This document shows, piece by piece, positions 1 through 43,128 of a stretch of DNA of 43,128 nt. The stretch's first letter is position 1. The number at the start of each line of letters is the position of its first letter. Both the position numbers and the translations under genes were made by a program. Under the pieces are notes generated by a model. The model had not been told where the DNA came from, searched no databases, and saw only the letters and a program-made list of their open reading frames with translations. Source of the DNA: a virus (taxonomy: Duplodnaviria; Caudoviricetes); the IMG/VR virus record IMGVR_UViG_3300029286_000092, positions 1-43,128 of that record. One strand, 5' to 3'.

Positions 1-1
1 A

Positions 2-1462
2 AAGGAACGGGTTGCAGAGATGCACCGGGTATTGAAACCCACCGGAAGCATTTTCCTGCACTGCGACTGGCACGCGAATGCTTATATCCGGGTTGAGATT
101 TTGGATAAAGTATTTGGAATGAATAATTTTCGTAATGAAATTATTTGGAAACGAACTCCGGCTCATACTGATTCAGGAAGATTTGGTATTAATGTAGACT
201 CAATTTTTTATTACACAAAATCAAATAAATTTATTTATAAGGCAACCTATCAACCATATACTGAGGAATATTTAAAAAGATTTCATAAAGATAAAGATGG
301 TCGACAATGGATAGATGATAATCTTCTTGCCAAAAATTTAAGTGGTGGTGGTTACGAATATTATTATAAAGGCATTACTGTAATTTGGAACTGTCCTATC
401 GAAACGATGAAAAGATATGATGATGAAAACAGATTACATTATACAAAGAACGGAGGAATTAGACTTAAAAGATATTTGGACGAGTTAAAAGGACTACCCT
501 GTCAAACAGTCTGGACTGATATAAATCCTGTAAATTCACAAGCTCAAGAAAAGATCGGATACCCCACCCAGAAACCCGAAGCCTTGTTGCATCGTATTAT
601 CGAAGCTGCATCCAACGAAGGAGACACTGTGCTCGATCCCTTTGTAGGCGGGGGCACTACCATAGCCGTGGCCGACAAGCTGCACCGCAACTGGATCGGT
701 ATTGATCAATCGGTGCAAGCCGTAAAAGTAACCGAGATGCGCCTGCAGAACCAGATGGACTTGTTTAGCAAACCGTTCATCGTACAGCTTCATAAATACG
801 ACTACGATACACTCCGGTACAGGAATGCTTTCGAGTTTGAAAGCTGGATAGTTGCCCAATTTGGCGGCACCCCTAACCCAAAACAACGCAACGACCTGGG
901 CATGGATGGCAAAACAAAAGACAATGCCCCCATACAGGTAAAGCGAAGCGACAACATAGGGCGCAACGTGGTGGACAACTTCATTTCGGCAGTGCAACGA
1001 TACGACAGAAGCCTCTTTGAAAAGAACAAAGCGGAGATGAAACCGATCGGCTTTATAATTGCTTTTTCGTTTGGCAAAGGTGCAATACAGGAAGTGGCCA
1101 GGCTAAAGAACCATGAAAACGTAACTATCCAACTGGTTACGGTGGAAGAGATTGTACCAATAGCCAAAAAGCCAGCTCTCACTGTTGAGCTTTCAGACAA
1201 ATCAGTTGATGGCAAAGGCCAGCACGAAATTGAATTTAAAGCTACCGGAAAGAGTACGGCCGGCATTGAGTTTTACTCCTGGGATTTCGATTACAAGGAA
1301 GACACTTTTAAAGCAGAAGTACTGCTTGACAAGAAAGGCGAACAGGTACGGAAATTCAAAGCCGGACTGCACCATATTGCCGTAAAAGTAGTGGATAATG
1401 ACGGGCTGGAGAATACTGAAATTATCAGGCTGAAGGTGAACGGGAAGGTAGAGCGGCAATAA
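2..1462 (+). CDS. Beta-class N6/N4 DNA methyltransferase fused to Mrr-like PD-(D/E)XK nuclease and C-terminal PKD/Ig-like domain (5'-truncated by the window)
   Basis: Motifs GSIFLHCDWHA, NEIIW, YPTQKPEALL, VLDPFVGGGTT; then FESWIVAQFGG..D.GMDG..IQVKRS (Mrr-like); then YSWDFD..G.H.IAVKVVDNDG (PKD-like). Frame is open to position 2 (KERVAEM) and the DPPY motif is absent, so it presumably lies upstream. Confidence 0.85.
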   Translation, partial: KERVAEMHRVLKPTGSIFLHCDWHANAYIRVEILDKVFGMNNFRNEIIWKRTPAHTDSGRFGINVDSIFYYTKSNKFIYKATYQPYTEEYLKRFHKDKDGRQWIDDNLLAKNLSGGGYEYYYKGITVIWNCPIETMKRYDDENRLHYTKNGGIRLKRYLDELKGLPCQTVWTDINPVNSQAQEKIGYPTQKPEALLHRIIEAASNEGDTVLDPFVGGGTTIAVADKLHRNWIGIDQSVQAVKVTEMRLQNQMDLFSKPFIVQLHKYDYDTLRYRNAFEFESWIVAQFGGTPNPKQRNDLGMDGKTKDNAPIQVKRSDNIGRNVVDNFISAVQRYDRSLFEKNKAEMKPIGFIIAFSFGKGAIQEVARLKNHENVTIQLVTVEEIVPIAKKPALTVELSDKSVDGKGQHEIEFKATGKSTAGIEFYSWDFDYKEDTFKAEVLLDKKGEQVRKFKAGLHHIAVKVVDNDGLENTEIIRLKVNGKVERQ

Positions 1463-1470
1463 CCTTTTTT

Positions 1471-1692
1471 TTACACGATAATCTTCCCGAAACCAACCCA
1501 GTTGCCATCAATATCCAGCCCTCTGGTTTCAAGTTCCCTTTTTGCAAGTTCCTGGGCATTTATTTTCCCGGATGCAATATCCTTTAATAACTCGGTAAAT
1601 GTCAATGTGAAAACAAATGCCGGATTCAGTTCGTCAGCTATGACCCCAAATTCAGCTTTACTAATAAATTCTTTGTACTCTATGCGTGTCAT
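1471..1692 (-). CDS. Hypothetical protein (73 aa)
   Basis: ATG ORF with protein-like composition; TATCTTCG near-consensus -7 element at 1714-1721. Confidence 0.65.
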   Translation of the reverse strand: MTRIEYKEFISKAEFGVIADELNPAFVFTLTFTELLKDIASGKINAQELAKRELETRGLDIDGNWVGFGKIIV

Positions 1693-1806
1693 GGTGCGAT
1701 TGATTTAATGACACGAAGATAACACATATGCTTTAAATGTGTGCTTTTAACAGGCAGATAGATAGCTGGATAACGATTGATGTACGTCAGTTTCTTTTCT
1801 GTTTAT

Positions 1807-1838
1807 AAAAAATCCGATGTTGTTCAAACATCGGATTT
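1807..1838 (-). terminator. Rho-independent terminator at end of the late operon
   Basis: 12-bp perfect inverted repeat aaatccgatgtt/aacatcggattt with 5-nt loop; T run on the minus strand. Confidence 0.7.
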
Positions 1839-1868
1839 AACCATTAAACCAATTGTATGAAAACTAAC

Positions 1869-2243
1869 CTATACTGCCCTGCACCGGTTTGCTTTATATC
1901 CGGAATGGGTTGCATCTGTCCAAGAATTAATTTTCTCATACCTGCATGTTTTATGTTTCAGCAAATTCGCAGAAATCATATCAGAGGTATATGTTTTTAA
2001 TGGAGTCGTATATTCATCCCCCCGCTCAGTTGTAATGGCTGTAATTATATAATCAGCTTGTGCTTTGAACTGAATTTCCCCGGGTGACCAGACATCCTGA
2101 AGGATAACTACAGGCACATCAATAGCTACAGGTTGCTGCAGGTTGTATGAATGCCCAGGCGGGTGCACGGCGAATGAAGGAGAAGCTACATTGGGTAAAC
2201 AGTATGAGATTAAAACGGCAAGTAATATAAACAGCTTTTTCAT
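1869..2243 (-). CDS. Hypothetical exported protein
   Basis: MKKLFILLAVLISYC signal-peptide-like N-terminus. Confidence 0.6.
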   Translation of the reverse strand: MKKLFILLAVLISYCLPNVASPSFAVHPPGHSYNLQQPVAIDVPVVILQDVWSPGEIQFKAQADYIITAITTERGDEYTTPLKTYTSDMISANLLKHKTCRYEKINSWTDATHSGYKANRCRAV

Positions 2244-2276
2244 TTTTGAATGGATTTAGTTTTTGAATGGATTTAG
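2243..2276. repeat. 17-bp tandem duplication
   Basis: tttttgaatggatttag twice (2243-2259, 2260-2276), directly upstream of the 2243 start codon. Confidence 0.9.
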
Positions 2277-2280
2277 TTTT

Positions 2281-2880
2281 TTAAGGCGGTTCCCTGATGC
2301 GTATTTTCCACATAAAGCCGAGCACGGCTGCTTTGTTCACAGGATCGTACCCGAGTGTATATAGATGCTCCCTTTTTGTCAGCAGTGCGATTGTAGGGGC
2401 TGCAATTGCCTTATCCGGCAATATCATGCCAGCCTGCAACCCGACAAACCACTTTGCCCTGGGAGGATTGGGCTGAGTCGTAATTATCTTGGTAATATAT
2501 CGTGTAGTATCATGCTTATAAAACTCAGCTTTCACCCTGTACCCCTTCAGCGCGTTCCTGAACAATGTATCAATCAGCCTGATGTTGGCATAATTGTCAT
2601 CCCACAGCAAGCGGTCATATATCTTCACCAGGTTGTAATCATCCAGTGCTGCAAGAGTATCTCTAACCCTTTCCTGACTCAGGTATACCGTGTCCGGTTC
2701 GGGCATGGGAATAATTTTCAACATTGTCAGCGTGTCATGCCTTATGCTGTCCCTGGTTATGGTTACAGTGTCTGTTTTCGGGGCTTCTGTTTTAGTAGAA
2801 TGCCCACATTCCCTTTGCAGGAGGATGATCAGCAAAAGGGCGATGTTCAATATAAGCGAAATGGGGAATAGCTTTTTCAT
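2281..2880 (-). CDS. Membrane-anchored lysis-region protein (spanin-like candidate)
   Basis: N-terminal hydrophobic helix, DTV/DTL-rich linker, C-terminal amphipathic beta-strand-like segments; immediately downstream of the holin. Confidence 0.6.
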   Translation of the reverse strand: MKKLFPISLILNIALLLIILLQRECGHSTKTEAPKTDTVTITRDSIRHDTLTMLKIIPMPEPDTVYLSQERVRDTLAALDDYNLVKIYDRLLWDDNYANIRLIDTLFRNALKGYRVKAEFYKHDTTRYITKIITTQPNPPRAKWFVGLQAGMILPDKAIAAPTIALLTKREHLYTLGYDPVNKAAVLGFMWKIRIREPP

Positions 2881-3320
2881 AATGGGTTATCGTTATCGTT
2901 TTTATCAGTTTTCAATCCGGTAATTGTTTCATTAACCTTGCCTTTAATCATTACCCATAGGGCACCTACTAAATCCCTTCCCGTTATCCGGCTTACATTT
3001 TCGTATATGCTTTTTAACTCCACAGCCCCAATGTACAGGGCTGTAATTTTTGCAAGCTGTGTGCCGTCGTCCACTATCTTTTGCAGTACGAATGTGGCAA
3101 TAATAGCTATCGTGTAAAACAGTATCTTGCTCACAGTATTCGCCATTCGGTTGGCTGTAATTGACTTTATGCCATGCTCCTTGATACTCGCGCTTACCCC
3201 TGTTCCGAAATCCAGGAAAATTAGCCAAACTACCAAATGGACAGTATCGTGAATTGGCATCAGGAAAAGTACTACCGCAAGAAATAAGTTCACCAACACT
3301 GTCCAGAGGTCAGAAAACAT
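2877..3320 (-). CDS. Phage holin (holin_4_1/toxin-secretion type)
   Basis: Several TM segments, LDFGTGV.AS, ITA.RM..TV.KI, ELKSIYENV..ITG; likely start ATG at 3320. Confidence 0.8.
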   Translation of the reverse strand: MFSDLWTVLVNLFLAVVLFLMPIHDTVHLVVWLIFLDFGTGVSASIKEHGIKSITANRMANTVSKILFYTIAIIATFVLQKIVDDGTQLAKITALYIGAVELKSIYENVSRITGRDLVGALWVMIKGKVNETITGLKTDKNDNDNPL

Positions 3321-3322
3321 AG

Positions 3323-3517
3323 CTAAGAACCTTTGTGGCATATCCTGACAAAATTGAGTTTGCACCATTCGCTTACAATCATTCCGCCAATGGTTTCAAC
3401 GGGTGTAAATTTTACGATTATTCTATTTGTGTCCTTTGGCATCCCAACTACTGTAAGGGTTCCAAGTATGCACCGGTTCGGGCACCATGTGCATTCTACT
3501 GGCTGATCAGTTTCCAT
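3323..3517 (-). CDS. Small Cys-containing hypothetical protein
   Basis: CTWCPNRC..C; ATG at 3517; tightly packed with neighbours. Confidence 0.55.
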   Translation of the reverse strand: METDQPVECTWCPNRCILGTLTVVGMPKDTNRIIVKFTPVETIGGMIVSEWCKLNFVRICHKGS

Positions 3518-3524
3518 TTTTTTG

Positions 3525-3704
3525 CTATTTAATTTCTTTTCCAAAAAGTTTGATGTTCGATATTTTTTCTTTGTTATCTTGCTCGGGCGTCCTGCCCTGC
3601 GATTTTATCACCAAAAGCCGGATAGAAATTACAGCTAACAGGCACATCATGGCAATGAATAGTATAAAAAAAGCACGATATAAATTTCCGTAATTGGTTT
3701 TCAT
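3525..3704 (-). CDS. Small single-TM hypothetical protein (59 aa, not in ORF track)
   Basis: Hand translation MKTNYGNLYRAFFILFIAMMCLLAVISIRLLVIKSQGR...; fills the gap between neighbours. Confidence 0.55.
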   Translation of the reverse strand: MKTNYGNLYRAFFILFIAMMCLLAVISIRLLVIKSQGRTPEQDNKEKISNIKLFGKEIK

Positions 3705-3722
3705 TGCCTTGTTAGTAGCTCT

Positions 3723-4202
3723 TTATATCGCCAATATTTCGGCAACCCTTGATGCGGCTATCAACCCACCGTTGGCAAGCATTTGCACTCCCTCTATCGT
3801 AGCAGGGAGGTTAAGGTTAACTTCCGTACTGTAATCCAGCTTTTTTACAAACACTTTCAGCAACGGGTTTACATCGGCCTGCATCACAAGGCCGTAAAAC
3901 TCCTCATCTGTGAAACGGCTGATGAAAGCGTACCGGCTTATCCTATTGGATGGCACACGGTTGTACATGAAAAACTTCATCGCCTCCAGATCATTTTCCT
4001 TGCGCTGTATTTCGGCATTGAGGTCTGAAATAGAGAAGCTACCAAATACTTCATCCGGTAATTCGTTAATCAAAGGAGGCATTACCGAAGAATCAACGGC
4101 ATATGCCTTTTTTTTGAAAATGCAAATACCGGCTTCATCAACCGCGCAAAAGGTACTGTGGTTCGATAAACCGTCATTAAATTTCTTGATTATGCTGAAC
4201 AT
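3723..4202 (-). CDS. Tail-fibre-associated protein (possible chaperone)
   Basis: Follows the fibre gene; ISRYAFISRFT.EE...VNL..P.T.EG...L...GLI..R.AEIL pattern resembles fibre-adjacent phage proteins. Confidence 0.55.
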   Translation of the reverse strand: MFSIIKKFNDGLSNHSTFCAVDEAGICIFKKKAYAVDSSVMPPLINELPDEVFGSFSISDLNAEIQRKENDLEAMKFFMYNRVPSNRISRYAFISRFTDEEFYGLVMQADVNPLLKVFVKKLDYSTEVNLNLPATIEGVQMLANGGLIAASRVAEILAI

Positions 4203-4221
4203 ATAATTTAATTTTTAATTG

Positions 4222-5844
4222 TTAAGATGCTGCCGGATACCAGGTGATGCTTCCCATTTTAGCGACAATGTCGTTTGTGGCTCCACCTGTTAATTTTAAT
4301 TTGATGTCGTATGAGTTGCTTACCAAATTCAATGATGACCATGATGCCGTACGTTGACCGCCTCGTGCTCCCCAGTTGTAATTAATTTGGTATCGCAGTT
4401 CTGTTGATGATACTCGAATAATTGTCATCCTCATGCCCCACTCGGTTTCTGATGATGATGAAGAGGTCATAAAGTCTCCTGTTGTACCTGTGCCAAAATA
4501 TACATTTATTATTTTTGAGTTGGTATTTATTGCACTTGTGCCAGCATATACAATCTCCAATGTTTGCCCGTTCGCGCTCAGCATATTGGCTGCAAGGGTA
4601 TAGCTGAAGGCATCAGTGGCAGAAGTACCCGTATTCCCGGCATCGGCATAGAAGTTAGCCAACTTTCGCACTGTGTTGGCTACCAGGTTGAAATCTGATA
4701 CCGGGCGTGTACCCAGCACCCCTGCCTCAGTATTGGTTACCAACCCTGCCGCGCTCAATGTGGGGAATGTAACAGTACCAGAAGCCGTGAGTGCGTTGCA
4801 CGCAAAATTTACCGTTGACTTGTTCAGGTTGTGCGATGTGTAAATAACACCCCATTCGTTCCATGTCGAATCAATGCCGTTACGCACAAATATGAGACCT
4901 CCTATATCGGATGCACCACCTGCATTAAAGGCTAATTGCATTGCACCGCCACCGCCACTTGCTGTATCGCTTGCATAGGGTGCAATAGTCATCAAATCAC
5001 CATAGTTAGGCCCTAAATAGCCTGATATACCTATTGCCGATAACTGCTTAAATTCGTTGCTGAACACACGTATATATGCAGTAGGCACATTGTTCACTGT
5101 CCGTCCTGCTGTAGGTTGTGTGTAACCGGTTGCCGGAAAACTGCTATCTCCAATGGCATGGATCCAGGGTATGTTGAAGGCAACTTTTGAGATCAGCCCG
5201 TTCGTGTCGGCAACAAGTAAATAACTGTCGGTATATTTAGCAGTCATTGTCCTTATCCTGGCACTGCCGATCACATCAAAATCAGTTGATGGAGTAACTC
5301 CGATGCCAAACCTCCTGTTTGCCAAATCAAAAATAAAACAGCTTCCCATTGTTGGGTTTGCATTGGTTGTAAGGTTACTTGTAGCACAACCTATAGCAAT
5401 AATGTTTGCTGTGCTGAAGTTGATATAGGGCAGATAGTTGTTGCTTGATGTGTACATGCGTACCCATTGGTTAGCCACGCCGTCATACCTGGCTCCAAAG
5501 GCCCAGAAAGTCTGGCCGGAGCTGTCCATGCTCCAGTACGAATAAAACCCAACCCTCGCCAATGTTCCCCTTGCATTTGTGGAAGTTGAACGTACATACA
5601 ACGAGCCGTTAGCTTTGTTACCTGAAGTTGCAATTTCAACCACATCCCCTGCCGTGGTTGGAGTTAGCGTACCTCCTGTCCTGGTAAGGTAATTATCATC
5701 CGTTGTCAGGATGCGCTTTTCGGTTCCTCCTGACAGCTTTTGGTACAATCCATCGGCTTTGGCAGCAAGCCCCACGAAACCGCTGGTAATTGCATTCCAG
5801 GCGGTTTTTATCTTCATCTCAAGGATGCTTATTTCTTTTGCCAT
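4222..5844 (-). CDS. Tail fibre/receptor-binding protein
   Basis: 540 aa, G/S/T/N-rich, FGIGVTPSTDFDVIGSARI and WNEW..IY.S.N fibre-type motifs; position after tail genes. Confidence 0.7.
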   Translation of the reverse strand: MAKEISILEMKIKTAWNAITSGFVGLAAKADGLYQKLSGGTEKRILTTDDNYLTRTGGTLTPTTAGDVVEIATSGNKANGSLYVRSTSTNARGTLARVGFYSYWSMDSSGQTFWAFGARYDGVANQWVRMYTSSNNYLPYINFSTANIIAIGCATSNLTTNANPTMGSCFIFDLANRRFGIGVTPSTDFDVIGSARIRTMTAKYTDSYLLVADTNGLISKVAFNIPWIHAIGDSSFPATGYTQPTAGRTVNNVPTAYIRVFSNEFKQLSAIGISGYLGPNYGDLMTIAPYASDTASGGGGAMQLAFNAGGASDIGGLIFVRNGIDSTWNEWGVIYTSHNLNKSTVNFACNALTASGTVTFPTLSAAGLVTNTEAGVLGTRPVSDFNLVANTVRKLANFYADAGNTGTSATDAFSYTLAANMLSANGQTLEIVYAGTSAINTNSKIINVYFGTGTTGDFMTSSSSSETEWGMRMTIIRVSSTELRYQINYNWGARGGQRTASWSSLNLVSNSYDIKLKLTGGATNDIVAKMGSITWYPAAS

Positions 5845-5847
5845 TGG

Positions 5848-7614
5848 TTATCCTATTATGGTAACCCTGTACTGTGCGGAAGTCGGTGCATCGTCAAATG
5901 TCAACGTAACAGTGTTGGTATCGGTTGCTGTCCAGTCCACATATACACCTTTGTCGGTAGATACTTCCCTTATCGTTACCGAAACATCCTTAGAAGCAAA
6001 GTTGTGGGTAACTGCAATGCTTACAGCACTTCCATCTCCCACGTTGGCAGAGTACTTTCTGGCAACCGACATACCCGTACCCAATCCAAGGTTTGATTTG
6101 AGCGTGGCGGGAGTTACCGCCCTTGCTGCATCAGTACCCGTGTTTACCTCTGCCTGGGTAGCAAGTTCAATTATACCTTGTGCTGTATCGCTTGCCGAAA
6201 CGATATCGGGAATGTTCTTGTTTACAAGCGTCCAATGCGCAAGCGTGGTAGGGGCATCCTGTTTGGCAATAAGCATATCGCCTATTTGCAAAGGTTCGGT
6301 AAAGAATGTGCCGGCAGCCGTTACCACATATGTCCAACCGTTTTTGATGCTTCCACTTGGGGTAGTGTCCAGGTCGGGTGTATTGGTAGAGGCATTATAC
6401 CCTCCTTTATTTACCAATGCTCCTGAGCCAACAGCCGAAACCTGTGCGTCAACATAGGCTTTTACGGATTGCTGTGTAGGAACCTTGGTCGCAAGGTCAG
6501 AGGTCATGGAATCCTCATCAATCACAAACGACATGGAAGCTGTTGTGGTGTCCGAGTTCATTACGGCACCTGCTGCATCCACATTGGTAGCATCGGTTAC
6601 ATCAGCCCCGGCTTCGATACCTGAAAGTTTTGTTTTCTCGGCCGCTGTAAACAAGCCAGCATTAGTGGAATCGGCAAGAGGCAAAGTTGCGCTTGTACCT
6701 GTCGAAGAAGTTACAGTCCCCTGGTTTACGGCTGCCGTATATCCCAAATTGGTGGCAACGTTTACCTGCGCTCCAGTTGCAATTCCGTCCAATTTGGTTT
6801 TGTCGGCTGCTGTAAGCAATCCTGCCTCTGTTGTAGTGGCAGCCGGGGCTGTTGCCGCCGATCCGGTGCTGGAAGTGATGTTGAACGTGGTTGCTGTTTT
6901 GCTTGCTATACCTAAGTTAGTGGCTACATTCACCTGTGCGCCGGAGGCAATGCCATCCAGTTTAGTTTTGTCGGTTGCTGTAAGCAATCCTGCCTCAGTT
7001 GTAGTAGCCGCCGGAACAGTTGCTGCCGATCCAGTACTGGAGGTTACATTTAGCGTGCTTGATGTTTTGCTTCCAATGCCCAGATTGGTTGCAACGTTAG
7101 CCTGCGCACCAGCTTCTATCCCGTTGAGTTTCGTTTTGTCTGTTCCCGACATAACCCCTGCTGTGGTAGTTGTCGCTGTCGGGATAATTGCCCCTGTACC
7201 TGTGCTGGAAGTAATAGGCACTACAAGGTTGGTAACTGTTCCTATTTCAAGGTTTGTGCCAACGTTCACCTGAGCACCAGCAGCGATCCCATTAAGTTTT
7301 GTTTTGTCGGCTGCTGTCATCACACCGGCACGCGTTGTCGTAACCTCAAGAATTACCGCATTAGAGCCAGTATCAGAATCAATTTCTACCGTTGTAGCCG
7401 TTGTCTCTTTTATTGACAGGTTTGTACCGCTTATAGATAGGTTTGTCCACACATCGGGGCCAGTGCTCTGCAACTGGTAGGCCGCAAGGTCAGCCGTGTT
7501 GAAATATATGAAACCGATGGCCTTCCCGCTCGGGTGGGCAGCAAGGTTTTGCAGGCGCATGTTAAGAATCTGCTTGCCGTTGGCATCAATGCCGTTTAAG
7601 AATTTCGTTGCCAT
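5848..7614 (-). CDS. Tail fibre/structural protein with five ~56-aa repeats
   Basis: Repeated TSSTG...P.ATTT.AG.(M/L)...DKTKL.GI..GAQ; AQGIIELATQAEV..GTD..RAVTP fibre motif; C-terminal VTHN..domain. Confidence 0.75.
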   Translation of the reverse strand: MATKFLNGIDANGKQILNMRLQNLAAHPSGKAIGFIYFNTADLAAYQLQSTGPDVWTNLSISGTNLSIKETTATTVEIDSDTGSNAVILEVTTTRAGVMTAADKTKLNGIAAGAQVNVGTNLEIGTVTNLVVPITSSTGTGAIIPTATTTTAGVMSGTDKTKLNGIEAGAQANVATNLGIGSKTSSTLNVTSSTGSAATVPAATTTEAGLLTATDKTKLDGIASGAQVNVATNLGIASKTATTFNITSSTGSAATAPAATTTEAGLLTAADKTKLDGIATGAQVNVATNLGYTAAVNQGTVTSSTGTSATLPLADSTNAGLFTAAEKTKLSGIEAGADVTDATNVDAAGAVMNSDTTTASMSFVIDEDSMTSDLATKVPTQQSVKAYVDAQVSAVGSGALVNKGGYNASTNTPDLDTTPSGSIKNGWTYVVTAAGTFFTEPLQIGDMLIAKQDAPTTLAHWTLVNKNIPDIVSASDTAQGIIELATQAEVNTGTDAARAVTPATLKSNLGLGTGMSVARKYSANVGDGSAVSIAVTHNFASKDVSVTIREVSTDKGVYVDWTATDTNTVTLTFDDAPTSAQYRVTIIG

Positions 7615-7620
7615 TTTTTG

Positions 7621-7962
7621 TTAATTTAAATCGGCATAGCCCGAAAAGCCAGCCTCAAAGGTTAATATTGCATGGTTCATGTCGGGGTATTCGTAATCTC
7701 CGTGTACCACAGTTCCCGCGCTGTCGGTAACGGTAATGGATGGTATCTTGTTAAGATTGTGTTGTATGTTCCATTGAGTTGATGGCGTGGTTTGGGTATG
7801 CCGGTAGTATTTGTCTGTAGAAGGTCCGGGAAGTTGATGTTCCACTCCATTAGCTTCAACAAACCACAGATGCCCAGCATAAGCAAATAGGCTTATATAT
7901 CCAGGAGCCGGCAATGCTGGCTTTTCTTGTAGTTCGTTGAATATTTCTTTCCCAATGATCAT
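7621..7962 (-). CDS. Small tail/fibre structural protein
   Basis: HTQTTPSTQWNIQHNLNK.PS.TV.DSAG..V.G motif typical of small virion proteins next to fibres. Confidence 0.65.
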   Translation of the reverse strand: MIIGKEIFNELQEKPALPAPGYISLFAYAGHLWFVEANGVEHQLPGPSTDKYYRHTQTTPSTQWNIQHNLNKIPSITVTDSAGTVVHGDYEYPDMNHAILTFEAGFSGYADLN

Positions 7963-9788
7963 TTTTCCCCGTATTGTTGTATTGCCTGAAATTTGTTCGC
8001 GCTACTTTTCCTGAAATTTTCTTTTAATTTATCCAAATGGTTCAAAAGCGTCAGCCCAAGCCCTATAGGTTTGTTGATGCCAAGGGTCAGTTTATAAGCT
8101 GTTTCCCTACTCATATCCTTTTCAAGGCTGATAACTTGTAACAGGCCGGTAAATATTTCGGTGTTGATGTTAAGGATGTCACCGGGAAGATAAAAAGCTG
8201 CCCACGTCCGTTCAATGGGATCTTGTCCTATCTCTGTAATGTAATACTTTGTCCCCGAATACCTCAGATAAAATTCGTCTATTTCGACGTCGGCGATATT
8301 GTTGATGGAAGACTTTGCCGGATATTCAGTATATCTCGCCCATCCATACAACCGGCTCTCTGCATCCGTGATGTACGCTGATGGCGGGACAATGTCCGTA
8401 AGGATGTATTTATCACCGACCGAAAACGCGAACGGCACCTGCATTGATGGTATTCCCATCCCGTTTTCGTTGGTAAAGGGCACAACCTCGAATCGTTTTG
8501 TTGAATGGGTATAGTTTTTCAAAGCAAAGCTGTAACCCGAAAGATTCCCTGAAGTGAATTCAACCTTTGCCGATACACCGTTGATGAGATACATTGTATT
8601 TCCGTCACTATCCTTTTCGTTCAGGTTATAATCCATGTTCTCATTGATGAACACGCATCCTCCGTCTGTGCCCCCCGCCATGCGCTTCATAGTTGCTGTA
8701 ATATTGTTCGATGTTCCGGTTGCCTGGCTGGATATGATAAGGGTAGACGTCCCGACATTGGTGATCTTGCTGCCTGGGATGATGTTGGCACAGTCCCATA
8801 TTGTGTCGCCTACATGGTAGGAACTCATAGTCGGCGGAATGTGTGGCTCTACCACGCTTGAACCTTGTATAGTACCCAATATAGCCAAATACTGTAGTTC
8901 AGAACCGGGGTCTGTAATATCCGTTATCGCGGATTCCTGGCGTGGGAAAATATCTTCGTTTATCGAAATCGCTTCGATGATGCCGTATTTGTCAATCATA
9001 ACCTGCTGGTCAAGGAATGAAGCTTCGCCCATTGTGAATCGCAACCTTGATGCACCATTTTTGTATCCGGAAGTGATGTTTTTATTGGATCCTACTACAT
9101 GTAACCTGGTTGCAAATGCCTTATCGTTGTCTGGCCTTACCTTAATGGTTTTTATTCCGGTCGCGTATGTGTACACTTCTTGCAGAACCCGTTGTTTCCT
9201 AACCAGGTTAAGGTCTGCAAAGTAGTCCTCCTGGACAGAGCTTTCGGAAACCGTGAAATTGCAAGCGAACGAATCGCAAACCTTCTGAAGTGCTGTATAG
9301 CAGTTGTCGTGGCAGAAAGTAATAAGCTGTGCATCAGCCGTGAAATCAATGATTCCTTCCCGCCATATCTCAAGCGGAAGTATCCTGTCAATATTGTTTA
9401 ATATAAGGTTGAGGAAATCGGTTGGAGTTCCTACCAGGCTAAACTCAGTTTCCCATCCCCACCCTTCGCTGTCGTGGTTGAAAAGAATTGCGTCCTGTAA
9501 CCTGTGCTGCAGGCTAAGGAACGAAAAATTATATATATAGTGCTTGTCTGTCAGCCTTTCAATCGTTGGGCACTCGTGCATCACAAAGCGCCTTTGGAGC
9601 GATTCATCGAACAACCACGCATTGATGTTGACAGTTAGTATCTGATTTGAACGGACCTGAAGCGTTAATTCTGACTTCCCTCCAAAATCTTCTTTCAGTA
9701 CACGCTTCTCAATAACCGTTAAAGGGTAGAATTCACCTCCCGGTTCAATGATCGAATCATCAATATTGGTTATATAAGTTTTCCCCAT
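7959..9788 (-). CDS. Tail tip/baseplate hub (Tal-like) protein
   Basis: Position after Dit; TRLHVVGSNKNI, KYGIIE....EDIFP, VEFTSGNLSGYSF, F.VGDKYILTDI motifs. Confidence 0.7.
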   Translation of the reverse strand: MGKTYITNIDDSIIEPGGEFYPLTVIEKRVLKEDFGGKSELTLQVRSNQILTVNINAWLFDESLQRRFVMHECPTIERLTDKHYIYNFSFLSLQHRLQDAILFNHDSEGWGWETEFSLVGTPTDFLNLILNNIDRILPLEIWREGIIDFTADAQLITFCHDNCYTALQKVCDSFACNFTVSESSVQEDYFADLNLVRKQRVLQEVYTYATGIKTIKVRPDNDKAFATRLHVVGSNKNITSGYKNGASRLRFTMGEASFLDQQVMIDKYGIIEAISINEDIFPRQESAITDITDPGSELQYLAILGTIQGSSVVEPHIPPTMSSYHVGDTIWDCANIIPGSKITNVGTSTLIISSQATGTSNNITATMKRMAGGTDGGCVFINENMDYNLNEKDSDGNTMYLINGVSAKVEFTSGNLSGYSFALKNYTHSTKRFEVVPFTNENGMGIPSMQVPFAFSVGDKYILTDIVPPSAYITDAESRLYGWARYTEYPAKSSINNIADVEIDEFYLRYSGTKYYITEIGQDPIERTWAAFYLPGDILNINTEIFTGLLQVISLEKDMSRETAYKLTLGINKPIGLGLTLLNHLDKLKENFRKSSANKFQAIQQYGEK

Positions 9789-10444
9789 ACTTCAATAGCT
9801 GTTTCGCTTTCAATTGTCAAATCATCAATATTCCCGGTAAATACTATGTATCTATCACCGAATGGATGTTCAGGATATTCGTGCTCTACTGTCTGTAACC
9901 CATCAACGTACAGGTTGGTTTCACTGCCATCGCCCCAGCGTATTGTTACTGTCGCGGTGCAATCAACATCTAATTCCACAGTATTTGTTATATCGTCAAC
10001 CGCAAACATCCATACCTTTTTTATCGGATCAGGCTCACGCAATTTGATCTGGAAGGTTGCCTTCATAGTGGATATTGCCCATTTCTTTGATACTGAAATA
10101 CCATCAGCAAGGTACACATCGTAAACCAGGGGTTTATCCTGATCGTCCACTTCAATTATGAGCCTGCGCAATCCAGGAAGCATGATGGCAGCTTTGAAAG
10201 CCATCATCTTTTCGTTGAAATCGGTAGGGTCGTCGGCAACTATCCAGCACTCCAGGGTGATGTCCCTCGGTTCGTAATACAAGGCAGATAAATCAACCAA
10301 TTCACCATTTCTGTCTGGTACGTTGCTTTTAAAAACCGCCTTCAGCTTTGGCATATCAATCAACCCGGTGCTCCCGCTAACGATTATCCCATAATCGCTA
10401 AGCAAAGTGCCATCGAGGTAATATTTTATCGGTTGTTCTACCAT
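9770..10444 (-). CDS. Distal tail (Dit-like) protein
   Basis: Directly after tape measure; YEPRDITLECW, F.IKLREPDP.K. Confidence 0.7.
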   Translation of the reverse strand: MVEQPIKYYLDGTLLSDYGIIVSGSTGLIDMPKLKAVFKSNVPDRNGELVDLSALYYEPRDITLECWIVADDPTDFNEKMMAFKAAIMLPGLRRLIIEVDDQDKPLVYDVYLADGISVSKKWAISTMKATFQIKLREPDPIKKVWMFAVDDITNTVELDVDCTATVTIRWGDGSETNLYVDGLQTVEHEYPEHPFGDRYIVFTGNIDDLTIESETAIEVWGKLI

Positions 10445-10447
10445 GTT

Positions 10448-13400
10448 TTAACCAATTGTTTTCCCCGATCCGCCCAAGGAAGATCCTGAAGGGGTGTTCA
10501 TGATGTCGTAAATTTTCTGTAGATATAGTAGTTGCCGTGTATTCATCGCTGTTTCCTGGTTTGCCATCAGGTTCTGGTTCATTACCTGCAACCCTTGTGC
10601 CTGGTACATCCTGATGGCGTTCATCTGGCCGGCAATGATATTAGCACTTTCTTCGGTGATGCCTTTCACCGCCCCGGTAAGTTGGTTTGCACCGGAAGAT
10701 GATGGATCAACTCCGGTTACTTGTTCAAGATTGTCCCAACCCTCTTTACTTGAATCAATAATAGCATCATACTCCGCTTTTGATAGTGCCAGTTCTGCCG
10801 CTGTGAGCACTCCATCGCTCTCCGTCCGTAAAGCAAAATCCTCGTACCATTTCGTTAGCGGCTCTTCCAGGTATTTTATCTTGAAACTTTGCAGCATAGC
10901 ATTCTTCATAAGTTCCTCAAATGTGTCTGCAAAATCAGCGGCAGAATCCTTCCCGTTGGCAAACCCTTCGGCAATGCTGTCAACAATGGCACTGGAAGTG
11001 GTTCCGGTAAGGTATTCCTCGTATTCTCGTTTTAATTCCTCATACTTTTGCAAATCATCGGCATAGTCTTGAAGAAGCAAATCCATTTCCTCTGAACCCT
11101 CGACCCTTCCTCTTGCAATGTCCTCCATAAGCCTTGTTATACCATCCCTGTTTGCCTTTTCAATGGCATTAATCTTTTCGATATAAGATAGTTTATTGAA
11201 TGAAGCCGAATTGAAATAGGATGATTCGGAAAAAATATAATTTAAACCGGGATTGCCACTACCTGTCATCATAATGGCTCCCGCTGTGAGGTGTATTTCA
11301 TTGTAAAGCTTTTCAAAAGCCTTCTGATAAGCCTCTATTCTTTCTGTACCGTATACATTGTTTATGAGTTGTAACTGCCTTTCTAATAAGGCATTTAGTC
11401 GTTCGATGCTCTCTGACAAAGCATCATAGCTCTTTTGCTTGTCGGCCTCGTCTTCAAAGTAAGTATATGCCTTTTGGATAGCTCCTAAAGCACCTATGGA
11501 TCCGGAAATTCCCTGCACAATATTACCGGTTGAAAACCCTTGGATTGCTGTGCTTAAGCTTCCTGCAAGTTCAGCTGCTGTATCTACCAAATTGCCCAAA
11601 TCGTCATCCAGTCCCCTCGCAAGCCCTGACATCGAACCAAGTATCTGCGAAGCTTCGCCTAAGCCATCAGCAAGGCTCGATTTTCTTAATGCTTTGGTTG
11701 CATCTTCCAGTTCTTTTTCAAGCCCCACGGTATCGCCACCCAGCTTTTTAACAGCCGCGATTTTCTTGTTTATTTTTTCGATGTATGCCGTCAATTCTTT
11801 GCGGCCCATCTGTATCAATTCGTCATAGGTGGCCTGTTCGGTAGATATAGTCTCCTCCGCAAGTTTCTGTATCGCCTCTTGTTTTTGACCTTCGAGTATA
11901 TCGAGGTGGGTAGAAAGGTCTTCCGGTTTGGCATCTGTCAGGGTTTTTCTCTTTGCCGCAAATTCCTCCTCAATTTTGTAAAGTTTTTCTTGTAATGTCG
12001 CAGTCTGTGATAGCGCATCCGATATAGCTTCATTCTTTTTGTTGAAGGTTTCAACTTCTTTGGCCGCAGTTTCACGCCACAATTCCTCCTCATGATCCAT
12101 ATAATCCGACCACGATTTGTCAAGTTCGGCTATTTTATCATCCGCAGCCTTTCCCATATTCCATAATATTTCCGTATAGTCAACTTCCGGGGCTTTTTCC
12201 TTCGTACCTGCGTCCGCGCCTTCGCCTTCGCCTTCGAGGGATTTTAATTTCTTCTTGGCAGCATCTATCTTTCCGTTTATTTCTGCAAGTTGCTTATTCA
12301 ATTCATCTTCCGGAAGGTTTTTCCCTTTGAGCACCACAAGTTCCTTTTTAAGTACACTGAGTTCTTCAGTTGCCTTTTTTTGCAATTGCGTGTAGTTGGT
12401 AGTTGCCGCACTTCGTTTCTTGAGTTCGTTCTCGATTGTGGCTGTCTGCGCCCTGAGTTCCTCTGCTTTGAAAGTGCCAGATATGGGACCAGTATATATT
12501 TGTGCCGATTCGGCCCCGTTTTTGTCTATACTGAACAAAGCCCTTTTCCTGGCCATCAACTCTATGTTTAGTAGCAAATCCGTCTGCGCTCCGATGTTCG
12601 CAATCCAGGAGTTCACCCTGTCGGTCTGGATATCTTTGTCGAATTTTTTCAGGAGTTCTCTCTGTACATCCAGTTCCTTTTTCATCTCACTAAGTGTCAC
12701 CGAAGAGACACCTGGAGTATTACCAGCATCTCTATAAGCATTAGCAATCCTTTCAACTTGCTTCTTTTGGGAGTCATATGCATTTTGCCTGCTCTTCGCA
12801 TTTTCCTTTGATTCAACTTCAGAAAGCTCCTTCTTCAACTTAAGCAAATCGGCAAGTTTGATGCTTTCCGTGTCGTATTTTTCAAATATCTCAGGATACT
12901 TTTGTTTAAGGGTTTCCAGGGCACTTACCCTTTCAAGGTCGGCAAGAGCCTGGTCCGTTGCTGTGCTGATAAGCTTTTCTATCTCGCCCCGGTGCTTTTC
13001 CTCCAGTGCAGCGGCTTCCTCCTTCTTCTTGTTATAAATTTCCTGTGCCTGTTCTGCGGCGGTTGTGCTATCGTGCAAAGCCCACATCGCACTACCAAGC
13101 CCGATCACCAAAGTGGCGAGCAACACATAAGGGTTGGCAAGCATTGTTTTGTTCAATAGCGCCTGAGCACGTGCACTTGCAATAGTAGCAGTCATGTGCA
13201 ACTGTTCGGCTATTGTCAATCCTGCTGTTGCATTCGCAGCAGCTGCGGATATTATCGTATGTGCGATCACCGCTGCCTTATATGCACCAAATGTGATGAC
13301 GAGGGTAGCCAGCACCTTACCTACCGCTTCGTAATTGGCTACGAGGTAACTTGCCGCGCCCACAGCACCTGAAAGCAAGCCCTCCGACCCTTCCCCAATC

Positions 13401-14119
13401 TGGTTGAACATGTTCGTTATCGCATCCTGCAAGTTCGATACCTGTCCAACCAGCGTTTTGCTGATCGCTTCCGTAGAGCCTTTTACCCCCTTCATGTCGC
13501 CCAGGCCAAGGATGTACTTCCTTATCGCCTCGCCCGAGTTTTCGATAGTGGTGGTAGCTCCTTTAAATGAAAAAGATATCTGGTCGCCCGAAACTTTTGC
13601 CTTGATGCCAAACTGTTTGAGCCTTTCAAATTCTCCTGTCTGTGCATCGAGCAAGGCTTCTGAAAGCTGTCCGAAATCCTTCCCTGTGCTGGATGCAAGG
13701 TCACCCAGTTTAATGATCTCTTCACGGGAAGGCTTGAATCCCTGGTTGACAAGACTCACATAAGCCTCTGTCAGGCTGTCAAGTTGAAACGGTGTCCTGG
13801 ATGCAATATCGGTGAGCATTTGCATACTATCAACAGCTTGTTTCTGGCTTCCAAGCGTATTGGTAAGCACTGCCTCAAACTTTTGAAACTCTCCGCGCAC
13901 CTCAATCAGTTTTTGGCCAAAGCCAGCTAAAGCAGCAACCGACAACATACCCGTGAGGCCTGTGGTAACGCTTGCAAACGCACGTTTCATAGATGCAGAT
14001 TCCCTGCCTGCTGTATCGCCCAACCCCATGATACGGCGGTTCATCTCATCTATCTGCTTCTTGAAATCAGATGTCTGGATGTAAGCATCAAAAGAAATTG
14101 CCCCATTAGTGTTTTGCAT
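10448..14119 (-). CDS. Tail tape measure protein
   Basis: 1223 aa, helical Ala/Leu/Glu-rich; TPFQLDSL, LGDLAS, GQVSNLQDA, ANPYVLLA. Confidence 0.92.
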   Translation of the reverse strand: MQNTNGAISFDAYIQTSDFKKQIDEMNRRIMGLGDTAGRESASMKRAFASVTTGLTGMLSVAALAGFGQKLIEVRGEFQKFEAVLTNTLGSQKQAVDSMQMLTDIASRTPFQLDSLTEAYVSLVNQGFKPSREEIIKLGDLASSTGKDFGQLSEALLDAQTGEFERLKQFGIKAKVSGDQISFSFKGATTTIENSGEAIRKYILGLGDMKGVKGSTEAISKTLVGQVSNLQDAITNMFNQIGEGSEGLLSGAVGAASYLVANYEAVGKVLATLVITFGAYKAAVIAHTIISAAAANATAGLTIAEQLHMTATIASARAQALLNKTMLANPYVLLATLVIGLGSAMWALHDSTTAAEQAQEIYNKKKEEAAALEEKHRGEIEKLISTATDQALADLERVSALETLKQKYPEIFEKYDTESIKLADLLKLKKELSEVESKENAKSRQNAYDSQKKQVERIANAYRDAGNTPGVSSVTLSEMKKELDVQRELLKKFDKDIQTDRVNSWIANIGAQTDLLLNIELMARKRALFSIDKNGAESAQIYTGPISGTFKAEELRAQTATIENELKKRSAATTNYTQLQKKATEELSVLKKELVVLKGKNLPEDELNKQLAEINGKIDAAKKKLKSLEGEGEGADAGTKEKAPEVDYTEILWNMGKAADDKIAELDKSWSDYMDHEEELWRETAAKEVETFNKKNEAISDALSQTATLQEKLYKIEEEFAAKRKTLTDAKPEDLSTHLDILEGQKQEAIQKLAEETISTEQATYDELIQMGRKELTAYIEKINKKIAAVKKLGGDTVGLEKELEDATKALRKSSLADGLGEASQILGSMSGLARGLDDDLGNLVDTAAELAGSLSTAIQGFSTGNIVQGISGSIGALGAIQKAYTYFEDEADKQKSYDALSESIERLNALLERQLQLINNVYGTERIEAYQKAFEKLYNEIHLTAGAIMMTGSGNPGLNYIFSESSYFNSASFNKLSYIEKINAIEKANRDGITRLMEDIARGRVEGSEEMDLLLQDYADDLQKYEELKREYEEYLTGTTSSAIVDSIAEGFANGKDSAADFADTFEELMKNAMLQSFKIKYLEEPLTKWYEDFALRTESDGVLTAAELALSKAEYDAIIDSSKEGWDNLEQVTGVDPSSSGANQLTGAVKGITEESANIIAGQMNAIRMYQAQGLQVMNQNLMANQETAMNTRQLLYLQKIYDIMNTPSGSSLGGSGKTIG

Positions 14120-14335
14120 TTGCGTTCATGTTTTTTATAAAATCCCGCAGATCATCCTCATTGTCAAAAGAAACTTCTTTTCTGTTTTTGTTCTTTTTGT
14201 TTCCGTAGTCGTACCAGGCCATGTCTGCTATCATCATCTGACAGTTAATCCAACTGATGCGCCATAAAACATATTCGTAGCTCCAATGGAAGTGGGCACA
14301 GGCACTTCCTATCGTGCCGAACGGGCTATTTAACC
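14106..14335 (-). CDS. Tail assembly chaperone extension (gpT-like), reached by -1 frameshift
   Basis: -1 frame after AGC GGG GGT TAA reads GLNSPFGTIGSACAHFHWSYEYVLWRISWINCQMMIADMAWYDY...NAKH*, ending over the tape measure start. Confidence 0.7.
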
Positions 14336-14785
14336 CCCGCTGTCCCCCGGACTCAGATTCTTCTTCGGCTCCGTCATCCTCCTGCCGGAAATCAATCTGA
14401 TAGAATTCATAAAATCCCCCATGTTGTTAAGGGTCATCACTGTCTCGCTGATATTTCTCAGTTCGCCCGGTGTAAGCTTCCAAAACAGAAAATTGGCAAG
14501 CACGCTTTCAAAAAGCCTGATTTTCCACTTATTGTTAAGGATGGCTATTGCAACGATCCTGGCCATTTTCTTTGCATGAGATACAGCTATGTCCCTGCTT
14601 TCTCCTATAGGGTTGTCCTTGATCTTTTCCTCATCTATACCCATAGTAATAGCGATATGGCTGATGGTGAAAATCGTGCCAAGATAGCTTTGCGATATGG
14701 TAAACTTACGCTTGCCAATGTCCACTATTATGCCGTTCTGTAGCAAAGTGTCAATCGCTTTTATTTCAGTTCCCTTTTCCTTCAT
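14330..14785 (-). CDS. Tail assembly chaperone (gpG-like)
   Basis: Lies between the major tail and tape measure genes; ends at the putative slip site. Confidence 0.75.
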   Translation of the reverse strand: MKEKGTEIKAIDTLLQNGIIVDIGKRKFTISQSYLGTIFTISHIAITMGIDEEKIKDNPIGESRDIAVSHAKKMARIVAIAILNNKWKIRLFESVLANFLFWKLTPGELRNISETVMTLNNMGDFMNSIRLISGRRMTEPKKNLSPGDSGG

Positions 14786-14794
14786 AGGTTTTGA

Positions 14795-14820
14795 AAAAAG
14801 GGGCTTTTACACCCCTTTTT
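14795..14820 (-). terminator. Terminator-like hairpin after major tail gene
   Basis: aaaaagggg...ccccttttt inverted repeat with A/T tails on both sides. Confidence 0.55.
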
Positions 14821-14836
14821 GTGTTTGAAGGTTGGG

Positions 14837-15328
14837 TTAAGAAATAGAGATTGAGGACACGCCCGTTTTGGTAGGCGTCAGGATGGTAGCTTTCACATCC
14901 ACATACATCAGGTCGGTTTTGCTGAACGGAGAGTTCAGCGATCCTACTATTGATGCGCGGGGTATCTCGACAGAGAACCCTGCCTTGGGTGTGATTTTGA
15001 GCGATTTCTCGATTACAGGTTTGGTTGCAGGTGAGTTCCAAACCTCATTCGGGGATGTGCCGGTAACCTCTCCTCCTAATACAGAAGTAAGATGTGTCAG
15101 GTCCTGGATGATGAGCTGGAACTCCACGCTCTGCGTTTCATTTCCTGGAATAGTTACCAGGGGAGTGCTTAACTCCTCTGCTTCAAGGTTCGTTTCAGTA
15201 CCGGCTGTAGTGACCAGTTTTGTGCTCCCTACTTTGGTGTACCCGATTTGGGTGAGGGTAGTGCCCATCCCGCCATCGTTCGCTATGTCGCCGATCTCGA
15301 TTTTTACAAGTCCATATGTTGTGGCCAT
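14837..15328 (-). CDS. Major tail (tube) protein
   Basis: 163 aa, Thr/Gly-rich; YGLVKIEIGDIA.DGGMGT, IPRA.I; position. Confidence 0.75.
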   Translation of the reverse strand: MATTYGLVKIEIGDIANDGGMGTTLTQIGYTKVGSTKLVTTAGTETNLEAEELSTPLVTIPGNETQSVEFQLIIQDLTHLTSVLGGEVTGTSPNEVWNSPATKPVIEKSLKITPKAGFSVEIPRASIVGSLNSPFSKTDLMYVDVKATILTPTKTGVSSISIS

Positions 15329-15333
15329 GTGTT

Positions 15334-15795
15334 TTACAGATTAATGTTTGTGAATTCGATTCTTAAATTGATAAAATGTTGGTTGATACTTTCTTCTTTC
15401 AGTAATCCCTGATAGCTGATCTCGTACAGATACTGCTCTTCGTTCATTTCGCATAAAATACTAATCGCGATGTGCGAAAGTTCCTGAAGGCGCATGAAAG
15501 CTGGCTGATATTGAGGCTTGCCTCCGAGGCTGATAGAGATATCCGGAACATAAATGTTTACATTTGCGGTTGCACGTTGCAATTGGTCCGTACTCACTGG
15601 CAGGCAGTTTATTACGCAATCCTCTTTATTGGAATTGTCAGGCCTCCTCACTTTGTAAATTGCACCATTCATGGCTGTAAATGCTTCTACCCCTTCTATG
15701 CCTTCCGATGGCTCCACGCCCTCTACGTCAGTAAAAAGCTGCGATCCCCTTAATACCTGGTACAGGATATCTATGATGCCGAACGTGTCTATCAT
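15334..15795 (-). CDS. Tail terminator/completion protein
   Basis: GAIYK..RP.NS.KEDCVIN.L, NVNIYVPDI, HFINLRIEF; position. Confidence 0.65.
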   Translation of the reverse strand: MIDTFGIIDILYQVLRGSQLFTDVEGVEPSEGIEGVEAFTAMNGAIYKVRRPDNSNKEDCVINCLPVSTDQLQRATANVNIYVPDISISLGGKPQYQPAFMRLQELSHIAISILCEMNEEQYLYEISYQGLLKEESINQHFINLRIEFTNINL

Positions 15796-16229
15796 TTGAT
15801 CTTAGCCTTTAATTGTGCCATAAGCTGCGGCAATTGCTTCTCTGCATAGTGCTCTGCACCGCTCAGCACATTCCTTCCGGTTGCTTCCACATAATATGCG
15901 TAGTCCATCCCGGCAACTACAATAAGCGCATACCCGGTCGTAAACTTTTCAGATACTTCCTTTGCTATTGTTTTGGCTGCGTTTTTACCATCGGCAGTGT
16001 CGCCTGTGAAATTAGTTTTCACTTCTTTCCCGTTTGCCATTACAACATAACCTATCGAACTCCGTAGGTTCCCAGTCTGATCAGTATAATCACCTGAAGT
16101 GCGGGCATGTTTCACACACTCTTCGCCAAGTCTCTTCAACCTCATGATGATAGCATTCTCTATCGCTTTGGCTTTTTTATCTAAGGCTGCCGATATTTCC
16201 CGCATTCTGAATGTTGGAATCAGACCCAT
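15792..16229 (-). CDS. HK97 gp10-like tail completion/neck protein
   Basis: YTDQTGNLRSSIGY, VVAGMDYAYYVE. Confidence 0.75.
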   Translation of the reverse strand: MGLIPTFRMREISAALDKKAKAIENAIIMRLKRLGEECVKHARTSGDYTDQTGNLRSSIGYVVMANGKEVKTNFTGDTADGKNAAKTIAKEVSEKFTTGYALIVVAGMDYAYYVEATGRNVLSGAEHYAEKQLPQLMAQLKAKIK

Positions 16230-16546
16230 ATCCTCGTGTTTTTCCTGTCGTTTGTTATACGCAATACCGATCCGGTTAGCCTTAAATTTCCATCGATGTC
16301 TTTCACCTCAATAGTATCTCCAGCTTTGATCTGGTGTTCTGTTGCCGGAAGGTAAATCATGCTTGAATAAATTGTCGCTTTTCCGTCAGTCAATTGTACA
16401 GACCGGCTCATTAAATTCACCTCATCCCTGCAAGCATATTCGTTTGTCGTAGTTTCCGGGCTTTCAACATCAACCCAATTCCCGTTCTCATCCTGTCCGG
16501 ATTCTGTTGTAGGGATAATAGTGAGAATGTGCGGGTAACGTTCCAT
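16220..16546 (-). CDS. Head closure protein
   Basis: Position and size; QDENGNW motif. Confidence 0.6.
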   Translation of the reverse strand: MERYPHILTIIPTTESGQDENGNWVDVESPETTTNEYACRDEVNLMSRSVQLTDGKATIYSSMIYLPATEHQIKAGDTIEVKDIDGNLRLTGSVLRITNDRKNTRIWV

Positions 16547-16878
16547 TACCAGAGGTTTGATTTGTCGCGTATAGATGGCTCATGAGAAGAAAACTCTGAG
16601 GCAATATCATCCAACCCTGCAGAGGATGCAAGCGAGCCTATCAAGGCCGCAAGACCTTCTTTGTTGTATGATTGGCTGAATCCGCCCTCACTGTCGGAAG
16701 CAAGTGCAAGGAACGATTTAAGGATATTAATAGCAATGGAAGCAACTGTTTTTTTATTTCCGGAAGAATAATCGTCATCCGCTGACAGTGTGCCTTCATC
16801 AATGATTTCCTTTTCGATCAGCAGTTTGTCCGCTGTGTAAGGGTTTATCGCTGCTTTTATTGCCTCAAAGTTTGTCAT
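16546..16878 (-). CDS. Head-tail adaptor
   Basis: MTNFEAIK..., SEGGFSQSY, IRDKSNLW; directly after capsid. Confidence 0.6.
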   Translation of the reverse strand: MTNFEAIKAAINPYTADKLLIEKEIIDEGTLSADDDYSSGNKKTVASIAINILKSFLALASDSEGGFSQSYNKEGLAALIGSLASSAGLDDIASEFSSHEPSIRDKSNLW

Positions 16879-16889
16879 GATATCAGGGT

Positions 16890-16909
16890 AGGGGCTGTTG
16901 CCAGCCCCT
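16890..16909 (-). promoter_or_regulatory. GC-rich hairpin with GCAA tetraloop just after the capsid stop
   Basis: Minus strand AGGGGCTG-GCAA-CAGCCCCT; no U-tail on the minus strand, so more likely an mRNA stabiliser than a terminator. Confidence 0.45.
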
Positions 16910-16917
16910 TTTGAAGT

Positions 16918-18000
16918 TTAGAAGGTGAAAGTGCTGTGCAACGTGTCAAGCATATAGGACCTTTGAGCCGATCCCCATGCAGGGAAAGCGTTTGCCATAC
17001 CGATTGTGCATTCAGTAAGCGGTTCTTCAATCGCATACTTCTTGATGAGCGTAGGACCGCGTTTAACCTTGATGGCATCGCTGGTGATTGATTCATCAGC
17101 AAGCGGGGCATGGAAGGTATTTCCGGCAACCAATGATGGAATAAATGTTACCGCACCTGTTTCCCACGGATTTACGGTGCTTTGAACACCTGCTGGGGTT
17201 TCAAGTGTAACATAACTTTCGATGATACGGATCTCCGGAAGTTTGCTTTCACGCAACGAAGCGTTTACGCTCTCAAGGCTCGGTTTCTGTGTCAGGCTGG
17301 TAGCCTGGAGTACCCATGCCGCAGCAAATTTAACAACCTCATCGGCATTTGAGAATACGTCAAAAGTGTCCTGATTCATCAGCATATAGCTGAGCAAAAG
17401 GCCTTTTTTCTTTGCCAAACCAACGATGGTACGGATATCGCTGATAGGCGTACAGGTTGCTTTGTTGGCAGTGCTCCATACGGTTGTAACTCCCTTTTTC
17501 TGTGCTGAAGGCACAAGGAAGTCAACAGCTACTTCGGTAACCACGCCACCGTTGTTGCTTGAGTCCAGGCTTACCTTTCCTGTCGAAAGTGCACGGAGGG
17601 CGAGCCATTCGAGGCGGGCTGCAACACCCATGTAACAGAACTCAACATCATCGAATACATATTTCACCAGTGCCTGGGCACCTTCGGTAGTATTAGCCCA
17701 CTGAAGCAGTTGGTTATAATCGTTCAGGTCGGTTTCTGATTTATCGCGGCCTATGCTGATCTTGGGAATGTCGCCCTGGGCTTTTCCAACTGTCTGTCGG
17801 GTTTTGCGTGGCGAAGATGCATTGAATGAAATTACATCGGCAGCAACCGGTACACCGGAATCAGCCTGCAGGGTTTTCCATGTCAAAGAGGAAGTGAAAC
17901 GGAGCGGGAAAAGTGTCGGCCAGTAAAACTGGTTAAAGTTCAACACGTTCAGGATTGCCATAATATCCTTGTCCGAAAGGTTTTTCATTAATGATTTCAT
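16918..18000 (-). CDS. Major capsid protein (lambda E-like)
   Basis: 360 aa; LFP.....L.W, G.IPKI...R, RLEWLAL.ALSTG, P..DI; follows scaffold and decoration genes. Confidence 0.85.
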   Translation of the reverse strand: MKSLMKNLSDKDIMAILNVLNFNQFYWPTLFPLRFTSSLTWKTLQADSGVPVAADVISFNASSPRKTRQTVGKAQGDIPKISIGRDKSETDLNDYNQLLQWANTTEGAQALVKYVFDDVEFCYMGVAARLEWLALRALSTGKVSLDSSNNGGVVTEVAVDFLVPSAQKKGVTTVWSTANKATCTPISDIRTIVGLAKKKGLLLSYMLMNQDTFDVFSNADEVVKFAAAWVLQATSLTQKPSLESVNASLRESKLPEIRIIESYVTLETPAGVQSTVNPWETGAVTFIPSLVAGNTFHAPLADESITSDAIKVKRGPTLIKKYAIEEPLTECTIGMANAFPAWGSAQRSYMLDTLHSTFTF

Positions 18001-18018
18001 GTCTTTTGGGTTTTAGGA

Positions 18019-18594
18019 TTATACGAAGCGAATGAGAGGGATTGCTGTTTTTATATCAGCATGGATAGGTGCGATCAGTGATTCCTTCACCGAACCCCGG
18101 ACAACAACATCTACCAGATGGTTTCCGTTGGCTTCAATTTCTACATCCGTACCGGTGAGACCGAAAGGGGTGTATTTGAAAGCCGAAGTATTGCCTGTAG
18201 CTTCTGCTGTGGCTTCAATGAATACGTCGCCTGCTGCAACGGCGACACCGAGTGTGGTTCCGACTGTGAGCGTATCATAGTCGGCATTGGAAGTGGTGAT
18301 GACAGTGATGGCATAGGCTTTTTTGAGCGTTCCGGTCGAAAGGAATTTGCCAACCGCGAAGTTGTGCCCTTTCAGTACCTTGTAATCAACTGCTACGTTG
18401 GTGGCGCTTGCTTGTGCCTTTGCGGTTTTCACCACATGGAATAAGCCGTTGCTGTCCTTGCCGACAGGGGTACCTGCTGCCACACTTGTCTTGGTCAGGT
18501 CGGCCGCAGCCAGGGTGACCCCGCCAGGAACTCCTTCGAGTTTCGAGTCGAAAACAACCTTTCCTGATGTTTCTGAAGTTAGTGCGTTTTGCAT
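18019..18594 (-). CDS. Head decoration protein
   Basis: PGGVTL....AGTPVG; KV.KGHNF.VG; between scaffold and capsid. Confidence 0.65.
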   Translation of the reverse strand: MQNALTSETSGKVVFDSKLEGVPGGVTLAAADLTKTSVAAGTPVGKDSNGLFHVVKTAKAQASATNVAVDYKVLKGHNFAVGKFLSTGTLKKAYAITVITTSNADYDTLTVGTTLGVAVAAGDVFIEATAEATGNTSAFKYTPFGLTGTDVEIEANGNHLVDVVVRGSVKESLIAPIHADIKTAIPLIRFV

Positions 18595-18618
18595 TGTGTT
18601 TAGATGATTGATTGATAA

Positions 18619-19299
18619 TTAGATTTTTTTTCCTCCTAAAGGGGATGTAGATGCTTTGCCTTCCTGTTCAGCCTTAATTTCGTTTACAAAATTCTGTACG
18701 GCTGCCGAAACGCCTTCTTTGTTCTGTCCACCCATGGCCGGGGTAGGCTGTTGCATAAAACCTGAATTGATCAGTTCCTGCTGGTACTCGCTATAATTTG
18801 TTTCTATACCAGCTGCGAACGTGTTCATTTCTTCTTCATCTTTAAAAGTCCTGTCTTCGATAGCTTTTGAAAAGAATTTAGCAGGGATCTTCTTCTCGCC
18901 AAGGTGCGAAATAAGTTTTTCGGAAAGGGATTTCTGATTATTGGCATTTTCAAAGGCCATTACTTTTTCTGCAAGGGCCTTGTTTGTTTCAATCATTGTT
19001 TTTGCCCACTCCGGTACCTCTTCATGTTTCGGGTCTGTTTTTACAGGATCCTTCTTTTTTTCAAATTCGGCCTTTAATTCATTCTCACGTTTCTGAACAG
19101 CCTCAGTTACCCGCCTGTCAGCCTCGCTCTGATGAAATGCCGAGAATTCCTGCACCAACCCGGCAGAATTGTTTACCGCCGTTTCGATGTCTTCTTCTTT
19201 TGTGACAGTTTTTTCCAGTACGGAAGCAACCCTGTCGAGCAAATTGTTGGGCACCCCTGGAAATTTCGCTTTCAGTTGTGCCAGGATTTTGACTTTCAT
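18619..19299 (-). CDS. Capsid scaffolding protein
   Basis: Charged coiled coil, QSEADRRVTEA, EVPEWAK; position. Confidence 0.7.
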   Translation of the reverse strand: MKVKILAQLKAKFPGVPNNLLDRVASVLEKTVTKEEDIETAVNNSAGLVQEFSAFHQSEADRRVTEAVQKRENELKAEFEKKKDPVKTDPKHEEVPEWAKTMIETNKALAEKVMAFENANNQKSLSEKLISHLGEKKIPAKFFSKAIEDRTFKDEEEMNTFAAGIETNYSEYQQELINSGFMQQPTPAMGGQNKEGVSAAVQNFVNEIKAEQEGKASTSPLGGKKI

Positions 19300-19323
19300 A
19301 GATGTGCGTTTTGTTTAGGATGA

Positions 19324-19364
19324 CAAAATTAAGCCACTTTTAACTTAAATTGTCATTTAGACAA
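19324..19364 (-). promoter_or_regulatory. Late promoter (TAATTTTG) with TTGTC-N5-GACAA palindrome, upstream of scaffold
   Basis: caaaatta at 19324-19331; ttgtcatttagacaa at 19350-19364. Confidence 0.6.
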
Positions 19365-19460
19365 ATACAAAATATCAACACAATAGCCAATTGTAGCTTC
19401 TTCGCTTGTTTGAATGAAAATATTTTTTTTCCAAATACAATATTTTCATAATATTCGTAG

Positions 19461-19468
19461 TACCTTTG
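19461..19468 (+). promoter_or_regulatory. Bacteroidetes -7 promoter element for the plus-strand ARH operon
   Basis: TACCTTTG matches TAnnTTTG, about 40 nt before the ATG at 19509. Confidence 0.55.
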
Positions 19469-19508
19469 TCGGATAAACATTTATTTTTGATGATCAGGGT
19501 AATTTTTC

Positions 19509-19736
19509 ATGAAGCTATCAGAACAGATAATACACATCGAATTCAATAACCCAAAAGCCCACCTACATTTCGGTTCGTTGGCAGCTGTTTACGAATATTT
19601 GACTTCCGAAGATGTCGGTATCTCCCTGAATGCCTTATACCGTAAAAAATCATTCAAGGAAAAAGGACAGATTTCCACCAATAAATGTATTATTACCAGG
19701 GCTGAGGTACTGCGCAAAAAACATAAACCATGTTAG
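19509..19736 (+). CDS. Small basic hypothetical protein (possible DNA-binding)
   Basis: FGSLAAVYEYL....VGISLNALY pattern; overlaps the ARH start. Confidence 0.65.
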   Translation: MKLSEQIIHIEFNNPKAHLHFGSLAAVYEYLTSEDVGISLNALYRKKSFKEKGQISTNKCIITRAEVLRKKHKPC

Positions 19737-20503
19737 GTGCTATTATCGGGGATATTGTCGGGTCCCGTTTTGAGTTCGACAATTGCCTGAAAACTAATTT
19801 TATTTTTTTTCATCCTGATTGCGGGTTTACTGACGACACCATATGTACTGTTGCCGTTGCCGACTGGATAATAAACCAAAAAGGCAACCTTTCAGATATT
19901 ATGCGTTTATGGTGCAACAAATATCCAAGCTCATATGGCGGCATGTTCGGCCGCTGGCTGCGCGACGACAAGATGGGTGCATACAATAGTTTCGGGAACG
20001 GGTCCGCGATGAGGGTTTCGCCCGTTGGGTGGCTTTTCAACGATGTTGCCGACGTGAACGAAATGGCAAAAAGATCAGCCTCGATAACACACGACCATCC
20101 CGAAGGAATTAAAGGGGCGCAGTGTATTGCCACATCAATACTTCTTTTAAGGCAGGGTATAAGTAAGCAGGACCTGAAGATGTATATTGAAACAACCTAC
20201 GGGTATATGCTCGATCTGAAGTGTAGTTGGATACGCATACATAACCGGTTCGATGAAACATGCCAGGTCACCGTACCCCAGGCAATAGCCGCATTCATCG
20301 AAAGCACCGGCTTTGAATCCGCAATCAGGCTGGCTGTATCGATCGGTGGTGATAGCGATACCATTGCAGCGATAGCAGGAAGCCTTGCAGAAGCATGCTA
20401 TGGAGTACCTGAATGGATGGTTGAAAAAGCTATGGGGTACTTGCCTGAAGACATGTTGTCAATAATTCGCAACTTTATCGAAAAACAAAGCATAAATGAA
20501 TAA
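19730..20503 (+). CDS. ADP-ribosylglycohydrolase (DraG/ARH family)
   Basis: GAIIGDIVGS, FTDDT, SFGNGSAMRVSP, THDHPEG, GGDSDTIAAIAG. Confidence 0.93.
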   Translation: MLGAIIGDIVGSRFEFDNCLKTNFIFFHPDCGFTDDTICTVAVADWIINQKGNLSDIMRLWCNKYPSSYGGMFGRWLRDDKMGAYNSFGNGSAMRVSPVGWLFNDVADVNEMAKRSASITHDHPEGIKGAQCIATSILLLRQGISKQDLKMYIETTYGYMLDLKCSWIRIHNRFDETCQVTVPQAIAAFIESTGFESAIRLAVSIGGDSDTIAAIAGSLAEACYGVPEWMVEKAMGYLPEDMLSIIRNFIEKQSINE

Positions 20504-20804
20504 TCAACTTTTAGGTCAGTGCCTGTATTACAAAGGTGAAAAAGACTGTCCTCCGGCATTGAGAGCTTCCGATAAGCAAATGATGTGGTTCTACGAAAGC
20601 CTTTGGGTAAAAAATAGCGGGCATTTTGACGATAATGGAGAATATGAGGCCAATGGGCTGTCTGACTTTGAAAAAGACGACGGTGTCGGATTAACGCTAA
20701 AAAAGATGCTTTTTAACCGGTTCATACAAGATGCGTGGAACGTAAAAGAATCAATTCCGCTTTTCAAAAAATGGTATGTTGAAAAGTATAAAGGAAGAAA
20801 TTAA
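20496..20804 (+). CDS. Hypothetical protein co-transcribed with ARH
   Basis: Overlaps the ARH stop; CLYYKGEKDCP..WFYESLWV..LFNRF. Confidence 0.7.
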   Translation: MNNQLLGQCLYYKGEKDCPPALRASDKQMMWFYESLWVKNSGHFDDNGEYEANGLSDFEKDDGVGLTLKKMLFNRFIQDAWNVKESIPLFKKWYVEKYKGRN

Positions 20805-23287
20805 ATCTGCCCTATCACTTCTACATCAATATACCATTTTCCCCCCGCTTTTTCAACCTTCAATACCCTGAACTTAGTTGATCTTTGCAGCAACATTTCT
20901 GCCTCATATCCAAAGTCTGATTGTATCTTAATTCCATCCCAATTAACTGATTTTGCTCCATTTCCAAAGGCTGAAAATGGTTCAGTATAAATCATTTTTG
21001 TTCCTTGTGGGCAATAGATGTTGTAAATTACTGGGCGATCAGCAAATCCTGCACCTTTGGCGTTCGCGCAAGACGAAAAGCCAGGTTCAATTCCTTCTTT
21101 GCCTACCAGGGCACTTCTTGCTTCAGTTAAGCTCATGCTTTCAAGCTCACGGCCAAAGATGCCATTAACGCTGTCATGATATACACCACGTTGTATCCAC
21201 ATATCGAAGTCATACGAAGATCTATCTATAAGATTTGTTATGTGCTCGCCATCAACCTTCCCATCGTAAACCCCCTTATACTGGCCTGAATAGTATTGCT
21301 TCCGTAGCGGTTCATTGATATAGCTGCTTCCAGCAGTATAGCGATAAGCTGCTTTTTTTTCATCCGAAGTAGCACCTCTCCAAACAGAGCTGCAAACGTC
21401 ACGAACTTTACGATCTGCTTCTGCAGGGTCTTTTGCCCACATAGCGGCATCTTTTCTGGCTTTTGTGTAAGCATGCGCGTCGTATGTGAAGCCTCCCGTA
21501 CTGGAAACCGACTTTCTGATGTCATTCGCCTGTTTGCCCTGTAGTTCGTTTACTTTTAGGTTAAGTTTATTCGCAGCCTTTTGCAGTTGTAAAATTGGCG
21601 CATCCTTATCAAGCATTCCCTGAAGTTCGGCAGCCATGCCTTTTATTGACTTACTCTTTGTTGTTTTTGCGAAATTGAACGATGATTCGCTTAGCGTTTG
21701 TATTTGTTCTTTTTCAACCTGGTATTCAACAACTGCAAGCCTTTTTTTGTAAGCATCCTGAGCGCCTTTCCACGTGCTGTACTTCTTGTTCTTTTCAACC
21801 CAGCCAATTTCGTATTCAAGCTTTGTCTTTTGCTGTTCAAGCGAAAGATTCTTCCAGGATGCGAGCTTTGTTTCAACCGCTTTATACAGATCCCGGGTTG
21901 CTTCTACTCCATGTTGTGCTTTTATCGCTTTTACGTTGTCCAATAATGTTGAAAGTTGCGCCTCTTCCGCACCGGCTTCCATGATCTTTTGTTCAATTAT
22001 TTTTGATGCGGTTTGTATTCCATTGATATTCTTTGAGATGATATGCTGTTGAAGTGCTGTAGTGTCAATTTCAGGGAATTCATTTGCTCCCTTCAGCACA
22101 GTCTTACCCTCGTTGACAACAAGTTGATTTTGAAGTTTCCTTTCATCCCATTTGGTTTGAATAGCTGCCTTTTCAGATTCGGTTTTATTCCTTTTCTTCT
22201 TAGGAACAGGCAAATCTGATTGCAAATTTAGCCCACCCGAAATAGTACCTCCCTGAAAGTTATCTTTGATAAAATACGGTTGCGACCTCCATGCTTTTGC
22301 TCGTTCCTTATTTTCATCAATCCAGTCAGTGAATCCAGTGGGAGGTGCTGATACCGAATTGGGGCTTCTATATCCCGAAATATCTTCTCCGGCCAGCAGC
22401 TTGTCCTCGATGGCATTATACTCTTCCTCGTCTACCATCAGGCTGATCAGGTGGCACCGGCATTGGGGGTGCCATCCAGTGAATTTGAATTCTTTCGGGT
22501 ATTTGCCTTTCATCCGGTCGCAGATGTCGTTCACCGGGTGGTTGTTGCTTAATTTTACCTCGAACCCGTTCACAAAAGGCAGTTCTTTCATCCGCTCATG
22601 GTCGGCAGTCCTGTATGCCATGTTCACCTCGGTTCGGGCTAAGCGCATTGCATTCTTATGGCTGGATCGGTAAACTCCCTGTCCCGGGTGATAATCGGCC
22701 GCATTTTTACTCAACTGCAAAGCCCCATTCTTATCCCGTACCCTTCTGAAAAGCTTATTCTTTTCGTTCAGATATTGCTTTACTACCCTCGACAAGTCCT
22801 GGGCACTTGTTTTTTCGGCAATGGCAACATCTATCGCCATTTCTATCTCATCCTTATACTGGTTTGAGTACAACCAAACCCTGTCAGAGAGTTTAAGCCC
22901 GGCCTGCTTCCTCTGCAAAAACGATTGAAGCCCTTTTTGGTTGCGGTTGTAGAAAATTTCTTCCTGAACAATTGAAAGTTTGGATTTATCAATGCCAAAC
23001 GAAGCGATCATATTGTCGTTTTTGATATTCGCCTGGAGCCATTCGGAACAAATAGCGTTTTCGATCTTCAATTGCACACCATCCGCAAGGGATTTTATAT
23101 AGCCATTGACCCTCGTTTTTATCTCAGGATAGTCGTCAAACCGGAAGGGTGTTGATTTATCGGGATTTAGGTTTGCAAACAGCCTGGAAATGTCCCGGAG
23201 GGTTTTTGCATAGATATCCTTGACAGATTGCGCGGTTGCTTCAATGCGGTAAAAATGCGCGGCATCATCAATTCCAGATTTTTTCAT
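20801..23287 (-). CDS. MuF/gp7-like head morphogenesis protein with C-terminal ADP-ribosyltransferase toxin domain
   Basis: LSDRVW, RLARTEVNMAY, DICD...GKYPK.F.FTGWHPQCRC (MuF); YTAGSSYINEPLR, IQRG, GFSSC, YEAEMLLQR (VIP2/C2-like R-S-ExE ART). Confidence 0.88.
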   Translation of the reverse strand: MKKSGIDDAAHFYRIEATAQSVKDIYAKTLRDISRLFANLNPDKSTPFRFDDYPEIKTRVNGYIKSLADGVQLKIENAICSEWLQANIKNDNMIASFGIDKSKLSIVQEEIFYNRNQKGLQSFLQRKQAGLKLSDRVWLYSNQYKDEIEMAIDVAIAEKTSAQDLSRVVKQYLNEKNKLFRRVRDKNGALQLSKNAADYHPGQGVYRSSHKNAMRLARTEVNMAYRTADHERMKELPFVNGFEVKLSNNHPVNDICDRMKGKYPKEFKFTGWHPQCRCHLISLMVDEEEYNAIEDKLLAGEDISGYRSPNSVSAPPTGFTDWIDENKERAKAWRSQPYFIKDNFQGGTISGGLNLQSDLPVPKKKRNKTESEKAAIQTKWDERKLQNQLVVNEGKTVLKGANEFPEIDTTALQQHIISKNINGIQTASKIIEQKIMEAGAEEAQLSTLLDNVKAIKAQHGVEATRDLYKAVETKLASWKNLSLEQQKTKLEYEIGWVEKNKKYSTWKGAQDAYKKRLAVVEYQVEKEQIQTLSESSFNFAKTTKSKSIKGMAAELQGMLDKDAPILQLQKAANKLNLKVNELQGKQANDIRKSVSSTGGFTYDAHAYTKARKDAAMWAKDPAEADRKVRDVCSSVWRGATSDEKKAAYRYTAGSSYINEPLRKQYYSGQYKGVYDGKVDGEHITNLIDRSSYDFDMWIQRGVYHDSVNGIFGRELESMSLTEARSALVGKEGIEPGFSSCANAKGAGFADRPVIYNIYCPQGTKMIYTEPFSAFGNGAKSVNWDGIKIQSDFGYEAEMLLQRSTKFRVLKVEKAGGKWYIDVEVIGQI

Positions 23288-23516
23288 GTTGGGTTTCTTT
23301 TGACATAATCTCTTTCAATTCGTCATAAGAAACCTTCAATGTGAACGCGGAACCATCGGCCAGCCGTACCTCGGTGCCTCCGAGCAAATCGGCATTGAAC
23401 GAAACGATGCTGTTCAAGTCAATCGTTAGCGGCTGGCTCTTCCATAGGTGGTTTCCAGAAATAGGGTCCGTTTCCTCGATGAACATTGCCGTAAACTCTT
23501 GGTACTTGCGTTGCAT
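23268..23516 (-). CDS. Hypothetical protein
   Basis: ATG at 23516 preceded by TATCTTTG (23534-23541). Confidence 0.6.
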   Translation of the reverse strand: MQRKYQEFTAMFIEETDPISGNHLWKSQPLTIDLNSIVSFNADLLGGTEVRLADGSAFTLKVSYDELKEIMSKETQHEKIWN

Positions 23517-23546
23517 GTTTGGTGTTTTGTTCACAAAGATACGATT

Positions 23547-24950
23547 TTATGCAGTCGGATTGAATAAATCTTTGACATTTGATGCGGCATCCTCATCCTG
23601 GATGAGCTTGTATTCGGCTTCTGCATCTGGCACCATTCCGCTCTTTTCGATAGCTGTCCGCTGGGAAAGGATTGCCTTTCCCCCAGTTGCATTCATAAGG
23701 TTGGTGATATCGGCAGTCATGTCTCCCGGCATGTAAGGATCAATGTCGCAAGCAAGATCTACAGATTCTGCAGCGGCTGCAAGTTTGGTGTTTATTTTCC
23801 CGACAAAGGCCTTGAGTATGTTCACCCTTCGTTGCAGCATATCGAGGTAAATATCTTTTTTGTCCTCCACCTTCAGGTGCGCATCGAGGAACAACAGCCT
23901 CAATGCAATTCCAGATATCTGGTTGATGCCCTTGATTGCATCGAAGGATATGTCCGGCGTTTGTGTAACGCTATAAATCAACCGAAGAAGTGTGTCGGTT
24001 TCAAGTTTCACGCTTTCCGGAGCATGGTCCCAGGATAGGTATTGGGCAGTCGAATCCTTGTCCCCTTCAATGATAGAACCAGATTCACCTTTCTTCGAAA
24101 ATCCTTTAATTGTTCCCTGAATGAATATTTTCGGGCTTCCATGATAGTCGTTAGTGTCGGCAAAATTACTCAGGAGTTTTTCGAGCCTGTTGATCAGCAG
24201 TTGCGCATCTGCCCATTCTGTCTCTTCCTGCCGCACGTAAACCACCGGAATTTTTCCCAGCACATTTGCTACATTCGCTACTTCTACATAAGCACCGGAT
24301 TCAAATTTCCATTTCCTGATAACATCTTTCGTGAATGCCTCAAAATATTGAACATCAACATCGTTTTCTTTCAACATGTACTCCCGTGAGAAAGCGATCA
24401 AATCCCCATACTCATCGAAAAGCGGGTACAATGTATCTCCGTTCCTGGCACTGAACACCCGGCAACGTATTTTGACAGCCGATTCAAAACCATACCTGGT
24501 ATTTTTCTCTTCTATGGGAAACCAGCATTCGGCAGCCTCTGTATATCTCATCACATCTTTCGCTATGCGTTTGTTGTGAGATATCGATTTGTTGTCTGTC
24601 AGTATTTTCAGCACAGCAGCATATACAGTTTTCCCTTGTTCTTCAATCGCATTACTGGTGATGTTGGGCGGGTTCCCGAAAGCGAAAGCTGCCGCCCGAC
24701 CGACAATTAATTTCTGCAAAGGCACCGGTACACGGGCCACAAACTCTACCCTCGTGCCAGTCGGTTCTCCTGCAGCATTGGTGACGGTTACCGTCTTGTC
24801 CGGGCGCAAAGCGGCATCCATAACGTCATGCCCCTTGATTTCCCATTGCTTGTCCGACTTTGCTGTGTCCGGAAGAGTGGTATTGCGTTTCTTTAGGTTT
24901 GTAATTATGTCGGTTGCTGATACTAACCCAAATATTTCCTGTATGGTCAT
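23547..24950 (-). CDS. Portal protein (SPP1 gp6-like)
   Basis: LQKLIV.RAAAF.FGNP, GKIPVVY, SNFADTNDYHGSP, SGIAL; likely start ATG at 24950, downstream of the promoter. Confidence 0.9.
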   Translation of the reverse strand: MTIQEIFGLVSATDIITNLKKRNTTLPDTAKSDKQWEIKGHDVMDAALRPDKTVTVTNAAGEPTGTRVEFVARVPVPLQKLIVGRAAAFAFGNPPNITSNAIEEQGKTVYAAVLKILTDNKSISHNKRIAKDVMRYTEAAECWFPIEEKNTRYGFESAVKIRCRVFSARNGDTLYPLFDEYGDLIAFSREYMLKENDVDVQYFEAFTKDVIRKWKFESGAYVEVANVANVLGKIPVVYVRQEETEWADAQLLINRLEKLLSNFADTNDYHGSPKIFIQGTIKGFSKKGESGSIIEGDKDSTAQYLSWDHAPESVKLETDTLLRLIYSVTQTPDISFDAIKGINQISGIALRLLFLDAHLKVEDKKDIYLDMLQRRVNILKAFVGKINTKLAAAAESVDLACDIDPYMPGDMTADITNLMNATGGKAILSQRTAIEKSGMVPDAEAEYKLIQDEDAASNVKDLFNPTA

Positions 24951-24965
24951 GGTGCTAAATTTTGA

Positions 24966-24997
24966 CAAAATTAATTGCAATTGTCCATTTGACAATT
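24966..24997 (-). promoter_or_regulatory. Late promoter with AATTGTC-N5-GACAATT palindrome, upstream of portal
   Basis: caaaatta at 24966-24973; ttgtccatttgacaa at 24981-24995. Confidence 0.6.
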
Positions 24998-25003
24998 TTT
25001 ATG

Positions 25004-26539
25004 TTAAAAAAATAGTTCAGAAAGATTTTGATTTGAATAAACCGGTTTGTAATCGAACTGCATCCGCATCATCATTGTATCAGCAAAGTCGGGTGATTCG
25101 TCATTACCAAGGATGGATTTTTGTTCCTCCTTTGAGTTTATCCTGAGCTTTCCATCACCACTTGTAATTTTCTTTTTTATACACCTGAGATGCTTGCGTA
25201 TCAGGTCTTTTATATCAAACTGGCTTCCGTTGATCTTTACTTTTAGGGAAGCTGTCCCGTCAACAAAACAATTATCCCCTTCTATCCTGATCAGGATTTT
25301 GTTACCGTTTACCTTTTCGGCGAGCTTGTAGAAAAGCTGGGTCTTCTTATTGAAGAAGTTTTCCTTAATACCTGTTTTGGGGTCGTTCATTGCAGTTTCC
25401 CCTCCCGAAAACCCTTCATATCCTCCAAAATCTACCAACCCACCACCAAGCCCATCCTGGTCAACCAGCACGGCACTCTTGGGAACCCTCCAGCGCTCAC
25501 GTTCACGTTCTATGGTGTCCCGTAGTTTATCCAGGGAACTCTTTGTATATACATGAATTGCTACTACTTCCCATCCCTTCCATACGAATACAGTTGCGAG
25601 GTTTGCGCCAAAGCGGGCGGCATCACAAGTTATAACTGATGTTTCATCTCTGGCGACAAAATTTGAGAACAGATTGTAAGTGGCAGAAAAATCAAACAGC
25701 GACATCCCATCAGTGCTTACCTTCCAATTACCATCAAGCAACCTTGCACGCTCCGTTTCATCCTGGGATAAAAGATTTGCCAGGTATCCGGGATCCTTCT
25801 CAAGAAGCCTATGATTCTGATATATCGAACCCGGGATGAAGGTGAGTGACTTGATAAGTTTGTTTTTATCAAGTCCTTCGAAAGCTTCATTATCGAACAG
25901 GTAAGGTGCTTTCTCCATCACTTCCTGCCTGGTGTTTCCCCAGATATAGTTTTCTTTTTCCGCAACAAAGTACCTCACACTTCCGGCCCTTTCGGCTATC
26001 GGATAACCTGTCTCCTGATCGATCCACCATTTTATCAGTTCGGCAACCCAGCTATCGGGATCGGGGTTGCATGTGGTCCGAACATAAGGGGGAACCCCGC
26101 AGGTTGACCGGTTCCTGGAAAGCAGATACAGGAATTGTTTCTTGGTAAAATGGGTAAGCTCGTCGAAGATGATGAGCGGGTATTGAGCCCCTTGATGGTC
26201 ATAAATGTTTTTTTCATGTTCCAGGCTCCTGAACTTGATCACTGCCCCGGATGGAAATTCCCAACTGAGCCTTGTCTGGTTCAGTTTCGCTGCAAAGTGG
26301 TAATAAAGGTTTTTTGATTCGTCCAAAAGGCCTCCGATGGATGTTATCTGAGGTACGGTCCTGCGGAAAAAGACAGCCCCAAAATTGGGGTTTTGAATAT
26401 TTCTGAGCGGTTCGAGAAGTTCGGCAAACGATTTCCCTGCACCGGCTGCACCTCCACCGATTACGATGTCGGCGCGCGAACGAAGGAACTCTGTCTGGAA
26501 CCCATCTTGCGGCTCTATTTTATTTGCTTTCGCGTCCAT
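25004..26539 (-). CDS. terL: Terminase large subunit
   Basis: GGGAAGAGKS Walker A, IIFDELTHF Walker B, TCNP, CDAARFG, SPDFAD. Confidence 0.93.
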   Translation of the reverse strand: MDAKANKIEPQDGFQTEFLRSRADIVIGGGAAGAGKSFAELLEPLRNIQNPNFGAVFFRRTVPQITSIGGLLDESKNLYYHFAAKLNQTRLSWEFPSGAVIKFRSLEHEKNIYDHQGAQYPLIIFDELTHFTKKQFLYLLSRNRSTCGVPPYVRTTCNPDPDSWVAELIKWWIDQETGYPIAERAGSVRYFVAEKENYIWGNTRQEVMEKAPYLFDNEAFEGLDKNKLIKSLTFIPGSIYQNHRLLEKDPGYLANLLSQDETERARLLDGNWKVSTDGMSLFDFSATYNLFSNFVARDETSVITCDAARFGANLATVFVWKGWEVVAIHVYTKSSLDKLRDTIERERERWRVPKSAVLVDQDGLGGGLVDFGGYEGFSGGETAMNDPKTGIKENFFNKKTQLFYKLAEKVNGNKILIRIEGDNCFVDGTASLKVKINGSQFDIKDLIRKHLRCIKKKITSGDGKLRINSKEEQKSILGNDESPDFADTMMMRMQFDYKPVYSNQNLSELFF

Positions 26540-26930
26540 TCTCAGGCAGGACTACAACTGTGCCGGCAATTTTTTCACCGTTGGTCGTCACATCAACCTT
26601 TTCAATCAGGCTACCGTCAATCTTGGCTATACTGTCCAGAATCCTGAGTGCTGTGCGTGCTCCCTGTGCTGATGATTTCTTTTCAAGTTCTCGGAAGAGC
26701 TTAAGCCTGCGTTCAATATGAAGTGATTGTTTTTCTTTCAGGTCATCAACAGGGAGTTTCTTTATTGAGTCAAGTGCCTTCTTCAGGTATTTGTAAGACA
26801 TACGCTCCCCAAGTTGCCAGGAGGCATTGCATTGTTTGATGATGTCCTGGGTGTTGTAACCATTCAGAACCCATTCAACAATCTGCCTTACCCTTCGTTG
26901 GGTTGTTAACCTGTCAACCTGCTGGTGCAT
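26520..26930 (-). CDS. Terminase small subunit (putative)
   Basis: HTH-like N-terminus, KVDVTTNGEKI C-terminus; overlaps the terL start. Confidence 0.7.
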   Translation of the reverse strand: MHQQVDRLTTQRRVRQIVEWVLNGYNTQDIIKQCNASWQLGERMSYKYLKKALDSIKKLPVDDLKEKQSLHIERRLKLFRELEKKSSAQGARTALRILDSIAKIDGSLIEKVDVTTNGEKIAGTVVVLPENGRESK

Positions 26931-26932
26931 CG

Positions 26933-27124
26933 TTACATCATATTAATAACCTGAATGTGTCGCTTCAGGTCATATATTTCCCTTTTGAGGATAAGTTCTT
27001 CCATCTTGCGCACATCCTTGATGGTGTCATTTGTGATTGGTTCTTCCATGGCCTGTAAAGCATCAATCTTCAATGTGAGCTGCTCATTGAGGTACTTAAG
27101 GATTTTTTCTTTTTCTGCTGCCAT
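26933..27124 (-). CDS. Hypothetical protein
   Basis: 63-aa coiled ORF, first gene after the putative late promoter. Confidence 0.6.
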   Translation of the reverse strand: MAAEKEKILKYLNEQLTLKIDALQAMEEPITNDTIKDVRKMEELILKREIYDLKRHIQVINMM

Positions 27125-27141
27125 ATTTGCTTTATTTTCCG

Positions 27142-27173
27142 CAAAATTAATGCATTGTTTGTCCTTTAGACAA
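27142..27173 (-). promoter_or_regulatory. Late promoter with TTGTC-N5-GACAA palindrome, upstream of the packaging genes
   Basis: caaaatta at 27142-27149; ttgtcctttagacaa at 27159-27173. Confidence 0.6.
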
Positions 27174-27191
27174 TTTGGTGAACAAAAAAAA

Positions 27192-27563
27192 TCAATTCCC
27201 CCTCATTTTCTTCACAATTTCTATATTGCAAGTTGTCTTTATCTCCTGATACTTCAAATTGAAAGCTTTATCCGTATCAATCAGGTTGTTCACCGTCCTG
27301 ATAGCATGGGAAACCGTTGCATGATCAAAATTCCCGAAATGATACCCGATTTTTGATAGTGCAACTGTGTTAAAATAATCTGTTGTGAACTCCTTGATCA
27401 GTTGCATTGCCATATAGCGGGGTTCCACATAATGCCTGGTCCGGTTGCGGGTAATTATCCCTCCCCTGGGTATTCCGTAGGAATCCTCCACTGTGTGCGT
27501 GATAATTGTTATTTTCATCCAAGTATCTGAATCAAATACTGCGTTGCAAGGATTTGATTTCAT
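27192..27563 (-). CDS. Stand-alone DnaA domain IV (Bac_DnaA_C-like HTH) protein
   Basis: RTRHYVEPRYMAMQL....LSKIGYHFGNFDHATVSHAIRTV matches the DnaA C-terminal signature. Confidence 0.82.
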   Translation of the reverse strand: MKSNPCNAVFDSDTWMKITIITHTVEDSYGIPRGGIITRNRTRHYVEPRYMAMQLIKEFTTDYFNTVALSKIGYHFGNFDHATVSHAIRTVNNLIDTDKAFNLKYQEIKTTCNIEIVKKMRGN

Positions 27564-28003
27564 AACAGGTAGGATTTGATTGCTAATTCCGCTTCCTGTG
27601 CCGACCGGCATACAACATACTTGTTACCGGCTGCAATCATTTCGAACATCCAGCCTTTTTGCGGTGGTGATTGGGTGCCTTCAGTGGTTTTCATTTCGAT
27701 GGCAAGGCAGCCATAACCCTTCCTGGGAAGCAGCAGGAGCAAATCCGACACCCCGGCTGTTGTACCCATCTCCTTCAGCTCCTTCCCTTCCCGGCAGAAC
27801 TCCACTTCTGTGCCGTCCTTTTTCTTCACCTTCATGCTGGATCGCTTGCCGCCGTTTGGAACGTGGATCAGCAGCTTTGCATATTTCGGATATTGTAATC
27901 GGAACCAGTTTACCACTGATTTCTGTGAATTTGTTTCAATACTATTCCGTTTTCCTCGGCCAAGGAGTTCCTGTAATTGTTGGTTTGGTGTCATCAGCTT
28001 CAT
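27560..28003 (-). CDS. VRR-NUC domain nuclease
   Basis: E...Q..VV.WF, HVPNGG.R, GVSDL, IEMK...G.QS..QK. Confidence 0.85.
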   Translation of the reverse strand: MKLMTPNQQLQELLGRGKRNSIETNSQKSVVNWFRLQYPKYAKLLIHVPNGGKRSSMKVKKKDGTEVEFCREGKELKEMGTTAGVSDLLLLLPRKGYGCLAIEMKTTEGTQSPPQKGWMFEMIAAGNKYVVCRSAQEAELAIKSYLL

Positions 28004-28045
28004 TGCTTTTGTTTTTCAATTTTTTGTGTCCCATATATTTCAAAT

Positions 28046-28360
28046 TTAGTGCTTCAATTTAACTGTTGTAAACAGCTTCTTTATATCTTCCGGGATCCGC
28101 TTGTATTTCAATTCCGTTACCAGGTAAGAGATGAATTTATGATCCGGTATGGTAATGTAAGTGGTGCCGGCTGAGACGAATGGAGTTTTGCTGTCTTCAT
28201 CCTGCGGGGGGATCCCGTCGGGGTAGCGGATGGCAATGAATTTTGCGATTGCATCGGCCTCAAGTTGGTTGATCTCTTCAATGTTTCTTACAAACTTCCG
28301 TTCAAGCTTTCGCCTGTATGTTTTTCCGTTTACTATCCGGAGAGATATTACGTGTATCAT
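28046..28360 (-). CDS. Hypothetical protein
   Basis: ORF in operon context. Confidence 0.55.
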   Translation of the reverse strand: MIHVISLRIVNGKTYRRKLERKFVRNIEEINQLEADAIAKFIAIRYPDGIPPQDEDSKTPFVSAGTTYITIPDHKFISYLVTELKYKRIPEDIKKLFTTVKLKH

Positions 28361-28601
28361 AGTGTTTTGAGTTGACCTTTTTCCAGTATTCGTTAGTTAT
28401 TATGGCATAGTGTTTACGCTCCCTTCCCTGCCTGAGCGCCTCCAGGGTTTCGTCGGTGGTAAGCACCTTTGTCCGGTGTGCTTTTTTGTAACTTTCTACA
28501 GCTTTTGTCGCTTCCTCGCCCGAAAGGGTTATTCCGCTGTATTGCTCCGGTGGTATGTCAACCATCACCAGGCCTTTATTTGTTATCTGTGGTATTTTCA
28601 T
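28302..28601 (-). CDS. Hypothetical protein
   Basis: TGATG-coupled to the dnaB stop. Confidence 0.6.
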   Translation of the reverse strand: MKIPQITNKGLVMVDIPPEQYSGITLSGEEATKAVESYKKAHRTKVLTTDETLEALRQGRERKHYAIITNEYWKKVNSKHYDTRNISPDSKRKNIQAKA

Positions 28602-30076
28602 CAGAACCCTGGTTTATCTGGAAAGTCGTAGTTATCCGGAAAATCATACTTCTGCGTTTCAATTTCGTAATTGAATATTTTGGTCATGCTTTCGTTGTAG
28701 CGGAATTTTACATCCTCACATGAGCCGTCCCTGTGCTTTGCAAAAATCATCTTCCCAACACCGATAAGCGAATTACCTGCGGCATCTTCTTTTATCCCGT
28801 AGTATTCGGGACGGTAGATAAATGCTACAAGGTCGGCGTCCTGCTCTATTGCGCCTGATTCGCGCAGGTCGGCAAGCTGTGGTTCTTTTTCCTTCCTGTC
28901 CTCGGTTTTTCTCGAAAGTTGGCTGAGCAACATGAAAGGCACATCCAATTCTTTGGCTATAATCTTCGCCTGGCGGCTGGCTTGTGAGACTTCCTGCTCA
29001 CGGTTGCGGTTCTTTTCACCGGTGCTCATGTCGGCCAGTTGCAGGTAATCAACCATTATCATCCCGCACTTTCCCTTACGTTGCATGATTCGGCTTTTGC
29101 TGCGTATGTAACGCATCGAAACAATCGGGTTCGGATCAATGTAGATTGGAAGACGTGAGAGCATCTGCCGTGCAATGTTAACCTCAGCCCAATCTTCTGA
29201 AGTCATAAACCCTTTTTTAAACCGGTAAGAGTCAACATTGCATGATGAAAGTATCATCCTGTTAGCAAGTGAAATATCTGACATTTCCAGGGAGTAAATA
29301 CAGACCGGAGTGCCGGATATAGCTGCTTCTTTTGCAAAGTGGAGCATCAATGCCGTTTTTCCCATTCCAGGCCTTGCCGCCAAGATTATCAGGTCAGAAT
29401 TTTTCCAACCTCCAGTAAGCTGGTTAACCTCTTTCAGTCCAGAATTTACACCGGTTGATTTTCCCTCTTTAACCATCAGCTCCCTCCTCTTTGCCTCTTC
29501 AATGGCTTTTTCGACTGCATCGGTGATGTGGCACATTGATCCGCCACGGACAGAGATTTCGGATATTTTTGAAATCGAGGCATCCGCATGGTCGAGCAGT
29601 TCAAAGGCATCCTCCGTGTCCATGAATGCTTTTGAATTTATTTCACCTGAAACCCTGATAAGTTCGCGTGCCAGGTATTTTTGAAGCAATATCCCTGCAT
29701 GGTATTCTATGTTGGCAGTGGAGGCGATGCGGGATGTAAGTTGGGTAATATAAAACGGGCCTCCTGAAAGTTCAAGAGTGCCTTTGTTTCGCAATTCGTT
29801 GGCTACTGTAAGGATGTCAATCTTTCTGTTGTCATCGTACAACGAAAGGATTGCTTCGTAAATGATCTGGTGAGCTTCTTTGTAGAAAACGTCCGGGGAT
29901 AGTTGGTTTATTACGAAAGGTAATGTACCGCTTTCGAGCATAAGCCCTCCAAGGACAGTTTCTTCAAGGTCAATAGCCTGTGGTGGCAATTTTCCGTGTT
30001 CCAACTCCCTGCGTGGCAGTCTTGGTTTAGAAAATCTTTGAGAGTCGCTGTGTATCGTCTTCTGTGTCTGATCCAT
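28601..30076 (-). CDS. dnaB: Replicative DNA helicase
   Basis: LPPQAIDLEE, LAARPGMGKT, SLEMS, VDYLQL, LSQLSR, DLRESGAIEQDAD, AKHRDG. Confidence 0.96.
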   Translation of the reverse strand: MDQTQKTIHSDSQRFSKPRLPRRELEHGKLPPQAIDLEETVLGGLMLESGTLPFVINQLSPDVFYKEAHQIIYEAILSLYDDNRKIDILTVANELRNKGTLELSGGPFYITQLTSRIASTANIEYHAGILLQKYLARELIRVSGEINSKAFMDTEDAFELLDHADASISKISEISVRGGSMCHITDAVEKAIEEAKRRELMVKEGKSTGVNSGLKEVNQLTGGWKNSDLIILAARPGMGKTALMLHFAKEAAISGTPVCIYSLEMSDISLANRMILSSCNVDSYRFKKGFMTSEDWAEVNIARQMLSRLPIYIDPNPIVSMRYIRSKSRIMQRKGKCGMIMVDYLQLADMSTGEKNRNREQEVSQASRQAKIIAKELDVPFMLLSQLSRKTEDRKEKEPQLADLRESGAIEQDADLVAFIYRPEYYGIKEDAAGNSLIGVGKMIFAKHRDGSCEDVKFRYNESMTKIFNYEIETQKYDFPDNYDFPDKPGF

Positions 30077-30833
30077 TGTTTATGTTTTTTTCTACCCATC
30101 CACCAAATCTATTCTTAGCCTCTTTGATAGTAATGGGAAATTGATCTGCTTTTCTTAATTTCATTAAAAATTCTTTCATCAGTCTTTTCACATTTTCAAC
30201 CGATTTGAATTTTGCATCAGTCATAATTAATGTTTCTTGCCAAAGTGCGGAGTTGATGAATTCTTTCAGTAATTCATCATAACCAAGTGAATAATTATCA
30301 ATCTGAAAATCCTCGCGCGCGTAGAGAGAGTTCTTCTCCTTTCCTTTCTTCTCCTTTCCTTTCTGTGGAATAATGTCATTTTTATCTGGAATAATGTCAG
30401 ATTCTTCCTGAATAATGTCAGATTCTTCCTGAATAATGTCAGATTCTTCCATCAGTCTTATTTTTTTAGGAATTTGAATTCCACTTCTTTTGTACTTTTT
30501 ACTTGCATCTATATACCTTCTTTGGATGGATAATGAAGTCAAAACGTTTCCACTTGTGAGCAGTTCCTTATTAAATAGACCCACAACACCGCAGTATTTT
30601 ACTACCTCATTAACCAACGATTCTTTGATACCGAAATACTCAGCCACGTCAAAAGCAGTACTTTCGTCCCACTGCATGAAACAGCCTTTCACCCTGTATA
30701 TTTCGCAAAGCAGATAATCATAAATAGCAATCCCGGAACATCCGAAATTCTTTTTCAGCCTCTTGATACGAATATCAAGATACCGGTCAGTGTCAACAGA
30801 ATAATAATTAAAACCTGTTTTATTATGTGCCAT
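30027..30833 (-). CDS. Phage replication initiator (DUF4373/Lin1244-like)
   Basis: GFNYYSVDTD..LDIRIKRL...G..G.AIY, LTSLSIQRRY, KGKEKKGKE linker; upstream of dnaB. Confidence 0.8.
   Translation of the reverse strand: MAHNKTGFNYYSVDTDRYLDIRIKRLKKNFGCSGIAIYDYLLCEIYRVKGCFMQWDESTAFDVAEYFGIKESLVNEVVKYCGVVGLFNKELLTSGNVLTSLSIQRRYIDASKKYKRSGIQIPKKIRLMEESDIIQEESDIIQEESDIIPDKNDIIPQKGKEKKGKEKNSLYAREDFQIDNYSLGYDELLKEFINSALWQETLIMTDAKFKSVENVKRLMKEFLMKLRKADQFPITIKEAKNRFGGWVEKNINNGSDTEDDTQRLSKIF
30368..30450. repeat. Four 21-bp-period direct repeats (putative origin iterons)
   Basis: gaataatgtca at 30368, 30389, 30410, 30431; three are followed by gattcttcc. Confidence 0.85.
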
Positions 30834-30844
30834 ATTTACAATTA

Positions 30845-31069
30845 TTATCTTGTAAGAAAATCTTTTACTTCTTCATCCAGATTGGCTTCAAAACAAAGCC
30901 TTTCCTTGCCAGCCCATTTAATAAAACTTTTTACTCTATTGCCCAGTAAGCTTAATAGATTAAGCCTGTCCTTCAACTCTGATTCTATTCGTGCTGAGTA
31001 TTTACGGGCATGGTATAAATCCATTGCTTTATACCAGCTTTTAGTGGGTAATTTTTTTCTTTTCTTCAT
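30845..31069 (-). CDS. Hypothetical basic protein
   Basis: ORF filling the gap; AT-rich. Confidence 0.5.
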   Translation of the reverse strand: MKKRKKLPTKSWYKAMDLYHARKYSARIESELKDRLNLLSLLGNRVKSFIKWAGKERLCFEANLDEEVKDFLTR

Positions 31070-31071
31070 AT

Positions 31072-33833
31072 TTAAAAGTTCTTTTCTTGGTTAAATAAAT
31101 TTGCTACCAGGTCAACGATGCTCTCCGCTACCTGCTCAGTGGCCCCGGTGATGGTTTTGGCAATCTCACGCTTAGTCTGTATGATCTGGTAAATCTTCTC
31201 GTCAATCGTATTCTGCCCTAAAAAGTAAGTACACGTAACACTATCCTTTTGCCCTATGCGGTGGCACCTGTCCTCGCACTGGTCGGTGTCGGCTGCTGTC
31301 CAGGGTAGCTCTACAAATGCCACCCGGGATGATGATGTTAGCGTTAACCCTACCCCTGCTGCCTTTATGCTGCACACTATAAGTTTTACATTCTTGTTGT
31401 TCTGAAAGCTGTCAATAGCATGTTGCCTGGATGGCATATCATCTTCACCAGTGATACTAACGGCCTTCGGGTAGTGCTCTTTTATGGCATGGATAACTTC
31501 TTTCAGGTGTGCAAACAGCACAAGCTTTTCACCCGATTCAAGTATATCATCAACAAACTCGTACACATCGGCCAGCTTCCCACGGGCTGAAATATTCTTG
31601 AGGATCCCGATTGTTACCATGATCTCACCCCGCAGGCTCCTGGCTATTTTCTCATCATCGGCATCCTTGTATTCGCGCAGGTATTTTATCAGGTCGGCTT
31701 CCGCATCCTGGTACTCCTTTCGGGTTGATATTTCGCATATTGCCACCTGGCGCATCTTATCCGGTAGGTCCTTCAATACATCCTGCTTGTCACGGCGATA
31801 GAAGCAGGTAAGGTTCAGTTTATAATTTAGTTCCCGAAGGTTGCTGGATTCGTCGGCTCCTGAGCAATAACGCTGTGTGAATGCTGTGTACCCTCCGAAA
31901 GCATTCATCTGGTCGATGATGCCTAACTGCGATATCAAATCCTTTGGTTTGTTGATCACCGGCGTTCCGGTAAGGGCAAGGATGTATTCCTTCCCGGTGC
32001 AGATACCTTTACTAAATTTTGCCTGCTGCGTTTTCGAATCCTTACAGTTTGAAACTAAAATTCCGTTGGCAAAATAGTTGTGATTGTCGGATATTTCTAA
32101 ATCATATACTTTTTCAATTCTTCCAGTACTGCCGGTAAATCCGTCAAAATTTGCTGATTGGTAAACCTCACAACTTTCCACCCTAACGAGTTCAAGACCT
32201 TCGTTTTGAACTGATCTATTATTTTGATCTCCGCAGTTTTGTGAGAATGCCCATCTACCTCTATGGAAAGCCTTATTTCCGGAATAGCAATGTCCGATTT
32301 GTAGCAATAGGCCACCTTGTGAAACTGGCCTTTTACTGAATCCGTTATGATTGGAAATTCCAGTGCTGATTCCGGCAAATTCAATGCCTCCCATAGCTTC
32401 AATTGTGGCTCTGTCATTTGACCATTTCCGCCCCTGGATGGAAACGGACGTCCTTTGAGTTTTGCCGAAATCTTTTCCGATACACCGGGCATGTGAATAG
32501 GGTTGTTTGCCTTCATTCGGTCGGAGTGCATTTTTCTCAATTCCGGGTTTTGCATCTGGATTGTAGCAGCAATTCTCATTTTCTCTCGGTGTTCGGGGGT
32601 TCTGTTTCCGTCTGAAGCCCCTGGTTGAGACATCCTCCATTTTGCCGAACAGCTTTGAGTGCAAAACCTGTTTGCTTTGTGCCTCTTTACGAAAAAGGAT
32701 TTTCCGCACCACTGGCAGATTCTTTCCACTTCCGGCTTGGCTCTCTGTAAAGTTTGCAACGCTTTGATTTCCGGTCTTGCATTTACCATTTTCGAGGCGC
32801 AACTCTTTGAGCAACATTTCGCCGTTGTCTTCCCTGATTTCACTGTTAAAAATGGATTCCCGCAACAAATACAAATAATCTCCACTTTCGATTTCAGATA
32901 CTTCCTTGAACCGTCCGGCTGAAGTATATATTTTGTGGTTTTCTGTTGCCGTGAATTCTCCTTTTTCATGCCTGACTTTGTAGAGTTGTTTAAATCCTGT
33001 TTCATTTTCCCAGAGTGTTTTAATTTGCTTTAAAGATACTGATAAATCTGATAAATTAACCGACTGAACAAGCAAATTAGATAACTTTTTTTCAACAATC
33101 TCGCCAATCGGGATTAGCCCCTTGTTTGTCGAAATTTTTGTTTCATAAGGAAAACACCTATGCGATTCATCAATGATCACACTCTTGAACATACCTACAA
33201 ATTGCCTCTTGAAATGGATATGGTTGATGCGGAGCTTCTGCCCTTTCGGGATTTCGATCTTCTCTACAAAATACTTTTTCAGGCTTTCGTAGTTCACAAT
33301 GAATACCTGTATCAGGTTGGCCTCCCAGAACAGGTTGAAGTTCCTTTTTACCGAATCGTTCAATATCATGCACTTTTTGTTTGTCCACATCGCCCATTCC
33401 CTCTCCCAGTTTACCTTCAGGCTTGAGGGTGCTATCACCAGGCATGGAAATGCGTTGGCAGCGGTGATGGTGGCGATGGCCTGTGCCGTTTTACCCAGGC
33501 CGGGCTGGTCTCCGATGATAAGTTTCTTCTTCTCCAGGGCATAAGCTACCCCTGTAGACTGGAATGGGAACAGTTCCATCTTGAGAGGGATCTGTACGGT
33601 AAGTTGTGGAAGTGGGGGTATTTCCGCATAGGTTTCGTCAACCGTATCGGCGATGAATGTGAACCCGTTGCGGGAAGCGAAATTCCGGACATCATCCTCG
33701 TGGAATGAAGGTACTATCCAGCATTTGTTCACCGGGTCGAACCTCCGTCCGGGAAGCTCTTTCACCTTATCCACCAGGTAAGGGTTGTAGTGGAAAGCTA
33801 TGCGGAAATAATTGCCTGATTGGTGATCTGCAT
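31072..33833 (-). CDS. SNF2/SMARCAL1(HARP)-like helicase interrupted by an intein; apparent frameshift near codon 5
   Basis: GDQPGLGKT, NYESL, IIDESHR/CK, LTGTPVIN, GVGLTLT, QCEDRCHRIGQ. The long open frame is 31072-33774; the natural-looking ATG at 33833 is out of frame. Confidence 0.88.
32047..33156 (-). mobile_element. Intein (370 aa) in helicase motif II
   Basis: Block A CFPYETKISTNKGLIPIGEIV, block B FTATENHKIY, block F KVYDLEISDNHNYFANG, block G ILVSN followed by +1 Cys; excision restores DESHRCKD. Confidence 0.92.
32097..33005 (-). CDS. Putative homing endonuclease (2x Cys4 Zn finger, NUMOD3-like, DUF559/Vsr-like nuclease) nested in the +1 frame of the intein
   Basis: CICCGNPF..CCSKSC; CQWCGKSF..FCTQSC; RTPEHREKMR; MTEPQLKLW.AL, YKSDIA, IEVDGHSH, D..K..VLNSLGWKVVRFTNQQI. 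Confidence 0.85.
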   Translation of the reverse strand: MKQDLNNSTKSGMKKENSRQQKTTKYILQPDGSRKYLKSKVEIICICCGNPFLTVKSGKTTAKCCSKSCASKMVNARPEIKALQTLQRAKPEVERICQWCGKSFFVKRHKANRFCTQSCSAKWRMSQPGASDGNRTPEHREKMRIAATIQMQNPELRKMHSDRMKANNPIHMPGVSEKISAKLKGRPFPSRGGNGQMTEPQLKLWEALNLPESALEFPIITDSVKGQFHKVAYCYKSDIAIPEIRLSIEVDGHSHKTAEIKIIDQFKTKVLNSLGWKVVRFTNQQILTDLPAVLEELKKYMI

Positions 33834-33838
33834 ATTAA

Positions 33839-34117
33839 TCAGAATGGGAGATCGTCTTCTTTTTGGGTATTGTCAATAAGTTCCTGAGCATTCACAACTT
33901 CAGAATAAGAATGGCTGTTTGGGTAGGCAACAATTCTATAGGCCTCTTCCAGTTTCGCTGCGTTCCTGGGGTTGTTCGCCTCTACAAACTTCTTCGCTGC
34001 GTCAAGAGCCTGTGTTGCCGTTTCGTCTGCAGCCAGTTCGATTTCGATCCCGACTTTTTCATTCTGGTAATTGCCCAGGTTGAAACATTTTTCGTAATAA
34101 ATTCTCGTTGCTTTCAT
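33839..34117 (-). CDS. Hypothetical phage protein
   Basis: FNLGNYQNEKVGIE motif; acidic DDLPF tail. Confidence 0.7.
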   Translation of the reverse strand: MKATRIYYEKCFNLGNYQNEKVGIEIELAADETATQALDAAKKFVEANNPRNAAKLEEAYRIVAYPNSHSYSEVVNAQELIDNTQKEDDLPF

Positions 34118-34323
34118 TGGTTTGTGATTTTAGTTAATGGATAAATCTGTGATTTTTTGAAAGGCAGGTAACCCGCCCCGGGAACAAACAATGTAACCAC
34201 ATTGCCCGATGGGTTGAGGGCTACCCGGTACTCCCTGAACTCGTTTTTCGCTATTTTCAAAGCTACTTTTTGCCCGTTGTAAATGTTTCTGCGCCAGCGC
34301 AATAGTTCAAAATATTCTAACAT
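34114..34323 (-). CDS. Hypothetical protein
   Basis: ATGA overlap with the next gene; likely ATG at 34323. Confidence 0.55.
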   Translation of the reverse strand: MLEYFELLRWRRNIYNGQKVALKIAKNEFREYRVALNPSGNVVTLFVPGAGYLPFKKSQIYPLTKITNQ

Positions 34324-34334
34324 TGTTCCTGTTG

Positions 34335-34517
34335 TTATTTGGGGTTTGTGCACATAAATTTGAAGTCGTCACCGCAGCAATGTTTCTGCTTCTTTCCCGA
34401 CCCGCAGGCACATTTTTCGTTCCTGCCTTTTTTTGTGCTGATCAGCTGCTGGCCACTTTCTTTGGGGGAGATCAAAACGATTTTTCTTTTTTTGTCCATA
34501 GCGTTAAGGGGTAACAT
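34335..34517 (-). CDS. Small SEC-C motif protein
   Basis: GRNEKCACGSGKKQKHCCG. Confidence 0.75.
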   Translation of the reverse strand: MLPLNAMDKKRKIVLISPKESGQQLISTKKGRNEKCACGSGKKQKHCCGDDFKFMCTNPK

Positions 34518-34518
34518 C

Positions 34519-34890
34519 TTAGGGAGTTTCCTTCTTCCCTTTTATCAGCGTGAGTGCCCTTTTGCTAAATTTCAACTCACCGATCGAGAATTCGTACGTA
34601 GTTTGCTTTTCCTTCATAAATTGTGCAATGTATTTTGCAATCCCGGCGCAATACGCCCGCATCAACTTATGCTTTCCCGTAGGTTTTCCAAGCATAAATC
34701 CATCGTCGTCATCCTTCAGGTAAAATATTCCATCTTCAAATTCCAGCAGGAAGGAACTGCCTTGCTTCAACACTAATACCGATTGTGCCGAAACCGAGAA
34801 CATCATGCTGTTCGTACTTATGCTAAGTACCAGGGGTGCGTTGCTGGATCGGAATTCTTCCAGCGTTTTGGGTGTGATTTCTATTTTCAT
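34519..34890 (-). CDS. Hypothetical protein
   Basis: ORF in operon context. Confidence 0.6.
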   Translation of the reverse strand: MKIEITPKTLEEFRSSNAPLVLSISTNSMMFSVSAQSVLVLKQGSSFLLEFEDGIFYLKDDDDGFMLGKPTGKHKLMRAYCAGIAKYIAQFMKEKQTTYEFSIGELKFSKRALTLIKGKKETP

Positions 34891-34901
34891 TTTGTTTAGG
34901 T

Positions 34902-35102
34902 TTAGGGTGTATTTATAGGTTTAACTTTTTCGTAATTTTCTGGCCATACGACGCATTCATGGAAATAGCCCTGCTTGTAAACATCAAAATGCATTGCGCC
35001 TACTTTGCTCACCGGATCCGGGATAGCATTTATTATGTCACCGGGTTTAATTCCCAGCCCCAGCAGTTCAGTTTCCAGTTCTCCTTTTAATCTGATTATC
35101 AT
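34902..35102 (-). CDS. Hypothetical protein
   Basis: ORF in operon context. Confidence 0.55.
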   Translation of the reverse strand: MIIRLKGELETELLGLGIKPGDIINAIPDPVSKVGAMHFDVYKQGYFHECVVWPENYEKVKPINTP

Positions 35103-35119
35103 ATATTGAATATGTTTTT

Positions 35120-36817
35120 CTATTTCACAGTTTCGAGTTCGGCAATTTTCTTTTCTATCCCTTCCTTTCGGCGCAGGTAAATGCCCTGCTGTTCGATCTC
35201 TACCTTGGCAGTGTCTTCCGGATAGAATTCCCTGGCAATGGAGATCAATGCTTTTGCCTCGCTCTCCATCTGCACGGGTGTGCCATTATCCAACTCTTTT
35301 TTCAGGAAATTACGGGCTACTTTTGCCTTTTGCCCAGTTGTGAGCTTTATTGCCGCAGGATATTTGAGCTTGTTCTCAATCCAGTTCCGCCCTTTTACTT
35401 TTCCAAAAATCTCGTTTTCGGTGTCTCCGTCCAGGCGTCCTAACATTAGCGTGTAAAGGGCTGTTTCCTCTGTAGGTGTTAAAGCATCCTCTTTTTTAAT
35501 ATATCCGTTTGCCTTTATGATGTCCTTCACGGCGAAATACGTTTTCTCAAATGCCAGCTCCCCGTTACGCTCGTCCTTTGCCTGTAACTCTTCCATCCGC
35601 TCCCTTGCATACATATCTTTACCACTTGCGGGACTGCTCCCTTTATCCTCTCTTATGCGTTCGTAATAGACTATCCTACCCTTGTCGTGCCCGGCCACCA
35701 TGAACCCTTTGGCGCACTTACAGGATGCAATTGTTTCGTTATACTCCTTAAGCTTATTTTCGTAATCCTCAAGTTCATCCTGATAATCTTTCAACGCCTC
35801 CTCTATTTCTCCATCTTCATAACCTTCCGAATCCGGAGCATCTGGTTTGTCGGGCGGTTCTATCTTCCTAAACCCGCCGGAGCAGCTTAGTTCAACGGCT
35901 TGTGTCCCCGATTTTATGAGGTTTTTCACAAACTTCTCTTCATCTTCATAGATATATCCCGGGTAACCTAAAACGATATCCGGTTCCTGCTCCTGTATGT
36001 GTGCGAGTTCTCGGTTGAATTGTACTACTTTTTTGTTGTTGAAACAGGAAATGTCGAGGCAAATTCCTGTTTTTGGCGCATCAAGGAACAGCAGCGTATC
36101 GCTGGATGTGTTCTTGGGGCATCCGTTGCACGCACCTGCTTTTCTGTCCAGGGTCAGGTCGTGAAGTTCAAATATGGCATCTGACAGTTTTAATGTGAAA
36201 TCCTGCTCGATCCATCGCTTCAGTTCCTTGATGGTGGGTGTATTCCACCATGAATCTTTGTAGTTGAAATGCTTCTCAAAAACAGCTTTTTGTACTTTCT
36301 GGCTGAGCTTGCATATTTCCTGTGCATGCCCCACTCCGATCAGGTCTTTGTCGAAGAGCATGCGGAAATCTTCGATCAGGTCGTTGAGCTTTAACCTCAT
36401 GCGGATAAATGCCTCTGGTTTCCCAAACCTGGCTGCCAGCATCTTGGTATCGTACCCCCTTTGGTTTACAAGCCCCTGGAATGCTTCTGCCTCTTCAAAA
36501 GGTGTAACATCCTTGCGCTGCAGGTTCTCGGTTATCATCAGATCTATGGCTTCGGCATCGGTGAGGTCGCGTGTGATCACCGGCACCTCTTCAAGCCCGG
36601 CTATCTTTGCCGCCCTGTACCTGCGTTCGCCGCATACCAGTTCGAGCAGCGCTGCTCCAGTTTTTGTGTTCGTCCTACAGATAAGCGGGGACAGGATGCC
36701 TACCTGTTTGATGCTTTCTGCCAGCTCGTTGAGGCTGTCCTCGTCAAAATGTTTGCGGGGGTTCAACCCGCTGATCTTGACCTGCTTTAATTTGTAATAA
36801 GTGATCTGTGTTGTCAT
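35120..36817 (-). CDS. ParB/Spo0J-family protein with extended C-terminus
   Basis: NPRKHFDE..L.ELAESIK.VGIL.P, VCGERRYRA, ENLQRKD..P.EEA; CNGC...C...C cluster. Confidence 0.9.
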   Translation of the reverse strand: MTTQITYYKLKQVKISGLNPRKHFDEDSLNELAESIKQVGILSPLICRTNTKTGAALLELVCGERRYRAAKIAGLEEVPVITRDLTDAEAIDLMITENLQRKDVTPFEEAEAFQGLVNQRGYDTKMLAARFGKPEAFIRMRLKLNDLIEDFRMLFDKDLIGVGHAQEICKLSQKVQKAVFEKHFNYKDSWWNTPTIKELKRWIEQDFTLKLSDAIFELHDLTLDRKAGACNGCPKNTSSDTLLFLDAPKTGICLDISCFNNKKVVQFNRELAHIQEQEPDIVLGYPGYIYEDEEKFVKNLIKSGTQAVELSCSGGFRKIEPPDKPDAPDSEGYEDGEIEEALKDYQDELEDYENKLKEYNETIASCKCAKGFMVAGHDKGRIVYYERIREDKGSSPASGKDMYARERMEELQAKDERNGELAFEKTYFAVKDIIKANGYIKKEDALTPTEETALYTLMLGRLDGDTENEIFGKVKGRNWIENKLKYPAAIKLTTGQKAKVARNFLKKELDNGTPVQMESEAKALISIAREFYPEDTAKVEIEQQGIYLRRKEGIEKKIAELETVK

Positions 36818-36861
36818 AAATATTAGTTTATGGTTTATGGTTTTCCCCTTTTCCCCCGGGT

Positions 36862-37027
36862 GGGGTGCTGTCTTTCCAGGCTGCCAGTCATTGTTATCCG
36901 ATTACTCCCAAGATTTCCCCCGTGAAAAGGATGGGTGCAAGAGATACGTCATTCAGGTTTTAAAGTGCTGAGTGTGCTGCATCGGATCGTATCGCCCCCG
37001 ACAAGGGCTCGTTATGAAAAGCACCCC
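36862..37027 (-). ncRNA. Candidate structured non-coding RNA (~166 nt)
   Basis: Closing stem GGGGUGCU/AGCACCCC, inner stems with G-U pairs on the minus strand, CUG-GAAAGA-CAG element; GC-rich island in an intergenic region. Confidence 0.45.
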
Positions 37028-37080
37028 TACCAATTTCTTATACATGATTTATTTTAATCAATTTTATTAGCCAACTTTTT

Positions 37081-37683
37081 TCAATTTCTTCTGTCCATTT
37101 TGGCGTTCATCTTGCCAAGACCATCGGTGATATCATGATAAACTCCGTCACCGGTATCAAAAGAAACCCTGTAATCAGTGGTTTCTGCCTCATCGAAAGG
37201 TATCTCCAACTGTTTGGATGCGCACTTTCCATTGAGGTAGCATTCTACCTCATACACTGCGGCATGTATGTCGGATGCCAGCTCGATAGCGAAAGCATAA
37301 TCGTCACCGGCATACTGTGTGAAAGGTGCCACGATGTTAAGTACCTTCCCGGAATTGAATGTGCGGTTACCGATCAGGGTAACACCCTCGCTTTCGTCAT
37401 TGCCACCGATGGAAAAACCGGTTACGGTATAGTTTTCAAGTTCCGGTATCTGGCAGTCGTCAATGTTTTCCTTGTCAATATACTCCGCTCCCCGCAGGTC
37501 GCATATCTTTATAAGGTGCTTTTTCAGGTTGTCAAATGCCTTTACCAGGTCGTCATGTGCCAGGGCGGCGCACTTTTTTGCCACTTCGTTGGTTACTTCT
37601 GACCCTCCTTCGGTAACCATCCGCTCTTCACCCTCTACGATAAGGGAGCGGTCTTTAATTTTTGCTTTTTTGATTTTTTGCAT
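37081..37683 (-). CDS. Hypothetical phage protein
   Basis: 200-aa ORF; IKKAKI..., HDDL..AF..LK.HL..IC, GVTLIG. Confidence 0.7.
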   Translation of the reverse strand: MQKIKKAKIKDRSLIVEGEERMVTEGGSEVTNEVAKKCAALAHDDLVKAFDNLKKHLIKICDLRGAEYIDKENIDDCQIPELENYTVTGFSIGGNDESEGVTLIGNRTFNSGKVLNIVAPFTQYAGDDYAFAIELASDIHAAVYEVECYLNGKCASKQLEIPFDEAETTDYRVSFDTGDGVYHDITDGLGKMNAKMDRRN

Positions 37684-37698
37684 GTTGTTTTGTTTTTA

Positions 37699-38358
37699 TT
37701 AAGCTGCTTGTTTATCGCTCATCAGCATCCACCACCTGAAAGCAAGGAAATTGTACTTATCAACTCCCGATTCGTAAAGTGGCGATTGCCTGTTGACGAA
37801 TACTTTGAATACTTTGAAATTTGTTTTGCTGATTCCTATCAGCACATCCTTGTCGGCCTTGTATCCCAGTTGCCGGGCAATATCCATGTACCAGGCACGC
37901 TGGCGGTCGTAGTCGAAGTATCTTATAGCCGCTTCAAACTGTGCCTGGGTAGTGGCCGCAGTGCTTTTAATGTCTCCGCCGAAGCCCAGGTTATCTTTGA
38001 AAAAGTCCCACTTGCAGCGAACCGGCAGGCTGAATTCTATCCCTTTAAAATCGAAATTCCTTTCAGTTACCATCACTGCCTGGGTTGCAGCACCGTGAAT
38101 CAACTGCCTGCACATTTCATCTGCCATAAAGGAGCGTTTCATCTGCTCGGCCCTTTCGAACCATTCATTCGGTACAACATTGCCGTCAATAGTTTTCCGG
38201 AAATAGTCAACCCTTCCGTTTTCGGTGATCACTGCATCAACCAGGTTCCCGAAGAGATACACCTGTGTTGGGTCGGGCATCTCTCGCGGGAACAGCATCA
38301 ACTTAAGCCAGGATAGGCTTGAGTTGCTTACTTCGTGACGGTCGTAATAGGTATCCAT
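37699..38358 (-). CDS. PD-(D/E)XK exonuclease-like protein (RecE/DUF3799-like)
   Basis: YYDRHEVSNSSL, FGNLVDA, RCKWD, GDIKST, YDRQRAWY; ATG at 38358 (TAATG coupling). Confidence 0.75.
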   Translation of the reverse strand: MDTYYDRHEVSNSSLSWLKLMLFPREMPDPTQVYLFGNLVDAVITENGRVDYFRKTIDGNVVPNEWFERAEQMKRSFMADEMCRQLIHGAATQAVMVTERNFDFKGIEFSLPVRCKWDFFKDNLGFGGDIKSTAATTQAQFEAAIRYFDYDRQRAWYMDIARQLGYKADKDVLIGISKTNFKVFKVFVNRQSPLYESGVDKYNFLAFRWWMLMSDKQAA

Positions 38359-39569
38359 TACTTTGCCTTGTAGGTGATCCTGTATTCGATCAGGTTCGAC
38401 TTGATCTCCTCGCCGGTAGCCACTGCCTGCTTTTCGCAGAATGCTTTCATGCGGGCCATGGTCATCTTCTCGATTTTGTCTTCCGGAAGGGATTTTCCTT
38501 CGCGTTCCCACCAGAACATAAAGATCAATTGATAGGCTGCCGTGTTCTTCAGTATGATTTCACATCCTTCTTTCACCTTGGGTGCCTCGGTAAAAAGTTC
38601 TGCCTGGGTGTTCACCGTTGCATCGAGCTTGGCAGCTTCTTCTTTAGCTTTTGAAGCTTCAGCTTCAGCTTTTACTTTTGCATCGGCATCGGCTTGCATC
38701 CTGGCCTGGTCTGCTTTTTTACGCATCTCAGCTTCTACCCTCAGCCTTTCCGCCTCGGCGGCTGATGAGTTGGCAATCGCTTCAAGCTCTGCTTTCTTGC
38801 TTGGTAGCTTGTCGATCAGCTCTTTGCGGAGCAGCACCACTTCGGCCCTGTATTGTTCGCTCAGTTCGGCAACAAGTTGCGGGTTGGTGCGTATAGATTC
38901 GGTTATCGCATCGGCTTCTCCCTTTGAGGTATAAATGCAATTAGGTGCCGGTGGCATGATGAGCAGCGATGGGTTTATCTTCTCGATTCCTGCAAACTGC
39001 TCATCGCCACGGTCAATGGTTTCGAGCGTCATGTTCTCAAGTATGTTCACCATCTTGGCTTTGAACTCGGCGGTGTATTTTGCAACTGCCTGCCTCAATG
39101 TGGTTTCGGCAAACGATTCTATCGAGATGCGTTCCTTTTCCTTTTCGAGCATTGCCTGTGCCTCGCGTTCGCGCTTTTTCTGTTCTGCAATTTTAACAGA
39201 TGCATACTCGTTGCGTTTGTTTTGCACCTGCTGGAAGATATTGCCTTTTCCTGCGGGGTCAATGTCAGCTTCGATGGTGGTGAACCGTTTTGTTACCTCA
39301 GTCATAAGCTGGGTGAATGGTTTGCGGCGCTCGTTGCAGGTTTTGTGCGTAAGCCTCAGTTTGTCGAGGTATTTGGACATGACCTGGTCAAGATGATCAT
39401 TCATCCCCTGCTCTGATTGCTGCAAGAGTTTATTGCCGTAATCAATAGCCTTGTCATGGCTATTCTTGTTTTCGGCCAGTATGTCCGGTGCCTGGTTCAC
39501 AATGTTTGCCAAAGCTGCGGTATCAATCACCGGCTGAAGTGCTGTGGTGTATGGTGTCTGGTCCTCCAT
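38358..39569 (-). CDS. Coiled-coil protein of the recombination module
   Basis: 403 aa, Ala/Glu/Lys-rich; coupled to both recT and the nuclease gene. Confidence 0.7.
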   Translation of the reverse strand: MEDQTPYTTALQPVIDTAALANIVNQAPDILAENKNSHDKAIDYGNKLLQQSEQGMNDHLDQVMSKYLDKLRLTHKTCNERRKPFTQLMTEVTKRFTTIEADIDPAGKGNIFQQVQNKRNEYASVKIAEQKKREREAQAMLEKEKERISIESFAETTLRQAVAKYTAEFKAKMVNILENMTLETIDRGDEQFAGIEKINPSLLIMPPAPNCIYTSKGEADAITESIRTNPQLVAELSEQYRAEVVLLRKELIDKLPSKKAELEAIANSSAAEAERLRVEAEMRKKADQARMQADADAKVKAEAEASKAKEEAAKLDATVNTQAELFTEAPKVKEGCEIILKNTAAYQLIFMFWWEREGKSLPEDKIEKMTMARMKAFCEKQAVATGEEIKSNLIEYRITYKAK

Positions 39570-40441
39570 TAGAATGTTTCGTTAGGGTTCAATTGAAATT
39601 TTACGGTGTCGGTATTCTCGGGGATAGGTTTTCCGAAACGTTCTGCGGATCCTTCAGGTTCGTCGGTATCAGGTTCGTCATCCATTGCCACGTTTTCGCC
39701 TACCCTGAGCTTCGTATAAGCCCGCATGGCGTGTTTTATGGTCTTGGCTTCGAGGAAGCCAGGGTCAACACCACCATTCTCTGATGTGTACAGGTTGTTT
39801 GCCTTAGCGTTTGGATAACGGGGTATGGAGAACTTTTTGAGCCTTTCAACGTCATCAACAAGCAGCCATTTGAAATCAAGGCTTCCGCCTGGCAGTTCGA
39901 TGCACACCCAGCAACCATAAATCTTGTTCGACTTTCGCGGGATGGCAGGTTTGTATTCGATGATCAGGTTACCCCGGCCATCGGTGGTGGGCTGGAAATG
40001 GTCTCCTTCGTAAAGCACGATAGGGTTCTTCATCCGGACGATCTGCCCTGCCATGATGCGCAGGTTCAGCTCGCCATATGCAGTGATTCGCAGATAGCAA
40101 AGGTTGGCATACACATCGTTGTTTTGCTGATCCCGCCCGATCTTGGTACTTCGGGATTCGAGGAAACATTCCGATTTGCTTCCCGGCTGGAGGCTTAACC
40201 CGTTCACGGCAAGCTCGATAAAAGCAGAATAGAGTGAAATCTTGGTGCAGCTTTTCAGCTTTTCGTCAGCCGAAACGGCTTTGCGCCAGTACATAGATTC
40301 GCGCTCAAAGATGGTGAACGCGTTAAGGTCATCAACCCTGTGGATTTTTGCATAGGTTGAAACCCATTGTGATTTGATTTTTTCATGTTCCGGTAATCGC
40401 ACCGGGTCCAGCTGTTCAAGCCAGTCAATCTGTGGTGTCAT
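39569..40441 (-). CDS. RecT-family single-strand annealing protein
   Basis: SLYSAFIELAVNGLSL, L.ITAYGEL.L....GQI, VLYEGDHF, KTIKHA. Confidence 0.78.
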   Translation of the reverse strand: MTPQIDWLEQLDPVRLPEHEKIKSQWVSTYAKIHRVDDLNAFTIFERESMYWRKAVSADEKLKSCTKISLYSAFIELAVNGLSLQPGSKSECFLESRSTKIGRDQQNNDVYANLCYLRITAYGELNLRIMAGQIVRMKNPIVLYEGDHFQPTTDGRGNLIIEYKPAIPRKSNKIYGCWVCIELPGGSLDFKWLLVDDVERLKKFSIPRYPNAKANNLYTSENGGVDPGFLEAKTIKHAMRAYTKLRVGENVAMDDEPDTDEPEGSAERFGKPIPENTDTVKFQLNPNETF

Positions 40442-40462
40442 AAAATTATGGTTTAATGGTTG

Positions 40463-40603
40463 TTAGTCTCTATCAAATTCGTCTTCATAAACTTCGATTT
40501 CCTTTCCTGACCCAAGAATTTTTACAAGCCATTTGTATCCTGAATTTTCAAGAAGTTCAATTCTTGTATATCCCTGGTAAGGTGTTTTAAGTGTGGCTGT
40601 CAT
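40463..40603 (-). CDS. Small hypothetical protein (46 aa, not in ORF track)
   Basis: Hand translation MTATLKTPYQGYTRIELLENSGYKWLVKILGSGKEIEVYEDEFDRD; ATGA overlap with the upstream gene. Confidence 0.6.
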   Translation of the reverse strand: MTATLKTPYQGYTRIELLENSGYKWLVKILGSGKEIEVYEDEFDRD

Positions 40604-40878
40604 AAAATTGGTTGTTTAAATGGTTTATAGACTTCTTTTGCTTTTCGTTCTGCTTCCCGTTCCTCAGCTGCCCAGTCCGCACACTCAGGGCATATATTGC
40701 CGTATTCGTAATCGTGAACCGTATTCACATCGTCTGCTTCGCAGAACTGGCATTTCGATTTTACGCACTCATCACAAAGGCCGTCTTCGTTTAATTCGGC
40801 ATACCATCCGCATTTAGCGCATGGAGTTGGAAGCGGGTCGTCGAAGCGAAATTGGTTAGCTATTTGCTCTTGTGTCAT
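40600..40878 (-). CDS. Cys-rich (Zn-binding) hypothetical protein
   Basis: Four CxxC pairs; likely ATG at 40878. Confidence 0.6.
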   Translation of the reverse strand: MTQEQIANQFRFDDPLPTPCAKCGWYAELNEDGLCDECVKSKCQFCEADDVNTVHDYEYGNICPECADWAAEEREAERKAKEVYKPFKQPIL

Positions 40879-40974
40879 ACGGCCGCGGTTTTTAATAGTT
40901 GTTGAAAGTTTCCCGGTCAGCCCATAGCAGGGCAAATTCTATCATCAGGAGGAAGCTTACAAAAAGGATCGCGC

Positions 40975-41277
40975 TTAACATGATACCCTTCCGTTTACGG
41001 TCTCCAACAGATATTTGTTGATCAACTTCTGCATTTCCATTTTTGGGGTAGGGATATAGTTGCCATCAAGCGTTTTGCACCTATCGGCCAGGTATTGATA
41101 AAGCTCCTGCAACTCAGCGTTGCACTCAAGTTCGTTAGCCGTGAACTTTTCTGTTAGGTCAGTGTAAAGCTCGCGGGCAGTTTTAGTGGATACCAGTTCG
41201 GTGTGTTTACGCAATGCGTCCACCGATCTGTTCGTGATTTCGTCAATGGTTGACAAGTAAAAAGGTTGTGGTTTCAT
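40975..41277 (-). CDS. Hypothetical protein
   Basis: Likely ATG at 41277 with an A/T-rich leader. Confidence 0.55.
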   Translation of the reverse strand: MKPQPFYLSTIDEITNRSVDALRKHTELVSTKTARELYTDLTEKFTANELECNAELQELYQYLADRCKTLDGNYIPTPKMEMQKLINKYLLETVNGRVSC

Positions 41278-41288
41278 AAAAATTGGTT

Positions 41289-41606
41289 TTAAGGTGTTTG
41301 CAATGATTTTTGTCTTTTCCATGTGCTTATGCGCTTATGCTTGAGCACGTTGGTTTCGAGCAGTTCCCGAAGGTCAAACTTGTAATCCTCCTCCCCTTCC
41401 CTGTCCAACGTGTGAATGAGGCCGGCACCAATGTACCTGTATAAGGTTCTCTTGTTTATGTTGAATATCTCGCAGGCTGTCTGTGTGCTTACCTGACGGC
41501 CTTCAAAGCGTGCAAAGGCAGATTCCCTTACGATGCCTTCCAGCGTGCTGCTGATGGCTTCCTGTAGGTCATCTGCGCTCATTTCAATAATCTGTTTAGT
41601 TTTCAT
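41289..41606 (-). CDS. Excisionase-like (HTH_17/MerR-type) DNA-binding protein
   Basis: STQTACEIFNINKRTLYRYIGAGLI...KFDLREL. Confidence 0.75.
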   Translation of the reverse strand: MKTKQIIEMSADDLQEAISSTLEGIVRESAFARFEGRQVSTQTACEIFNINKRTLYRYIGAGLIHTLDREGEEDYKFDLRELLETNVLKHKRISTWKRQKSLQTP

Positions 41607-42142
41607 AAGGCACAGGTATTTACAAGCCCCATGGACGTGGCTTTGTAGATGGCAGAGGCAATACCGTGGACGTTAAATTTATCACGTATTGCCCTTGCCT
41701 GGGTTTCGATGGTGAACACGCTGCGGTGGCGTGTGTTGGCGGTTTCTTTCATTGACTTGTCGTGGGCAACAGAGTTGAGCGTTGCCACCTCCGATGGGTT
41801 CAGCTTCACGTTACCTACCACTGCCACACTGCATAAGCCCTCAAACCCTTCATCCTTGCAGTGCCCACGGTTGCCGCAATGGCAATAATCGGATGTGCTG
41901 CCCGGGCGCATCATGTCAATAACATTATCGTTTCCGCCATACCTGCATATAAGGTATTCTTTGAGTATTTCACGGTCGGTTGCCAGCCCGCGTGCCTTTA
42001 TCCTGGACAGCACGGCAGGTTTCGACTGTAGTTCCTCCCAGAAACTTTGCAGCGTTCCCAGGTCGGTTTCGGCATAAGGGGTGATCACTGCTATGCGCAA
42101 TCCTTCCGAGACAGAGTAGTTCACTTCTATACCGCTGCACAT
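41603..42142 (-). CDS. LuxR-type HTH regulator with Cys-rich N-terminal region
   Basis: LNPSEVATL..VAHDKSMKETA....RS.FTIETQ...IRDKF.V; CRYG..D, YCHCGNRGHCKDEG..LC. Confidence 0.72.
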   Translation of the reverse strand: MCSGIEVNYSVSEGLRIAVITPYAETDLGTLQSFWEELQSKPAVLSRIKARGLATDREILKEYLICRYGGNDNVIDMMRPGSTSDYCHCGNRGHCKDEGFEGLCSVAVVGNVKLNPSEVATLNSVAHDKSMKETANTRHRSVFTIETQARAIRDKFNVHGIASAIYKATSMGLVNTCAL

Positions 42143-42396
42143 GGCTCCTGGATTTCAATTTCAGTCAACACTTCTGATGGCGATATGCCAAGCAGCCTGC
42201 TGATTACATCCACGGAACTCATTTTGGTAAGATGCCCGTTGGGGGTGTTCTCGCGGAGCAGCCGAAAGATTGATGTCCTGTGGAGTTTCAATATGACGGC
42301 AAGCAATGGCTTTATGTCCCTGCGGCCATTTATCCGCTCAATGACCTCTTGCCTGATGACCACATTTTTTACCTTGATTTGGGTATTGTCTGACAT
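42127..42396 (-). CDS. Cro-like HTH protein
   Basis: LAVILKLHRTSIFRLL...LT....VISRLLGI...EVL; near the start of the early operon. Confidence 0.6.
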   Translation of the reverse strand: MSDNTQIKVKNVVIRQEVIERINGRRDIKPLLAVILKLHRTSIFRLLRENTPNGHLTKMSSVDVISRLLGISPSEVLTEIEIQEPCAAV

Positions 42397-42440
42397 GTGA
42401 ATAATGTTTAATTTTGTTACTATGTTTAATTTATGAAATT

Positions 42441-42665
42441 ATGGGAACTTTGAAATTTAAAACGGGGGATTGTGTGAAAATGGAGTTGTCCGATGGCAGG
42501 GCACTTTTATTTATTGTAATTGGCTGCCTGGCTAACAATGTATTTGACCAGGCCACCGCGCACCGGACGGTAAGGTGTATGGGCAAAACCGACGGGGTTG
42601 TTTACGACCTTCCCGATCTTGCCCTTACCCCTGCAAACCCTAACGCGCTGGAGGAGGTGTTTTGA
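42441..42665 (+). CDS. Small antisense-oriented hypothetical protein
   Basis: ATG at 42441 (MGTLKFKTGDCVKM), TAATTTTG at 42409-42416. Confidence 0.5.
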   Translation: MGTLKFKTGDCVKMELSDGRALLFIVIGCLANNVFDQATAHRTVRCMGKTDGVVYDLPDLALTPANPNALEEVF

Positions 42666-42804
42666 TGAAGTTGTAAATCTCCTCTACCTCTTTGATCGTA
42701 ACCAAAGGCCCGGCACAATCACGCCTTTTGCCCCAGGCAATTTCAGCGGCTTTGATCCTGAGTTCCTGATCGGTTAAACCTGTTTTTAATGTTTCGTCTT
42801 TCAT
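42640..42804 (-). CDS. Small hypothetical protein (54 aa, not in ORF track)
   Basis: Hand translation MKDETLKTGLTDQELRIKAAEIAW...EVEEIYNFIKTPPPAR; first ORF after the promoter at 42858. Confidence 0.55.
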   Translation of the reverse strand: MKDETLKTGLTDQELRIKAAEIAWGKRRDCAGPLVTIKEVEEIYNFIKTPPPAR

Positions 42805-42857
42805 AATGCCGTTTTTGTTTAGTTTTGTTACTGTGTTTATTCGATGAATTGATGAAG

Positions 42858-42893
42858 CAAAGATAATACATAAAATTAAATAAAATTAAATAA
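42858..42893 (-). promoter_or_regulatory. Early leftward promoter with 10-bp tandem repeat (possible operator)
   Basis: caaagata (TATCTTTG) at 42858-42865; taaaattaaa twice at 42871-42890. Confidence 0.45.
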
Positions 42894-43128
42894 TGTTAAT
42901 TATTTCTACTTTTAGACTTTAAGAATCGTTGTTTTTGTAGTAACGGTTTATATCTCTTTTTCGGTTTTTATGCCTGATAATCATTTGTTCATGAAGGTTT
43001 ACAATGGTTGCTTCATCTGAAAACAGATGGGCTATTATCATTATCCGTGCATCGCGGACGCTTATCAATTCATATTCGGTTTTTTGTGCAATTCTCACAA
43101 TAAGCATATACAAACATGCCATCATGAC

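What the first reader, a model, noticed from the sequence alone, without database searches (positions are those of the whole stretch)
32047..33156. Intein carrying its homing endonuclease as a nested gene in a different reading frame (dual-coding intein)
Seen: the helicase frame is open straight through a 370-aa intein with intact splicing blocks A, B, F and G. Between B and F, where a LAGLIDADG or HNH domain normally lies in frame, the intein sequence has no recognisable domain and looks like the shadow of another frame. The +1 frame on the same strand (33005 to 32097, 302 aa) encodes a coherent protein: two Cys4 Zn fingers, a NUMOD3-like segment and a DUF559/Vsr-like PD-(D/E)XK nuclease (IEVDGHSH...LGWKVVRFTN). 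Its ATG lies just before block B (a second ATG follows near 32970) and its TAG lies inside the block F codons (TAT GAT TTA GAA). A crude uniform-composition estimate gives about 14 stops in 300 unselected codons; both frames have none. Established: inteins spread by homing, and Vsr-like nucleases act as phage homing endonucleases. Inference: the endonuclease is made as a free protein, by internal initiation or +1 frameshift, uncoupled from splicing, while the intein frame is kept open so the helicase can still be made. I cannot verify from here whether this architecture is already described.
Basis: partly seen in the sequence, partly recalled or inferred. Interest (0 to 1): 0.93.

Follow-up and report, generated by a model that had tools for sequence, protein, structure and literature searches.

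The report
Intein hiding a frame-shifted homing nuclease
A self-splicing protein insert (intein) in a phage helicase gene carries, one base out of frame on the same strand, a second complete gene for a Vsr-like nuclease that is likely made as a separate protein and likely spreads the insert; out-of-frame intein nucleases are already in print, but this form turns up in over a hundred distinct relatives, including cultured phages.

Summary
Real and well supported, but the general kind is already described. The phage SNF2 helicase frame is open through a 370-aa intein (33156-32047). The +1 frame holds a 302-aa ORF (33005-32097): two FCS-type Cys4 fingers and a DUF559/Vsr-like nuclease. Contigs from other runs show no indel in the parts of the intein they cover. 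The layout is the norm for this family: 174 of 182 strong nuclease matches (124 of 131 clusters) sit +1 inside an open host frame. All 124 match an intein C-terminus; the insertions lie at or just after Walker B of helicases and clamp loaders. Selection acts on the nuclease frame (median dN/dS 0.17 versus 1.42). Conserved start codons and ribosome-binding signals favour internal initiation; expression, splicing and cleavage are untested. The nearest extein (85% identical) is empty, as homing predicts. Out-of-frame intein nucleases are in print (Gosselin 2025, Phillips 2026, both citing Gorbalenya 1998); I found no report of a sense-strand +1 Vsr-like family. The scan met this layout before on other DNA (e1-6453502). 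Cultured phages phi673 (intein) and phi674 (empty) form a ready test pair. Verdict: new variant of a known kind, interest 0.52.

The parts
33157..33833 (-). N-extein of a phage SNF2-family helicase, ending in Walker B/motif II DESHR. The probable start is the ATG at 33833; in the window's assembly the frame is open only from GTG 33774.
   Evidence: Pfam SNF2-rel_dom E 9e-20. Contigs of runs X1, X2 and X3 carry one extra base at 33819, and the sequence from 33819 matches the N-terminus of the L002 helicase (84%).
32047..33156 (-). Contiguous class-1-type intein, 370 aa, in frame with the helicase
   Evidence: TIGR01445, TIGR01443 and PF14890 above cut-offs. Predicted Hint fold, best matches DnaE inteins.
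32857..33156 (-). N-terminal splicing region (residues 1-100): Cys1 and block B T71-x-x-H74 (32946-32935). Residues 51-100 are dual-coding.
   Evidence: pLDDT 81-91. C1, T71 and H74 invariant in 16 homologues.
32047..32196 (-). C-terminal splicing region (residues 321-370): block F Y351-D352...H359 and terminal S369-N370; Cys is the +1 residue. Residues 321-353 are dual-coding.
32197..32856 (-). Intein-frame linker (residues 101-320), predicted disordered: the shadow of the nuclease gene
   Evidence: pLDDT <50 over 103-213 and 215-317. Host-frame identity 27-32% against 44-59% in the nuclease frame.
32097..33005 (-). Nested +1-frame ORF, 302 aa: putative Vsr-like (EDxHD-type) homing endonuclease
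33006..33025 (-). A-rich, unstructured upstream region; the likely SD-less translation start of the nested gene
   Evidence: Scores above 98% of 200 internal ATGs with a matrix built from 36 window genes. Folds less well than 199 of 200 shuffles.
32799..32873 (-). Cys4 finger 1 (C45, C48, C65, C69)
   Evidence: Invariant in 11 sequences; zf-FCS in homologues
32649..32717 (-). Cys4 finger 2 (C97, C100, C115, C119)
   Evidence: Invariant in 11 sequences
32109..32360 (-). DUF559/Vsr-like nuclease domain with E216, D238, E249, D251, H255, D264
   Evidence: Conserved in 91-100% of 123 family members. Matches 3hrl and I-Bth0305I 3r3p.
31072..32046 (-). C-extein of the helicase, starting CKDSK
   Evidence: Pfam Helicase_C E 6.5e-12. 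Empty allele L002 reads DESHRCKSS.

Best explanation
This is an intein in a phage SNF2 helicase gene whose middle encodes, in the +1 frame, a separate Vsr-like nuclease that is likely translated from its own internal start codon and likely cuts intein-free copies of the gene so that the whole insert spreads by homing. Shown: both frames are open, the nuclease frame is under purifying selection, splicing residues are conserved, and the layout is shared family-wide. Inferred steps: (1) ribosomes starting at the helicase ATG read through the intein frame, and the Hint domain splices out itself and the 220-residue disordered shadow, giving intact helicase; (2) other ribosomes start at ATG 33005 on the same mRNA and make the free 302-aa nuclease; (3) its Cys4 fingers and basic helices bind near the Walker B codons of an empty allele in a co-infecting phage, the Vsr-like domain cuts, probably 3' of the insertion site, and repair copies in the intein with a few 3' flanking codons; (4) the +1 phase persists because a host-frame stop there needs T in a nuclease wobble position, which a silent change always removes. 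Origin is inferred as invasion of a mini-intein by a free-standing nuclease aimed at the same motif.
For: Family-wide phase: 174 of 182 loci at E<1e-12 (80/80 viral, 76/80 metagenome, 18/22 genome), 124 of 131 clusters at 95%, none in +2. All 124 representatives match an intein C-terminus profile and 116 an N-terminus profile. Hosts are SNF2, ResIII/DEAD, UvsW, DinG-like and UvrD helicases and DnaX-like clamp loaders (31 of 124 scanned). dN/dS is lower in the nuclease frame in 92 of 92 computable pairs (of 108, not independent), medians 0.17 against 1.42; window against L088 0.16 against 1.37. The wobble position switches from host to nuclease frame inside the intein and back after the stop. 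Initiation: an ATG lies before the first CxxC in 101 of 109 inteins (59.7 expected; maximum 80 in 20,000 simulations). SD matches of >=5 nt precede 44 of 172 such ATGs against 52 of 851 internal ATGs (p 1.6e-12). The ATG at the window's position is kept in 9 of 9 subfamily members with no +1 stop in the next 45 codons, against 2-8 stops upstream. Mobility: the nearest extein (L002, 85%) is empty; one clade of intein alleles is rejected (AU p 1.8e-4, 16 rows). Asp at +3 is in 7 of 8 intein alleles and 0 of 8 empty ones. The phi673 and phi674 helicases are 99.1% identical outside the intein and differ at +1, +2, +3, +9 and +24 but not for 161 nt upstream. Phase cost: T precedes AA/AG/GA codons 0 times in 9,419 junctions (about 2,640 expected); unavoidable stops are 0 in phase +1 and 5 in phase +2 for this protein. 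Free-standing relatives lie beside intein-less helicases (L093, L174, L176, L182).
Against: There are no expression, splicing or cleavage data. The window's start has no SD. Two internal ATGs (32579, 32492) score as well as or better than 33005 on the matrix. The ATG is built from the intein's invariant Asn51 codon plus the next G, so its conservation is partly forced by the intein frame (AAT is 51 of 78 Asn codons elsewhere). Patchy presence could be repeated loss, and the label shuffle on the extein tree was not significant (67 of 500 as low). dS is near saturation in most pairs. Foldseek gave no match at E<=0.001 for the nuclease model (best 1.3e-3; pTM 0.37). Free-standing members are scattered in the nuclease tree, so the direction free-to-nested is not established. 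The intein has Ser, not His, before the terminal Asn.
Confidence: 0.8

Rival explanations
1. The nuclease is made by a programmed +1 ribosomal frameshift from the helicase/intein frame, as a fusion to the N-extein and part of the intein.
For: Same strand and a fixed +1 phase across the family. No SD at the window's ATG. Eight of 109 relatives have no ATG before the first CxxC.
Against: ATG excess and SD enrichment in relatives. The +1 frame closes 4-10 codons upstream of the conserved ATG in 9 of 9 subfamily members. The 5' end of the +1 frame varies widely across the family rather than sitting at one site. I did not run a dedicated search for slippery sites.
Confidence: 0.07
2. Both proteins are made, but the nuclease no longer drives homing of this intein: it is a relic kept by recent selection, or serves another end such as cutting competing phage DNA, and the patchy pattern reflects loss.
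For: The target site is unknown. DUF559 also occurs in free proteins: 50 of 58 weak genome hits had no open overlapping sense frame. A few relatives are broken (L104, L166, L140).
Against: Strong purifying selection and intact catalytic residues. One-sided 3' differences and a Val-to-Cys change at +1 in phi673 against phi674 fit gain by conversion. Free members sit next to the same host genes.
Confidence: 0.08
3. The intein does not splice efficiently and the helicase tolerates or is inactivated by the insert, so the open host frame is a tolerated loop like the ShiLan element.
For: Ser in place of the penultimate His. A 220-residue disordered linker.
Against: Splicing residues are invariant. 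The host frame is the better conserved one in the splicing regions (54% and 76%). A solved DnaE intein also ends in ASN. +1 is Cys or Ser at every C-terminal junction printed.
Confidence: 0.04
4. Assembly artefact: two compensating indels moved an in-frame nuclease out of frame.
For: The window's assembly does hold a one-base deletion elsewhere in this gene (33819).
Against: No indel inside the intein in contigs of X1 (whole stretch), X2 (all but 32566-32600) or X3 (part); X1 and X2 may be the source. The same phase in 124 clusters and in five cultured phage types. Both frames are conserved where they overlap.
Confidence: 0.01

Closest known systems
Non-canonical actinobacteriophage inteins (Gosselin, Arsenault, Gogarten; bioRxiv 10.1101/2025.01.02.630785; abstract, passages and section 15 read)
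   Same: Contiguous phage inteins whose nuclease is in another frame, including VSR-like ones matching 3R3P; unstructured in-frame middle; proposed origin by invasion of a free-standing nuclease; signs of continued transfer.
   Different: Their VSR-like nucleases are antisense and their same-strand case is endonuclease VII in frame 3. Their hosts are polymerase, minor capsid, terminase and thymidylate synthase. They call the layout rare and say the second ORF typically lies outside the splicing domain.
Cyanobacterial DnaX intein (Phillips et al., bioRxiv 10.64898/2026.09.14.751524; sections 3, 10 and 17 read; Gorbalenya 1998 known only as cited there)
   Same: Overlapping '+2 ORF' nuclease with putative SD motifs, disordered in-frame linker, low dN/dS in the nuclease frame and high in the host frame; host is a clamp-loader ATPase.
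   Different: LAGLIDADG nuclease, one chromosomal gene, described as a rarity.
EDxHD / Vsr-like homing endonucleases, I-Bth0305I (Taylor 2011, PMC3239194, passages and section 17 read)
   Same: C-terminal Vsr-like domain with the counterparts of E170, D196, H213 and D222; N-terminal modular DNA-binding region; similar size.
   Different: Intron-encoded, with NUMOD repeats; here FCS-type Cys4 fingers and an intein host.
Fractured genes with split inteins (Dassa 2009, PMC2677866, passages read)
   Same: Same-strand Vsr-like gene with its own start between intein halves, overlapping the C-terminal half by 6-69 bp.
   Different: There the host is split into two ORFs and must trans-splice; here the host frame is continuous.
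ShiLan element (Arsenault 2025, PMC11855218, abstract and passages read)
   Same: Out-of-frame nuclease inside an open phage gene, actively homing.
   Different: HNH nuclease, third frame, no splicing domain.

Membership tests
Class 1 intein | Cys/Ser at position 1 and Cys/Ser/Thr at +1 | tested here: met
   C1 and +1 Cys; C1 in 111 of 111 bounded relatives. Feature list from PMC11855218 passages and recall.
Class 1 intein | Block B TxxH | tested here: met
   T71 and H74, invariant in 16 sequences
Class 1 intein | Block F Asp and terminal Asn | tested here: met
   D352 and N370
Class 1 intein | Penultimate His (usual, not universal) | tested here: not met
   Ser369; SN in 39 and HN in 70 of 111 relatives; the DnaE intein 7qil also ends ASN
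Class 1 intein | Hint fold | tested here: met
   Model matches 53 PDB chains at E<=0.001, top hits are inteins
Class 1 intein | Protein splicing activity | not testable with these tools
   Needs an expression assay
EDxHD / Vsr-like homing endonuclease | Catalytic E, D, H, D residues | tested here: met
   E216 91%, D238 100%, H255 100%, D264 100% of 123. D264 aligns with I-Bth0305I D222; H255 is one residue off H213. E216 and D238 were assigned by spacing.
EDxHD / Vsr-like homing endonuclease | Vsr-like fold | tested here: met
   Profile hits 3hrl E 8.5e-13 and 3r3p E 0.0025; Foldseek top hits 3hrl and 3r3p, probability 1.0 but E 1.3e-3 to 3.3e-3
EDxHD / Vsr-like homing endonuclease | N-terminal NUMOD repeats | tested here: inconclusive
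   No Pfam NUMOD hit; zf-FCS fingers and basic helices instead
EDxHD / Vsr-like homing endonuclease | Cleaves the uninterrupted allele, spares the occupied one | not testable with these tools
   Only indirect signs
Non-canonical intein with out-of-frame nuclease (Gosselin 2025) | Contiguous intein with the nuclease in a separate frame | tested here: met
Non-canonical intein with out-of-frame nuclease (Gosselin 2025) | VSR-like subtype is antisense | tested here: not met
   Sense strand, +1; all three opposite-strand frames hold 15-21 stops
Fractured gene / split intein (Dassa 2009) | Host gene split into two ORFs | tested here: not met
   One 900-aa ORF

The most novel reading that the evidence does not exclude
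Out-of-frame nucleases are not a rarity but a major, unannotated way inteins travel. One Vsr-like family has colonised Walker B of SF1 and SF2 helicases and clamp loaders across many phage lineages, locked in the +1 phase because only that phase lets the nuclease keep its sequence at no cost while the host frame stays open. It makes its nuclease as a free protein from a start that can lie inside the splicing domain, and it brings its own +1 Cys by 3' co-conversion. Many inteins filed as having a decayed or unknown middle would then be active homing elements.
Probability: 0.55. Interest if true: 0.68.

Novelty: new variant of a known kind. Interest (0 to 1): 0.52.

Why it matters
Two recent preprints call out-of-frame intein nucleases rare, and neither shows their expression or cleavage. 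This family has at least 124 distinct members with the same phase, and the nested gene is unannotated in the five cultured-phage records I opened. It gives a large natural set for studying overlapping genes, a testable reason for the fixed phase, and new candidate site-specific nucleases aimed at a conserved ATPase motif. The pair phi673/phi674 in Corynebacterium glutamicum makes the open question, whether an out-of-frame nuclease is expressed and mobilises its intein, directly testable.

Tried and rejected
No RNA holder was listed for the locus, which says nothing on expression. A sigma-70 scan found no promoter in 32900-34300; it does not cover Bacteroidota promoters. No start-occluding hairpin was found at the nested ATG. 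A tblastn of the intein frame against 50,697 phage records found nothing, while the nuclease frame found 40 records. A viral scan with the intein N-terminal alignment gave 14 loci: 8 were already-held subfamily members and 6 were weaker. I opened one of the 6 (L254), an unrelated intein in a ligase-like gene, so no mini-intein or in-frame form at this site was found. I dropped 58 genome hits with E>=1e-12 before the main count; 7 had an open host frame in the +1 arrangement, 1 in +2 and 50 none. Thirteen of 124 representatives lacked a resolved intein end and were left out of the geometry counts. Codon adaptation did not separate the frames (0.77 against 0.76). Run X4's small share was laid and covers only C-extein fragments. 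Paper searches 'intein overlapping DUF559' and 'intein nested gene phage helicase' returned 0; 'intein Vsr-like overlapping frame' returned 4, of which the bypass preprint (passages read) mentions one VSR intein without stating its frame, and the mirusvirus paper was seen only in the listing. Gorbalenya 1998 was not read. The library lacks most subscription papers. No complex prediction was run.

Full report
Context. The window is a 43-kb virus record with terminase, portal, major head, tape measure, DnaB, RecT and ParB genes, so a tailed phage. None of 36 window genes has an SD match of 5 nt or more, and 28 have A at -13. That is the Bacteroidota pattern described in PMC6847099 (abstract and passages read), so a Bacteroidota host is inferred, not shown.

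Observation. The SNF2 helicase ORF is open through a 370-aa insert between DESHR and CKD that passes both TIGR intein models. The empty allele L002 reads DESHRCKSS and fixes the boundaries. A fold model has a confident Hint domain (residues 1-100, 321-331, 349-370) matching DnaE-type inteins and pLDDT <50 between. The +1 frame encodes 302 aa with two FCS-type Cys4 fingers and DUF559. Its closest solved relatives are 3hrl and the homing endonuclease I-Bth0305I. Shuffling or recoding the nuclease gives 17-21 stops in the intein frame on average and never fewer than 5 in 20,000 trials each; none is observed. Contigs from three runs show no indel in the parts of the intein they cover, though two may be the source; all three show one extra base at 33819, outside the intein.

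Family. Scans with nuclease-only patterns kept the best 80 of 166 viral, 268 metagenome (42 of 64 parts scanned) and 237 genome hits. Of 182 loci at E<1e-12, which include duplicates and the window's own record, 174 have the frame one base behind the nuclease open across the match; none has the other phase. That is 124 of 131 clusters at 95% and 111 of 118 at 70%. All 124 representatives match an intein C-terminal profile and 116 an N-terminal one. Junctions are DE|C/S in most and DExH|C or DExxx|C in the rest, the window's subfamily included. Pfam on 31 of the 124 hosts gave SNF2, ResIII/DEAD, UvsW, DinG-like, UvrD, helicase-methylase and DnaX-like proteins. The nuclease stop lies in the last 26 codons of all 111 bounded inteins, and the first ATG precedes the block B His in 28. 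Forty cultured-phage records match; the five types opened (CP-T1, phi673, MR14, a Vibrio lentus phage, 159E43-1b) all have the +1 layout with the nested gene unannotated. The phi673 paper noted the intein only (PMC6132909, passage read). Of the 8 exceptions, four are free-standing genes beside intein-less helicases (L093, L174, L176, L182), L129 lies near one, L104 is the same intein with one stop, and L142 and L166 look fractured or broken.

Selection. In nine subfamily members the most variable codon position is the host wobble in codons 0-75 and after 350, and the nuclease wobble in 75-350. Both frames are conserved where block B (43% nuclease, 50% host) and the last strands (58%, 43%) overlap. 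Nei-Gojobori dN/dS is lower in the nuclease frame in 92 of 92 computable pairs, medians 0.17 and 1.42. The pairs are not independent and many are near saturation; the less saturated pair L012/L092 gives 0.17 and 1.23. Catalytic residues are conserved in 91-100% of 123 members.

Expression (inferred). An ATG precedes the first CxxC in 101 of 109 inteins against 59.7 expected, and SD motifs are enriched there (44 of 172 against 52 of 851). In the window's SD-less subfamily the ATG is fixed in 9 of 9 and scores above 93-100% of 200 internal ATGs on the phage's own start matrix. Against this, two internal ATGs score as high in the window, and the codon is partly dictated by the intein's Asn51. Internal initiation is the best reading; a frameshift is not excluded.

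Homing (inferred). The window's nearest extein (85%) and four at 75-76% are empty, whereas intein alleles have 46-62% extein identity. Holding the 8 intein alleles together is rejected (AU p 1.8e-4), though a label shuffle was not significant. Asp at +3 goes with the intein (7 of 8 against 0 of 8). phi674 has Val at +1 where phi673 has Cys, with further differences at +9 and +24 and none for 161 nt upstream. Both fit 3' co-conversion. Splicing domain and nuclease distances correlate (Spearman 0.43, 0 of 500 permutations as high; nearest neighbour agrees in 59 of 111), so they mostly travel together but not always.

Why +1. In this phase a host stop is T|AA, T|AG or T|GA, with T at a nuclease wobble position, and a silent change always removes it. 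T is absent at all 9,419 such junctions (about 2,640 expected). For the window's protein, unavoidable stops are 0 in phase +1 and 5 in phase +2. This is my inference; published frame-3 cases show the other phase is possible.

Comparison and novelty. It works like the out-of-frame nuclease inteins of Gosselin 2025 and Phillips 2026 and belongs to that broad kind. It is not their antisense VSR-like subtype, nor a fractured gene of Dassa 2009. Seven searches on this question found no description of a sense +1 Vsr-like family at Walker B. Preprint supplements were closed, and Gorbalenya 1998 was seen only as cited. Earlier agents of this scan reached a similar reading on other DNA; my reading was formed before I looked.

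Noticed in passing
window 33819: One-base deletion in the window's assembly near the helicase start. Contigs of three runs carry an extra base, which would put the ATG at 33833 in frame, as in L002.
   Followed up: yes
window 19730-23287: Minor-head (MuF-like) protein with a C-terminal ADP-ribosyltransferase domain (20801-23287, -) faces an ADP-ribosylglycohydrolase (19730-20503, +) and a 102-aa ORF (20496-20804, +). It looks like a phage toxin-immunity module; the MuF label is recalled.
   Followed up: partly
L267:993-3503 and L271:301-1905: Corynebacterium phages phi673 and phi674: helicases 99.1% identical, a 302-aa intein with an unannotated +1 nuclease in phi673 only, and a Val-to-Cys change at +1.
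   Followed up: yes
L033, L057, L112, L138: A clade with the junction DEA(S/T)R|CKE in a host that Pfam did not name (L033); same three-codon shift from DE| as in the window's subfamily.
   Followed up: no
L063:1510-5403: Helicase with two inteins: one with the +1 Vsr-like gene and one with an in-frame LAGLIDADG domain.
   Followed up: no
L142:189-1981, L104:2-1543, L166:1504-3237: Possible split or decaying forms: the host frame is broken under the nuclease. L142 may be a fractured helicase gene.
   Followed up: partly
L093, L174, L176, L182: Free-standing members of the nuclease family directly beside intein-less SF2 helicase genes; possible ancestors or escapees.
   Followed up: partly
L262, L263, L264 near 2230: Empty alleles with Val instead of Cys at the insertion site (DESHRVKS); an intein could splice there only if it brings its own Cys.
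   Followed up: partly
L254:2129-4291: Unrelated intein of about 360 aa, ending HN|C, in a DNA-ligase-like phage gene; the ligase label is from motifs recalled, not scanned.
   Followed up: no
window 20-1462: N6/N4 DNA methyltransferase on the + strand at the record's left end.
   Followed up: no
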